From the NCBI GenBank assembly GCA_025594325.1, contig JANHCV010000013.1, positions 744,001-808,000 on the forward strand: 64,000 nt of DNA, read 5' to 3'. Position 1 is the first letter of the stretch; the number at the start of each line of letters is the position of its first letter. Made by a program: the position numbers and the translations under genes. Shown in pieces: positions 1-64,000 of this stretch. The stretch comes from Blastocladiella emersonii ATCC 22665 (taxonomy: Eukaryota; Fungi; Blastocladiomycota). A model generated the notes under the pieces. It worked only from the letters and a program-made list of their open reading frames with translations, did no database searches and was not told where the DNA came from.

Positions 1-579
1 ACTTCATGCAACGAGATCGATCCTGCTTGTACGATCAGTCAAGATCTTGTGCGCGCCACGACCGCCATGCGCCGTTACGCACATGACAGGCGCCTCCCTC
101 CTTCGCCCGAGGAGCGCTCCGACCTCTTGCAGGGCGCCACTTGCAGTCTTATGGATGCCCGCGTGGCCCTGATACGAGCGACCCTCGTCGAGCGGCAGAG
201 ACTTAGAGCCGATTCACATGTCAGTGCAGCAGTTGCAGGCCCGGCTCAGCGAGTCGCTGAGCTTGAACGGCTTTGCCGTGACTTAGACTCCGGATTACAC
301 GTGTTGGGACCCTTGTCCGACGCTTCGCTCGAGCCGGCAAACAACGGCCGGTCAAAGTCTGCGCATTGGCTTAGCTCACCGCCAGTACATCCGAATACCA
401 AAGATCTCAGGCTTGACGAGCTGGTGCAGTTGCATGGCCCGCTCCTTTGTCTTTCAGCTCCGCACGGGCTGTGGTCCACCGATTCCCCATGCGATTTCGT
501 TGACCGTGTTCCTTTTCAACAACGGACTCGATGGGAAGTACCAAGTCGCGCCGATCCTGGGGGCCTGGCTGGCGAGTAG
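1..579 (+). CDS. 3' end of a hypothetical protein entering from the left edge
   Basis: Frame is open from base 1 (TSCNEIDPAC...) to the stop at 579, with a helical, coiled-coil-like middle. No family recognised. It overlaps the 3' end of the minus-strand DUF4470 gene. Confidence 0.3.
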   Translation, partial: TSCNEIDPACTISQDLVRATTAMRRYAHDRRLPPSPEERSDLLQGATCSLMDARVALIRATLVERQRLRADSHVSAAVAGPAQRVAELERLCRDLDSGLHVLGPLSDASLEPANNGRSKSAHWLSSPPVHPNTKDLRLDELVQLHGPLLCLSAPHGLWSTDSPCDFVDRVPFQQRTRWEVPSRADPGGLAGE

Positions 580-2708
580 CCGGTCGCGGATATGTAGAAG
601 GATCTTCAGTCCGAGCGGCACTTGACAACGGGACAAGTTTCCCTCCCACGAGTGAGCTCTTATCTGGACCACCATGATGGCCTGGAATTTGCTCACAGTA
701 CACTCCGAAAAAGGTGTTGGGGGACAAGCTGTCAAGTGTGCTTGCCGGTATGTTTGCCGAGATGCGCAGGCGAGGAGGGTGGCCGTAGACCGGTTCAACG
801 CGAAGGCTTTCGAAGCGAAGCTTTTCTTGCCAACCAACGGTTTCGAGGACCAAGTAACCCGCTTGCGGCGAAGCACCGTCGTCGCAAAGAACCAAAAACT
901 CGAGGCAACTGTTCAAATCATTAGCAATATGGTCCCAGTAACCATATTTTTTCGTGGCGGCAGCGAGCTCCATAGCCATGCTCTCGTGGAGCCCACCGGG
1001 CTTGATGATTTTCAGCAAGAGGAGAGCGCCACTGTCCGGGATTCCAGGAGTGGAGGGCGAGGCGTGAAGCGTCGAATCCACAGCTGTGACCCGACCCGAC
1101 TCGACAGCGAATCGAACCAGTTTTGGGAGCAAGCACGCCGTGGTGAAGTTGGGAACTACGTAAGAGCTGTCAGCAATGAGCGTGAGGCTCCGGCTTTGAA
1201 GCGGCGCGCAGCGTACCTGGTGACTTGAGCTGAGTAAAATGGCGAAGGCACCCGGTCAGCGCGTCGCGGAGAAACTGTGATTTGTCCAGCATGGTCGGCG
1301 CAGTCGGCTGGGGCAGTTTGACGAATGACAGGTATCGCGTTGGATGGGCATCAAGGTGATCGAGACTCCAAGCAGAGGACTGGTACCAGGTCGACAGTCT
1401 CTCAGGGTTCAACTTCTTGGCAAGAATGACCCCAAAGAAAGCGGGAAACGCCGCGTGCGGAAGGCCCGACAAGTGCTGCAGATACGCTTCGTAATCGCTC
1501 GATACACCGCCGCCAGTCGCGGCTTTCGAGTACGTGAGTAGGCGAGAGCGGTGTGGGTGATCGTTGGTCTGGCAAAGCAGCACAGTCGCGTGGACGAGAA
1601 CGTTGATCAGACCGCAAGAATCGGCGAGGTTGTTGGTATCGACAACGTCAAAGAGGAGCCCGGGGGACGAGGATATCATCTCCATTACCGCGATCGCATG
1701 GCCGTGAGCAAAGGCAACACGAATGCGCGGGTTGCCCTCGATGGAAACGTTTCTCAGCGCTGAGACCCAGTCGCTGAGCTCGGACAGCATGGCTGACTCG
1801 GGAAGACCACGGCCAAGAAGCAAGTCAAAGGCATCGGACGGCAACACGCTGGAATCGACGGCGTAGTAAGGTTTGTTGTCAATGGAGAGGAGGAGAAACG
1901 TAGGATTGACAACGGTGGTCGACGTTTGCGTAAATGCAGCCACCTCGGCAAGACGCTCGATTGAGCAAGCGATACGCGCGGAGTTGGCGCTCTCGAGCAC
2001 TCTGTGGTATTGCGCGTTCAGCCGGTCCATGAATGAGGACGTCGATTTCGCAACAGTCGATAAGAAACTTGGGTCCGCGCCAGAAGCCGAATGGTGGTAC
2101 CAATCACGCTCCGTGAGCAGCGTGTCAACAGTCCAGTCCACGTTGAGCCAGGCGCGCCAACAGCGGCGTAGCTCGTCTTGAGTCGGCTCGTTCATGCAAA
2201 GCAGCGACCAGTTGCCCGATTGGCTGAGCCAGTCCTTAGAAATACACGTGCGCATCTGCTCGTTCCAAAAGTCGCGGACATTGGGGTCAAGGACGGGCGA
2301 ATACCAAAGCTGGCCGACGTAGCGTGCGAGCAGGTCAAGCTTGTCCCGCGAAACGTAAGCGATCGCGTGGAGAATGAGCAAATTCCGCGCGAGCACTTCG
2401 GGTTGCCAATCATTGATCACGAACGTGAGACTTGCCGTAAGGCCCCTCGCTGCCGCTTCGCACGCGGTCCGGGCGATCTCGGCGAGGTCGCCACAGCCGC
2501 ACACGAGCGCGCTTAGCTTGGCCGCGTTAGACGAACCGTGCGAGAGAAACAGATCGCGCGGTGGTAGATGGCGGAAGGGTCGAAAGCGGTTGACGCGATT
2601 CCCGCGGTACTGGGTGCGACATGTGAGGAGAGTCGCGATGGGCGCACTTTGGCCGTCAACCATAACAGCAGTTTTCGATTCATTGCCGTAAGTTGCGGGA
2701 TGGTTCAT
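407..2708 (-). CDS. DUF4470-domain protein, divergent paralogue 1 (C-terminally shorter than the other copies)
   Basis: DUF4470 motifs ALVCGCGDL, FVINDWQPEVLARNLLIL and FDVVDTNNLADSCGLINVL. Phase-1 intron 1216-1156 (GTACGC..TAG) joins the ORFs at the same position as in copies 2-4. The likely start may be ATG 2663 (MVDGQS). Confidence 0.7.
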
Positions 2709-3013
2709 GGCGAATGGTTAATCTATGAGCGAGGGAAAGAGGAAGGCACGACACGAACTGGCCGAGACGTGGGAGCCGACCCGCACGTGGGAGCCGACCC
2801 GCACGTGTTGCGCCACTCACGTGATAGCACAACGCGTCTAGCAATGTGTCTCACGCCCCGCCTTTTCGCTTTCCCGCCTTCCAGGTTAACTATCTGGCTG
2901 TAGGCGGTTAGATTTTCTTACCCGCGTTCCAGAGCTTACGCAGTCACAGTTTAGCACGAGGGCCGTCGTCTGAACCAAAAACAATACAATGAGAAGAACA
3001 AAAATGCACGGAA

Positions 3014-3667
3014 TCAACGAGTCTTTTTGTGGTGCGCAGCAAGCGATAGCCCCAGCGTATCCAATCCGCTGCCGGGAACGGGGTACGCGGGAAGGACCAG
3101 AACACGCTTCACAAGCGTGCTCATTATCAAGTCGACGGGACTCTGCGACAAACCCTCATCCCTCGAAGCTGGTTTCTCACCCGAGTCCAAGAAGGTCACT
3201 TGGTCGAGGACAGCATTGGCTTCCGCCGGAAGGCGAAATACAGACATTTGCTTCGCCATGGCAAGACCGATCTCCTTCAGGACACGTAAGCGACCTTTCA
3301 AAGAGAAAGGGGAAGTAGAAGAAGCACAGGGATCAACTGCGAGGGCAAGCTGGCACTTGAGTGCAGGCGTTAGAGTCATTCCGGGACCAGCCGATGGAAG
3401 CAACACAGACTCTTCAAAGCCAAGAAAAAAGATTGGGGCGTCCGAGTCATCGTAGAGCATGGCTGCCTCGTGGCCTGCAGCATAGGCTTCAAAGATGAGA
3501 CGGGTGAACTTGACAGCGCTGGCAGCTGCAGCCGTGGGCAAACCAGACGAGCCAAGCAGAAACAACGCGTTTTCGATGGTGTATGATGTGCCCAATGCGG
3601 GTGGATGCGGCGCGTTGATCAGGTCCGGTGCCGCACAAATGGCCGCACGAATGGCCGCACGAATCAA
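3014..3667 (-). CDS. hypothetical ORF, 217 aa
   Basis: Open frame with plausible globular composition. No recognisable motif, and the start is uncertain. Confidence 0.3.
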   Translation of the reverse strand: MIRAAIRAAICAAPDLINAPHPPALGTSYTIENALFLLGSSGLPTAAAASAVKFTRLIFEAYAAGHEAAMLYDDSDAPIFFLGFEESVLLPSAGPGMTLTPALKCQLALAVDPCASSTSPFSLKGRLRVLKEIGLAMAKQMSVFRLPAEANAVLDQVTFLDSGEKPASRDEGLSQSPVDLIMSTLVKRVLVLPAYPVPGSGLDTLGLSLAAHHKKTR

Positions 3668-3870
3668 GTGCTACATGAGCCGGCTGTCGCGTTGAACAGG
3701 GACACGTCGTCCAACGCGAGGAACGGAAGGTGAGAGCTCAAGATTGCAGGTCGCGCCCGTGATTCGCGTGGAAGTGATGCAAACCTGGTCATCACTAGAA
3801 TCCAGCACGTCCCCCGCCGGAGACACGGGCGATGAAAGAACCATCCTTTGAAGAGAGCCGCAACGAGCCT

Positions 3871-4950
3871 TCAGCATCGCAGCACCGCAGCGGCTTCCGC
3901 TGCCTCACAGTCAAGGAGCTCCATTTTGTTCAGGACAATTGAGCGGAACATCTTGGCACCAAGACGGCTACGGTTGTGCCGCAGAACAGTTCGGCAGACA
4001 GAGAATAGACGTTCAACACTAGTTGTTGTAGCTGGGACAGCAAGCAGGTCAAGCGCAACGCGGGAAAGCGCTGGGAACGACTCCCGCTTTTCGCGCCAGA
4101 AGTCAAGAGGCGACTGCTTGCGGGCTACCTTGTCATTGGCAATGCTGTTCATGAGAATGATGAAGCGCTCGTTTTCGTCGACAAGAGTTTTCGCTGGCTG
4201 GCGGACGTCAAATGCAAGCGTGTCATCATCTGAGTCGGAATCCAAGTCAATCGGATCCGTCGTAGAAGCGCTCCATCAAGCGAAGGTTGGGAGCGATTGA
4301 CAGCCCGGAGCTTCTCGAGTGGCTCAAGGACGTACTCGGCGTAGTAAGGATCAGACGCTCCGTAGTTTCGCCAATCAATAACGCTTGCACGGTTATGGCT
4401 GCGCGGGCTGAGCCAGGTGGCCACTGTGAAAACGTAGGGCAAGCGTTTGTAATGCTTGTTCAGCAAGCCGTAAGAAGCGAATGCGGCGATTGCGACAATG
4501 ACACGAGCTTGCTGGTCGCGAAGCTTCAGCTGGCGCTCTTTTCCTGCAGACAGGGCGTTTTGCACGGCCCACAAGGACTGGCACAGTCTTGATTTCGTCC
4601 TCAAGCGTTTCAGCTGTGCAGGGAGGAGCGCGAACACCAAGCTGATGTCGCGCTGCACACTACGGTTAACGCTGTGCTGAACACAAAAGACAAGAACGAG
4701 ATGGTCGCCGCCATGCTCATCCCAAAGAACCCGGAGCGCGGCCTCGTTGGCCAAAGCACTGTTGGCAGCAATCGAAAAGATCTGGTTGAGGCCGAGGTCC
4801 TAGTCGCCAAGCACGTCGAGGATGGTCTGCGCAATTCCCTCACCAGTCTTCTAGTCCGTTGGCACAAGATCAAGCACGCATTCGTGACGCTCCCACTTCC
4901 TGTCCACAAGAATGATGAATGAAGCACGTATACCTAAGGTGAGAACGCAC
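3871..4950 (-). mobile_element. decayed hAT-superfamily transposase
   Basis: C-terminal dimerisation domain (SPLDFWREKRESFPALSRVALDLLAVPATTTSVERLFS), YK..Y..AT.L.PR motif, CxxH (FCVQH), and W..HECVLDLV..TGEGIA region. Two in-frame TAG stops near 4.8-4.9 kb and a frameshift near 4.2 kb. No TIRs found. Confidence 0.85.
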
Positions 4951-5185
4951 GGCGCGGTGGCTGAAACAGTAATTACCGTGGTCTGTATTCCGGGACCAGG
5001 ACAAGACCTTGTTCTCATGGCGCTCAGCTGCCAGCTATTTCCGTGGCGGGTGGGTTAATCGCGATGAGCACAAAAGCATGGAGCGCTCGAGCGACCAACC
5101 AGGATCATGAAGTTTAAAGACAAGTGCTGATGGCCGCGCGTGTCGTTTGGTCGAATCAACGCGGCCAGCGCGACGCAATGCGACG

Positions 5186-5214
5186 GGGCTGCGCCACACC
5201 ACGTGCCGTGGCGT
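5186..5214. promoter_or_regulatory. 29-bp conserved upstream element with dyad CGCCAC-AC-CACGTG-CC-GTGGCG (ankyrin gene 1)
   Basis: Identical 29-mer at 20389-20417, upstream of the paralogue, while the flanks diverge. Centred on an E-box. Confidence 0.55.
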
Positions 5215-5312
5215 CGACGGGCACCGGTTCGTCCCACGGCGGCAGCCGACCTTCGTCTCCCCTTCTCTCGTCCTGTGCACTGCTTGATGGTACACACACG
5301 AAAGCACATGCA

Positions 5313-6395
5313 ATAAGTAGCTACTATGAGCTAGTCGACGAGGTCAACGCGCTCTGCGAGCATCGCCGACGCCTTGAGAATCAGGTCCGCCGCGTCGCCA
5401 CAGAACCCTTGACGCCTGTCGTCTTACGCCAAACCGCAACCTAGGGTCGCCAAGAGCGCGCTCGCATCGCCGCGCTCGAGGCCGAGACCGCGAGCCTGCG
5501 CACCGAGCTCGAGCAGCTGCGCGCCGAGAACCAGGGCGTCTGGGCTATCCACGGCGAGGACATGGCGCGCGCCGAGGAGCTCAAGGCCGAGAACGGCATG
5601 CTGCGTGCGAAGCTGCTCAACGTCGAGGCCGTCCCGTCGCAGCCGCCCCCACCGCCCCCGCCCCCTGCATTGCCGCCCGTCCCTCAAATGTCGATGGACC
5701 AGGCCGCGGCCGAGGGAGACCTCGACGTGCTGCACGCGTGGCTCAAGACGACGGGCCCGCTCGAGTACACGTCGAACGCGCTCGACGACGCGTCCAGCAA
5801 CGGGTACCTGTACGTGCTGAAGTGGTGGCACGCGCAGTGCGACCCGCGCATGCGGATGCTTTACACGGAGCGCGCGATCGAGGGCGCGTCGGCGCGCGGC
5901 GACAACACCACGCTGTCGTGGTGGAAGTCGATGTGTGGGGACAACATGCCGTGGAGTCACCATGCGCTTAACCTCGCCATCATGAACGGGCACATCAAGA
6001 CGGTCAAGTGGTGGGAGCACTCCAGCGGCAGGACGCTGTGGCCTTCGCTGCAGGCGATCGAGGAGGCGACTCGCTGCAACGACACGGCCATGCTTGCTCT
6101 GCTGAGCAAGATTTACGACCTCAGCGACCTCGACCTCGTGCCCCGGAACCCCATTGTGCTCGCGAGGAAGAACGACGCCCGTGACGCTGCAGAATGGTGG
6201 CTCGAGTACCCAGGCGTGCCTGTTGCCGAGAACGCGCTCCACGCCCTCTCACTCCTCGGCGATACCGCCATGGTGTACGACCTGGTTCAGAAGTTTGGCA
6301 GGGGGCACTTTGACCTGCAGCTCGTCTCGCGCAACCTCCACCAGTATAGCGCGGGCACTGCGGACTGGTGGCGCGACACGTACTGGCTGCTCTGA
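5313..6395 (+). CDS. coiled-coil + Pro-rich + ankyrin-like repeat protein (paralogue 1)
   Basis: Repeats of the type Y...A.D.AS.NG...VL.WW. Intron 5385-5444. The position homologous to the paralogue's ATG is ATA (5313), so the start may be ATG 5562 or 5130. Confidence 0.75.
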
Positions 6396-6639
6396 ACCTC
6401 CTGTGCCTCTCGGTTCCTGTTCTAGTCGCTTTGCACATTCATACATCCCTTGTCACTCACGCCGCGACACAACTCGGAGCTTCTGCGAGACGTCTCGCGA
6501 ATCTCACGCTGCGAAATCATGTGAGCGCCACACGCCCCAATTTCGACCGCCGCGTCAGCAGCTCGCCGCCACAGACTTCGCCGACCGATATGGTCGCCGC
6601 TCCCAACGCTGCTCCCGCTGACTCTACGCATGCTAAACT

Positions 6640-6660
6640 CATGAAATAACTTGCCGCAAT
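6640..6660 (+). promoter_or_regulatory. start-proximal motif (ATGAAA-N1-2)-ACT-N4-GCAAY, representative copy
   Basis: Exact ACT-N4-GCAA lies within about 30 nt of 18 predicted starts in the window (listed in findings). Confidence 0.6.
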
Positions 6661-9600
6661 GGATTCAGCGTCGCCATTCCTGCCGATGCAGACAAGCGCA
6701 ACAGTCCTTCATGCGGATTCGTCGATGTACTTTGACCCGTACAGCAACTCCCATGCCGACGACATCTTCCTTTACCACGATGCCAGCAGTGCTGATCGCG
6801 ACCTGAGCGCCCTCCTTTGCGGCTTCAACGACTTGCGCTCACTCGCCCACACACTCAGCCAGGCCGCCCTCAAGGGCTCGCGCGCCGCCATGACGTTTAC
6901 GCTCAACGACCTGCGCGTCGAGCCGATCGCTCGCTCCCTTTTCATCCTGCACGCGCTCATGTTCTCGACGCTGGACCGCCCGACCCTCGATCGCTTTCTT
7001 TGCCAGCTTTGGGTCTCGAACTCAATTGAAACTGATACGTTCGAATTTTGGTACATCCATACGCACGCTTGCATCGATTACGATTGTCTCTCGGCTTCCT
7101 CGCGCGTGCGCGTGGCGGACGAATGTACCCTGCGGGCGGTCCGCGACTGCTGGGAAAACTGGCTCGGCCATTCCGTCGTACTAGCGCTTGCCAACTATGC
7201 ATCCGTGCGTAAAGGTTTGGTTGTCCAACTTGATGCTCCCGCGGTCCTGGTAGCGGGGAACGGAGCGGTTTGCCCCAGCGACATCGATGACAAGAAGAGC
7301 CGTGCAGCTTCCGCAGTCTTCCTCGATTGTGCCGAAAAGTTGAAGCCGTTGGTTGTCGCCCGTGTGAGCTGCGAAATCCAGCTTCTCGTTGAAAGCGGCG
7401 AGTACCATTTCCGCACGAACAAAAGCTTGAGTCGCGCCGACGGTCTTGATAGCGTCACGGAAAACGAATCGAGGACGGTCATGAACCCATTCTTCACTGG
7501 CCTTGGCACGTCCCCACATGCAACGCTTGGTGTTCCGCTCACGGGCTTTCTCGTTGACCCTAGCGGCGAGCGGATCCGCAATTCAATCTTTGTCGAATTG
7601 CGCACCTGGCTTCGCGTTTTGTCCGACACGTTCTCGCCTGATTCACCTTCTACTCACAGGCTTACCTTTGTCCTCGGCGACGCCGTCCTGGTGATGGAAC
7701 AGTTCCTTGCTGACACCGCGCTCCGCTTCGACGTGATCGACACCTCCACGCTCGTCGTCCAGTGCGGCGAGCTGAACGTCGTACTGCACGGCTCGCACTT
7801 GCTCAAGCACAACGACTCGGCGGCGGGCGATTCCTCGCTTCTCCTGCTCCACACAAATGCTCCAGTGGATATGGAGGTGACTGAATCAGCCGAGTTCTTT
7901 GAATATTTCTTTGGGATTCCCCCACACCTGCTTCCCGTTCTCTTTGGTGTCGCGATTTGTGGAGAGGAGGGCGGCGAGTCTGGCCACTGGCTTGCGCAGG
8001 TTCAGCCGTTTGCACCCGTCGCGCGCGCTCAGCCTTATTCCGAACCACGCCCTTATGTTGGAATCATCTTGCGCAAGCTCGTGGTCCCTGACGTACCCAT
8101 GTCCTTGGACGCGTCTGGGGATTGGATGTCTGTCAAAGAGACCTTGTTCGACGTTGACAATGAGGAAGAGGACGACAGGTTCATGACCGGTACGCGCCTC
8201 TGTCCCGCGTCCCACTTCAAACGGATTTAAATAACATTTAAAACTCCACGATCATTTAGGCGGCTCGTTCTTCACCGCTGCGTTCGGGATCAAGGTCGTC
8301 GCGTACGCCATGGCCAGTCGCCGCCTTGTTTGGTCAAAGGCGACTCCGTTTACCTCGCTCCCTTTCAATTCCAACGAGCGCATCGGCTTTTGGTCAGGCT
8401 ACTTTTTCGATTCGCCTGATGTGCTGCTTGAACGGAAGCCGATCATGCTCACACACGGGCTCCTCCCGAGCGATGGGACTCTAGTTCCTGCGACCATCTC
8501 TCGCGCGAGCGCCACGTTTACATTGACCGACTCTTGGCGGACGAACTTTTCGACTTGCTCCATTCGCGTCGCTGCCGAGCCAGAATCTGGCGGCGAGGTT
8601 TTGTACACCCACTCTCTGAACGCGACTTGCGATCACGTTCGAGACGTGGTTCGTGTCAGTTGGGACGTGACCAACTTTGCTGGGCTCCGGTTCTCCATTC
8701 ACGCGGTTCCGGTCCTGAACTCCCGCCGAACCAGCCAAACGACCGAGCCGATCTGCATCAGCAACACGCTTTCTTACGATGAAAACGCCGAGCCCTTTTC
8801 GATGACGGCTGTCGCGGTCACGACCGTTGCCGTGTCAGACGCCCGGCGCGGGATCCAGGGGATCATCGACTACAGCGCGTCCGCTGGTCGACCCTTACCT
8901 CGCGGACTGTTGTCCCTGCCCGTTATCGAGCTCGTTGACGCGGATCATGACGACTCGAACTTCGACTATGACTACAATGCGGAACTTGTGCTCAGCCTCC
9001 CGCGCGGCCGCAACAAGGTTACCGTCAAGCCCGTGCCTGACCGCGACCTCGCCCAGTACCGGGGTGCAGTTGCGCTGCTTGTCGACGGGCAGGTGCTTAC
9101 GTTCCAGCTGCCGTACTCTGCTCGCGCCACGGACGTCGCAATCGACCGCCAATCGCGTATTGTGAGCGTTCTCTTGAAAAGGTCCGCAGCGACCGTTATT
9201 CCAACCCTTGGACTTGGCCCCGTGGTCCCGCGCCTTGTGGCCGAGATGGCCGTCCCCGATTCCGAGTTCTTGCGCACCGCCGCTTTCGAGACGCTCAAGG
9301 GAATGTTCACACTCCGCGAGTGGCCACGCGGCCACTCCGCGAGTGGCCACGCGGCGCGCAGTCTGCCGTCGTGCCTCGTGCACCGCCCGCGGGTGGCGCT
9401 GGATTCGGCGCGTGGAATGCCCTTGCGCTCAAGCTGATGATCAAGCAGGTTTTTGATCACTTTATTGGCACGAATCGTTCGTGCGTTGTCAGGCTTGCAG
9501 CGCCCAACCCCCGCGGGACGATTTCTATACTTTTTCTCCACCGCTCAGTCATCCTCCCGCCGCAGGGCAAGTCGAAAAACATTATGCCCGCGCTCGAGGT

Positions 9601-9934
9601 TCATCTTGTGCACGTTCCACCAATGGCTTCACCCAAATCTGCAACTGCTGCTTCGCGTTTCCGAGCGGAACGGGTGCGCAAACTGGTCAAGTCGGCTGAG
9701 GATGCGTACTGCAGGCTGGCCGGGCAGAAGCTTCCTGTCATCTCGTGCGTTGCCGAGAATGCGGACGCGATCGGCGAGTACCTTGACTTTTGCCATGGCA
9801 CGTTGCAGTGCTCGCCGACCGCTCGGCCGCCGCTTGATCCCGCCGCAGCCGCAGCGTTCGATTGCATCAAGGCGGAGCTGCAGCATGCCCTCCTGTTGCC
9901 GCTGTATCCCGCGTACCCCTCCACCGTGGACTAG
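6659..9934 (+). pseudogene. DUF4470-domain protein paralogue 2, frameshifted by a 23-bp tandem duplication
   Basis: Colinear with intact copy 3. Intron 8190-8259. The frame switches at 9310-9355, where CACTCCGCGAGTGGCCACGCGGC occurs twice. Confidence 0.75.
9310..9355 (+). repeat. perfect 23-bp tandem duplication
   Basis: CACTCCGCGAGTGGCCACGCGGC at 9310-9332 and 9333-9355. Confidence 0.95.
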
Positions 9935-10035
9935 TTTGAGTTTTGTTGTTTGTCGTTGATTTAACACACGTCTTCAGTTTCTTTCGAATTGATTGCCTCG
10001 AAGTTCGTATTTTGTCTGATTCGTGAGACGTGAGC

Positions 10036-10320
10036 GATGTGCACGTCTACGTCAGCCCGCTGTTGGCGGACGAGCGGGTGAAGAGCTTTACAGTGCTGGT
10101 GCGCCGCGCGACGAGCGGGAAGGCGGTCGAGATTGACGTGGGCCTGGTCGCAAAAAGGATGGACGGGTACTCGGGCGCGGATCTCGCGGCCGTCGTCCGC
10201 CGCGCGTGAGCCGCCGCGAACGCGGGGATGTGTGAAACGTGGGGAGACGCGATTGAGATGGAGAGGAAGAAGGTCAAGTCGAGTCTCCGCTGCGATGAGC
10301 GTGAGCGGGTCGAGAAGTAG
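10036..10320 (+). pseudogene. orphan AAA+ ATPase C-terminal (lid) fragment, CDC48/NVL/PEX-like
   Basis: DVHVYVSPLLADERVK...IDVGLVAKRMDGYSGADLAAVVRRA*...KKVKSSLRCDERERVEK*. This matches the GxSGADL lid motif and the KVKPS-like tail. Internal TGA at 10207. No ATPase core nearby. Confidence 0.6.
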
Positions 10321-10711
10321 GCTAATATGATAAGCGGAGTGTTCGGAAAGTACTAGAGTTGATGCATGTACATCCATCTACTATGCCCGTCCCCGTGGGA
10401 GCACTGATCTCGCCATCGTTGCACGCGCGTCCGTCAGGCAGATATTGCTGCACGTCACTTTTCAAGGTCTTCGGGCCAAAGACGAGTGTGTGTCCCCTTG
10501 AAGTCCTTGAGTTTTGGGCCAACGGGCCGTGACATGATTGCGACAAGCCGCGCGTCGACCGGGGAGACCGGCTGCGAGACGCGGCGAGAAATCATGTGAG
10601 CGCCACACGCCAAATTTTCGCCACTTGCCATAGGGACGAATTGGCCGCTTCACTCCCAGCTCTGCTCCCCCCGACTCCGTACATGCTAAACTCGTGAAAT
10701 AACTTGCCGCA

Positions 10712-13700
10712 ATGGATTCAGCGTCGCAATTTATGCCGATGCAGACGAGCGCAACCGTTATTTATGGTGACGCTTCCGCCTGCTTCGACCCTTACAGCAA
10801 CTCGCATGCCGCCGACATCTTTCGCTACCACGATGCTAGCCGTTCTGGCCGTGACCTAAGTGCCCTGCTTTGCGGCTTCAACGACTTGCGCTCGGTCGCG
10901 CACACGCTTGGCCAGGCTGGGCTAAAAAAGTCGCGTGCTGCCATGTCGTTCACGCTCAACGACTTGCGCGTCGAATCGATTGCTCGCTCCCTTTTCATCC
11001 TGCATGCGCTCATGTACCCGACGCTGGACCGCCCGACGCTTGACCGCTTCCTCGGCCAAATCTGGGTCGCGGACCTGATCGAAACGGAGGTGCGAGACTT
11101 TTGGTGGACCCAAGCGCGCGCTTGCATCGATCACGACTGGCTCTCGACTACCTCGCGCGTGCGCGTGATGGATGGCGCTACCCTTCAAGCGGTCTGTGAC
11201 TGCTGGGCAAGCTGGCTTGACAAATCCGTAGCCCTTGGGGACCTCGACTGGACGCCCTCGCGCGAGGCCTTGTTTGCTCACGATAACCCTCAAAATAGCT
11301 TATCCACACCTGACGGAAAGTATTGCATCAACATCGTGGTCGAGAAGCGGCGACATGCAACTACTGCACTGTTGCTTGATTGTGCCGACAAATTGAAGCC
11401 GTCAATCGTTGCTCGAGCGGGCTGCGAAGTTCAGCATCTCTTGGACGGCGGCAGGTATCCGTTTGGCACCAGCCCAAGCTCGAGCCGCGCCGGATCGCCG
11501 TCGCCAGCCTCGCTTGAAGGCGATAGCAAGAGTGGGCCCGTCCTAGTTCCGAATCCGTCCTTCCTGGGCATGGGTACTTCTCCCCACTCGATGCTTGGTA
11601 TTCCGCTCACGGGTTTTTTTGTCGACCTGGACGGCGAGCGGATCCAGGACTCGATGTTTAATCAACTACGCGCGTGGCTCCGTGCTCTGTCCGACGCGTT
11701 TGCGCCCGATTCGCCTTCACCTCACACGCTCACTTTCGTTGCTGGAGACGCTGTGCTGGTGATGGAACAGTTTCTTGCTAACACCGCGCTCCGCTTCGAC
11801 GTGATCGATACGTCCACGCTCATCGCCCACTGCGGCGCGCTCAACATCGCTTTACACGGCTCGCACCTGCTCAAGCACAACGACTTGGTCGCGGGCGACT
11901 CGTCCATCCTTTTGCTTCACACAAATGCCCCAGTTGAGACGCAGGTCTCCGACTCGGCCGGGTTCTACAACCTATTTTTCGGCCTCCCGCCACACCTCTT
12001 CCCTGTCCTCTTCGGCGTTGCAATTTACGACGAGGATGGCGGCGAGTTTGGTCACTGGCTGTCGCGTGTTTGGCCGTTTGCGCCTCGTATCAGTGCTCGG
12101 CCACATTCCATCGCCAATCCGAGCCCCTTTGTCAGTATCATACTTTGTAAGCTTCCCGTCCCGGACGTGCCAGTTTCCTTTGATGCATCGGGCGGCTTGG
12201 AGACGGTCAAAATTCATTTGCACGACTTTGAGTGTGGTGAGGACGATGACAAGTACATGTTTGGTACGTCGTCTCTTGTACGCAATCAACCTAACGTTAA
12301 CTGACCTACCGCCTGCTAACCCTTTTAAGGAGGCTTGTTCTCCACCCCTGCTTTTGCGATCAAGGCCATTTCGTATGCCATGGCCAGCCGCCGCCTTGTT
12401 TGGGCTGGAGCAGCCCCGTACACCTCGTTTCCCTTTGACTTAAACGAGCGCCTCAAGCCATTTACCAATTTTTTGCCCCGCGTGGCCGAAGCGCTGCTTG
12501 AGCGAATGCCGCTGATGCTGGCGCACGGAGTCCTTGGATATTTGCCTTCCTCCGTCAAGCACATTTACCGTGCGAGCGCCACATTCGTGCTGATTGAATC
12601 TTGGCGGGACGGCCTTGTTGGATGCTCCATTCGTGTTGGTACCAGACACATAGCCGGGCTTCTTCAGTTCAGTCACTGTATTAACGCGACGTGCGACCAC
12701 GTCTGCAGTACAGTTCGAGTTAGTTGGCTCAGTATGGACTTGCCGTCTCCGGAGCTGAAGCCATCCTTCGCCTTGTACGCTGTCAAAATTTTCAATGCGC
12801 AGCACAGCCTCGAGCCCAACGAGCCCAACGAGCCGTTTCCCATCAGCAACATGCTTTCGTACGATGAGAACGCCGAGCCTTTTGCGGCCACGGCGGTTTC
12901 GTTCTCAGCTATTGATCTGGTTGACACCCAGTGCGGGGTCCAAGGGGCCATTGATTACGCTGCTTCCGCTGCTCAGCCTACGCCTCAACCGCAATGGTGC
13001 TTGCCCGTGCTTGAACTCATTAACGACGGCAAGCACGACTCCAAATCGTTCTACGAGCGCGCCGCCAAGCTTGTGCTCGGCCTTCCGCGCGGTCGCGACA
13101 AGGTTACAGTGAAACCCGTGCCCGACGGCGACCTCGCGCAGTACCGTGGCGCTGTCGCTTTGCTTGTCGACGGCAAGGTCCAGACCTTTCAGCTGCCGTA
13201 CTCTGCTCGCGCGACACGTGTCTCCATTGACCGTCGCAAACGCACGATCACCGTTGAGGTCGACAAAATCGCGGCCGCTGTCGTGCCCTCGCTTGGTCTC
13301 GGCCCGCTGATTCCCCGCTTTGCGCCGCTCGCGAACTGCGTGTCGAAATACTTGCACGGCGCCGCGCTTCACACTCTCAGAAGCATGTTTACGTCCCGCG
13401 AGTGGCCGCGCAACGAAAAGTCTGCCGTCGTTCCTCGTGCGCCACGTGTAGGCAGCGCTGGATTCGGCGCGTGGAACGCGCTCGCGCTCAAGTCGATGGT
13501 CCAGCAGCTCTTTCAGTACGCGGCCAGCCATGAGCGCGCGTGCGTCGTGAAACTCGCGGCGTACGGCCCGCGCGGTACAATTGCCGTGCTCGTTGTCCAT
13601 CGTCGCGTTGTCCTTCCGCCGCATGGCAAGGCGAACGGTATCACGCCCGCGCTCGACGTCAGCTACCTGTTTGTGCCGCCGCCTCCGCTCAAGACCGCGC

Positions 13701-13993
13701 GGCCCGCTTTGCGTGCGAGCGCCGAAAAGGTGCGCAAGCTTGTCGCGGCGGCCGAGGCCGCGCATTGCGTCGCGAACGGACAGCAGGTGCCCGCTGTCTG
13801 GTGCGTTGCCGAGAGCGCGGACGCGATCGGCGAGTACCTGGACTATTGCCATGCGGCCGCGCCCGTCCGCTCGCTGTCCAACGTTCCGGGCACCGACTCG
13901 GGCGTGCGTGCAGCCTTTGACTGCCTCAAATCGGAGCTCAAGCGCGCCCTCCTGATGCCGCTGTATCCCACGTACCCCTCTACCACCGTGTAG
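10712..13993 (+). CDS. DUF4470-domain protein paralogue 3, intact (~1071 aa)
   Basis: Exons 10712-12263 and 12330-13993 splice in frame (GTACGT..GCTAAC..TAAG). DUF4470 motifs present. No terminal MYND finger. Confidence 0.85.
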
Positions 13994-14341
13994 CTCGCAG
14001 ATGATTATGTTTGCTTTTGATAATACACGCTCCCTAGTTGATTTAAGTTGATCGCCCGGGACGGCCTTTCTTCCTGCGTTTGTGGCGGAAGTCTAAGATC
14101 CGATCCGCTGACATTGAACTTCAGCTTGGTGCCGGGTAAGCCTTTTTCGTTTCAAGTGAATTGCGCGGGCGCGACGCTAGGCAACGTGAGACGCGTCGGG
14201 AAATCATGTGAGCGCTCACGCGACGTTTTTCGCAGCGGCTGGCAAAGAAACTTTGCGCCGCCCGTCCAGGCAGCTCAACCTGCGCCACCCTTAGACACTG
14301 ATGCTAAACTCATGAAATAACTTGACGCATAACTTGACGCA

Positions 14342-17300
14342 ATGGATCCAGCGGCCGAATTTATGCCGACACAGACGAGCGCGTCGGTTCTATACGCCGA
14401 CCCGGCCGAACACTTTGATCCGTTCAGCGACTCGCACGCCTCCGACGTCTTCCTCTACCACGATGCCAGTGATCCCGATCGCAGTCTCTCTGCGCTCTTG
14501 TGCGGCTTCCATGATCTGCGCTCTGTCGGCTTCACCATTCGTGTGGCGTCGCGCAAACACAGAGCAGGTGGCGCTCGCATGAACTTTGTCCTCAACGACG
14601 CGCGCCCCGAGGCGATTGCTCGCTCGCTCCTTATCTTGCACGTCATTGCGACCACTGCAGCCGACGGCGAGACTGCCAAACGTTACATTTCCCAGCTTTG
14701 GATTTCCGAGTTCCTCGAGCCCGAGTCGATTGCGTTCTGGGAGGCCGCCATGCTTGCCTGTATCGATATTGACTGGCGCTCGAAAGATCGACGCATTCGT
14801 GTTTTGGACGACGCCACCCTTCACGCCGTGCGCAAGTGCTGGAAGCGCTGGCTGGCCGAACTCTCGCTGGATCGGGCGCATTGGGACGCGTCGCGGAAGG
14901 CGCTGCACGATTCTCCTGCTCATGTGCACCGCCGATTCGCGGATGTGAAGCGGCTTGTCAAGCTGAATCCCGATGGGCCACGCGTTGCAGATGTTTGTGA
15001 ACAGCTTTCGTTCTCGGCCGCGGTTTTGGGTCATCCCAACAAGCTCAAACCGTCAGCCTCAGCTCGCGCACGTTCCGAGGTGCAGTATCTCGCCGGCGGC
15101 GGGCATTACTTCAAAGAGTCAAGCCTTCCTTCTTCGGGCCGCTCCAACTCTCCGCCCAACGACTCGGCCGACGGTGGTCAAGCGGGTTTCGCCGTTTGCC
15201 ATCAATCCGACCATGGCGAGCGCTCGGACTCGGGCTGCTTGCGTTCTTGGTGCGCCGTGCGCTGGTTTCTTCATCGACATCTGCAGTAAGCGTGTCGAGC
15301 CGTCTATGCGTATTCAACTCCATTCTTGGATCAACTGGCTCTGGTGGGAGTTTGGGCCCGTTTTGGATGGTAAAAATGCGGGCGTGGTCATGAACCCAGT
15401 CGTGGACGCATCTGTCGACAAGGTCAAGGACGCGGACGCGGACTTCCCGAACCCGCCCGTGACTTCAAGACGTCAGCGGCACGAGATAACCTTTGCACTC
15501 GGCGATGCCGTCCTTGTCATGGAGCGCCTTCTTGCCGACCCACAACAGCGCTTTGATGTAATCGACACTTCTACTCTCATGGACCGCTGCGGCCCGCTCA
15601 ATCTCGTTCTTCACGGCGCGCACCTGCTCAAGCACAGCAGTCCTATTTCGACTGACAAGTCGCTTATGCGCTTGTGCTCGAATCGGACGATGGCTCGCTA
15701 CGCGCGCCCGATCGAGTACTTTCAAGAGCACCACGCGCTCCCTCCCCATGCTTTCTCGACGCTCTTTGGCGTCGCGCTTTACGAGCAGCAGGACGCGGAG
15801 AGCGATCATTGGTTTGCTCACGTTCGACCGTTTGCGCCCAACAACGGTGGGTCTTTGGGTATCGCGCCTTACCGCAGCGTCACTTTCGTGAAGCTCAAGC
15901 CACCCGAGGTGCCAATTTCCATTGCCGAATCGGACCAGCTGCTCTCTATTCTCAAGTTTATCTCGAGCTCGGCGGGTCGCAGCGACGAGGTAAAGTACGC
16001 GCTAGGTACGCACGTTCACTTCTTTTGCGAGCTAAACGGTGTTACCTCGCCACGCTACAAACGGGAACTAATTCGTACGTTTCTGTAGGCGGCTCGTTTC
16101 CGACGCCCGCGTTTGGCGTCAAGGCGATCGCGTACGCCATGGCCTCGCACCGTCTTGTGTGGACGGGTTCTGCGCCGTACACCACTCCTCCGTTCCCTCT
16201 CTGTCCGCCGATTAAGGGCTGGTCCAGCTACCTCTTCGATGCGAGCGACTCCGCGGGCCAGGAGCGCTCGCTGCTTGTCAAGCTTCACGGCCTCGGCCAG
16301 CTTGATGGCGTGCTTACCCGCGATCCCATGGTCGCGCGCGCCACGGCTTTGTTCGCGCTCCACGACTTGCCCGCTGACTTGAGCTCGTGCTGCGTTCGAG
16401 TTGCTGCAAATCTGGATCCCTCGTCCGACGCCGTCACTTTCTACGAGAGCTTGAATCTCTCCCACGACGTGGCCAGCGGCACAGTCAACGTCTTGTGGTA
16501 CTTTGATCCCAAGGCCGTCAAGGCTTTTCCCAAAGCTTGCTACGCGCTCTTTGCGATCCCTGCACTTGGCCAGGCCCGCGACTATGCCAATTCTGAGCCC
16601 GCTTGTATTACTGACTGGCTTCCGCTTGCCAGGGACGACACGCCGTCCTCGATTCACGCGGTTCGCACTTGCCTTGTCCCTCTGAGCTTTGCGCAGGGCG
16701 CGCTGCGCGGTGTCATGGATTACACGCGTTCTGCTCCTGGATATGCGTGCCGCCCGGCGTGGCACCTGTCTGCCGCTCAACTCACCGATCGAGGAGGCGA
16801 CACGACTGAGCTTGTACTCACCATTCCGCGTCGCGGCGACCGCGTCACGGTGAATCCCATTCCTGCTTGCGATCTCGCTCAGCACCGGGGCGCCGTCGCA
16901 GTGCTAGCTGACGGCAAGGTCATGACGCTTCGCTTGCCTTACTCGGCGCGCGCGACCAGCGTCGACATCAACCGCAAGAAGCGGATCGTGACCGTTACCG
17001 TCCGCAAAGTCTCACATGCGGTTGCGCCTGCGCTTGGGCTCGGTCCGCTGATCCCGCGTCTCGCAGGAATTCCTGGATTCCCTGCGGAAAACGGGCCAAC
17101 TGCGCCCGTATTTATGCATCAAGTCGCGCTTGCGACGCTCGCAGACATGTACGGCGGAGCTCGCGATCAATCGGCGATCGCGCCCTTGTCGGCAGCGCTT
17201 GCGCCAGCTGCCGCTTCTGCAGCATCGAGCGCGCGTGCTCTCAGAAACCTGATCGAGCGACTGCTTTCTATTGGCAGCACGACCGGCGGCACTTGGACCA

Positions 17301-17755
17301 TGAAATTGACGGGTCGCAGCACGCGCGGCGTGATTGCCATCTTGTTCATCAACCACCCCGTCGTGATCGCGCCGCAGGGCAAATCCAACTGGGTTACGCC
17401 GGCGCTTGATATCAGCTTCTTGTACGTGCCGCCGCCCCCGCAAAGGCTTGCATCGGCGACCGAGCGCCTCCAGGCGACTAAGTGGCGGCGTATTGCTGGA
17501 CGGGCGGAGGACGAATACGCCAAGCATTGCACGGACCCGTACCCAACCATGGTATGGGAGGGCGATAGCGACGCGCTTGCCGAGTACCTCGAGTTCTGTC
17601 GCGCGGCCATGGTCGACCGTACGGTGCCCCCCGCGATCATGTCGTTTGGTGACGAGAAGAAGGTGACCCCCAAGGCGACTAGCGTCGTGTCAGCGCGGTT
17701 GGTGCTTGAAGGTCGGCTTCAGCATGCCGTGCTGCTTCCCCTGTTTCCCAACTAG
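14342..17755 (+). pseudogene. DUF4470-domain protein paralogue 4, apparent +1 frameshift near 15196
   Basis: Homology to copy 3 switches frame at GCCGTTTGCCATCAATCCG (one extra T restores AVAINP). Conserved intron 16006-16088. Could be an intact gene with a sequencing error. Confidence 0.7.
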
Positions 17756-19101
17756 GGCGCGAAATCCTCGCGCCTTGTATTTCTCCCATCACCTGTATTG
17801 TTCCGATCACTCAATTGTTTGTTTTCCTCTGAATTCCGTTGTTAAGAGCGCGCTTAGCGTCCTGTCGATTAAATCAGTCAGAACACTGAGACGTGGAACC
17901 CAATCATTTCTTTGTATACTCGCCGCCTCCGCCGCGACCATGGCCAATATGGCCGCCGTCCTACCTAAACTGCCCCTTAACCTAAGGTGCCTGGTTTTTG
18001 CCACGACGTCGCGCAGGGATGTTCTGGAAGTACTCACCTGCGCCTGAAAGGCTCTGACCCGCGGCGCGAGTACCCAGTACCTAGCCCTTTCCAAACCAGG
18101 AGCGACGGTTGGCACGCGGAATAAAGTAGCAACACGGGGATATTACTCCCAGTGAGCAGGGCCGGACGAGACAGCAGCAACGGCAATGAGGAATCACCCT
18201 CGGCCGTCGCTGCCGTCTCGCCCAACCCTCGGCTTGCTCGCAATGCGGCCGAGTACGCGCAACGCCCACGCTAGCTCTTACCTCCACGAACCACAGCGAC
18301 TCGACGGCGACGGCGAATCTTCATTGGACTCCACATGACGCGTCCTCAGAGTCGTGCCGTCAATGGCATGGTCCGGGAGCGGCGTTCTGGCAGCGAGCGC
18401 GCGCACACTCTTTCCCGTACACTCGACGCGCCCGAGGTTCCACGCTAGCGCCTCGCCGCTCGTCACTGCGCGGGCCGCCGTGCGATGCAGAGGTGGGGGG
18501 AATACATGTTGTGAGCCCTTGCGGGTTGTCACGCCGTCATCCCGCGAGATCCACATGATCGGGAGGTCTGGGCCCGCAACGAGGCGGCGGGTTGGCTATG
18601 GGCAGCGGAGCTCGGGCGCGAGGAGAGCGCGGTGCGCGTGTTACATTGCATGGAAGTCGGTGAGTGCTGAGCGGTTTTTGGGGGCCGGCGGTCCGCTGAA
18701 TTTGTACAGGGTTGAGCGGGTTCGGTTGTGGGTTGTTCCCGGTCTGATCGCAGGGCAAAACGAACGGTGGCATGCTTGAGTGGGAGAAAACTCAAGGGAG
18801 ACGCGTCGTGGCGCGTGGCTCGAAACGCGAATGACAGCCAAGGGCGAGCTTGCCTTGATTGGCTACGCCGATCGGGTAGAATGAGATTTTTCTTTGCCGT
18901 TAATTTAAGTTGAACAAGTCAAATCGCGTGTAGACGGTTCGTGTGCTCGGCACATGCCGAGTTGGAGACAGTGAGAGACGCGTCGCTCAATCAGGTGACG
19001 CGTTTCAGGTCGCCCGCGCTCCGCCTCCCCGTTCGGCGCCGACCTAGGCTCCCACCAACAGCCACCCACCCACACTCAACGCAACGTAAACTCCATGCAA
19101 C

Positions 19102-19470
19102 ATGTTCGAGGGGATCCACGTTCCCAAAGTGCTCGAACGGATTCTTGTTTATGCGATCGAGTTTGACGACTCGGCCGACACGGACCAGTTTTTGCAGTAT
19201 GCGCGCGTCTTGCCGCGCACCCTGGCTCCGCGCATCGAGAATGCGCTTTTGACTCATGCTCGGAGTGTCTCGCTTGACAGCGCCACCGCGCGCGGCAACG
19301 TGGCCGTGCTCAACAAGCGGAAGGCACTCGACATCCCACTTCGCTGCTCGCGCGACGCTTTTCGCTCCGCTATCGACGCACTTAACCCTGAAATCCTCGA
19401 GTGGTGGCGCAATAACGACTCGCTTTGCGCCCAAGCGTTGAAGCCGTTGCTCGACGCGCGAATATTGGAA
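19102..19470 (+). pseudogene. truncated F-box-like/ankyrin-like gene, cut by the TOR fragment
   Basis: VPKVLERILVYA N-terminus, then SLDSATARGNVAVL and [13 protein letters not shown] repeats. Sequence changes abruptly to antisense TOR at ~19470. Confidence 0.55.
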
Positions 19471-20305
19471 GGTTCTCAAGACTCGTGGCCTGGACGACCA
19501 GCTTGTCGACCTGCAACGGGACGTCGAGCACCTGGTTCGGTTTGAAGTCGCGTCCGGTGAGCTTGTTGGACACGCGGTGCACGACCTGCACCGCGCGCGT
19601 GTTGAGCGCCTCGGGCTTGTACTGCGCCGACTGGTCGTCCTCGGCTATAGTGGCGAATTGTGAGTGAACGAGCGGGGTCGCGGGCGAAGCGAGATCAGAA
19701 GGAACGTACGCTGGATCAGCTCGGACTCGTTGGCCTGGTTGCGCTTGCCGCTGAACGCGGCCGACTTGCCGTTGTCGAGCAGGTCCGCGTTCTTCTGCTT
19801 CTTGTCTACATGCATACAAACGAGTCAGTGAGCTGGTGCGTTCCGACGACGACCCGCAAGAAAAGCGTACCCGCGCGCGGACTCGGGTTCGTCATGAGTC
19901 GCCAGTTGATGAGCGGGTCGTAGACGAACGCCTTGAGGACGGCCATGAGACTGTCCTTGTTCTCGCGGAGGACGCGCATGACGTGCTCGGACGTGATGCG
20001 GAACGAGCCCTCGATGCCCGACACCTCCATGGCGTTGATGAGCATGCGGGTGAGGCGGAACGGGATCTTCTCGGGGAACTTGTCGCGCAGCATGGCGACC
20101 TCGAAGCAATCCCCAAAGTCGATGTGCACGACCTTGCCCGAGAAGCGGTCGAGCATGAGGTTCGACGGGTGGCGGTCGCCGAGCCCGAGGACGTAGCCGA
20201 CCATGGACATGACGGCGAGCGAGCGCGTGTAGTTGGTGCGTCGGTCGAGCCAGGCCTCCGAGTTCTTGGACTTGAGCCACAGCACCTTGTACAGGTCCTG
20301 GCCCG
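19470..20305 (-). pseudogene. TOR: displaced genomic fragment of a TOR gene (kinase C-lobe to incomplete FATC)
   Basis: [12 protein letters not shown]...[15 protein letters not shown]...[12 protein letters not shown]...PFRLTRML...[10 protein letters not shown] and [15 protein letters not shown]. Retains two spliceable introns (19870-19806, 19709-19645). Lacks the N-lobe and the last FATC residues. Confidence 0.9.
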
Positions 20306-20388
20306 AGCTTATGAATTTATTTTTGACACGCTCGTGGGGACAAACGCGACACAGCCGCCTCTCGCGGGCGGGCGCGAGGGACGCGATC

Positions 20389-20417
20389 GGGCTGCGCCAC
20401 ACCACGTGCCGTGGCGT
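20389..20417. promoter_or_regulatory. 29-bp palindromic E-box element (copy 2)
   Basis: Exact match to 5186-5214. Lies between the TOR fragment and ankyrin gene 2. Confidence 0.55.
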
Positions 20418-20526
20418 ATGGGCGCTCCGGACCGTCCAAGGGTGCACAGCAGCTGACGGCCGAGTTGCGGCCTCGCTCTCTGCTTGCCATGAAACGCCTG
20501 ATGTAACGCAAACGGAAGCACATGCA

Positions 20527-21613
20527 ATGAGCTGGTATCACCCTAAGTATCACATTGTCTTGGGCGGCGTCGAGCCGCCTTACGACCCGTCCACCAAACC
20601 GCGCTGGCTCCTTGAAGACCTGGTTTGTCACGTCGCCTTAGCCCGCTCGTCCGTACATCCACTCACACCGGACCGCAAACTAGGCTCACCAAGACCACGT
20701 CCGAGTTCTTGAGCTTGAGGCGGAGAACGAGATGTTGCGTGTACAACTCCAGCAGCTATGCGAGGAGAACCGAGGTGTGTGGGCCATCCACGACGAGGAC
20801 ATGGCGCGCGCGGAGAAGCTCAAGGACGAGAGCGGCATGCTGCGCGCTAAGCTGCTCAGCGTCAAGGCCGTCCCACCGCCGCCGCCCCCTCCGCCGCCGG
20901 TGCCTAGAATGTCCATTGATCGGGCCGCGGCCGAGGGAAACCTCGACGTGCTGCGCGCGTGGCGCGACACCTCGGGCCCGCTCAAGTACTCGGTGAACGC
21001 GCTTGACAAGGCGTCCATCAACGGGCACATCCACGTGCTCAAGTGGTGGCATTCGCAGCGCGACTCGCGGCTGCAGCTCCTGTACTCAGAGCGCGCTGTA
21101 GACAGCGCCTCAGCGCGCGGCGACACCGCCATACTGTTGTGGTGGAAGTCTCGGTGCGGAGACAGCATGTATTGCACAAACGATGCGCTCAACTTTGCCA
21201 TCATGAATGGGCACATCAAGACGGTCAAGTGGTGGGAGCATTCAAGCGGCAGGACCCAGTGGCCTTCGCTGCGGGCGCTTGAGGAGGCGACTCGCTGCAA
21301 TGACACGGCCATGCTTGCCCTGCTGAGCAAGATTTACGACCTCAGCGACCTCGACCTCGTGCCCCGGAACCCCATTGTGCTCGCGAGGAAGAACAACGCC
21401 CGTGACGCTGCAGAATGGTGGCTCGAGTACCCAGGCGTGTTCGTTGCTGAGAACGCGCTCCACGCCCTCTCACTCCTCGGAGATACCGCCATGGTGTACG
21501 ACCTCGTCCAGAAGTTTGGCACCGACACCTTTGACATGGAGCTCGTCTCGCACAACCTCCACCAGTACGACAAGGAGACTGAGGACTGGTGGCGCGATAC
21601 TGACTGGCTCTGA
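20527..21613 (+). CDS. coiled-coil + Pro-rich + ankyrin-like repeat protein (paralogue 2, ~341 aa)
   Basis: Exons 20527-20622 and 20684-21613 splice in frame. Colinear with paralogue 1. Confidence 0.8.
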
Positions 21614-22641
21614 ACCTCCTGCACCTGATAGTTGTGGCTCGCGTTGCTCCTTGGAGCCGAAGTGAATATACACTCCCGCTCTTTGCGACTACCGCCATAT
21701 CGCATGACCTTTCTAGGCTTGCCGCTCTTGCAGCCTCGCTTGCCGCTGGTGCAGCGAGGCAGGTCGCGAGTGTCGCGGGTTGCGTTCATCAGCGCGCGGC
21801 GCACACGCCAAGTCGGAATGATCATCCCGCATTTGCACCGCGGGCCGCGGCCGCAGGTGCATAAATCTATCGCATCGGGCCCGCGCGAAGGCACACGATG
21901 ACCGTGGTGCTGCTGCTGGCCGTGGTGGTCGCAGCGGTAGCGAGAGCGCCAGTTCGGTGTGCGACGCGCAGGTACCACAGCACGGCCGCCAGCAACAGCA
22001 TGCGCGAGCATGCTGCACACCGGCGGGCGGCGGTGGCTACGCCGAAATTGGCGGTGCGTCAAAGCTACCACCGCTTGCGCGTCTTAGGAGCGAGTTCGGG
22101 AACCTCTATACGCACCAGCGGCTCTGCACATTGACGTCGTCCTTGAATACGACGCGCGACATGAGCCAGCGCAGCGATAAGGACCACAAGGGCTGCCCAA
22201 CGAGCTGCGCCGCACCCCGTATTGACGACTTGCTGCTCGTGCGCGTGAACAAAGATGACGACGCGCCGAGGCGAGAGGCGATCTGGTCGATGGCCGACGC
22301 GCAGGCTCTCGCGCAACAGCAGGAAGCTGCGGCCACCGCGAGCGCATCTTGCCGTGTGCTGTTCTGCACCCGCGGCGTGATGCGCGCGAACGGTCGTAGA
22401 TTGCGAGCGATGCTTCCGCTCAGCCCACGGCGTATGCGATCGCGGTCGCGTCAGCGGCCTGAAGCACTAAATGACTCTCATTTCGGTCTTACGCCTTGCG
22501 CCTTGCGCCGTGCGGACCGCCAGAGCATCTGCTTCATTCACATTCCTGTGTGCAGTCAATTTATATCAAAGTGCAGGCGCTCCTTGGCGAACTGCGTCGC
22601 GCGGCCGTCTTGACGTTGGTTTGTCTGGCGATGAACGCGAA

Positions 22642-22808
22642 GTTGCCGCCGTGCGCGAACCACCTCGGGTGCAGCGCGTGCGGGCCCAGCCGCGGCAGCA
22701 AGAGGTCCGCGGCCGGCACGAGCGCCGCAACGCTCGTCATGCTGCTCCGCGTCCACGACGCGATGCGGCGCAACACGCGCGAACATCCGCGGAACACGCT
22801 AGCGACGA
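22642..22808 (+). repeat. diverged direct repeat, copy 1 (copy 2 at 25161-25345)
   Basis: Shared blocks GTTGCCGCC..CGCGAACC.CCTCGGGTGCAGC, GAGGTCCGCGGC, GCAACGCTCGTC.TGC.GCTCCGCGTC, GGAACACGC.AGCGACG. Confidence 0.7.
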
Positions 22809-25160
22809 TGCTGCCTGCTCCACGCCGTCCGCGACCGCGACTGCGCCCGCGCCACGAGGCTCGCAACTGCTCTCATCGCCGTATACATCGGACGGAGACC
22901 GCAAACGGGTGCTGGTGATGCCGGTGCAGTTTGGCCGCTTCCGAGCGGGCAACTGCTTCGACCACATCAATCGCCGTGCTGCCGTGCGAGGTGCAGGTTT
23001 GAGTACACGCGAGCAGCACGCGCATCATCGACTCGACACGGACGCGGGCCCGCTCAAGATTACCAGGTTTGTGCATGCCCCGGCAACAGCGCCTGATTCT
23101 TTCCAACGCGTGCGGTGTCGCGGACCAAGCACTGCCGGCGAGTTCGGGATCCTTGCCCAAGCGGGAGATCAATCTGATTGCCCAGGACGCGAGAAAGTGC
23201 GCGTTCGACGCCATGATGAACGTCGTGCGGGAAGCGAGCACCATGGCTGGGCGTGGCTGCGCAAGCTGGCCTACTGTCGTGGCGAGCTCGCGCGGAAGGT
23301 CGGCCGAACTCCACAAACGCATTTTGGGCGGTCGCCGGTCGGATTACGTTGAGTCTTTCATGGTGTACTTCATGGTGCGCTTCATGGCAGCGGTGAGCCG
23401 GAGCGGACGACGTCGTCCACCCAAGCCGGCGGCGCCGCGGCAACCGCTTTGAGTGCCACTCACCCGGCCCAGGTGCGCGTGTTCGACGCGGGCCGAGGTT
23501 AAGTGTGATGTATATCAGCAAGAATAACTACAATTTGCTGTCCCCTGCTGTCTCCCCGCGGTAATTATTTCGTGTCTCGCGCCGGTCACGCGAAAGTCAC
23601 CCGACCTGGACGCGACACGTCGCTTGTCTCCCGAATCGATCGATCGATTTTCGCGACACGCGACTCGCTCATTTCTAATGTATCGCACTCGATCCGCTCG
23701 CACCTGCTGCAACTCCACGAAGGCTTGCACCGAAGGCAGGCGCCTGCCCTCCCTCGCGCACGCACCCGCCCACCCGCGCTCCTTCCTCCTCTCCGCGCGC
23801 CCTGCACCGTGCAATCTCTCTCTTGCCACCACCACATGCAATGCAACCAACTGCAACACTACGATCATCCGAAAACCCCGCGCTCTGCCGCCAAACGCGG
23901 CGCGGCGCGCGACTACACGTCACTCGACAACCGCAGCCCAATCCGCTCGTTCTCAAGGGGTCGTGAGGTATCCCGGTACGCTGCCGCGTGGCGCGACCGC
24001 CCCTCGCTCTCCCTCGTGTAAATGCCCCCTGGTGCGGGCCTAGTCCCCTCCTGGCCTAGTTCTCTTCCTCGGCACGCCCTTTGCGGCACGAGCTTTCGCC
24101 GTAAGCAAGCGTAAGCACCGCCCACACCTCCCCCATCATGCGCTCGTTCGCCCCGACGCATGCTGCAGCGGGCCCGCTGTGTGGCGCGGCTGGCGGGGGT
24201 CTCGGCCGTTGCGGAGGGGCTAGTGAAGGGAGGCAAACGGTGTGGCGGCCGAGTAGGTGGCGGGTAGTGGCCCATGGACCTTTGCATCTGTTGGGCGGAG
24301 CGGCTGGACCCGATCCAAAATACTACCCGTCGTACCGAAACGCCGCCCGCGCTGCACCGGGGGCACCCTGTACGCCGGTTACCCACCCACCCACCAAGTT
24401 CAAGCGCGACGCGAGGCTCTCGATAGCGGGAAGCAGGTATGACGGCGCGCCGATGCTCGTCCGTGTGCACGTTTGTCCGCTGACTCATGATTCTCGCCCG
24501 TCGTGTGTGTAGATCGCCTTCATCCTCTTCGACCCCATGGCGACGCGCAACATGTCCGGCCGCGCGGCAGTTTCGCGACGTGCGGCGCCAGGTCGGCTTC
24601 GGCCATGGTCAAGCACGCGGCGTGCTCAAGGTACCGCGTCCCTGCTTTGTTTCCACGCCGATCGACCCAGCTCACGCCCTCCCTCTCGCTCGTAGATTCA
24701 TCTCCAAGGCTCCGCGACGCGTGCCGCTACCAGCTCGTGGCGTGGTGCCGAGTCAAGTCAAGTCAAGTCAAGTCGCTCATCGTCCCGCTCGGCGGCGCGT
24801 GTACGTGTTGATCGAGCTCATCATCATGCACCAGAACGGCGACACAACTTTGAGACCGACTTCCATCACCAGCCCCCGACCCTCGTCGCGTCTTCGCCGC
24901 CATCGAGCTACTGTCGCGGTCGGTCACGCTCAAGCCGGGCGACCGGCGCCGCGCTCAAGCCGACCCTCTGCCGGCCTCGGTTCGTGGTTCGTGGAAGCTC
25001 TTTCGGCGGCGGGTACCAGTAGGCCGCGCTCTTGTGATAATACATCCCCACCTGTCCATCCGTGACGCCGTTTTTGTCCCACGCCGTCCGGTTTACTCCC
25101 ACTTCAAGCGATGTGGCTCGGTGCGTGGTCGGGACGCGACCAGGTTGCACACGCGCACCC

Positions 25161-25345
25161 GTTGCCGCCACGCGCGAACCGCCTCGGGTGCAGCCAGCGT
25201 GCGCGGGCCCGGCCACAGTAGCGAGAGGTCCGCGGCAGCAAGAGATCCCGCATCCGGCGCGAGCGCGGGCAACGCTCGTCGTGCCGCTCCGCGTCTGCGA
25301 CGCGACGCGACGTGCGCATACGGTCGAGGAACACGCGAGCGACGC
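25161..25345 (+). repeat. diverged direct repeat, copy 2
   Basis: Same blocks as 22642-22808, with indels. Confidence 0.7.
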
Positions 25346-26021
25346 GCCGCTCAGTCCGCGACGGCGACCTCAATTGTGTCAGCGCCATGAAGCTTCCGAC
25401 TACTCTCATTACTAAACAGGCCGTGGTTCGTCGCGCAGCGCTAACCGCTAGAGCAGACACATCGACTTCGGACAGCAGCGTCGTTCCGCTCGCTCGCTCT
25501 CGGCCGTCGGATCGCGTCAAGCGGGCCTTCATCTCGGTCTCGCCCTCAACCACGGCTGCGGCTGCGGCCGTAGCTGCTTCCGTCTGCATCGCGTTGTGGC
25601 GTTGCATGGAGTGGAGTTCGTTATCATGGTCTCCGTTGTCCCGTGCTGCCGACGTCAGGAGCGAGCGAGCGAGCGACCAGCGCTGCGGACGGGGGCGCCG
25701 TGGCCACCGACGCTTTGGCGCTCGCCGCTCCCGGGCTGCGACCAGCACGACGCTGGCGTCCGTGCCGTAGAGACGTCCGCGTGGCCGGTGCCGTCGAGCA
25801 GAAAGAACCTTGATGGCCAGGGGACCGAGGCCGCCCGCCATCGTGGCCGTCGCGCCGTCCGCGATCCTCGCAGGCGAGGAAACCGCGCGTCGCGCGTCGC
25901 TCTCACTCTCCGCCTGCGATACATAGCAACAAGCATCTGCTCTTCATTCATCGTACAGCTCTCACTTGCGCGACCATCCGCCGTCCCACTCCGCGGGCCG
26001 ATCCCGCGCACCCTTCCGCGT

Positions 26022-27649
26022 CTACTCGCGCGCGCCGACCTCGCCGCGGAGATACTCCCCCACGGCCTCGCCGCACCCCTCGGTCTCATCCACGAGCCCC
26101 GTGGCGCTCGCCTCGCACACGAGCGGGGTGACGTTCGGGAACCGGGCGAGCGCGGCGTCAAGTTTCTGGGTCGTGGCCGGGGTGTCGATGTACAGGACGA
26201 ACACGGCGTCGTAGCCGCCGGCTACACACGTCCACGACGTTAGTATCCCAGCGGTTGAACAGCGAAGCAGCAGCGCGACGTACCGCCGGGCACTCCGGCA
26301 CCCAGGACGCCCGGCACCCCCGCGCATGCGTCGAGCAACTCGCGCTGCTCCACGGGCTCGATCGGGACCCCCGCCTGCTCCCCCATCTCGCGCATCCCCG
26401 TGCGGCCGCGGGCCAGGACCCCCGCGAGCTCGTCGAGCACGTACCCGATCTCGTCGCCCTTCTTCATCCCGCTCGCCCACACGTCGAGCGCCGCATCGTA
26501 CCCGGGGCCCGCACTGGACCGCTCCAGGGCGCGGAACAGGTCGACGGCGCGCATATTCCCGTCATCCAGCGCGCGCCACCGCGCGTCGGCGTCTTTGGGG
26601 CAAGCGGCGCGCCACGCGAGGACGCGCGCGACGAGCGACGGCGTGTGCGAGCCCGCGGCGACGTCGGCGAGGAGCAGGCGGATGCGCGGGGGCAGGGCGA
26701 ACGGCGCGACGTGCGTGCGGAGCGAGGTGGCGAGGGAGGGGTCGAGGGCGGCGAGGAGGGCGGCGGTTGTGGGTGCGGTCTACACGCGCGCAAAGTTAGG
26801 TTGCGATCGGGCGATGCGAAGTGAGCGCGACGCGTACCTTATCCCCCATAATCCCGGCAATGGTCTTGGCGTCAAACCGGCGGTACACGTGCGTCCCGAC
26901 CGCCGCCGACGAGACATCGAACCCGGACCCGACTTTCCCCTGGGCGAGGCAGTGTGCGAACTGGGCCGCGTTATGGATCCACCCGACCTCCCCCTCCAAC
27001 TTGCCCACCACGAACCGCCAGACGGCCGCGACGAGCGACGTGACGAGCGCCGCGGACGACCCGAGCCCGGTCTTGTTGACGTTAGCCAGGGTTGGGCCGG
27101 GCGGCAAGAAGGCGGGGAGCGAGGCGAGCGCGGCGCGGGTGGTCGGGAGGCCGCGCGCGGCGAGGTTGGCGGACTGCGAGTAGAAGTCGTTGTCGGCGAG
27201 GACGTAGATGTGCAGGGCACGGGCGGGGTCGGGGGAAGGGGTGCAGCGGGTGTGCGAGAGCTGCAGCGCGACGCGCAGCGCGTGGTCGATGAACTTGTTG
27301 GGCGCCGGGCTACATTCCCCCAAAAATCAGTCGTGGGTCTCTCACGGCCAGTTCCGAGAGAGACGTACGGCGCAGACAGAACCGCAAACTCGCGCCGCCC
27401 CGTCGCCTCGCTCACCCCCGCGTCGAACCGGTACTTGCGCGGCGGGTCGGCGGGGAACTGCGGCGAGTGGACCGTCACGTCCAGGACACCCTCCTCTCCG
27501 CCCTCGACCGAACGCACGACCGTGTGGAAGCGCGCGGACGTGGCGACGACGACGCCCGAGTGGGCCGGGTCGAGGACCAGGTACCCGCCGGCGATCAGGG
27601 CCTTGCCGGGCGAGGATACGGCGACGGCTTTGGGTGCATGCGATGCCAT
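26022..27649 (-). CDS. ERG8: phosphomevalonate kinase, fungal type (~482 aa)
   Basis: SSPGKALIAGGYLVLD, KTGLGSSAA, QGKVGSGFDV and GVPGAGGYDA GHMP motifs. Four exons (27649-27369, 27309-26838, 26779-26284, 26221-26022) splice in frame. Confidence 0.95.
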
Positions 27650-27820
27650 GGTTGCGGTCTAGTTGTGCGAGTTGGGGAGAGAGAGAGGACCGCGGGCTCT
27701 TTGACGCGAAGCTTTTCTCCTGACGCCGGTGACGCCACTGGTCGCCCGACTCGGCACGCCGCCGTCTTCTCTTTCACATCCCTCTCCGTCAGCCCTCGCT
27801 CACCACCACATGCAACTCCA

Positions 27821-28811
27821 ATGAACACACCCGCGCAACCACCCGCAACCCCGTCGTTCCCGTTCGCCCCCCCGCCGGACCTGATCCGCGCCGCGCAAAA
27901 GGACGACGCGTACGTGGCGTCGGTGCGGCACGCGCTCGACTCGGTGCTGGCGTCCCTGTTGGGCCCGCGGCTGCACGCGCGGTACTCGCGCCTCCTCGAC
28001 CCCGCGGCCGCCACCGTCTACTACGCGCTGACGACGGGCCGCGCGGCCGCGACGTTGGGCGAGGAGTACTGCGATCTCGCGCCGGTGGACGCGGGTGGGC
28101 GGCGGGCGCCGGGGCGGCTGGTACGCTGAGACCCGCTAGTTGTTAGCGAGGTTTGTGCTGATACCCCCCGAAACTGTAGTCGCGCGCGGGATACATCCTC
28201 GCGCAATCGCTCGCCCTCCCGCTCGTCCGGTGGTACCTCACGTCCACGTCCACTTCAACCTCGTCCGACTGGAGATCCCGCGCCGCCGCGGCGCTCAAGC
28301 TCGCGGCCCCGCTGCACCTCGCGGCGTTCTACTTTTTCGGCACCTACTACCGCGTCGCGCGCCGGGTCGCGGGGATCCGCACGGTACGTCGTTGCGGGTT
28401 CGTTGCGGGTTCGCTGCACGGGTCCGGTTGTTGATTGACGCCTGCGTGTAGCTGAGCCTCGCGAAACCCGCACCCGACGCGACCGCGCTGTCGTACGCGC
28501 CGCTCGGGTGGCTGATCCTGGTGCAGGTCCTGGTCACGGCGGCGGGCGCGGCGTGGACCGCGCGGCGCGCCGCCGCCAAGTCCGCGAAACCCGCTCCCGC
28601 CACCCTCCCCTCGGCCACCGCTACGGCCGACCTCGCGGAATCCGCGGCCGACTGCGTCCTATGCATGTCCGCGTGCGAATCCCCGGCGCTGTGCCCGTGC
28701 GGCCACGTCTTCTGCTGGCCGTGCGTCGGCGCGTGGCTGCACGAGAAGCCCGAGTGCCCGCTATGCCGCGACCCGTGTGCGTTGCGAGACCTCGTGTGTG
28801 TGGATTATTAA
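27821..28811 (+). CDS. PEX10: peroxin 10, RING E3 ligase (~287 aa)
   Basis: LIRAAQKD, TLGEEYCD, HLAAFYFFGTYY..ARRVAGIR and a C3HC4 RING. Exons 27821-28120, 28180-28383, 28452-28811. Confidence 0.93.
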
Positions 28812-28847
28812 AGATTCGATATATGTACAATCTCCTCACCTCCTCTC

Positions 28848-30113
28848 TCAATGACACGTCGGCTGCTTCACCACCACCGTCTCCTCGCCCGAATCGTACC
28901 CCGACACGGGCGCATGCCGTGCGCGGCGCGGCGGCGGGTCGCGGTTGAACACCATGTTCCCGGCGAACCCGCCCAAAAGAAACGCGGCGCACCAGCCCCA
29001 GTTGTACGCCATGACGACGAGCATCAGGACGAACGAGTACGCGAGCTCGAACGTCGCGAGCGCCGCGCGCGCGGCGACCAGGAGTTCGCGCCGCACGCGG
29101 AGCGACGTTGGGCTCGCGCTTGGCGTCACGGCCGTGGAGGTCGGGAGCACGGTGCTCGAGGACGACGACGCGGTGGAGACCGAGGAGGGTGAGGGCGACA
29201 GCTGCGCGTGCACGTCGGCGAGCGCCGCGTCGATCCGGGGCGTGACGACGCGGCGCGCCGCCGCGGTGACCGCGTAGTAGGCGAACGAGAGGACGAAGAC
29301 GCCGACGGTCGCGGCCCAGTACTGCGCGCGCGTGCGCGTCACCCACCCGCGGAACAGGAGCAGGTCGTTGATGTCCTGGTGGAAGTACATGCGCATCGGC
29401 GGGATCTCGGCGAACGGGTCGCTGCCCTGCTCGACGGGGTCCGCCGTGGTGCCGGTACCGGGCGCCGAGACGCCGGGGGTTGACGAGGAAGAATCGTCGG
29501 ACGCCAGCGCGGCGGCCGAGCACACGGCCGGGAACGCCTGGACCGCGCCCTTGACCTCGCTGCACATGCCCTTCCACGGCGCGTTGCACATGGTCATGTC
29601 GGGCATCGCCTTGCACATGATGGCGTACGTCGCCAGCGAGTCGCACGCGTCGAGCTTCTCGACCGGCACCGCCACGGACGCCGCGGGGCTCGCGCACCGG
29701 TCGCACCCCTCCATGTTGTGCACCTTGCACATGCGGTACACCTGGTTCTGGAACACCGAGCTGTTGGTCCATTTCGGCCACGCCTTGTCGGCCGCGCACG
29801 CCGCGGGGTTGGCGGCGCAGTAGCTGAGGTAGGGGCGGCACAAAGTGTCGGCGGCCGTCGGCGGGTTGTCGTACGAGCACAGCGCGTCGAGGAGGGCGAG
29901 AGTCGAGCAGCCGGGTTTCGCCGCGTCCGACTGGCACCCCGCGCGCAGGAGGAGCGTGCACGCGCCGTACTTGTTGGACGAGGCCGGCGTGCAGAAGGCC
30001 GTGAGCGCGGCGCGCGAGGGGGGCGACGGGGACTGCGCGGCCGCGTGGGTCGCGAGGAGGAGCAGGGCGAAGAGGAAGAGGGCCGCCGTGGCGGGTGGCC
30101 GTGGCGAGGGCAT
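28848..30113 (-). CDS. CTR: Ctr-family high-affinity copper transporter with signal peptide and Cys/Met-rich ectodomain (421 aa)
   Basis: MRMYFH before TM1, MxxxM (MLVVM) in TM2, GxxxG (GGFAG) in TM3. Ectodomain contains CKAMPDMTMC and CKVHNMEGC. Intronless. Confidence 0.9.
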   Translation of the reverse strand: MPSPRPPATAALFLFALLLLATHAAAQSPSPPSRAALTAFCTPASSNKYGACTLLLRAGCQSDAAKPGCSTLALLDALCSYDNPPTAADTLCRPYLSYCAANPAACAADKAWPKWTNSSVFQNQVYRMCKVHNMEGCDRCASPAASVAVPVEKLDACDSLATYAIMCKAMPDMTMCNAPWKGMCSEVKGAVQAFPAVCSAAALASDDSSSSTPGVSAPGTGTTADPVEQGSDPFAEIPPMRMYFHQDINDLLLFRGWVTRTRAQYWAATVGVFVLSFAYYAVTAAARRVVTPRIDAALADVHAQLSPSPSSVSTASSSSSTVLPTSTAVTPSASPTSLRVRRELLVAARAALATFELAYSFVLMLVVMAYNWGWCAAFLLGGFAGNMVFNRDPPPRRARHAPVSGYDSGEETVVVKQPTCH

Positions 30114-30349
30114 CGTTGCGAGCTTGGTGGGTGTTGGATCGATGAGGGTGCAGCGAGAGAGGGGAGGGGAGAAGCGACCGGTATTTGTAGGCAGGGCCGG
30201 GGTCGGTCAGGAAGCGGCGCGAGCAGCGCCACTACACTCGTCTCTCCAGCCGCGTCCCCGCGCCTTTCAGGATGCAGCCACGCTCGGAATCGGTCAGGGA
30301 CAAGCACAGAGAAGTAGGATATTCGAATATATTGCTTCCACGCTCACGC

Positions 30350-30937
30350 TCACAGGAGCTGCATCACCGCGCCGCCCGCCGCCGCCGCCACGAGTCCCAC
30401 CACGGCCGACCCGGCGAACCCGCCGGCCGCGCCGCTCTTCCCCGGCGCCGCGCCGCCCGACCCGCCCGCCGCCTGGAAGCTGACGTCGCCGCACTGGTAC
30501 AGCACCCCGTCTCCGGCATCGTACACGGTCATGATGGTCCCCTCCTTCCCCACGAGGTCACCCGCCGACTTGAGCCCGAGCCCCTTGACCGCGCTCTCGC
30601 TCAGCTTATCAAACGGCGCATCGACCGTCTGCGCGCCGACCTTGCCGAGCAGCGTGTTGGTCACAGGCGTGAAGTCCGACACGGCGGCGGGCGCGGGCTT
30701 GAGCGAGATGTAGATGGTGAAGTTGGCGTTGGTATGGTACGCCGTAATCCCGATGGGTTTCCCGACGGGCCACCCGGAACGGGGCGTCTGCGGGGTGTTG
30801 AAGTTGCCGCAGGGAGGCGTCGGCATCTGCTCTTCCTGCATCCCGCGCGTCGGCGGCGACGTCAGGATGTAGTGCGCGGACGCCGCGTGGGAAAGCGCGA
30901 GCAGGGTCAGCGCGAGGGTCAGGAACGTGTTGCGCAT
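30350..30937 (-). CDS. Bim1/X325-like (LPMO-like) copper-binding GPI-anchored protein (195 aa)
   Basis: 21-aa signal peptide, then His1 (HYILTSPPTRG). PPCG, second His in ITAYH (H68), YDAGDGVLYQCGDV (D143), Gly/Ser linker and hydrophobic GPI-like tail. Confidence 0.85.
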   Translation of the reverse strand: MRNTFLTLALTLLALSHAASAHYILTSPPTRGMQEEQMPTPPCGNFNTPQTPRSGWPVGKPIGITAYHTNANFTIYISLKPAPAAVSDFTPVTNTLLGKVGAQTVDAPFDKLSESAVKGLGLKSAGDLVGKEGTIMTVYDAGDGVLYQCGDVSFQAAGGSGGAAPGKSGAAGGFAGSAVVGLVAAAAGGAVMQLL

Positions 30938-31439
30938 GGTGTCTTGGAGTTGTCGATGGAGCAGGAACCGGCGTCGTCGATGGAGAGCAGGAATCGGGAA
31001 GTGAGAGCGAAAGCGAAAAAGCAGAGTCGCCCAAACAAACCAGCGCGTCATCTGACCACTGAGCGACCGACCGGCGGCATCGCCCGAGTGCGCGTTTCAG
31101 CCAAGCCGCGCAGCGCCGCGCAACGTCATTGGTTGGCCGCACTCCGCAGCAGCAGCGGCGAGCAAGCACCCCCAACAACGGCGGCCGGCCGGGAGAACAA
31201 GGCGACGGCGACGGCGGGAGAACAATGACGGCGACGGGGTGCATGCAAGTGTGCGCGCAGCGGGCGAGGAGGGTGTGTGGGAAGCGCAGCACGGCCGACA
31301 ACAACGAGCGGATCCCGAAGCGCGCGGGTGTGGGAGGCAGCGAGCGGGTCGGGAACACGAGGCGGGTGGGTCGGGTCCGAGCGGGGTCAGGATCGGGTCG
31401 GGGTGGGCCCGCGTGGCGCCCGCACGGCCGAGCGAGGTT

Positions 31440-31625
31440 CGCGGTCGAGTCGATGGTCAAGCGCGAGCGACCGCCGCGATGGCCGGCGAGGATCGACCTC
31501 AAGCACGGCGACGGCCAGTCGTGGTCATGTCCGTCAGCGGCGGCCGTGGTCGAGTATCGCGAAGAAAGAGCTGCATGGCGGCACCCTGGCCTCGTTCATC
31601 GATCAGGCCGGAGCTTCGCGAGGGG
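31440..31625 (+). pseudogene. possible PaaI/ACOT13-like thioesterase remnant
   Basis: LHGGTLASFIDQAG hot-dog motif, with VVVMSVSGGRGRV upstream in another frame. No intact gene. Confidence 0.3.
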
Positions 31626-32058
31626 AGCGGGGGCGCCGCGGGTCTTTATACCTCGCAGAGCTTGAGGCTTTTTCTGGCAGCGCAGGAGAAGCGAGGGCAC
31701 CCGAAAAGCCCGCTGCTCGAAGCTCGAAGCGGCGCGGCGAAAAATCGCGCACACAGCTTGACAGCTCGCACGCCGCGCCCATCGCGTCACCTGATGCGCC
31801 ACGCGCACGTGCGGCGGTGGAGACACCTTTGCGAGACGCGTCGCGCGCGCGCGGTCGCGCCGTATTTCCCTCGCCGTGCGCGCGCGTGTGACGAAAGCAG
31901 GCGGCGTGGGAGAAGCTCAGTCAGTGCAATGTGATTTCCGTTTGGCGTGGTGCCGCGATCCAGACCCGCTCGGTCTCGCCTCGCGCTCGGATCGCGTCCC
32001 TCCTCCTCTCTTCCCTCGAACTCTCGATAGACTAGACGCAACACCACCCTTTGTAACC

Positions 32059-34389
32059 ATGCCACTCCCCGCCATCCACGGCCGCCCGACCTCGGCCGTC
32101 GCGGCGCGTCCCGCCACCTCGTCGTCGGGATCCGATGCCGCGTCCCCACGCCAGCCGCTCCCGTCGCCGCCGCACCAGCAGCACGTCAAGCACTTCCGCC
32201 CGGCGATTGCGACCAACCCCGAGCACCTCGCCGCGGTCCGCCACTCGCTGCCGTTCCTGCCCGGGTACAACTTCAGCTTCAAGCACCGGCCCAACTTCCG
32301 CAAGTCGCACGCCTTCGATTACTCGAACGCCGTGCCCGTGTTCCGCGAGGAGCGGCCTGGGATCGGTACGCGCTGTCGTTGCGGGATTGAGGAGCGGAAC
32401 TGACTTGTTGTCTCGTGTAGGCGGCTACCCGCTGCTCGGCCAGGAGGCCAAGCGCGTGCACACGTCGGCCGAGCTGCTCAAGCACCTGCTGCCGTCGGAC
32501 GACGCCGACGCGAACGCCGAGACGGTGCCCGCGTGGATCGCCTTTGACCGCAAGGTGCTCCGCTTCTACGCCTACTTCCAGGAGGCGGTCCAGGAGCGCC
32601 GCGAGGAGCAGTTCCGCATCCGCAAGTACGTCATCCACGCACTCCCCTTCACCCCCGACCATCACTCACCCTCCACCCCGCCCCGCCGCCCGTAGAGTCA
32701 ACATCCTGTACTACCTCGAGGACGACACGGTGCACGTCATCGAGCCGCGCGGCGTCAACTCGGGCATCCCGCAGGGCACGCTGATCCGCCGCCACCGCAT
32801 CCCGGTCCCGTCCCCCAACGGGCAGGCGGACCCGCACCACCGCCAGTACTACCTCTTCTCGGACCTCAGCGTCAGCCGCGAGGTCACCTTCTACGCGCGC
32901 ACCTTCAAGATTGTCGGGTGCGACGCCTTCACGCGGGTACGTCGTGTCCGCTTCTGCGCTCCGCCGTCGCTGACCCGCGCGCGTCATCGTGTAGGACTTC
33001 CTCCACTCGCTCGGCGCCGCGGTCCCGCCAAACACCGACTACCCGAACGACCCGTACGAGTCGACGCGCCGCGAGATGCTGTCGCGGATGCGCCCGACGC
33101 GCCCGGTCCCGCCGAAAACGTCCCTGAAAAAGTTCCTCGAGAACGACCGCAAGGTGCTCCGCTTCTACTGTGTGTGGGACGACACGACGGCCGCGTTCGG
33201 CGACGCGCGCAAGCTCGTGCTGCACTACTTCCTCGCCGACGATACGATGGAGATCCACGAGCACATTGCGCCCAACTCGGGGCGCGACGGGAACACGGCG
33301 TTCCTCAAGCGCGGCAAGGTGCCGAAGCGCGTCAAGATCGGGTCGTCGCAGGCGCTCGTGCCGCGGTCCGACGACTTTTATACGGATCGCGATTTGGTCC
33401 TGGGCGCGGTACTGAACGTGTTTGGTCGCCCGTTCCTACTGTGTGACTGTGACGAGTTTACCAAGGAGTACTACCGCGAGCGTACGTGTTCTTTGGGGGA
33501 CGGTGATCGTGGCCGTGGACGAGACTGACGCGCGTTACGTGTAGGCTACGGGCTCACTGACTTCCACCCGATCGCGTACGACGCCATCTACCTCGAGCAC
33601 GCGCAGATGCCCGAGACTCCCCTCGCCACCACCTCCGTCTCGCTGCCGGGCAACAGCGGCCCGCCGACGGCCCCGATGCCAGGCTACACGCCGCCCGAGT
33701 ACAACGGGTGGGGCAGCGAGGAAGACTCCCTCGGCTCGTGCGTCTCGCTCACCCCGAAACCGCCCAAGAAGGACATGAAGAAGGAGCTGCAGTACGGCAA
33801 CACGGTCCTGCGCTTCGCCGCCCTCCTCAACACGAACCGGCAAGTCGACCGCGAGCGCCGGTTCGTCGTGTCCTACTACATGGCCGACGACACGGTCCAG
33901 GTCTTCGAGCCGCACCTGCGCAACTCGGGCATCGTCGGCGGCAAGTGGCTCGAGCGGTCCCGCGTCAAGGTGCCCACGGGGCCGCCGGGCGTCGCCCCGC
34001 TCCGTCCGCTCGCGACGCATGACCTGTTCGTCGGCGCCGAGCTGTTCCTCGCGGGCTTCCCGTTCGTCCTGATTGGCGCGGATGAGCATGCGCTCACGTT
34101 CATGGACGCGCACCCGCACCTGTTCCGCAACCACGCGCCGCGCGGCAAGGGGAAGGTCGCGAGCGTCAAGCCGACGGACGAGGAGCTCGGGCGCGTCCGG
34201 TTCGCGGTGCCCGCGCCCGAGGTCGAGGGGATCGGCGGGCGGCGCGCGCCGATGACGGCCGAGCGCGAGGGCGAGGCGGGCGGGCTCAGCGGCGAGGGCG
34301 AGGAGGGCGAGGAGTACCACGACCCCGACCACCGGTTCCCGCTCGGCGGCGAGTACATTCGGTTCGACAGCAAGGTGGCGCTCGTGTAG
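32059..34389 (+). CDS. EFHC1: EFHC1/EFHC2 (Rib72)-like axonemal microtubule inner protein, three DM10 domains (~694 aa)
   Basis: LPFLPGY N-terminus. DM10 starts FDRKVLRFYAYF, NDRKVLRFYCVW and YGNTVLRFAALL. Five exons splice in frame (introns 32366-32420, 32626-32695, 32937-32994, 33482-33544). Confidence 0.9.
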
Positions 34390-34470
34390 TCGGAGATGTG
34401 GAGACAGATGATGCGATGAGCGTGTGTATAGATTTGCGGTTCCTTCTTCCACCTTCCACATTCTCACCCT

Positions 34471-35506
34471 CTACTCGACCTGCTTGGCCGCCGACGACGG
34501 CGACGCCGACGGCGGGGCAGGCAGCCCATACTCGCGCCGCACGACGTCGACCTCCTTCTTAATCGCCTGGATCCGGTCGCGCAGCCGGATATACTCGTCG
34601 ATATCCAGCCGGTTGGCGCGGTACAGCGCGGCCTGGCGCGCCGAGACGTGCAGGTCCGAGTGCACCTCGTACGAGTACTCGCGGCGCGTCACGACGTAGA
34701 ACATGTAGCTCGCGATGCCCGTGCCGAACGTCAGAAAGTAGCTGATGGGCTCCATCACGTCCCACGAGTACTCCCACCACGTCAGACGCGCCATCAGGCC
34801 CCACTGCGCGCACAGGAAACCCAGGCCGCCCCACACGAACAGGTTGGCGGAGCGGAGGGACTGGGCGTCGAGTTGGGTCTTGGTCGCGGCGAGGGACGCG
34901 AGTGCGGGTTCCGCCGCGGCGAGTTCCGCGGTCAGGTGCCGCGTGCGCTCTACATTTTGGGGAGGGTCAGCCTTCGCGCCGCACCGAAACCCACGAAAAA
35001 GACGGACCCGTGAACGACGGCAACTCGACTGCCACCACCTTATCCTTGCCGACCTTGAGCTCGACGGCCATCTCGGGCGCCGCCATCCCCTCGCGCACCA
35101 CGTCGAGCGTCGGCGTGCTGCGGCACCACCGCACCTTATCCACACCCGCGGGGCCCGCGCCACCCGCGGTCGTGGTGTAAACCGCCACATCCGCCGCCCC
35201 GACCTCCCGCGCGACCTGCAGCAGCGTCCCGTGGATCGGCCGGTCCGGGTACAGCTTGACGCGCACGGGCGTAGATGCAGAGTCCGAATCCCCCAAAACA
35301 GCGGACGCGGGAAGGTGCAGGTACGCCGGCCGCTGCGTCGCCAGATCGTACTGGATCGCGGCCACGTCGGGCGACGACGGGAGCGGCGTCAGATGGCGCG
35401 CCGCGGGACCGGCGGTGGCGGACGTGGCGGCGCCGGGGGTGGAAGTGGCGAGGCCGCGCCGGAACAGCGTCGACGCGCGCAGGGCGAGGCGCGTGGAGAG
35501 TAGCAT
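34471..35506 (-). CDS. MCU: mitochondrial calcium uniporter, animal-like (~325 aa)
   Basis: Mitochondrial presequence, coiled coil, and two TMs around TWWEYSWDVMEPISYF. Intron 35007-34950. Confidence 0.93.
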
Positions 35507-36992
35507 GGTGTTGATACGTTGCAGGGAGTCTGGTGGAGAGAGAGAGAGGGCGCCGAGAACGGGGAGCGGCGCGAAGGAAGGACGGGAGGCTTGTCCGGGA
35601 AGCCGAAGCCGGAACGCCACACCGCACGTGCGCCACGCGCGCCTGGACGACGCGTCGCCCCTCGCGTCGGCGCGCTAGGCGGTGGTGCTCGATCAGGGAA
35701 CGCATCATGCGGGGCAGATAGGTTATGCTGAGCGGCAGGGCGACTATAAATACGAAAAGGGCGAATCCCTACGTGGCGCAGACGGTCGGATCGCACTGGG
35801 GTTCGACGACGGGACTCGGCGCAGGAGACGGCAGCGAGAGACTTTTAATAACTTAGAAGCCCTTCTCAGACAGATATGAACAAATCTTCAGAGTGCGATT
35901 GTAAAAGCTGCGCCTTCGGTTCAAGGCGCTGCTCCTGCGGCTGCCCAGCGCACCGCGCGCCAGACCACTCAACAGCGCGCGACATGCTGCGCTTCGGAAC
36001 CGACAACGAGATGTGCTACACTTCTGCAACTTCATCCCACTCGACTGTGCAGCAAGTGTCAAGTGATATTCCGATGTTCGTCGACCTTCTCTTGGTTACC
36101 TTTGCCTTGAAGCGGGCGGCCTTGAGCTCGGGCCGTGTTTCACGGACAACTGACGCGTGGACGGCGGCAGGATACGTTTCGCTCCCACAAGCACTCTCGC
36201 TCGGCAAGCAGAGCCGGGGCTAACTCGATTGCGATCACGAGCCTAGCTCTGCATAATCAAGTCCTTCACAAACGAGGCGTTCTCGCTCCGCTACTTTCGC
36301 ATTGACGAGATTACGAACGACAAGTCGGCCGCGGCCGAGATCCTGATACTGCAGCTTCGTCGGTCGCTCATCGTGTCGTCTAAGATGTAGCTCGTACGCC
36401 CGCATTCTGGCAGTACCTCGCACCAAACCAGCTGGACAACGTCGGCAAAGTCTTCGCCGCTCTCCACGTTGCGCAAAACGGCGTCGAGCACGACGTGTTC
36501 ATCTTCTCGCAGTTTTACGTCTACAACAAGATCCCGCGTACCACGTCAACCTACGACAGCTCCATAACGGTCCAAAGGATCGCGTTCCTCCCGCGACGCC
36601 AAGCTGGCCGCACGCGCCATGCCACGCTCAACGACTCTTCAGCCACGATCTGTCCACAGCGGAAGAGCAAAGTTCTACGAGTTGACCTCCCACGAGCCTC
36701 AGCCGACCATCGTACCAGTCGCCAGGGAAGCCAAGCTGGCACCGGACAGACCCTTACGAGCGGCCTTGCACCAGGCTCTCCATCGCGGCGACCGTTTCGG
36801 CGATGCGCGGGCGACATGCCCCGCCGCGCCTTGCCTTGGCTCAAGGCTTCAAACGTTGTCCTGAGCTGCACAAGGGTTACCGCTGCGGAGCAGACGGTTC
36901 CAACTCAGCTTTGACACAGCACGGCATCCCGTAAATACAGCTCATGGTCGTGTAATCCGTGAAAGTAAATGAAATGAAATGTGAGAACTGCT

Positions 36993-38696
36993 TTAGAACA
37001 TGACTCCAGCCTGCGTGATGGCACGGAGGACCGAGCTGGTCAGAAATGGCCTCATGTCAATTCCCAACTTTTCCGTCAGTAAGTACAGTGCGACAAATTC
37101 AGACTTGACAGTGGCGGGATCGCGTTCGAGAACCACGGTGCCTGGCCCACAGATGACGCCGTCGGTATACCTGTCCCAGTTGAGGCCCACCACGTAGCGT
37201 AACGCTGCAAGGACGCGGACTCAACGTTAGTAGTCGCAAAGGATACCGAACAAGCAAGAAAGTCGTACCGTCAGCTATCACGTCGGAAAGCACTTCGGCG
37301 GGGAAAAAGCTGACAAAGCGCTCTGGAGCAGCATACTTGGTCCGAATCGCGATGACGACGCAGCGAGCCAACTCGTCGCGGTCCAGCAGGCCGTACTTGG
37401 CGATTTCAATGAGAGCCTTCCGGCGGCCTCCAAAACTGCCTGCAGCAAAAATCTTGCTGAGAGCGGTGGCATCACCGCCCAAAAGCGCTGCTGCAAGTTT
37501 CTTCCTGTAGCGCGATTGCAAGCGAAACGCGCACAGCGTGGTATCAAACTGGCGGAGCACCTTGACGGTGAACTCAGAGCTGGCGTAGGTGACAACGCAG
37601 AGCGCTAGACAAGGCGTCACCTCGCGGTCAATACGCTCGCCGTTCGTTCCAGCGAACCACGAAAGGGTCGAGACAACGAGGTCGGTTGGGAGCGACGCGT
37701 CAAATGCGCGGGCAGCAAGCGGTACGTACGGAAAGCTGGCAAACATCTCGCGGCGCAATCCGTAACGGGGCGACTCGAGAAGTTCGAGAACTTCGGGCCG
37801 CCACCACTTGAGCGCCACGAGCGCGAGATAGCCGAAATAGCGCGGCGTGATCTGGCCAGCGAACGATTCGATTTGGATTCTCCAAGTCGTCGAGTCCCAG
37901 AAATGATCCATGATCTGTTTCCGAGGGTGTGGAAGTATGCGCCATTCGAGAAAATTATCGCAACTGGCCCACACGTGAAACGGGAGCTCGTGGGAAGCAG
38001 CTGGCTGGGCGGCGAGGGCGTCGAGTACGAGGCGAAGTTCAGGGATGCGTCCCTGCGCAACGAATAACATTGCGAGCTGGCGGAGGACAAAGTACTGGGG
38101 CCGGATGTCTTTAATTGGGCCAAGGTTCGTCGGCGAGAGCTTCACCCACTGGCCGTCCTCCGTTTCGTCTACCGCGGGGACGTAATAAAACTGCTCTTCG
38201 AAATTGGCAGCCCATTCGGTAAACTCTTCAGCCGAAATGGACTCGAGATTCTGCGGCGCGTATCGAGTGATGATGCGGGTGACCGTTGGCATGTCAAACA
38301 CGTCGACGGAAGGTAGCCAGCGCACTCGGTCCGTTCCACGACGAGGCGCGGCTGTGCGCTCAAGGCAGGCGAGATGGCGCAGGTACAAGTCGAACGGCAA
38401 TCCGAAGTTCACCAGGTCGCCCAAGTCGCGCGCGTCAAATCGGCATTCAATGTTGCCACACGGGTGATGCCGGCTCCAACCGCACAGATCGGGCCGAAGC
38501 ATGAAGGTGGATCGCCAAACCCACTGGATGTCGGGCTCATCGCCAAGTTCAGCGAAGCCGCGAGAGGCAAGCGGAAGAGCGACCCGTGGGACGGCGAGGC
38601 GCAAGACTTGGCCAACGATTTCAGCGGCAGGTCCGCAAAGTGAATCGGGTTCGAGCTGTCCGAACCGTTGCACGGAGTGATTTCATTCGTTTCCAT
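36993..38696 (-). pseudogene. F-box-like family, subfamily A copy 1 (frameshift near 38628, premature stop)
   Basis: METNE...FADLP/AEIVGQVL is broken by a 1-nt deletion. Intron 37268-37205. Stops at AGVMF* where copy A3 continues for several hundred more residues. Confidence 0.7.
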
Positions 38697-38925
38697 GGCG
38701 TGGAGGTGTTCACGGCGGTCGAGAGAGGGCCGAGCCTCGCTGCGAGCGAGGCTGAGCAGGGGGGCGACAACGGCCATCCGCGTGCCATAAGGTCGAGTGG
38801 CTGCCACTCCTTTCAACGCGTCCCCCAAGCGTCTCGCTCGCGCGCGGCGGTCAGCTTACCCTCCCGTCGACAGCTCCTTCCGCTTCGCTCATCGTGCATG
38901 AACGATTACAACTCTACGCAATGAA

Positions 38926-39701
38926 ATGAAGAATTTCTGCGAACTTGTGCTCGAATTCATGACCCCAACCAACATCACGCGCGTCATGACGTTCCGGCGA
39001 CGCGTCGCCCGCGAGGAGGCGCAGATGTTCCGAGAGATCCTGCGCCAGTCGACTACCGCGCGAATCGAGCACTGCCACCGCCGCGCCCTCGCCCTCGCTG
39101 GCTCGCAGGACCATCCAACCGCTTGGGATGCGGCGCGGGTGCGGCGCTCGGCACGTTTGCGCGCGCCGAGTCGGACCTGGAGCGAAACCTCGCTAGCGCC
39201 ATCCAGGAGGTGAACGCGCGGAGCGAGCTGCACATGTACAAGGCCGACTGGTACCGCGTGTGGGACGAGCCGACGCACTACTGGCTCGCGTCCATGCATG
39301 AGTACGAGACGGGTGTGGTCGAGAAAGTCGCGAGGGCGGTGGAACGTCTCCACGCGACAGACGTTTGCACCTCGAGCCCCGACGTGCCGAGTTTTGTCCC
39401 GCTCATCTCCTACTCGGAGCTACTCTCGAGTCCATCGACTTCTTCTGCGGAGCTCGTCCAAGGGCTGGGCTCCGTCTCGGGCACAACGCCCGCACCCGCG
39501 CCGGCGTACGGTCTCCACGCGCCCGCCGACCTCGCCAGCGCCACGCACGGCCTCAACGCGCCCATCCACCTGCCCGCTGCGGCTCCCGGGTTCCACACGC
39601 ACGCCGCTCAACCTGCCGTCGCGGTCGGGTTCTTAGTCCCGCTCGCCCAACTCGGGCCTCTCGCCGCTGCCGGCGCCCATCAACAGGATCAGATCCTGTA
39701 A
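38926..39701 (+). CDS. hypothetical protein (~258 aa if a 1-nt deletion near 39140 is restored)
   Basis: Two overlapping high-GC3 ORFs join as DAARV-AALGTFAR when one G is added. Start motif ACT-CTAC-GCAA at 38911. Confidence 0.45.
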
Positions 39702-40084
39702 GCTCAAGCTCAACTTCGAGATCCCCATGGCTTCGCTGTCGTGCAAGCAGCAGCCGCTGTCGCGCTCGTTCTCGAACTTGACCTCCCATCATTGTCCATT
39801 GCCTGCATGATTTCCTCCCTGTATATACTCAGATCTATTCACCGTCCAATCCTTCACTCCCTTGTTCGCGCTGATGGCGATTGTGATGAATCACTTGTGA
39901 TGAAACGCGACGCGCGTCGCGTCGCACGTCGGCGCTTCTCACGAGCGACGATACGCGTAACCCTACCATGAATTCGGCATGTTCCCGAGGCGCTAAGGCT
40001 GTTCTCAATGGAGTGGATCGACAAGGTGCGCGAGGCGGCCGGACCCAACAACGAAAAAGGTAATGAGCAGCGGCACAGCTCGTC

Positions 40085-40687
40085 GACGAGGCCGGCAGCA
40101 TCTTCTACCTCGCGTTCCTTGAGAAGTGGTGCTTGGCCGACGGCGGGTCGCCGACCAAGTACGTGCCTGGCATCCCCGCCTGCACCATCACCGCCCTGTT
40201 CAGCATCATCGGCACGTTCAAGGCCTTTGACGAGCGCTACGCTCGCGCCAACCCAGAGGCGAACGCCAAGCCGTGGCGCCAGCGCTTCCTCACCACTGAC
40301 ATGGTCGAGGCGTACTTCTCGGGCTGCCGCAACGCGTGGGGCCAGGACGGGCGCGCCAAGTCCAACACGCTGCCGCGCATCGTGATCCTGCTCGCCATGA
40401 GCAAGGCCGACCACTCGGCCGAGCAGCTCGCGAAGCCGTTTGACGAGCGCGGCGGGTTCGTTGGGTCCTCGTCGCGGCACTCGATGATCGGCGGGTACAA
40501 GCTCAACACGGGCGTGTGGGGGACGATGCGCGGCGAGGGATGGGCACGAGGCACTCTGATCGCTCCCGCCGCCCCCGCCGACCGCCCGCGCAAGCGCCCA
40601 GCAGGCGAAGTCGAGGGCGGCATCGAGTCGAGACCGAGCAACCGCGGCTTCCACCGCAACGGCACTCATGTGGGTCCCCAGTCGTAG
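40085..40687 (+). mobile_element. possible P-element/THAP9-like transposase C-terminal RNase-H fragment
   Basis: FYLAFLEKW...RFLTTDMVEAYFSGCR resembles the (S/T)QD.LE.FF..(I/V)R catalytic-Glu motif. High GC3. No N-terminal part or TIRs seen. Confidence 0.4.
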
Positions 40688-41094
40688 GCACGGTCGGCGA
40701 GATCGTGACGGGCGCAGCTTCGCGCCGCGCGCCGAGTCCAACGGGTCACGGGCCCGCGAGGGAAGACAGAGATCGGGCAGTAGCAGCAAGAGAGAACATT
40801 TTTGTAATGCATAGGTATCATGTATATTGCGATCCATGGGCTTGCCGAGGTCGAAGAGAGAGAGAAAAGCGGCCGAGGCGATGTGGCGGGTGGCGCAAGC
40901 GGAGGCCTGAGAGGCGGATTGGAGTGGCAGTCTATGGCACGCGTCGGCTTCCCTGTGTCGATCATCGCTTGCACAGCGCGCCACGACTTGGCGTTCGGCT
41001 CTGGAGGCTGAGAACGCCGAGCGCCACCGTCTCGAAGCACGCCGAGTCCGACCACTTCCAACCCTCTTTCAGAGCGCTTCTCACCACCACTTCC

Positions 41095-43306
41095 ATGAAA
41101 CACTCTATGCAATCAAGTCTTGGGATAGTCGACGTTCCGTCTCTGGCGTTCGCGGACCTGCCGCACGATCTGCGCCTCGCCGTGGTGCAGCTGGCCCAGC
41201 CGCGCACCGCGATCCCTGCTGCTTCTCGCAACGCCTGGCTGGCTGCCGCGGACTTGCAAGTCACTTTATCGTGGGCATCCAGCGAACTGTTTCAGGTAAT
41301 CCTCAAGGACACCATTCTGCGCAATACCAGCCGGCCGACCGCGACCTCCAGCATCAGCGATATCTTGCCACAATCTGTGCTCGGGCTTTGCACGCTCAAG
41401 TCGACTTCGCATTCCGATCTGCTTGAGAGCATCGCCAAGTCTGCCATCGATCGCTTTTCGCACAAGCAATCTCAACAATGCCCAGCCAGCAGCCTTGTTG
41501 CGGCTGAGCTCCGCATTAACTGCTCCAGCACCACGTTTCGGCCTCTTCGACAGCCGCTCGCAACTATGCTCCTTGCTATTGTGTGCGCGGTCTTCACGGG
41601 CCGCCTTGCCCTTCTGGAGCGTTGCCTCGGGGAAATCCAGGAGCAATGTCCCGCGTTGCTCGATACCCGACTTCCGTGGTTGGAGTGGTCCAAGCTCTGC
41701 TGGTTCGATTTCCTCGTCCACGTCCGCATCATGGTCGCTCGTGGTGACGAAGTCAAGCTTGGCGCCGCCCAGTCTTCGTTTGCGCCTCGTCTCATTGACT
41801 ACCTCGGCTTCCTTGCCGCGGTTACTTGGAGTCCAGACCCACTCAAGCTCCTCGCGCATCCTCGCTACTGCATGGACGTGACCAACGTCATTGCCTTTTT
41901 GTCGCTTGACCCAATCGTGGAGCTGTTGAACCGGGGCATGGGAAGGGCCACCACCAACTCAGACTTTGCCAGCTTTTACTGGCTTCTCGAACACGGCTGG
42001 ACGGGCGAACATGCAGGCCACGGCCAGTCGTCCATCGTGTGTGTTGCTTGCTTTGATCCCACTCTCCTCGCGCGCGCTGTTGCTGGCCACCCCAAGGAGG
42101 TCATGCGCATCCTGAACCTGAACCCAGCGCGGCTTTTGGAGATCCGTCGTACTCTTGAGGACATGTTTATCTACCACAAGGTGGATTTCAGCACACTTGG
42201 CCCGCTGGTGGAGCACGGTATTCTCAGCGCGTCTGAATGGGCAGTTGCTCTCGTTCGCATACTCAACAGCAAGCTTGACGAGACCGCAAGTGAAATTCGT
42301 GCCGTTGTTGATGGCGCAACCTGGGAAGACGTTCTTGTTGAAGGCACGGCGCCCTATGATTCCCGCTTATTAACGAAGCCACTAACTCACATTGATACTA
42401 TGCGCACGCATACCTGTAGCCTTCAAACGCGTCCGTTACGGCAGCGAGGGCCTTGTTTGCTATTTCCCGCAGCGGCTCATTCGCCTCGCGCACGGCCTGA
42501 CGGAAAGCCTCATGGACCGCTTTGCCGCCGCTCTATTTGGACCCGACCAGGAAGCCTTGGCTAGTTCGATCGCTGACGTCATTGATGGCGAGCAGCTCGC
42601 TGACCCGTTGAAAGTGCTTGCGATCGTTGTGCGAACGATTCAAACGGCACCCTCCGGTGCGCTTGATTTTCCTCCCGGCATGTCGTACGCCATTTCGTGG
42701 CTCCTGACTCGGCTTTTGTCGGATTCGACATTTCACGACGCCACGCTTGACCTTTTGTGCGACTTGGACGCCGCGTCGCACTTGCTCAGCGCCATGATCG
42801 CGGCCTACTTCTCCCACCTTTATGGCCGCAGTCTCTACCTCCCGGCACTTTCTCAGAGCCTCTGCGACTGTCCGCTTACTTTCTTACCCCAGTGGCAGGA
42901 CGCCTTTATTGACCTGCTTTCGCTCGTGCCGCGCGCTTCCAGCGACTCGAATGCGCCACGTCTCCTTGCGACGTACTTTCCCGCTGAAATCAAACGAGAA
43001 CTCGCGGAATCGATTGCTCTCGAAGTATCCAACGACTGCTGCGCTCAGAAGCCTCTGTCAACGACTTCAATCGTCGTGATCCTCTCAGCGCTCAACGCCC
43101 ACGATCCGCGGCTCCTTGTCGAGTTTCTCTTTATACTTGCTCCGCTTCCGGAGCTGGTCACTATCTTCTTCTCCAGCGGTGGAATTGACTTGGTTCTCAC
43201 TGAGGACGATATCTCTCGCCTTCTCGCGGTCCCTGGAACCACAGACAAACACATGGCCGAGCTTGAGCGGATCGCACAGTGCTTCGCTCGGCCAAGTCAC
43301 AAATGA
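41095..43306 (+). CDS. F-box-like family, subfamily B copy 1 (~711 aa, needs a GC-AG intron)
   Basis: FADLPHDLRLAVVQL N-terminus. Exons 41095-42343 and 42420-43306 splice in frame via a GCACGG donor at the position of GT donors in the paralogues. Confidence 0.75.
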
Positions 43307-43972
43307 TTTCATGTTTTAGCTGTTTACGGCAGCGGTCTTGTGTCCTCATGTTTACTAATATCTTCAACAAAATTCTCTGCATTTCTCACGTGAGTGGCGC
43401 AACGCGTCATTTTCGCAGTGTCGAGTCCAACCGCGCGAGATTAGACGAGCCGCAAGAGGCAGGCTGAAGCGCACCCGTGTGCTCTTTGAGAACAGCACCG
43501 TGTAGCGCGTGAGGTTACAGCCGCAGCGACATGCGGATATCTGCTCGCGAAGCAAAGCAAGGGAAGTTTTTCGACGAAGGATAGCACATCAAAGTCGCGA
43601 CGTATATTTCAACAAAACGCGAAAAAATGAAGCAGTTAAAGAAGAAAGGCGTAAGCAGGAATAGGTGGTCTCGATCAAAGCGCAACGCCGAACCGCTCAA
43701 GCGCAATGGTAAGCGCCGTGGTCGCGAGGGGTTGAAGGCTGACGCCCAGTTTCCCCGTCAGAGCAGCGAGAAACTGGACCTCGGTGCGCAGCGTCGCGTC
43801 GTCGCGCGGTGGCACGACGGTCCCGTGGCCCGTGCACAGCCCGCCCTCGCATTCCTTGTGGTTGATGCCCGCTACATAGTGGATGGCTGCGAGCAGTGCT
43901 CCACGTCAGCAAAGCAACGCTGCAGCAGAGTGAAGTGAGGAGTAGGCGAGACTCTGCACCACGTACCAGACT

Positions 43973-45335
43973 TCAACACGACCTGGAGAGCGGGAGGTGG
44001 AAGATAGCGAAGAAAAACGCCAGGATCAACGGTACGCGTGCGCATCGCCATGAAAACACAGTAGGCGAGCTCACACTCCGGTTGAGCGCACCGTACGCGG
44101 CCGCCTCGACCAAAGTCCGCTGGTGGTTGTCAAACTCGCCCGCTTTGAAGATCGTCTTGAAGGCCTCAAAGTTGCCGCCAAACATTGTGTGACGAAGCCG
44201 TTCTTGTTGAGCGAATCAAAACTAAAGGCGCACATGTAGCGGTCGAAGCGGCGGAGAACCTTGACAAAGCACTCTGGACTGGCTACGCCTTGAACAGACA
44301 TGGCAAGAAAGTCCTGGCCGTCGCAGTACAGGGGCTCCCCATCGTCGCCGGCAAACCACGACAGAGTCGAGACAACGAGGTCGGCCGGGAGAGAAGGGTG
44401 ACACGACTTTCGAACCAAGTCGTGGTACGGAAACTTGGTGAACATCTCGCGCCGGATCTCGTAATGCGGCTGCTCGAGGAGCTCGAGAACCTTGGGCTGC
44501 CACCACTTGAGGGCCAAAAGAGCGAGGTAGCTGAAGAAGAGCGGCTTTAGTTGGCCGGCAAAGCGCTCAATGGAGCGACTCCACGGTGTGTCCCAAAAGA
44601 GATCGTCGTTCATGGACTCGAATCGCCAGTCGAGCTCGCCGTCGAGGAAGGACCACATGCAGAACGAGAGCTCGTACGAAAAGGCTGGGAGACGCGCGAG
44701 CGCAGCGAGGACGAGAGTGAGTTCGGAAAGGCGGCCCTGCGCGACAAAGAACACGGCAAGCTGGCGGAGGACGAAAAAGTGCTGGACGACATCGTCGACG
44801 GGCTCCAGGAACCGGTACGACCACTCGAGGTCCTTGGACCACTACTTGGAAAACTTGGCAGCCGAAACCGAATCGAGCGACTTGGCCGAAAAGCGGGCGA
44901 CGAGACGGGCGACGGTAGCGTGGTCAAACACGTCGACAGAAGGGAGCCGGCGAGCGCAGTCCGTCTCGCGGCGAGAAGCGGCGGTCTTTTCGAGGCAAGC
45001 AAGATGGCACAGTTAGCAAGTCAAGCGTCGAGGATTCTCTTTGGGGTCGACCGCCGCATCGTATTTGAGGTACTCACAAGGGCACTTGCTCCGCTTGCAA
45101 GGATGAAGGCGACCCCATCCGCAAGAGTCGGGACGGAACATGAAGGTGCACCGCCAAACCCACTGCATGTTCTGCTTGGCCGCAAACCGAGCCAAAGCGC
45201 GGCTCGCGAGCGGCACCTCGACGCGCGGCGCGGCGAGCTGGACAACCTGGGTCACAAGCACGGTGGGCAAGTTGAAAATCTAAGGGCTCCCGCCAAGCTG
45301 TGGCTGTTGCGGAAAGTCATTTCATGAGCTTTCAT
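43973..45335 (-). pseudogene. F-box-like family, subfamily A copy 2, degenerate
   Basis: Homologous to A1/A3 (HFFVLRQLAVFFVAQGR, YLALLALKWWQPKVLELL). At least two frameshifts and two in-frame stops (TAA ~45013, TAG ~44840). 3' end approximate. Confidence 0.8.
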
Positions 45336-45495
45336 GGAGAGTGATCGGGCGGTTGGGCAGCAGAGAGCGTGCGCAGCGACGAAGGTCGGCGTTCAGGTCG
45401 GCGTTGGGGCGAGGTCCCGTGAGCGAAGGTCATCTTGGGAACCGGCCTCCGCCCCTGTTCCCTCTCCTCCCTCACGAATGTAACTCGTCACTACC

Positions 45496-47700
45496 ATGAA
45501 GCACTCCATGCAATCATCACAGAGAACCGAGTTTATGCCGATCTCACGCTTTTCTGATCTTCCGGCCGAGCTCGTTGTCGCCGTCCTCCAGCTGGCCAAC
45601 CCGCGCTGCGCTATCCCGGTCGCGTCGCGCATCTTGGCCTCGGCTGCAAGTCAAACGCCGGTTTGCGCATCGTGGACGTTTTGCAGGCTTTCCAGCGTCT
45701 TCCTCGCGCCCCGCCAAACCTTGTCAAACCGCCCAAACGACCTCCCGCTGCGCCTCTCAAATACGCGCCCCGATATCCGCGACACGTTATTTCACGTCCT
45801 GCGTGATACCTGCTGCCGGATTCCGAGGGTACACGTCAATCTCATGCCCGTCTTCGTCCGATGCCTTGCAACCCGCATTTCGCAACAGCATTCGCGTCAT
45901 CGTCAATCGGCCGACGTCTTGGAAGAGTACCTCCGCAGCGTGATGGACAGCGTGGGCGTGCAGCAAGTGATTTCGCCGTTTCAGCAGCCCATGGCGGCCA
46001 TACTTGCTATCATGGGATGCGCAATTCTGATGGGTCAGGGTTCCCTCCTCGAAACGTGCCTGGCCGGGATTTTGGAGCACTGTTCCGCTCTCTTGAATGC
46101 CCGCCTGCAGTGGACCGAGTGGCACACCTTGTGCTGGCTTGAACCGCTTGCCGAACCAGGTTTTCTCTACTTTGCAGAGGATTTCGAACTCGCTGCATCG
46201 CAATCACGTCATATTCCGCAGCTCGTCGACTACTTGGGATATCTTGCCGTCATGACGTGCCGGCCTCCTTTGCTCGAGATTCTCATGCACGAGCGCTTCG
46301 AAATGGACGAATCCAACGTTGTCGCTTTTCTTTCGCTTGAGCCAAATGTGCTCAACCTTGCTCCTCGATTGAGCTTCAGTGGCGCCTTCCTCATCGACTG
46401 GATTCTGCATCGTGGCTGGACGGACGAGGGAGCAATCGATCGTGACTCTCTCATTGTTGGCCTCGCGCGTGCGGACCCTGCACTTCTGTGCCAACTACTC
46501 GTCAAGTATCCCGCGCAGATCATGGGTACTGCTACGCCGGAGCGGCTTTATTCGGTCCGCGGGTACCTCCTGCATCGCCTTGCAGAGCCTACCCTGGACC
46601 ACGCATGCCTTGAGGCACATGGCATTCTTGGTCCAGCCGCGTGGGCCGTCAATGTTCTTCGCCTACTCAATCGGGACGGCATCGATGAGGCGGGACCGAG
46701 TTTCTGCTACCTTCGCTCAGCAGTCGGCGATGCAATTTGGGGCGAAGTCCTTGTCGAGGGTGCGTGCTTGAAAATCATGTTGTGTGCGAGATCTGCCGAG
46801 CTGACTTGCGCAATCGTCTTACTCGCTTCTATTCACAGCGTTCAGAGCTGCGAATTTTGAAGACTTGGATTATGCTCCATCGTTGATGCAGCAAGTCAAC
46901 CAAGTTACCTCCGCGACTTCAACAAACGATCTCAGCAATCAATTTGCCACCATTCTTGCCCATTTGCACGACTTGAGCACTGCGCTTACTCGCTTCCTCA
47001 ACTGCAAACCGGCCACGAACCTGACTGCCGTCTTGGACGTTGTTGTGCGGGCAATCAGCACTGCGATTCGTTCAAGCCGTCGATTGAGGCAGCGCACGCC
47101 ATTTCTGCGTTTCTCCCTCGGCTTTTACGGGACCAAAGATTCGAAGATGCTGCGCTTGACATGCTGCGCGAGTCTGCTTGCGCGATGCACCTGATTGCTG
47201 CTATGATCTCCGCACACCTGTCGAGCCAACATTACAGGGCAGCTCGACGCATCCGCCACCGCATGCTTTGTCGCAACTGCCCCCCGAGCCACCAAATCTC
47301 GTGGCATGAGGCCTTTCTTGACGTGCTTTCGCTTGCTCCCGCGAACGATGGTACGCTGCGGCTCTTTGCGTCGTGCATCGCCGAGATCAAGTCCGAAGTG
47401 GCCGAATCCATCGCCTTCGAGATGGACAACGGCTGTTGTGCTGCCCAAATGAACGAGCTTGGTGGCCAGCGACCGACTGCCAGGCTCCTGACTGCACTGC
47501 TCGACCACGACCCGCGACTTGTGGTCGAGCTCTTGATCGGCATTGCTCCCGCGCCGCTCGAGCTCATGCGTTGCATCCCAGGTGGCGTACTCGATGCGGC
47601 CTTCACCGCTGCCAAGCTCTCGCAGCTCCTGGCGCACGATGGGACCACGGCCGCGCACAAGGCCGAGCTAGCGCGGCTCGCGCCGTCTCTTGCAATTTAG
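45496..47700 (+). pseudogene. F-box-like family, subfamily B copy 2 (1-nt deletion near 47065)
   Basis: FSDLPAELVVAVLQL. Intron 46760-46838. Homology to B3 changes frame at GCG-ATTCG (GCG GAT expected). Confidence 0.7.
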
Positions 47701-47942
47701 TTGGGTCGACGGAGTCTTGAACCTTGTGAACAGAATACATGGATGATATGAGCGTCTCCCTTGCGGCAGCACCCCGCGAACGGTGATATGCACGTTTGCT
47801 TGGTGAGCTGCTGTGCCGGGTGAAGCGCCTTGGTGAGCATGCGGCGCGACCCGCTGCCGCTCCAGTTCGCTCTCCCCCCTGAAGAATGAAACACGCCACT
47901 TCCATGAAAGACTCCATGCAACACTCTTGATGAACCGCCAGC

Positions 47943-50121
47943 ATGCCGAATTTATGCCTTTCTGAGCTTCCGAGCGAACTTATTATTGCCGTCCTCCAGG
48001 TGGCCGACCTGCGCAGCGCCACCCCAGCTGCGTCGCGCATCTTGACTTTGGCTTCGCGGCAACCGGCGGTTTGTGCATCGTGGACGCTCCACGCTCTATA
48101 TAACATCGCAATCGCTTACGAAAGCTCGCAGCCTTGTCATTTACGCCAAGACGGTGAGCCCAAACTCGGCCAGATATTGTACTTCGCCCTGCGCAGTCTA
48201 TGCCGTTGTCCCCGCGACGTTTATGCCACGCTTCCACAACTCTTTGCTGACTGCGTCATTGCTCGAATCCCGCGCCAGCCGCTGCCGTACCGCCAATCGG
48301 ACGACCTCATGGTGCAGTACCTTGACACTGCGGTGGGCGACGAGGGGAGCACTCTCCAAGTGCTTCCGTTTGGGCAACCGGTCGCGACTGCGCTCATCCT
48401 TGCGGTGCACGCCCTCATGTCCGGTCAGCTTCAGCTTACCGAGATGTGCCTCGCTGGGATGATCAAACACTGCCCCGCGCTCCTGCAATCCCGGCTTGGA
48501 TGGAACAAGTGGCATGCCCTCTGCTGGTCCGCGTCGATCGGTGACGCGAGCAGCGACTTTATGACCAATCATTTCAGCACTGCAGCGATGGATTCGCCAT
48601 ACACTCCACGGCTGGTCGATTACTTGGCTTTCCTTGCCATCAAGTCTCTGAATGTTCCCATGCTCGAGCTGCTCACGAATGCTCGATACTCAATGGACGA
48701 GCGCAATGTTGTTGCTTTCCTTGCCCTCGAGCCGATCGCGTACATGCTCGCCTATCAATTGCGCCGTCACACCGAATCGCCGAGATTCGACCTCCTAGAT
48801 TGGCTACTTGCGCGCGGTTGGACGGACCAAAATGCCGATGCAGACGATGCGCTTGTTGTCGCTCTTTGCGAAGCTGATCCCGTGGTGCTCGCTCGACTCC
48901 TTACTAAATATCCCAACGAAGTCATGGTCGCCGTGAACCCGGAGCGACTTGCGCGCGCCCGTACCGTCCTCTTGCGATGGCTTCAGCGCCACGCTGTTGA
49001 CCATGCAAGCCTTGCCCCGCTCGTCCGACACGGCATCCTTGGTGCAGCCGGGTGGGCAGTTGCGGTCAGACGTGTTCTCAAGGCCGAAGATTACGTGGAC
49101 GGCGCCGAAGATTTCAGCGGCCTTCGCTCAACCATTGACGCTGCAGCATGGGACGGAATCCTTGTCCAAAGTACGTTGCCGAGTCGTAAATTACATGCTG
49201 CACGCACTGGCACGAATTTCTTACATTCCCGAACATTTCCATGTAGATTTCAGAAAGACCTGCGCTTATGACAATTTCCATAATGCGCCTCAGCTCGCGC
49301 AACGGATCATCCGGCTCGCTACTGCAACTGCAACAGCAGCAGATCTTTTTGTTCGCCTCTCGTCCGTCGTTGCGCTCTCCCCTTCATGCGACATGAGTTG
49401 CGCACTTGTCACTATCCTCAACTGCAAGCCAGTCCAGCGCCCGCTCGGTGTTCTCGACGTTGTCGCGCGGGCGCTGACTCTGGCAGATCCGTTTGAACTC
49501 ACGATTCCGGCGGCCCACGCCGCTTCATGGTTTCTCTCAGTCCTCCTCACCAGTCCCGAGGTAAATGATCTGGCGCTTGATATTGTGCGCGAGTCTCACT
49601 CTGCGATGCACTTTCTGGTCGCGATGCTCTCAGCCCACTTTTCAAACGAGCATTTCGCGATGGTTCTTCGCATGCCTCGGCGCTTGGTGTGTCGCCAATG
49701 TCCGCCGTCATACCAGGCCATGTGGCACGTTGCGCTGCAGGCGCTGCTTCCGCTCGTTCCCGCTGATATCGACTCGTACCACTTTCTGGCGTCGTCCATT
49801 GCTAGGATCAAGTACAACATTGCAGAATCCGTTGCGTTCGAGCTGGACGATGATTGCTGCGCGGCCAAATTAAACGAGTCCGCTGGCAAATGTCCGACTG
49901 CCGCGCTTCTGGCCGCGCTCCTCGATCGAGACCCGCGGCTCGTGGGGCATCTACTGATCGGTCTTGCACCCGCGCCGCCTGCGCTCACGCAGCTCATTCC
50001 AGACGGCGCGCTCGACTCAGTCCTCGCCGCTGCTGGGTTTTCGCTGCTACTCGAGTGCGATGGGGCAACGGCCGCGCACAAGGCTGAGCTCATTCGGCTC
50101 GCGCCGTCGCTCAACATCTAG
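47943..50121 (+). CDS. F-box-like family, subfamily B copy 3, intact (~700 aa)
   Basis: LSELPSELIIAVLQV. Exons 47943-49170 and 49247-50121 splice in frame. Confidence 0.8.
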
Positions 50122-50185
50122 TCCAATCATTGCGAGTGATTTTTGTATGCAGAATAAACGGTTGCTCAGAGTGCCTCACTCGCGC

Positions 50186-51074
50186 TCACACGATCAAGCT
50201 ACTCCGCGCGTAACAGCGCGTCCGTGATTGACAACAATCCTCGCATGGGCATCGCCAGAACATGGTTCGTGTCAAAGGGCCGCACTCCCGCGGACGGCGC
50301 GGCCTTTTCACGACGTCCGCGCTAGTGCGGCCCAGCGGCGTAGTGCGGGCTAGGTAGTGATGCTCGATTGTTTGCCGCGGATCGTCCAAGTTATGGGGCG
50401 TCATGCGTGCGGCGTCTGATTTGCGCTTAGATATAGTCGCTTAAGTGGTGAGAGATGTGACCGAATGCGTTCATCGCGTCATCAAGCCATTTTTGAGGGA
50501 AAGAGATTGGAGCAGCACTATGGTATCATCAGTTGCGGGTGAGTTTTGCTGGGTTCAGTGTCACGAAGCGGAGTGCCTTGTGGCGTACCGCACACGAATC
50601 TTGCCGATTGAATGACTGCAGCACTACTCCTTGAATCTCGCTGCTCGCGGCATCCCGTGACAAGACACTCGAGCCTCGTTTTGAGTAGCACGGGTATCCG
50701 GAGCCCATCTGTAACACCGACATCATTCGCCGGATCCATGTGTTGAGGACCACAAACATGAGCAAGGTTGTGGGACCGCCATGACATCCCCGCCAACTGG
50801 CCGCTGCAACGATCTTGTCGAGCTGATTTTATCGCAAGCACCAAAGACACTGTTGCTGAGCCGTTATACGGCGAAATCTTTGCACTGCGTGGTGTGGCAT
50901 GCTATGATGTGAGAGTGGACAAAAGGGATCCGCCATGACTTTCCTGCTACCTACAGCATGGCAGCAGTTGCATCCGCTCTCTCAAAGCGTCGCTGACGGG
51001 TGGGAAGTGAATCGCGAACCGGCCGCTAGCACTTGCCGTATTGCATGCGAAAATTCATGAAAGCCGTATTGCAT
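50186..51074 (-). pseudogene. unknown family C, copy 1, decayed
   Basis: Fragments ...RLECL...AAV... and LDDPRQTI...RTTPLGRT.A..VK..RRPRECGPL match copy 2. Start motif AATGTAACTAGATGCAAT. Boundaries approximate. Confidence 0.4.
50277..50333. repeat. 57-bp inverted-repeat (hairpin) element, copy 1
   Basis: Outer arms GGGCCGCACT/AGTGCGGCCC and inner arms CGCGGACG/CGTCCGCG. Confidence 0.8.
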
Positions 51075-51271
51075 CTAGTTACATTGGCATCGGGGGGCGA
51101 AACTCGACCGACCAGGGGGAGCGAGGTAGGAACGGAGTCGCCGACAAAGTGAGCCGCCCACCGTTGCATCATCAGCATCACGTGAGTGGCGCGGCGCGTC
51201 CTCTCCTTCCCGTTGCGCAGTTCCAACACTCGCAAAGAGGGCGTGGGACTTGTTTGCAAAGGTTTATTCCG

Positions 51272-53901
51272 CTACTCCTGATCGACACACGAAAAATGCG
51301 CCGCGTCCAACCCGGGCGATTCGCAAGCGGTGCGGACCGAGGCGCGGAACTCGTCTGTCGCTGTTGTTGTCACGGCCGCGGCGAAGATTTCGGCAATGCT
51401 CTCGCGTGTAGCCGTGAGGTCGCCTCGCACCGAGTCGAGCACAACACACACCGCCGCGAGAATCCACGTCGGCGACCGCACGCCATCAAGTGCACCGCGA
51501 GGAAGCATGCGCCAGACGTGCCGCGGGCTCGTGACGCTGATGCCCAAGTATTCATCAATTGCAAGGCTAGCGGACGCACGGCACAGCTGCTCGATGATCC
51601 AGACCGTGTCGGACCCAGGACCCCGCATCCCAGTTGCGAGTTTGGTGCGACGCTGCTCGTCCGCTAGGCGCAGCGCTTCGTGCGAAAAGAGAATTTGGCG
51701 AGCGGGTTCAGGCACTGAGCATTGAGCGGGCGCAAAGCCGGGAATCTTGGTGAGCATGACATGAACTGCGTACTGCCACGGGGCCCACGTTGGATCGGGA
51801 AGATCCGCGGGCGGCGTGTTGGTATGCTCGAGGCGAGGGCGAGGGCGAGGGCGAAGCTCGCTTGGTTGAGCGCCGTCAGTTGGTCGGACAGTAGCCACAG
51901 GAAGATCGAGCAGACAGGTCCGCGAAAGGGCCTTGAGCGGGAGCGAGTCGACATACGCGTCCATGGACCAAAACCCATCGCCGCCGCGTGTCTCTGGAAG
52001 TAACAAAATATAAATGAACCAGTGAGCGATCTGGAGCGGTCCCGCGCTCTCGTATCGCACGGCAAGTTGGGCGATTGTGTCGTGTGAGGTGCGCGGATCG
52101 CAAAGCAACGCGATGAGCAACGGAGCGAGACCAAGTGATAAACTGGTCTTGAACTCGGCCATGGATTCGCCTGGCTCATAGTTGCCCATCCGTAAGAGCA
52201 CATGCGCAAATTTGAAGGTGTCAAGGTAAGCAATGACATCAAGCAGTGCGCCTGCGGAGCCGAGTGCTTTCACGAGGCATGGACTCAAGAGCTTGTCCCA
52301 AGCGCATCCTGCCTTCATTGCAACGGCCAAGAGGGCCGTAACCTCGGCAATCAGTGTAGTGGCGCCTGTGGCCACAAGGGACCTTCCACAACGAGCCTGA
52401 GGGACATAGTAGTAAGCTTCGGATAATCCTGTCGCGTAGTACATGGCTAAACGTAGCAGTTGAGTGAGTGCGTGTGGAGTCGACAATGACAGCATGGAGT
52501 TCGTGTACCAGACATAGCCGCGCCTTCACAGTCCCGCACATTGAGAGCGTTGAACAGCCGGTCCAAGTCGATGATACCGTCCCGAATCGCACTGAGGGCC
52601 ATATGCGCAAGTTCGTCGCTGCAAAATAAGCCGCGCGAAGCAACGTCGAGAACCAATTCAAGCTTGTCACCAAAGTCCTTGGCAAGCAGCAACCTGCTCA
52701 ATGCGGCCATGTCTCCACCAAGCATGGACGTTGAGAGCGGCCGCCTGCAGTGCTCCGGACACTCTGTTCCCAAGGAATCAAACTGGCGTATTACACGCGC
52801 GGTGCAATCGGGGCTGGCATGCCCTGCGAGAAAAATAGCGAGAGCTGGCGCCCGTGTGCGATCGACGCGCTCGCCGTTCTCGCCGGCGAACCACGCGAGC
52901 GTAGAAAGCACGAGATCGGCCGGAAGAGAAGCATAGCAATTACGCTCGACGACGTGATGGAATGGGAACTTGGCGAACATGTCGCGACGGAGGCCATACT
53001 TGGGCAGCTCGAGCAGCTCGAGGACTTCGGGCCGCCACCATTTAAGCGCAACGAGAGCGAGATAGCCAAGGTAAAGTCGCGGGATCAAGGCAGTGTAGCG
53101 TTTAACGTGGTTACACGACACCACGTCGTAAGTGTGATAAGTCTCCTTTGTCGGGGTGCGCCACTCGATTTCGGACTCCAAGTTGGACCAGGTGTAGAGC
53201 GCGAGATTATGGGTCGCGTCCGGCTCGCTGTTGAAAGCATCAAGGAGGATGGAGAGCTCTCGAACGCGGCCCTGCGCGGCAAAGTATACGCCGAGCTGGC
53301 GCAGGACAAAGAAGTGCCGCCAAATGGCTGGTTCGGGCGAAGACAAGTAGTAAAAGTGGCTCCGTTCAATGGCCGTGTCAACTTCGTCCGCCCACTCTGC
53401 AAGCTTGTCGGCCGTGAGCAGGCTCGGGGCTTTAGCCGAAAACAGCGCCAAAAGACGAGCAACAGTCGGTTCGTCAAGAGCATCTACTGACGGCAGCCAG
53501 CGAAACTGGTCCGTACCACGGCGCGATGCAGCTGCGCGCTGAAGGCACGCCATGTGACGCAAGTACAGGGTGAGCGGCATCCAGTCGCTTAGAGTACTTG
53601 GTTCCTCGAAGCTCTGGCGATGGCAAGGGCAGTTGGAGTCGCAGGACTTGCTGCGGTTCCACCGCCGCTCGGATCGCCACCGGCCCCATAACATGGGCCG
53701 CAGCACGTAACTTAGGCGCCAAATCCACTGAATATCGGGCTTGGATGTAAGAATTGCGAAGCCGCGAGTCGCAAGAGGAAGGGCAACCCGCGGGCGGACG
53801 AGCTGGAGAACGAGTCCCACGATTTCGGCGGGCAGGTCCGCGAGCTGGCACCGGTCAGGGCGACCCTGTTTGTTGCATAAAGTCATTTCATTTGAATCCA
53901 T
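51272..53901 (-). CDS. F-box-like family, subfamily A copy 3, intact (~849 aa)
   Basis: LADLPAEIVGLVLQL. Exons 53901-52509 and 52428-51272 splice in frame. Confidence 0.8.
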
Positions 53902-54302
53902 TGCGTGGTGGCTCTAAAGGGAGGAGGCAGGCGGACCAACGAGCCAGCGAGCAAGCCCTCGCGGAAGGTCTCTCACATCCCGTGACCAGTCACATGATTG
54001 TTTGACGCGTCTGAAAACGACCTCGGCCGGCTGCCCGTGCTTAGGCCTCTTCTCCGCGCGTTTACATACTACATCTCTGCGTAATCATGATAGCATACAC
54101 TTCCTTCCCACGTCGCGAGGTAAGTTCAAGTAGCACACCAGACTGTGATATCTCGGCGTAATACAGAATAGTCGACACTGTTTAAATAATAAGCAAACCA
54201 GCGCTTCAAGCTCCTTGGTTGAGTCAAGACGCGTCGGAGCTAGCGAAGTATAGCTTCTATTTCTGTCAGCCCCGTACAGCTTCCAAGTCTTGCGAGACCA
54301 TC

Positions 54303-54972
54303 CTAGCCAGTGATCGCCGAAAAAATCAAAGGGCCGCACTCGCGCGGGCGGCGCGCATTTTTCACGGCACTCGCGCGAGTGCGGCCCAACGGCGTAGTCC
54401 GAAAAGAGCGGCAAGCCTTGATTTGCTGTTGCGGGTCGTTGAGAATGTTGGTGAGGAGCGTGCAAAATTTGACAAAAGCTATGGCTCGGCCGGAAACGTA
54501 GCGGACGGAGTCGAATGGGCCGGGTTGCACTCGTGCATGACGATTAAGTTGGTTGCCGAGTAACGAAGGTACTGCAGAATCGGGAGCAGTCAGTGAGGGG
54601 GGCGTTTTTGACGACCGTCTTCGAGCTCTCAGCAACGTCGGACGTTGCCAAGAGCTATGAATTGGGACGTATCACGCACGGCAGCCCGCAACTGGGCGAC
54701 CCGCTTCCTCGTATGCAGAACCCTGCGCGAGTGGTGGCATTGCAAGAACTCCGCGAAGCGGGAAGAAGGAATGTTGCAGCTTGTGTGTGTGCCTGGTTGA
54801 AGAGGACCGCTGCAACCGACTCAAAGTCTGCAATGTGGGACCCGAGTCTTGCTTCGGCCTCATCCAAACATTCTTCTCTCAGGTTGACACAGTTGCGAGA
54901 GGAGCAAGGCGCTGGCAGCCGAAACAGGCGGCGCAGCGTAGCATGAGCGAGAGGTTCGAGAGCGCTTTGCAT
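54303..54972 (-). pseudogene. unknown family C, copy 2, decayed
   Basis: MQSALEPL...REECLDEAE...AAVLF and ILNDPQQQI...RTTPLGRTRASAVKNARRPRECGPL lie in two frames. Same upstream motifs as copy 1. Confidence 0.4.
54331..54387. repeat. 57-bp inverted-repeat (hairpin) element, copy 2
   Basis: Perfect 15-bp arms GGGCCGCACTCGCGC (54331-54345) / GCGCGAGTGCGGCCC (54373-54387). Confidence 0.85.
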
Positions 54973-55155
54973 CTAGTTACATTGCCATCGGGACGAGGGC
55001 CCGGATTTGGTTGGAAAGCGAGAGCGGCCTGGGATCGGCGCCGTGATGAGCCATCATCACTCGCGGCGTGATCGCGTGAGTGGCGCAACGCGTATTATCG
55101 CTATCTCCCTTCCATTGCCCCTGCAGAAGTGCAGCAAAGTATCACGTTTATTCAG

Positions 55156-57199
55156 CTACTCGAGCTCAACAGGCAACAACTGTGCCGGATCCAGCCCACG
55201 CAGCACACACTCGCCGCGGGACAGCTCGCGAAACTCGCTCGTGCCCGTGGTCGCCGCAGCCGCAGCAAAGAGCTCCGTGACGTACTTGCGCGCTGACGCC
55301 GGGTCGTTCACCGCCGTGTCATGAATCACGCCTAGCGTCGCAAGGATCCAAACTTGGGACCGCCGGCCGTCAAGGGCGCCACGCGGAAGCAACCCCCAGA
55401 CGCAGGTCGGACTCCTGAGGTCGAGGTGAAGGTACTCGTCCAGCACGAGATTCGGAGCGGACCTGAACAGCTGTGCGATGATCCAGACCGTGTCTGACCC
55501 GGGCCCGTCCGCCGCGGCCGTCCGTAGCGCGTCGTCCGAGAAGAGGATTTCGCGAGCGAGGTAGGGAATAGTGCATCGATCGAGCTCGAAATCAGAAATC
55601 TTGGTGAGCATAACATGAACTGCGTACTGCCACGGGGCCCACGTCGGATCGGGGAGATCCGCGAGTGGAGTGTTGGTATGCTCGAGGCGAGGGCGAGGAG
55701 GACGTTTGTATGCGGTCGTACTACCGTTGGCTCGCACATGAATCACGGGAAGCTCATGCAGACTCACATGCGAAAGAAATTTGAGCGGAAGCGAGTCAAC
55801 GTACGCGTCCATGGTCTAGAACCCGTCCGCGCCGCTGCGCGCCTCGGGAAGCAGCAACTGGTACAGGTACCAGCGAGCAAGCGGGAGCTCTTCTTCGCTT
55901 TTGGCCGGCTGCGTGAGCTGGTAGATCGTGTTCTCGCTGGTCCGCGGGTCGCACAGCAACGCGATAAGCATCGGGGCCAAGCCAAGTGAAATCGTGGTCG
56001 CGACACTGCGCCGCACTGATCCGTCGCCGCTCACCCGCAGCATCTTATCTGCGGAGTTGTACGCATCGAGGTAGGCAATCACGTCAAGCAGCGCGCCCGC
56101 ACTGTCGAGTGTGAGTAGTCGGTCGGGGTGCAAGACTCGGCCCAAGCTACACCCCGATTTAATGGCGATGCGCAGGAGAGTCGTGAACTCGGCGGCCACA
56201 TCATGCCCATTGCGCGGTTTGAGAGATGACAGCCCAGTGTAGTCATAAAAGGAGAGATCAATAGCTAAGCGGCACCACGTCAGTCAATTGATGAGGACAT
56301 ACGAGGACGGGTCGAGGTGGAGCGCACCAGTAGGGATAGCTTGCGCGCACTCGTAGTCACTTATAAGATCGACGAGGCGGTCCAAGTCAACACAGCCGAC
56401 CCGAATAGCGAGGAGGATCATTCGCGCGAGCTCTTTTGTATCCAGCAACCCCCGCGCAACGATCTCGAGGACCAGGTCCAGCTTGTCCTCTAAGTTCCCG
56501 GCGCGGAGCATGTTGCCCAGTGTGTTCTTGTCGCCACCAAGCGTGGCCGTCAAGAGCGACTTCCGACCATTGTTAGTATACCATTTCGGTCTGGGATCAA
56601 ATCGACGAACCACCTGAGCAGTGCAGTCCGGTGCCGCATGGTCCGCGAGGTAGCAAGCCAGCGACGGGCGCCGCCTGCAGTCAAGCAGCTCGCCGTTTTC
56701 GCCTGCAAACCACGCGAGCGTCGAAATGACAAGATCGGCCGGAAGCGACGGATCGCAGTGTCGCCGGCGCATCAAACACGTTGGCGGACGGCATCCACTG
56801 GTACTGCTCGGCGGTACGACGCGAAGCAGCTGCGCGCTCGAGGCAGGCAATATGGCGAAGGTACAGCGTGAGCGGCATCCAGTCGTCGCGGTTGATGGTG
56901 CACTCAAAGCTCTGGCGGTAGCAAGGACAGTCGGCGTCACAGGTCGGGCGGTCGTGCTTGCCCCACTCCCGCGGCCGTCGGCCCCACAACGAAGGATGCA
57001 GCAAGTATTTCAGGCGCAAAATCCACTGCGTGTCCGGTTTGGCAGCAAGCTTGGCGAACCCGCTCGTCACAAGCGGCACGGCGATGCGCGGTTGGGCCAG
57101 CTGGAAAACCAGTCCGAGAAGTTCGGCGGGCAGGTCTGCCAGCCGGTGCGAGCCGGCCGGGCCACGAGCGTTGCCCGGAGTCCATTCATTGGAATCCAT
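55156..57199 (-). pseudogene. F-box-like family, subfamily A copy 4 (internal deletion and nonsense codon)
   Basis: About 175 codons of A3 are missing at ~56760, with a frameshift. TAG at 55816-55818 where A3 has Trp (DGF-W-SMDAY). Confidence 0.85.
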
Positions 57200-57395
57200 C
57201 ACGCAATGGAGGTTTACGTCGACGATGAGGGAGAGAGAGCGAAATGTGCTGTGAGCGAGCATCACCTGTTAGCTCATCAGCCGCGCCGAGCCAGTTCCCT
57301 TGGCCGAGCTGACTCTTTTCGCCTCGACCGCCCCGCTCTCTTCTCTCCCTTGCACACGGCTCACTGCAACGTATCACTGCCCGAAACTTGCTGCA

Positions 57396-58134
57396 ATGTC
57401 TGTCCCCGCTGCCGCCGCTACTGCCGCCGCCGCCGCCGCCGCAGCGACCCGCGCGGCGCCGCTCGCGTTCGTGACGGGCAACCAGAACAAGCTGCGCGAG
57501 GTGCAGGCGATTCTGGGCGACTCGGTTGCGATTGAGGCGCACAAGCTCGACCGTTCGTTTCCCTCCCCTCCATCTCCCTCCCATCCCCGCCCTAACCGTC
57601 CCCATCATCTAGTGCCCGAGTACCAGGGCGACAGCCGCTCCGTGTCGGCGGAGAAGAGCAAGCTGGCGGCGAAGCTGCTGAACCGGGCCGTGATCACCGA
57701 GGACACGTGCCTGTGCTTCAACGCGCTGAACGGGCTCCCGGGGCCCTACATCAAGTGGTTCCTCGAGGGCGTGGGCCACGACGGGCTCAACCGCATGCTC
57801 GCTGGGTTCGACGATAAGTCCGGCTACGCGCTGTGCACGTTCGCGTACTGCGCGGGGCCCGACGCTGAGCCGGTGTTGTTTGAGGGGCGCACGGATGTAC
57901 GTTTACGCGGGGGTGGAGCGCGGGGCGTTGGACTGACAACCGCGAAATTGATAGGGCACGATCGTCCCCGCGCGCGGCCCGACCAAGTTCGGCTGGGACC
58001 CGGTGTTCGAGCCGCATGGCTTCAAGGAGACGTACGCCGAGATGGACGCGGCCGTCAAGAACACCATCTCGCACCGGTACCGCGCGCTGGCCAAGCTGCA
58101 GGCGTTCCTCCTCGAGCAGCAGAAGTCGCAGTAA
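57396..58134 (+). CDS. ITPA: inosine triphosphate pyrophosphatase (~206 aa)
   Basis: [41 protein letters not shown] and SHR motifs. Introns 57553-57612 and 57897-57954. Confidence 0.95.
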
Positions 58135-58154
58135 TCGTAATACACCTAGTCTCA

Positions 58155-59117
58155 TTATTGCCCCGCAACGACACACCGATCCTTGCCCGCCATATCCTTC
58201 CACACGTCGGCCCACGCGAACCCCGCGTCCAGCAGGATCGCGCGCACCGCGGCGCCCTGCGTGTGCCCGATCTCGGTCGCGAACGTCGGGCAGGTTGGCG
58301 GGAGAGAAGTGGACCGCAATGCGTCGCGCGCGAGTGCCGCGAGCTTGCTGTAAAACTCGACCCCGTCGGGCCCCGACACCAGCGCGCCCACGTCCTCCCA
58401 GTCGCGCACGTCGGGGTCGAGGTCGGGGTACTCGTTGGCGCGGATGTACGGCGGGTTCGCGACCACGAGGTCGGCGGGGTGCGGGAGCGCGGAGGCGGCG
58501 AGCAGGTCCAGGGCGTGGTATTCCGCGGACGGGGCGGAGTTTCGCGCGGCGTTCTCCCTCGCGAGCGACAGCGCGGCCGGGTGCACGTCGTACCCGGTCA
58601 CCTCGACTTGGGTTTGTGGGTGCAAGTGCGAGTGTAGCGCGAGACTGACACACCCGGACCCAGAGCACAGATCCGCCACCCTGACGCGCGCCACGCCAGC
58701 AGGCGCGACCATCCGCGCGAGCCGCTCGGTCCACTCGTCCGTCTCCCAGCGCGGGATCAGGACGGGCGGGGCGACGCGCAGGTCGAGGTCGCGGCCGAAC
58801 GGCACGGTCCCGAGAATGTACTGCAGCGGTTTGCGCGACTCGACGCGGTCGTTGGCGAGCGAGGAGAGCTTGGTCCATTGCGCGGCGGTGAAGCGGGACA
58901 GGGTCAGGTGCAGGTGCGTGAGGGAGGGAGTCGCGGCGTCGAGGGCTTTGGCGGCCGGCGGATCGGTGTGGTCGCGGCAGTGGGGGGAAGAGGTGAGGAG
59001 AGCGTGGCCGGCGAGGTAGCGCAGCTCGAACAGGGCAGAGGAGGAAGAGCCCGTGTGTTTGGCGAGCTGGCCGACGAGGGCGCGGGTGCGCGCGCGTGCG
59101 GTTACAGTAGAATTCAT
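58155..59117 (-). CDS. HEMK1: HemK/PrmC release-factor glutamine methyltransferase (~320 aa)
   Basis: PLQYILG, VLIPRWETDEW, ADLCSGSG, NPPY and KDMAGKDR motifs. Intronless. Confidence 0.92.
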   Translation of the reverse strand: MNSTVTARARTRALVGQLAKHTGSSSSALFELRYLAGHALLTSSPHCRDHTDPPAAKALDAATPSLTHLHLTLSRFTAAQWTKLSSLANDRVESRKPLQYILGTVPFGRDLDLRVAPPVLIPRWETDEWTERLARMVAPAGVARVRVADLCSGSGCVSLALHSHLHPQTQVEVTGYDVHPAALSLARENAARNSAPSAEYHALDLLAASALPHPADLVVANPPYIRANEYPDLDPDVRDWEDVGALVSGPDGVEFYSKLAALARDALRSTSLPPTCPTFATEIGHTQGAAVRAILLDAGFAWADVWKDMAGKDRCVVAGQ

Positions 59118-59449
59118 GGGTTTGCGTTCAAGGAGGTCGCTACGGGAGAGAGAGGGAGCGGAAGCGGGCGCAGCCGGAAGAGAGCGAGATACTTTCGCGT
59201 CAGGTGACGCCGCGGCGCCGCGCCTCGCCTCTCTCTCTTCGCGTCGCGCGTCCCCTCCCCCTCTCTTCTCGGGACAACTGCATGCATCACGGCCCCGCAC
59301 CGCCGGCGCGCCTCACGTAACACTCTGCAACGCGACCTTCACGCGCGCGCGACAACACCGCCGCTACGCGCACCCCCCGTGCGGCGCCACACCCTCAACC
59401 TTCCCCGTCCCGCCCGCCCGTTGTCCCTACCCCTCACGCAAATGGAACC

Positions 59450-62400
59450 ATGGTGACCAACGAAGGGCTCGACTCTATCATCACGCGGCTGTGGAGCCGG
59501 TCCGCTCATGCTCGCGATGGGTTGACGCGCGCGGTTGCTGACGATTTGGGCGGTTTCTAGAAACGACGACGTCAAGGGCGCGGCCGCCGAGGATCTCAAG
59601 CACCATGTACGCCTCTACGTGGTAGTAATCTGGCGGGCGATGGCTGACTCCGGCGAGTGTAGGTCCTCTCGGTCTCGCGCGAGCTCACGAGCGAGGCCTT
59701 CTCCAAGTTCCTCACCGACATCAACCAGCGCATCTTCGAGCTGATCCTCAGCAACGAGGTCCACGAGAAGGTTGGCGGCATCATGGCCATCGGTACATTA
59801 CGCTTTCCGTTCACCGCCGGGAACCGCGCACTCACCCCCGCCCGCTGCACCCAGAAAAACTCATCGAAGTCGACGGCGAGGAGAACGCGACCAAGATCAC
59901 GCGGTACGGCAACTACCTCGGCATGGCCCTGAGCAACGGCGACACGCAGGTCATGGTTCTCGCCGCGCGCGCCCTCGGCAAACTTGTGTCGCCGCGCGTC
60001 GGCGGCGCCTTCACCGCCGAGTTCGTCGAGGTCGAGGTCCGGAAAGCCATCGAGTGCCTGCACCTCGGCGACAAGCACGAGGCGAAGAAGCACGGCGCGG
60101 TGCTCGTCCTCAAGGAGCTGGCGCAGAACGCACCCACGCTCATCTACGCGCACGTCCCGCACATCCTCGAGTCGCTGTGGTACCCGCTGCGCGACGCCAA
60201 GCTGGCGGTCCGCGAGGCCGCCGCCGACGCCATGTCGGTCTGCCTCGAGCTCGTCTACCAGCGCGAGACGGTCGCAAGGACGCAGTGGTTCGCGAAAGTG
60301 TGCGACGAGGCGATGCGCGGCGTCAAGGTGCCCAACGTCGACCACGTGCACGGCACCCTGCTCGTCCTGCGCGAGCTGCTCCTGCACACGGGCCGGTTCA
60401 TGGACCCGAAATACAAGGAGATCTGCGACGTGCTGATCCGGCTCAAGGACCACAAGGACGGCTTGATCCGCCGCACCGTCATCTCCGTGATCCCGACCGT
60501 CGCCTCCTTCAACGCCGCCGCCTTCGAGCTGTACCTGTCGCGGTTCATGTCGCACCTGATCGCCCAGCTGAAGCGCGAGCGCGACCGCGCCGCCGCCTTC
60601 ATCGCCGTCGGCAAGGTCGCCCTCGCCGTCGAGTCGTCCATGAAGGACTTTCTCGAGGATATCATCAAGGTCATCCGCGAGTCGCTCCTCCTCAAGGGCA
60701 AGGCGCGCAACGAGGCGCCCGTCTTCCAGTGTGTCTCGATGCTCGCCACGGCTGTCGGACAGGCCCTCACGAAATACCTCCTCGACGTCCTCGACCTCTT
60801 CTTCGCCTCGGGCATCTCGCAGCCGCTCGTCCAGGCCCTCGTCGATATCTCCACCCACATCCCGCCGCTCCTCCCGACCATCCAGGAGCGGCTGCTCAAC
60901 CTCGTCTCCACCATCCTCTCGCAGCAGCCGTTCCGCCCGCCCGGCGCGCCGCAGCGGTCCGGCGGCGGCGGCTCGGGTGGCGTGACCGCGGGTGCCACGG
61001 GCGGCGCCAATGGCGGTCCGAGCAGCGGCGGCGGCGGCGCGAGCGGTGTCGTCGTCGGCGCGGCGGCGAGCATCTCGCACATCCTGATCGGGTCGACGCC
61101 CGGCGAGGTGCGCGACACCGAGGCCATCATCCTGGCGCTGCAGACGGTCGGGTCGTTCGACTTCGGCCAGAACCTCAACGAGTTTGTGTCGCAGATCGTG
61201 ACGCAGTACCTCGAGGACGACGCCGCCGAGGTCCGCCTCGCCGCCGCCCTGACGTGCTGCCACGTCCTGTCGAGCGACCCGGTCCGGTTCCAGACGTCGG
61301 CCTACGCGATCGAGCAGGTCAACTCGGTCCTCGAGCGGCTGCTGACGGTGGCGGTCGCCGACCCCGACGCCAAGATCCGGTTCGCGGTGCTCAGCTCGCT
61401 CGACGACCAGTTCGACCACTACCTCGCCAAGGCCGAGAACGTGCACTCGGTGTTCCTCGCGACCAACGACGAGATGTTCGGCAACCGCGAGGTCGCCATG
61501 AAGACCATCGGCCGGCTCGCCCTGTGCAACCCCGCCCACGTGCTCCCGTTCCTCCGCCGCATGCTGATCCAGCTGCTCACCGAGTTCGAGTACGCCAACG
61601 TCGCGCGCACCCGCGAGGAGTGCGCGAGGCTGCTCAGCCACCTCGTCGGCGCGTGCCGGTACCTCATCAAGCCGTACGTCGAGCCGATCCTGCACGTGCT
61701 GCTGCCGAAAGTCAAGGACCCGTCGCCCGGCGTCGCGTCCGCCACGCTGTCGGCCGTCGGGTCCCTGTCGCTCGTGTCCGGCAAGAACATGCTCCCGCAC
61801 ATGGCCGAGCTGCTGCCGCACGTCATCGACAGCCTGTCGGACGCCACGTCGCAGACCAAGCGGCTCGCGTCGCTGCAGGCGCTCGGGCAGATCGCTAGCT
61901 CCACCAGCTACGTGATCCAGCCGTATATCGACCACCCGGCGCTGCTCGACACCATCATCGCGATCCTCAAGACCGAGTCGTCGATGCAGGTGCGCCAGGA
62001 GACCATGAAGCTGCTTGGCATCCTCGGCGCGCTCGACCCGTACAAGCACAAGCAGATCAACCGCCAGGCGACCGACGCGGTCAACGTCATGAACAACATC
62101 GACCCGACCGCCATGATGATGATGGGCATCGGCCCGTCACACGAGGACTACTACCCGTCGGTCGCCATCAACGCCCTCATGATCATCTGCCGCGACAACG
62201 CGCTGTCGGCGCACCACACGGCCGCCATCAAGGCCGTCATGTACATCTGCAAGACGCTCGGGCTGAAGTGCGTGCCGTTCCTGCCGCAGATCATCCCGCC
62301 GCTCCTCGCCATGCTGCGCAGCTCGCTCCCCGCCATGCTCGACTTCTTCTTCCAGGAGCTCGCGCAGCTCGTCCAGGCGGTCGGCGTCCACATGACGTCG

Positions 62401-64000
62401 TACCTCCCCGACATGATCGCCCTCATCGAGCAGCACGCCAAGACGCTCGAGCTCACGGTCATGACGCTCGTCGAGTCCCTCGCGATCTCGCTCGAGGCCG
62501 ACTTCACGGTCCACCTGCCCGTCCTGCTCCCGCACATCCTCGGCATCTTCGACTCGGACCACTCGGAGAACCACCGCGCCACCTTCAAGGTCCTCGACAT
62601 CCTGTGCATCGTCGGCGTCGGCCTGCAGGAGTACATGTTCCTCGTCCTGCGCCCGCTGATGCGGCTCATCGAGACGCCCGCCGCCGACCCGGCGATCCGC
62701 CGGTACGCCGTCACCGCGCTCGGGTTCATCGTCCAGCGCGTCGCCATCGCCCACCACTCGTCGCGCATCATCCACCCGCTCGTCCGGTGTCTCGCCGCCG
62801 CGCCCGCCGATCTGCGCGCGGCGATCATGGACGCGCTCACGGCCCTCATGATGCAGATGCGGTCCGACTTCCTCCTGTTCGTGCCCATCATCCACAAGGC
62901 GTATACGCGGCACCGCATCCACCACGCGCCGTACGAGCGGTGCCTCACGCTGCTCCTGCGCAACGAGCCGCCGCCCGAGTTCGCGATCGCGCCGCCGAGC
63001 CCCGTGCGCGTCCCGAATGGTGCCGCGGCGGTGGCGGGCCCCGAGCCGCTGCAGAAGCTGCCCGTCAACCAGGTGCAGCTCAAGCGCGCGTGGGAGACCA
63101 ACCACAAGTCGACAAAGGACGACTGGCTCGAGTGGCTGCGGCGGCTCAGCATCGAGCTGCTCAAAGAGTCGCCGAGCCCGGCGCTGCGCGCGTGTTCCGC
63201 GCTCGTCAGCGTGTACGCGCCCCTCGCGCGGCAGCTGTTCAACGCCGCGTTCGTCAGCTGCTGGGCCGAGCTGTTCGACCAGTACCAGGACGAGCTCGTG
63301 CGCGCGCTCGAGACGGCGCTCACGTCGCCCAACATCCCGCCCGAGATCCTCCAGACGCTGCTCAACCTCGCCGAGTTCATGGAGCACGACGATAAGCCAC
63401 TGCCCATGGACCTCCGCACGCTCGGCATGTACGCGACCAAGTGCCAGGCGTACGCCAAGGCGCTCCACTACAAGGAGCTCGAGTTCATCTCGGAGCCGTC
63501 GACGGCCGCCATCGAGTCGCTCATCTCCATCAACAACTACCTGCAGCAGCCCGACGCGGCCATCGGGATCCTGACGTTCGCGCAGCAGCACCACCAGGTC
63601 AAGCTCAAGGAGAACTGGTACATCAAGCTCGAGCGGTGGGAGGACGGGCTCGAGGCGTTCAAGCGGCGCGCGCGCGAGGACCCGTTCAACTTCTCCATCA
63701 CCTACGGCATCATGAAGTGCCTGCACAAGCTCGGCGAGTGGGAGCAGCTCGCGCACCTGGCGCGCGAAAAGTGGGTCAACGCGTCGTCCGAGGAGCGCCG
63801 CGCCATCGCGCCGTTCGCGGCCGCCGCCGAGTGGGGGCTCGGCCACTGGGAGGCCATGGACGAGTACATTCACGTGCTCAAACCCGAGTCGCCCGACGGG
63901 TCCTTCTTCCGCGCGATCCTCGCCGTCCACCGCAACCTGTTCCCGCAGGCGCAGCAGTTCATCAACAAGACGCGCGAGCTCCTCGACACCGAGTTCACGG
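59450..64000 (+). CDS. TOR: TOR kinase, 5' portion (HEAT repeats to start of FAT), runs off the window
   Basis: Three short introns, then a long exon containing GTLLVLRELL, ETMKLLGILGALDPY, TKDDWLEWLRRLSIELLKESPSPALRAC, LLNLAEFMEH and AYAKALHYKE. Confidence 0.97.

What the first reader, a model, noticed from the sequence alone, without database searches (positions are those of the whole stretch)
28848..30937. Adjacent Bim1/X325-like Cu-binding protein and Ctr transporter: candidate two-gene copper-capture module
Seen: two co-oriented, intronless genes only 236 bp apart. One encodes a secreted GPI-type protein with His1 directly after the signal peptide, a second His (H68) and the GDG Asp (D143). 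The other is a Ctr with all transport motifs. Known: X325/Bim1 proteins bind Cu through His-His-Asp, and Cryptococcus Bim1 acts with Ctr1 in Cu uptake. Inference: physical linkage in an early-diverging zoosporic fungus suggests an ancient, co-regulated surface Cu-scavenging unit. I am not aware of such linkage being described but cannot search for it.
Basis: partly seen in the sequence, partly recalled or inferred. Interest (0 to 1): 0.82.

Follow-up and report, generated by a model that had tools for sequence, protein, structure and literature searches.

The report
Linked copper-capture and copper-channel genes
A water mould carries a gene for a surface copper-grabbing protein directly in front of a gene for a copper channel, and three related genera keep the same arrangement, which suggests but does not prove that the two proteins take up copper together.

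Summary
On the minus strand, 30350-30937 encodes a 195-aa secreted, GPI-type BIM1/X325-like protein. Pfam PF20238 scores E 7.5e-19. H22/H68/D143 align with the copper ligands of LaX325, which is also the top structural match. After a 236-bp spacer, 28848-30113 encodes a 421-aa Ctr (PF04145, E 4.6e-24) with a Mets motif, MxxxM, GxxxG and a C-terminal Cys-His. It also has a 16-cysteine Cys/Met ectodomain that is probably the published CTRA domain.

The same BIM1-then-Ctr, same-strand pair occurs in Blastocladiella britannica, Catenaria anguillulae and Allomyces arbusculus, although the flanking genes differ. The pair is absent beside the orthologous BIM1-like genes of Sorochytrium and Paraphysoderma. 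It is also absent in two chytrids, in Auricularia, and in nine metagenomic Ctr relatives.

Separate clusters with a different gene order exist in Rhizoctonia solani (Ctr, BIM1, ferric reductase) and Umbelopsis (Ctr, ferric reductase, BIM1). The linkage is therefore lineage-specific and recurrent, not fungus-wide and ancestral.

Co-regulation is untested. I found no shared promoter motif and no RNA data. I found no paper that describes the adjacency; one preprint notes Ctr proteins with C-terminal BIM1 domains. I rate this a moderately interesting new variant of the known Bim1-Ctr1 copper-uptake system.

The parts
30350..30937 (-). BIM1/X325-like gene of 195 aa. Signal peptide is aa 1-21 and the mature N-terminus is His22. 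Copper ligands are H22, H68 and D143, with a Cys43-Cys149 pair. A Gly/Ser/Ala linker is followed by a C-terminal hydrophobic tail (aa 181-194), which is a GPI-type signal.
   Evidence: Pfam PF20238, E 7.5e-19. PDB 6IBH LaX325, E 3.5e-5, with ligand alignment. AF2 model pLDDT 87; Foldseek top hit is LaX325 at E 3.8e-9 and TM 0.71 by the target's length.
30114..30349 (-). 236-bp spacer between the BIM1-like stop and the Ctr start. It must hold the 3' end of the first gene and the promoter and 5'UTR of the second. An AT-rich island lies at 30302-30341.
   Evidence: Sequence. No Mac1 CuRE and no GTAC core. No motif shared with the BIM1 upstream region beyond shuffles.
28848..30113 (-). Ctr copper transporter gene of 421 aa. 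It has a signal peptide, a Cys/Met-rich ectodomain (aa ~34-205, 16 invariant Cys, C167xxMxxMxxC176-x7-C184) and a Ctr domain (aa 242-389) with M240/M242, M364xxxM368 and G381xxxG385. The C-terminus is Cys-His.
   Evidence: Pfam PF04145, E 4.6e-24. No Pfam family for the ectodomain. Alignments A1 and A3. Weak top structural hit to the Dictyostelium P80 ectodomain.
30952..30993 (-). Two copies of TTCCTGCTC(T)CCATCGAC, 26 nt apart, 15-56 nt upstream of the BIM1-like ATG. This is an untested candidate promoter or 5'UTR element.
   Evidence: Read from the sequence. It is not a Mac1 CuRE by regex, and its similarity to the Ctr upstream region is within the null.
32135..32695 (+). DM10-domain gene fragment, divergent from the BIM1-like gene. 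This flank is shared with Blastocladiella britannica only.
   Evidence: Pfam DM10, E 3.2e-5. A DM10 gene lies upstream of BIM1 in L001.
27467..28811 (+). Pex2/Pex12-family RING peroxin gene, convergent with the Ctr gene. This flank is shared with Catenaria only.
   Evidence: Pfam Pex2_Pex12, E 4.9e-11, and zf-RING_2, E 1.4e-9. A Pex2_Pex12 RING gene lies downstream of Ctr in L002.

Best explanation
This is a conserved head-to-tail gene pair of the core Blastocladiales that encodes two parts of a surface copper-uptake route.

Shown:
- Gene 1 is a secreted X325/Bim1-family protein with a GPI-type tail. Its His22/His68/Asp143 site matches the copper site of LaX325.
- Gene 2 is a Ctr-family Cu(I) channel with all pore motifs, plus a Cys/Met-rich ectodomain of the CTRA-CTR kind.
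- The pair is kept in four genera while the flanking genes change.

Inferred:
- The anchored protein captures Cu(II) at the cell surface.
- Copper is reduced. No reductase gene lies in this window.
- Copper then passes to the Cys/Met ectodomain and the M240/M242 motif, goes through the MxxxM pore, and is handed on by the C-terminal Cys-His.
- The genes stay adjacent because selection favours their joint expression under copper scarcity. This would parallel the documented ctr-fre pairs of Fusarium and the Ctr/BIM1/reductase clusters seen here in Rhizoctonia and Umbelopsis.
For: Gene identities.

Conserved BIM1-then-Ctr adjacency on one strand:
- L001, B. britannica.
- L002, Catenaria.
- L003, A. 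arbusculus.
- The partners are 52-55% (BIM1-like) and 47-61% (Ctr) identical to the window's proteins by tblastn segment.
- Each flank of the window is shared with only one of the three relatives.

Independent clustering elsewhere:
- R. solani L009 has Ctr pieces at about 6260-6950. Pfam Ctr hits fragments at E 1e-4 and 5.5e-3, and the matches to the Umbelopsis Ctr are collinear. A BIM1-like gene with its own signal peptide follows directly, then a ferric reductase.
- Umbelopsis L010 has a Ctr (E 3.5e-22), then a ferric reductase divergent from a BIM1-like gene, all within 6 kb.
- Proteins P0067 and P0087 fuse a BIM1 domain to a ferric reductase.

Literature:
- Cbi1/Bim1 acts in copper uptake through Ctr1 in Cryptococcus (abstract of PMC9258870).
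- Ctr proteins with C-terminal BIM1 domains are noted in fungi (preprint 10.1101/2023.10.19.563170).
- ctr3/fre9 and fre12/ctr1b are divergent Mac1-bound pairs in Fusarium (PMC11563359).

Rough inference on chance: with 6 or fewer Ctr genes in about 9,000 or more genes, a given gene has a Ctr neighbour with a probability of about 1e-3.
Against: - There is no expression data: no RNA run was listed.
- The two upstream regions share no motif beyond shuffles, and there is no Mac1-type CuRE.
- Orthologous BIM1-like genes of Sorochytrium and Paraphysoderma are unlinked.
- Paralogous Ctr genes of A. macrogynus have no BIM1-like neighbour.
- Nine metagenomic Ctr relatives have none in their flanks.
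- Part of the wider neighbourhood is also conserved with single relatives, so some of the linkage may simply be slow rearrangement.
- Rhizoctonia was picked because of its over-long gene model, so it is not a random sample. Its Ctr reads in three frames, which means either assembly errors or a pseudogene.
- In Cryptococcus the two genes are unlinked (from memory), so linkage is not needed for the partnership.
Confidence: 0.6

Rival explanations
1. The adjacency is inherited synteny without functional meaning. The two genes came to lie together once in an ancestor of Allomyces, Catenaria and Blastocladiella and have not yet been separated. Each has its own promoter and is regulated independently.
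For: - Flanking genes are also partly conserved: DM10 with B. britannica and the Pex RING gene with Catenaria.
- No shared cis-motif was found.
- Linkage is absent in Sorochytrium, Paraphysoderma, the chytrids and Auricularia.
Against: - The pair survives in all four genomes, whereas each flank survives in only one.
- Ctr/BIM1/reductase clusters have arisen separately in a basidiomycete and a mucoromycete with a different order and orientation.
- Domain fusions link BIM1 to ferric reductase and, by report, to Ctr.
- The chance of adjacency of two partner families is about 1e-3 per lineage.
Confidence: 0.25
2. The BIM1-like protein does not mainly feed the transporter. Instead it acts on the cell surface or wall, for example in remodelling, integrity or copper buffering and protection. 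On this view its position next to Ctr reflects a shared response to copper rather than a hand-off of copper.
For: - Cbi1/Bim1 also affects cell-wall integrity and copper stress resistance in Cryptococcus (PMC9258870 abstract; PMC12113139).
- X325 genes are developmentally regulated in Agaricomycetes (PMC10282164).
- The Ctr already has its own large copper-binding ectodomain, so a separate capture protein may be redundant.
Against: - The same literature places Cbi1/Bim1 in copper uptake through Ctr1.
- Repeated clustering and fusion with the two uptake components, Ctr and reductase, fits uptake better than wall work.
Confidence: 0.12

Closest known systems
Cryptococcus neoformans Bim1/Cbi1 with Ctr1 (Garcia-Santamarina et al. 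2020; Probst et al. 2022, PMC9258870)
   Same: A GPI-type, secreted LPMO-like copper protein of Pfam PF20238 is partnered with a Ctr-family importer. The N-terminal His and the second His are conserved.
   Different: In the window the two genes are adjacent and co-oriented. In Cryptococcus they are at separate loci (from memory). The partner Ctr here carries a large Cys/Met ectodomain. No functional data exist for this organism.
LaX325 of Laetisaria arvalis (PDB 6IBH/6IBI/6IBJ; Labourel et al. 2020)
   Same: It is the best sequence match (E 3.5e-5) and the best structural match (E 3.8e-9, TM 0.71 by the target's length). The His1/His49/Asp ligands and the disulfide cysteines align.
   Different: Identity is only about 26%. 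The species is a basidiomycete. No transporter link has been reported for LaX325 itself.
CTRA-CTR transporters: Chlamydomonas CTR1/CTR2, Dictyostelium P80 and chytrid Ctr proteins (Strenkert et al., bioRxiv 10.1101/2023.10.19.563170)
   Same: A Ctr has an N-terminal extracellular Cys-rich domain carrying Met motifs. The window protein has an exact CxxMxxMxxC motif followed by a further Cys. The only non-noise Swiss-Prot structural hit is the P80 ectodomain.
   Different: Homology of the ectodomain to the algal and amoebal CTRA domain was not shown by sequence here. The fold model is of low confidence. The preprint does not, in the text I could read, describe a neighbouring BIM1 gene.
Fungal copper-uptake gene clusters: Fusarium oxysporum ctr3/fre9 and fre12/ctr1b, direct Mac1 targets (PMC11563359)
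   Same: Genes for components of reductive copper uptake are physically paired. In Fusarium they are co-induced from shared promoters.
   Different: Those pairs are transporter plus reductase and are divergently transcribed. This pair is capture protein plus transporter, head to tail, with no Mac1-type element detected.

Membership tests
X325 / BIM1-like copper proteins (Pfam PF20238) | Profile match above the curated cutoff | tested here: met
   69 bits against a cutoff of 27, E 7.5e-19.
X325 / BIM1-like copper proteins (Pfam PF20238) | Histidine as the first residue of the mature protein, directly after the signal peptide | tested here: met
   The sequence reads ASA|H22. H22 is invariant in 50 homologues and aligns with His1 of LaX325. 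The cleavage site itself is inferred, not run through a predictor.
X325 / BIM1-like copper proteins (Pfam PF20238) | Second His and an Asp that complete the copper site | tested here: met
   H68 aligns with H49 and D143 with D122 of chain 6IBH_A. H68 is at least 90% conserved. The GDG Asp is the majority residue but is below 90% conservation.
X325 / BIM1-like copper proteins (Pfam PF20238) | LPMO-like beta-sandwich fold | tested here: met
   The AF2 model has pLDDT 87. Foldseek ranks the LaX325 chains first (E 3.8e-9), followed by AA10 and AA9 LPMOs.
X325 / BIM1-like copper proteins (Pfam PF20238) | GPI anchoring to the cell surface | tested here: inconclusive
   A Gly/Ser/Ala-rich disordered linker is followed by a C-terminal hydrophobic helix at aa 181-194. 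This fits a GPI signal, but no GPI predictor was available.
X325 / BIM1-like copper proteins (Pfam PF20238) | Copper binding and absence of polysaccharide-cleaving activity | not testable with these tools
   This needs recombinant protein.
Ctr copper transporters (Pfam PF04145) | Profile match, three-helix core with MxxxM in TM2 and GxxxG in TM3, and an extracellular Met motif | tested here: met
   86 bits against a cutoff of 25.3. M240-R-M242, M364xxxM368 and G381xxxG385 are conserved in the linked orthologues.
Ctr copper transporters (Pfam PF04145) | Copper(I) transport as a trimer | not testable with these tools
   This needs yeast complementation or uptake assays.
CTRA-CTR subfamily (Strenkert et al. 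preprint) | Cys-rich extracellular domain N-terminal to the Ctr core, with conserved putative copper ligands | tested here: met
   The seven Blastocladiomycota orthologues share 16 invariant Cys, 6 invariant Met and 1 invariant His. The motif C167xxMxxMxxC176-x7-C184 is present.
CTRA-CTR subfamily (Strenkert et al. preprint) | Homology of that domain to the CTRA domains of Chlamydomonas CTR1/2/3 or Dictyostelium P80 | tested here: inconclusive
   The top Swiss-Prot AlphaFold hit is P80 aa 226-365, but it is weak (E 0.26, probability 0.77, TM 0.34) and comes from a model with pLDDT 59. The Atlas search was uninformative. No algal or amoebal sequence was available to align.
Copper-uptake gene cluster (co-regulated neighbouring uptake genes) | Adjacency conserved across species | tested here: met
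   Four Blastocladiales genomes show it. It is not found in six other lineages sampled.
Copper-uptake gene cluster (co-regulated neighbouring uptake genes) | Joint induction by copper limitation, or a shared regulator site | tested here: inconclusive
   No shared motif was found beyond chance, and there is no CuRE. No RNA runs were listed.

The most novel reading that the evidence does not exclude
BIM1-like capture proteins, Ctr channels and ferric/cupric reductases may have been brought together repeatedly and independently in different fungal phyla. This would have happened as neighbouring genes (Blastocladiales, Rhizoctonia, Umbelopsis) and as fused proteins (BIM1-reductase, and by report Ctr-BIM1). 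On this reading the three form one physically interacting surface machine. In Blastocladiales the histidine-brace protein would hand copper directly to the Cys/Met ectodomain of its neighbouring transporter.
Probability: 0.35. Interest if true: 0.6.

Novelty: new variant of a known kind. Interest (0 to 1): 0.45.

Why it matters
In the papers I could read, the Bim1-Ctr1 partnership rests on genetics in one basidiomycete yeast; Pseudogymnoascus adds only joint induction of its Ctr and Bim1-like genes when copper is withheld. A gene pair conserved in a distant zoosporic lineage, together with independent clusters and fusions that involve Ctr and reductase, is comparative evidence that X325 proteins generally belong to reductive copper uptake. 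It also pairs an X325 protein with a CTRA-type transporter. This raises a testable question: how do two extracellular copper-binding modules divide the work? The practical value is a ready-made two-gene cassette for complementation tests.

Tried and rejected
**Shared copper-responsive promoter element**
- There is no Mac1 CuRE (TTTGC[TG]C[AG]) in any of the eight upstream regions, and no GTAC core in the window.
- The best shared k-mer, ACCGACC, occurs in 6 of 8 regions, which only equals the maximum seen in 200 shuffles.
- Within each species, the best match between the BIM1 and Ctr upstream regions lies inside the null; the one exception is a poly-A run in B. britannica.

**Shared 3' element**
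- ATTCGA(A)TATAT follows both stop codons and holds the only two ATATAT sites in the 64 kb.
- This similarity ranks only 24th of 780 pairs of AT-rich islands, so I dropped it.

**Reaching chytrid CTRA-CTR proteins**
- Both protein searches returned only Blastocladiomycota.
- The Atlas search of the ectodomain scored at most 0.48.

**A4 macrogynus Ctr-BIM1 fusion**
- The 534-aa model P0167 has only a junk N-terminal extension and no BIM1 domain.

**RNA evidence**
- The runs tool was busy three times. It then listed no RNA run, only DNA runs of the source sample. I therefore did not use read laying.

**Other checks**
- The Garcia-Santamarina 2020 paper is not held.
- The window contains no ferric reductase and no second BIM1 or Ctr copy.
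Full report
**1. What is in the window**

The region has about 66-71% G+C, with no compositional break. Two ORFs lie on the minus strand.

- The upstream ORF is 30350-30937 and encodes 195 aa.
- The downstream ORF is 28848-30113 and encodes 421 aa.
- The spacer between them, 30114-30349, is 236 bp.
- Pfam assigns the first to BIM1-like_dom (PF20238, E 7.5e-19, 69 bits against a cutoff of 27).
- Pfam assigns the second to Ctr (PF04145, E 4.6e-24, aa 242-389).

Both genes are single ORFs that cover the whole length of their orthologues. In the orthologues, the tblastn matches are split at about aa 59 (BIM1-like, Catenaria) and aa 134 (Ctr; Catenaria and Allomyces).

**2. The BIM1-like protein**

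Starting at 30937 gives a signal peptide that ends in ASA, followed by His22. The Catenaria orthologue has the same layout.

- Against solved structures, the only real sequence hit is LaX325 (6IBH, E 3.5e-5).
- In that alignment, H22, H68 and D143 sit on H1, H49 and D122 of the chain, and C43 and C149 sit on C22 and C128.
- In an alignment of 50 homologues, H22 and C43 are invariant. H68 and C149 are at least 90% conserved.
- An AlphaFold model built on that alignment has mean pLDDT 87.
- Foldseek ranks the LaX325 chains first (E 3.8e-9, TM 0.71 by the target's length), followed by AA10 and AA9 LPMOs.
- The tail is a low-confidence Gly/Ser/Ala linker followed by a hydrophobic helix at aa 181-194. 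This is the usual form of a GPI signal. No GPI predictor was available.

**3. The transporter**

The Ctr core has M240-R-M242 ahead of TM1, M364xxxM368 and G381xxxG385. The protein ends in Cys-His.

Between the signal peptide and the core lie about 170 residues with no Pfam family.

- Seven Blastocladiomycota orthologues share 16 invariant Cys, six invariant Met and one invariant His in this stretch.
- The stretch includes C167-x2-M-x2-M-x2-C176-x7-C184.
- From memory, this is the Cys-Met motif type described for Chlamydomonas CTR proteins.
- A preprint names such domains CTRA. It places CTRA-CTR proteins in early-diverging fungi, Amoebozoa (P80) and green algae (10.1101/2023.10.19.563170).
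- My fold model of the domain is poor (pLDDT 59).
- Even so, the only hit that stands out among reviewed proteins is the ectodomain of Dictyostelium P80. It is weak: E 0.26, probability 0.77.

I read the protein as a probable CTRA-CTR, but membership is not settled.

**4. Which organism**

The closest Ctr homologues are from Blastocladiella britannica, Catenaria anguillulae and Allomyces species, at 39-52% identity. The genome is therefore a Blastocladiomycota genome. I did not verify that name.

**5. Is the linkage conserved?**

In three other genomes a BIM1-like gene lies directly upstream of the orthologous Ctr on the same strand.

- B. britannica, L001: 6836-7474, then 8001-9338.
- Catenaria, L002: 1609-2288, then 2983-4404.
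- A. arbusculus, L003: 6897-7505, then 8001-9345.
- The spacers there are about 500-700 bp.

The flanks are less stable than the pair.

- The DM10 gene upstream in the window is shared only with B. britannica.
- The Pex2/12-family RING gene downstream is shared only with Catenaria.
- A. arbusculus differs from the window on both sides.

A BIM1-like fragment (P0017) and a Ctr fragment (P0011) both come from a JGI contig of 5,230 bp. They probably represent one more linked pair, but I could not fetch the contig.

**6. Where the linkage is absent**

- Two paralogous Ctr genes of A. macrogynus have no BIM1-like neighbour. These paralogues have lost the second Gly of GxxxG and the C-terminal Cys motif.
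- The best BIM1-like genes of Sorochytrium, Paraphysoderma, Gaertneriomyces, Phlyctochytrium and Auricularia have no Ctr beside them.
- Nine metagenomic loci that encode more distant relatives of this Ctr have no BIM1-like sequence in their flanks.

A tree of 36 BIM1-like proteins puts all the Blastocladiomycota sequences in one supported clade (98/90). Sorochytrium and Paraphysoderma lie at its base, and the linked genes lie inside it. The linkage therefore dates at least to the common ancestor of Allomyces, Catenaria and Blastocladiella. Either it arose after the basal lineages split off, or they lost it.

**7. Independent clusters elsewhere**

*Rhizoctonia solani.* A 442-aa 'BIM1' gene model (P0136) is in fact two genes merged.

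- The first is a Ctr, in pieces at about L009:6260-6950.
- Two Ctr fragments hit Pfam Ctr at E 1e-4 and 5.5e-3. They are collinear with the Umbelopsis Ctr, and MLAVM and GEVLFGR are visible.
- The second is a BIM1-like gene with its own signal peptide, starting at 7307.
- A ferric reductase gene lies about 850 bp further downstream.
- The Ctr pieces read in three frames. This points to assembly errors or a pseudogene.

*Umbelopsis vinacea.* A Ctr (E 3.5e-22), an aminotransferase-like gene, and a ferric reductase divergent from a BIM1-like gene all lie within 6 kb.

*Fusion proteins.* Two metagenomic proteins join an N-terminal BIM1 domain to a ferric reductase.

The Rhizoctonia and Umbelopsis BIM1-like genes fall in other clades of the tree. 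Their gene order differs, and their Ctr genes lack the ectodomain. These clusters look like independent assemblies.

**8. Chance**

With at most about six Ctr genes among 9,000 or more genes, a given gene has a Ctr as immediate neighbour with a probability of about 1e-3. Two immediate adjacencies among about eight independent lineages would then have a probability of roughly 5e-5. This is a rough inference only. Rhizoctonia was chosen because of its over-long gene model, so the sample is not random.

**9. Regulation**

I found no computational support for co-regulation.

- There are no Mac1-type elements.
- There is no GTAC core in the window.
- No k-mer shared by the upstream regions exceeds the shuffles.
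- The similar 3' flanks are not unusual among the window's AT-rich islands.
- A direct repeat, TTCCTGCTC(T)CCATCGAC x2, lies just upstream of the BIM1-like ATG (30952-30993). It is an untested candidate element.
- No RNA run was listed.

**10. Literature**

- Abstracts state that Cbi1/Bim1 works in copper uptake through Ctr1 in Cryptococcus (PMC9258870).
- In Pseudogymnoascus, both Ctr genes and two Bim1-like genes are induced when copper is withheld. By their locus tags they lie at separate loci (PMC12113139).
- Fusarium has Mac1-bound divergent ctr-fre pairs (PMC11563359).
- The Chlamydomonas preprint mentions Ctr proteins with C-terminal BIM1 domains in fungi. After the Rhizoctonia case, some of these may be merged gene models of neighbouring genes.
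- Seven full-text searches, including one for Blastocladiella and copper, turned up no paper describing BIM1-Ctr adjacency. The 2020 Bim1 paper was not available.

**11. Verdict**

The genes and their linkage are real, and the linkage is conserved in the core Blastocladiales. The functional reading is plausible by analogy and by recurrent clustering, but it is untested here. On that reading, a surface histidine-brace protein feeds a neighbouring Ctr of the Cys/Met-ectodomain type. 'Ancient and fungus-wide' is not supported; 'lineage-specific and convergent' fits better. I rate it a new variant of a known system, of moderate interest.

Noticed in passing
P0067 (637 aa) and P0087 (603 aa), metagenome proteins: An N-terminal BIM1-like domain is fused to a ferric-reductase transmembrane domain plus NAD-binding domains. 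This is a domain fusion that links X325 proteins to the surface reduction of metal ions.
   Followed up: partly
L009:6001-10540 (Rhizoctonia solani CP059661.1): The annotated 442-aa BIM1 model merges a Ctr gene with a BIM1-like gene, and a ferric reductase follows. The Ctr reads in three frames, which points to indel errors or a pseudogene.
   Followed up: partly
L010:506-6684 (Umbelopsis vinacea): A Ctr, an aminotransferase-like gene, a ferric reductase and a divergent BIM1-like gene lie within 6 kb. The annotated model merges the Ctr with a COG2 gene.
   Followed up: partly
L012:4600-6974 (Phlyctochytrium planicorne): Two BIM1-like genes are arranged head to head, with no Ctr nearby.
   Followed up: no
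P0007, P0008, P0009 (Allomyces paralogues; L004, L005): The Ctr paralogues without a BIM1-like neighbour have GxxxA in place of GxxxG in TM3 and lack the C-terminal Cys motif. The linked copies keep both features.
   Followed up: partly
window 28848-30937 compared with L002, L003 and L004: Both window genes are intronless. In the orthologues the tblastn matches are split at about aa 59 (BIM1-like, Catenaria) and aa 134 (Ctr; Catenaria and Allomyces), which suggests introns there.
   Followed up: no
window 28812-28826 and 30318-30332: The only two ATATAT hexamers in the 64 kb lie within about 35 nt after the stop codons of the two genes, inside ATTCGA(A)TATAT. Similar ATATATC strings follow the B. 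britannica Ctr and the A. arbusculus BIM1-like gene. The similarity is not an outlier among AT-rich islands.
   Followed up: yes
P0165 (Batrachochytrium salamandrivorans, 913 aa): A gene model joins a BIM1-like domain to a reverse transcriptase domain. It is probably a retroelement next to or inside the gene, or a merged model.
   Followed up: no
same genome, other pieces (earlier notes s1-292552 and s1-076376): Earlier first-stage notes report two further items in this genome. One is a GPI-anchored Cys/Met ectodomain detached from any transporter. The other is an atypical LPMO-like copper protein. Both may be further parts of the copper-uptake set, and I checked neither here.
   Followed up: no
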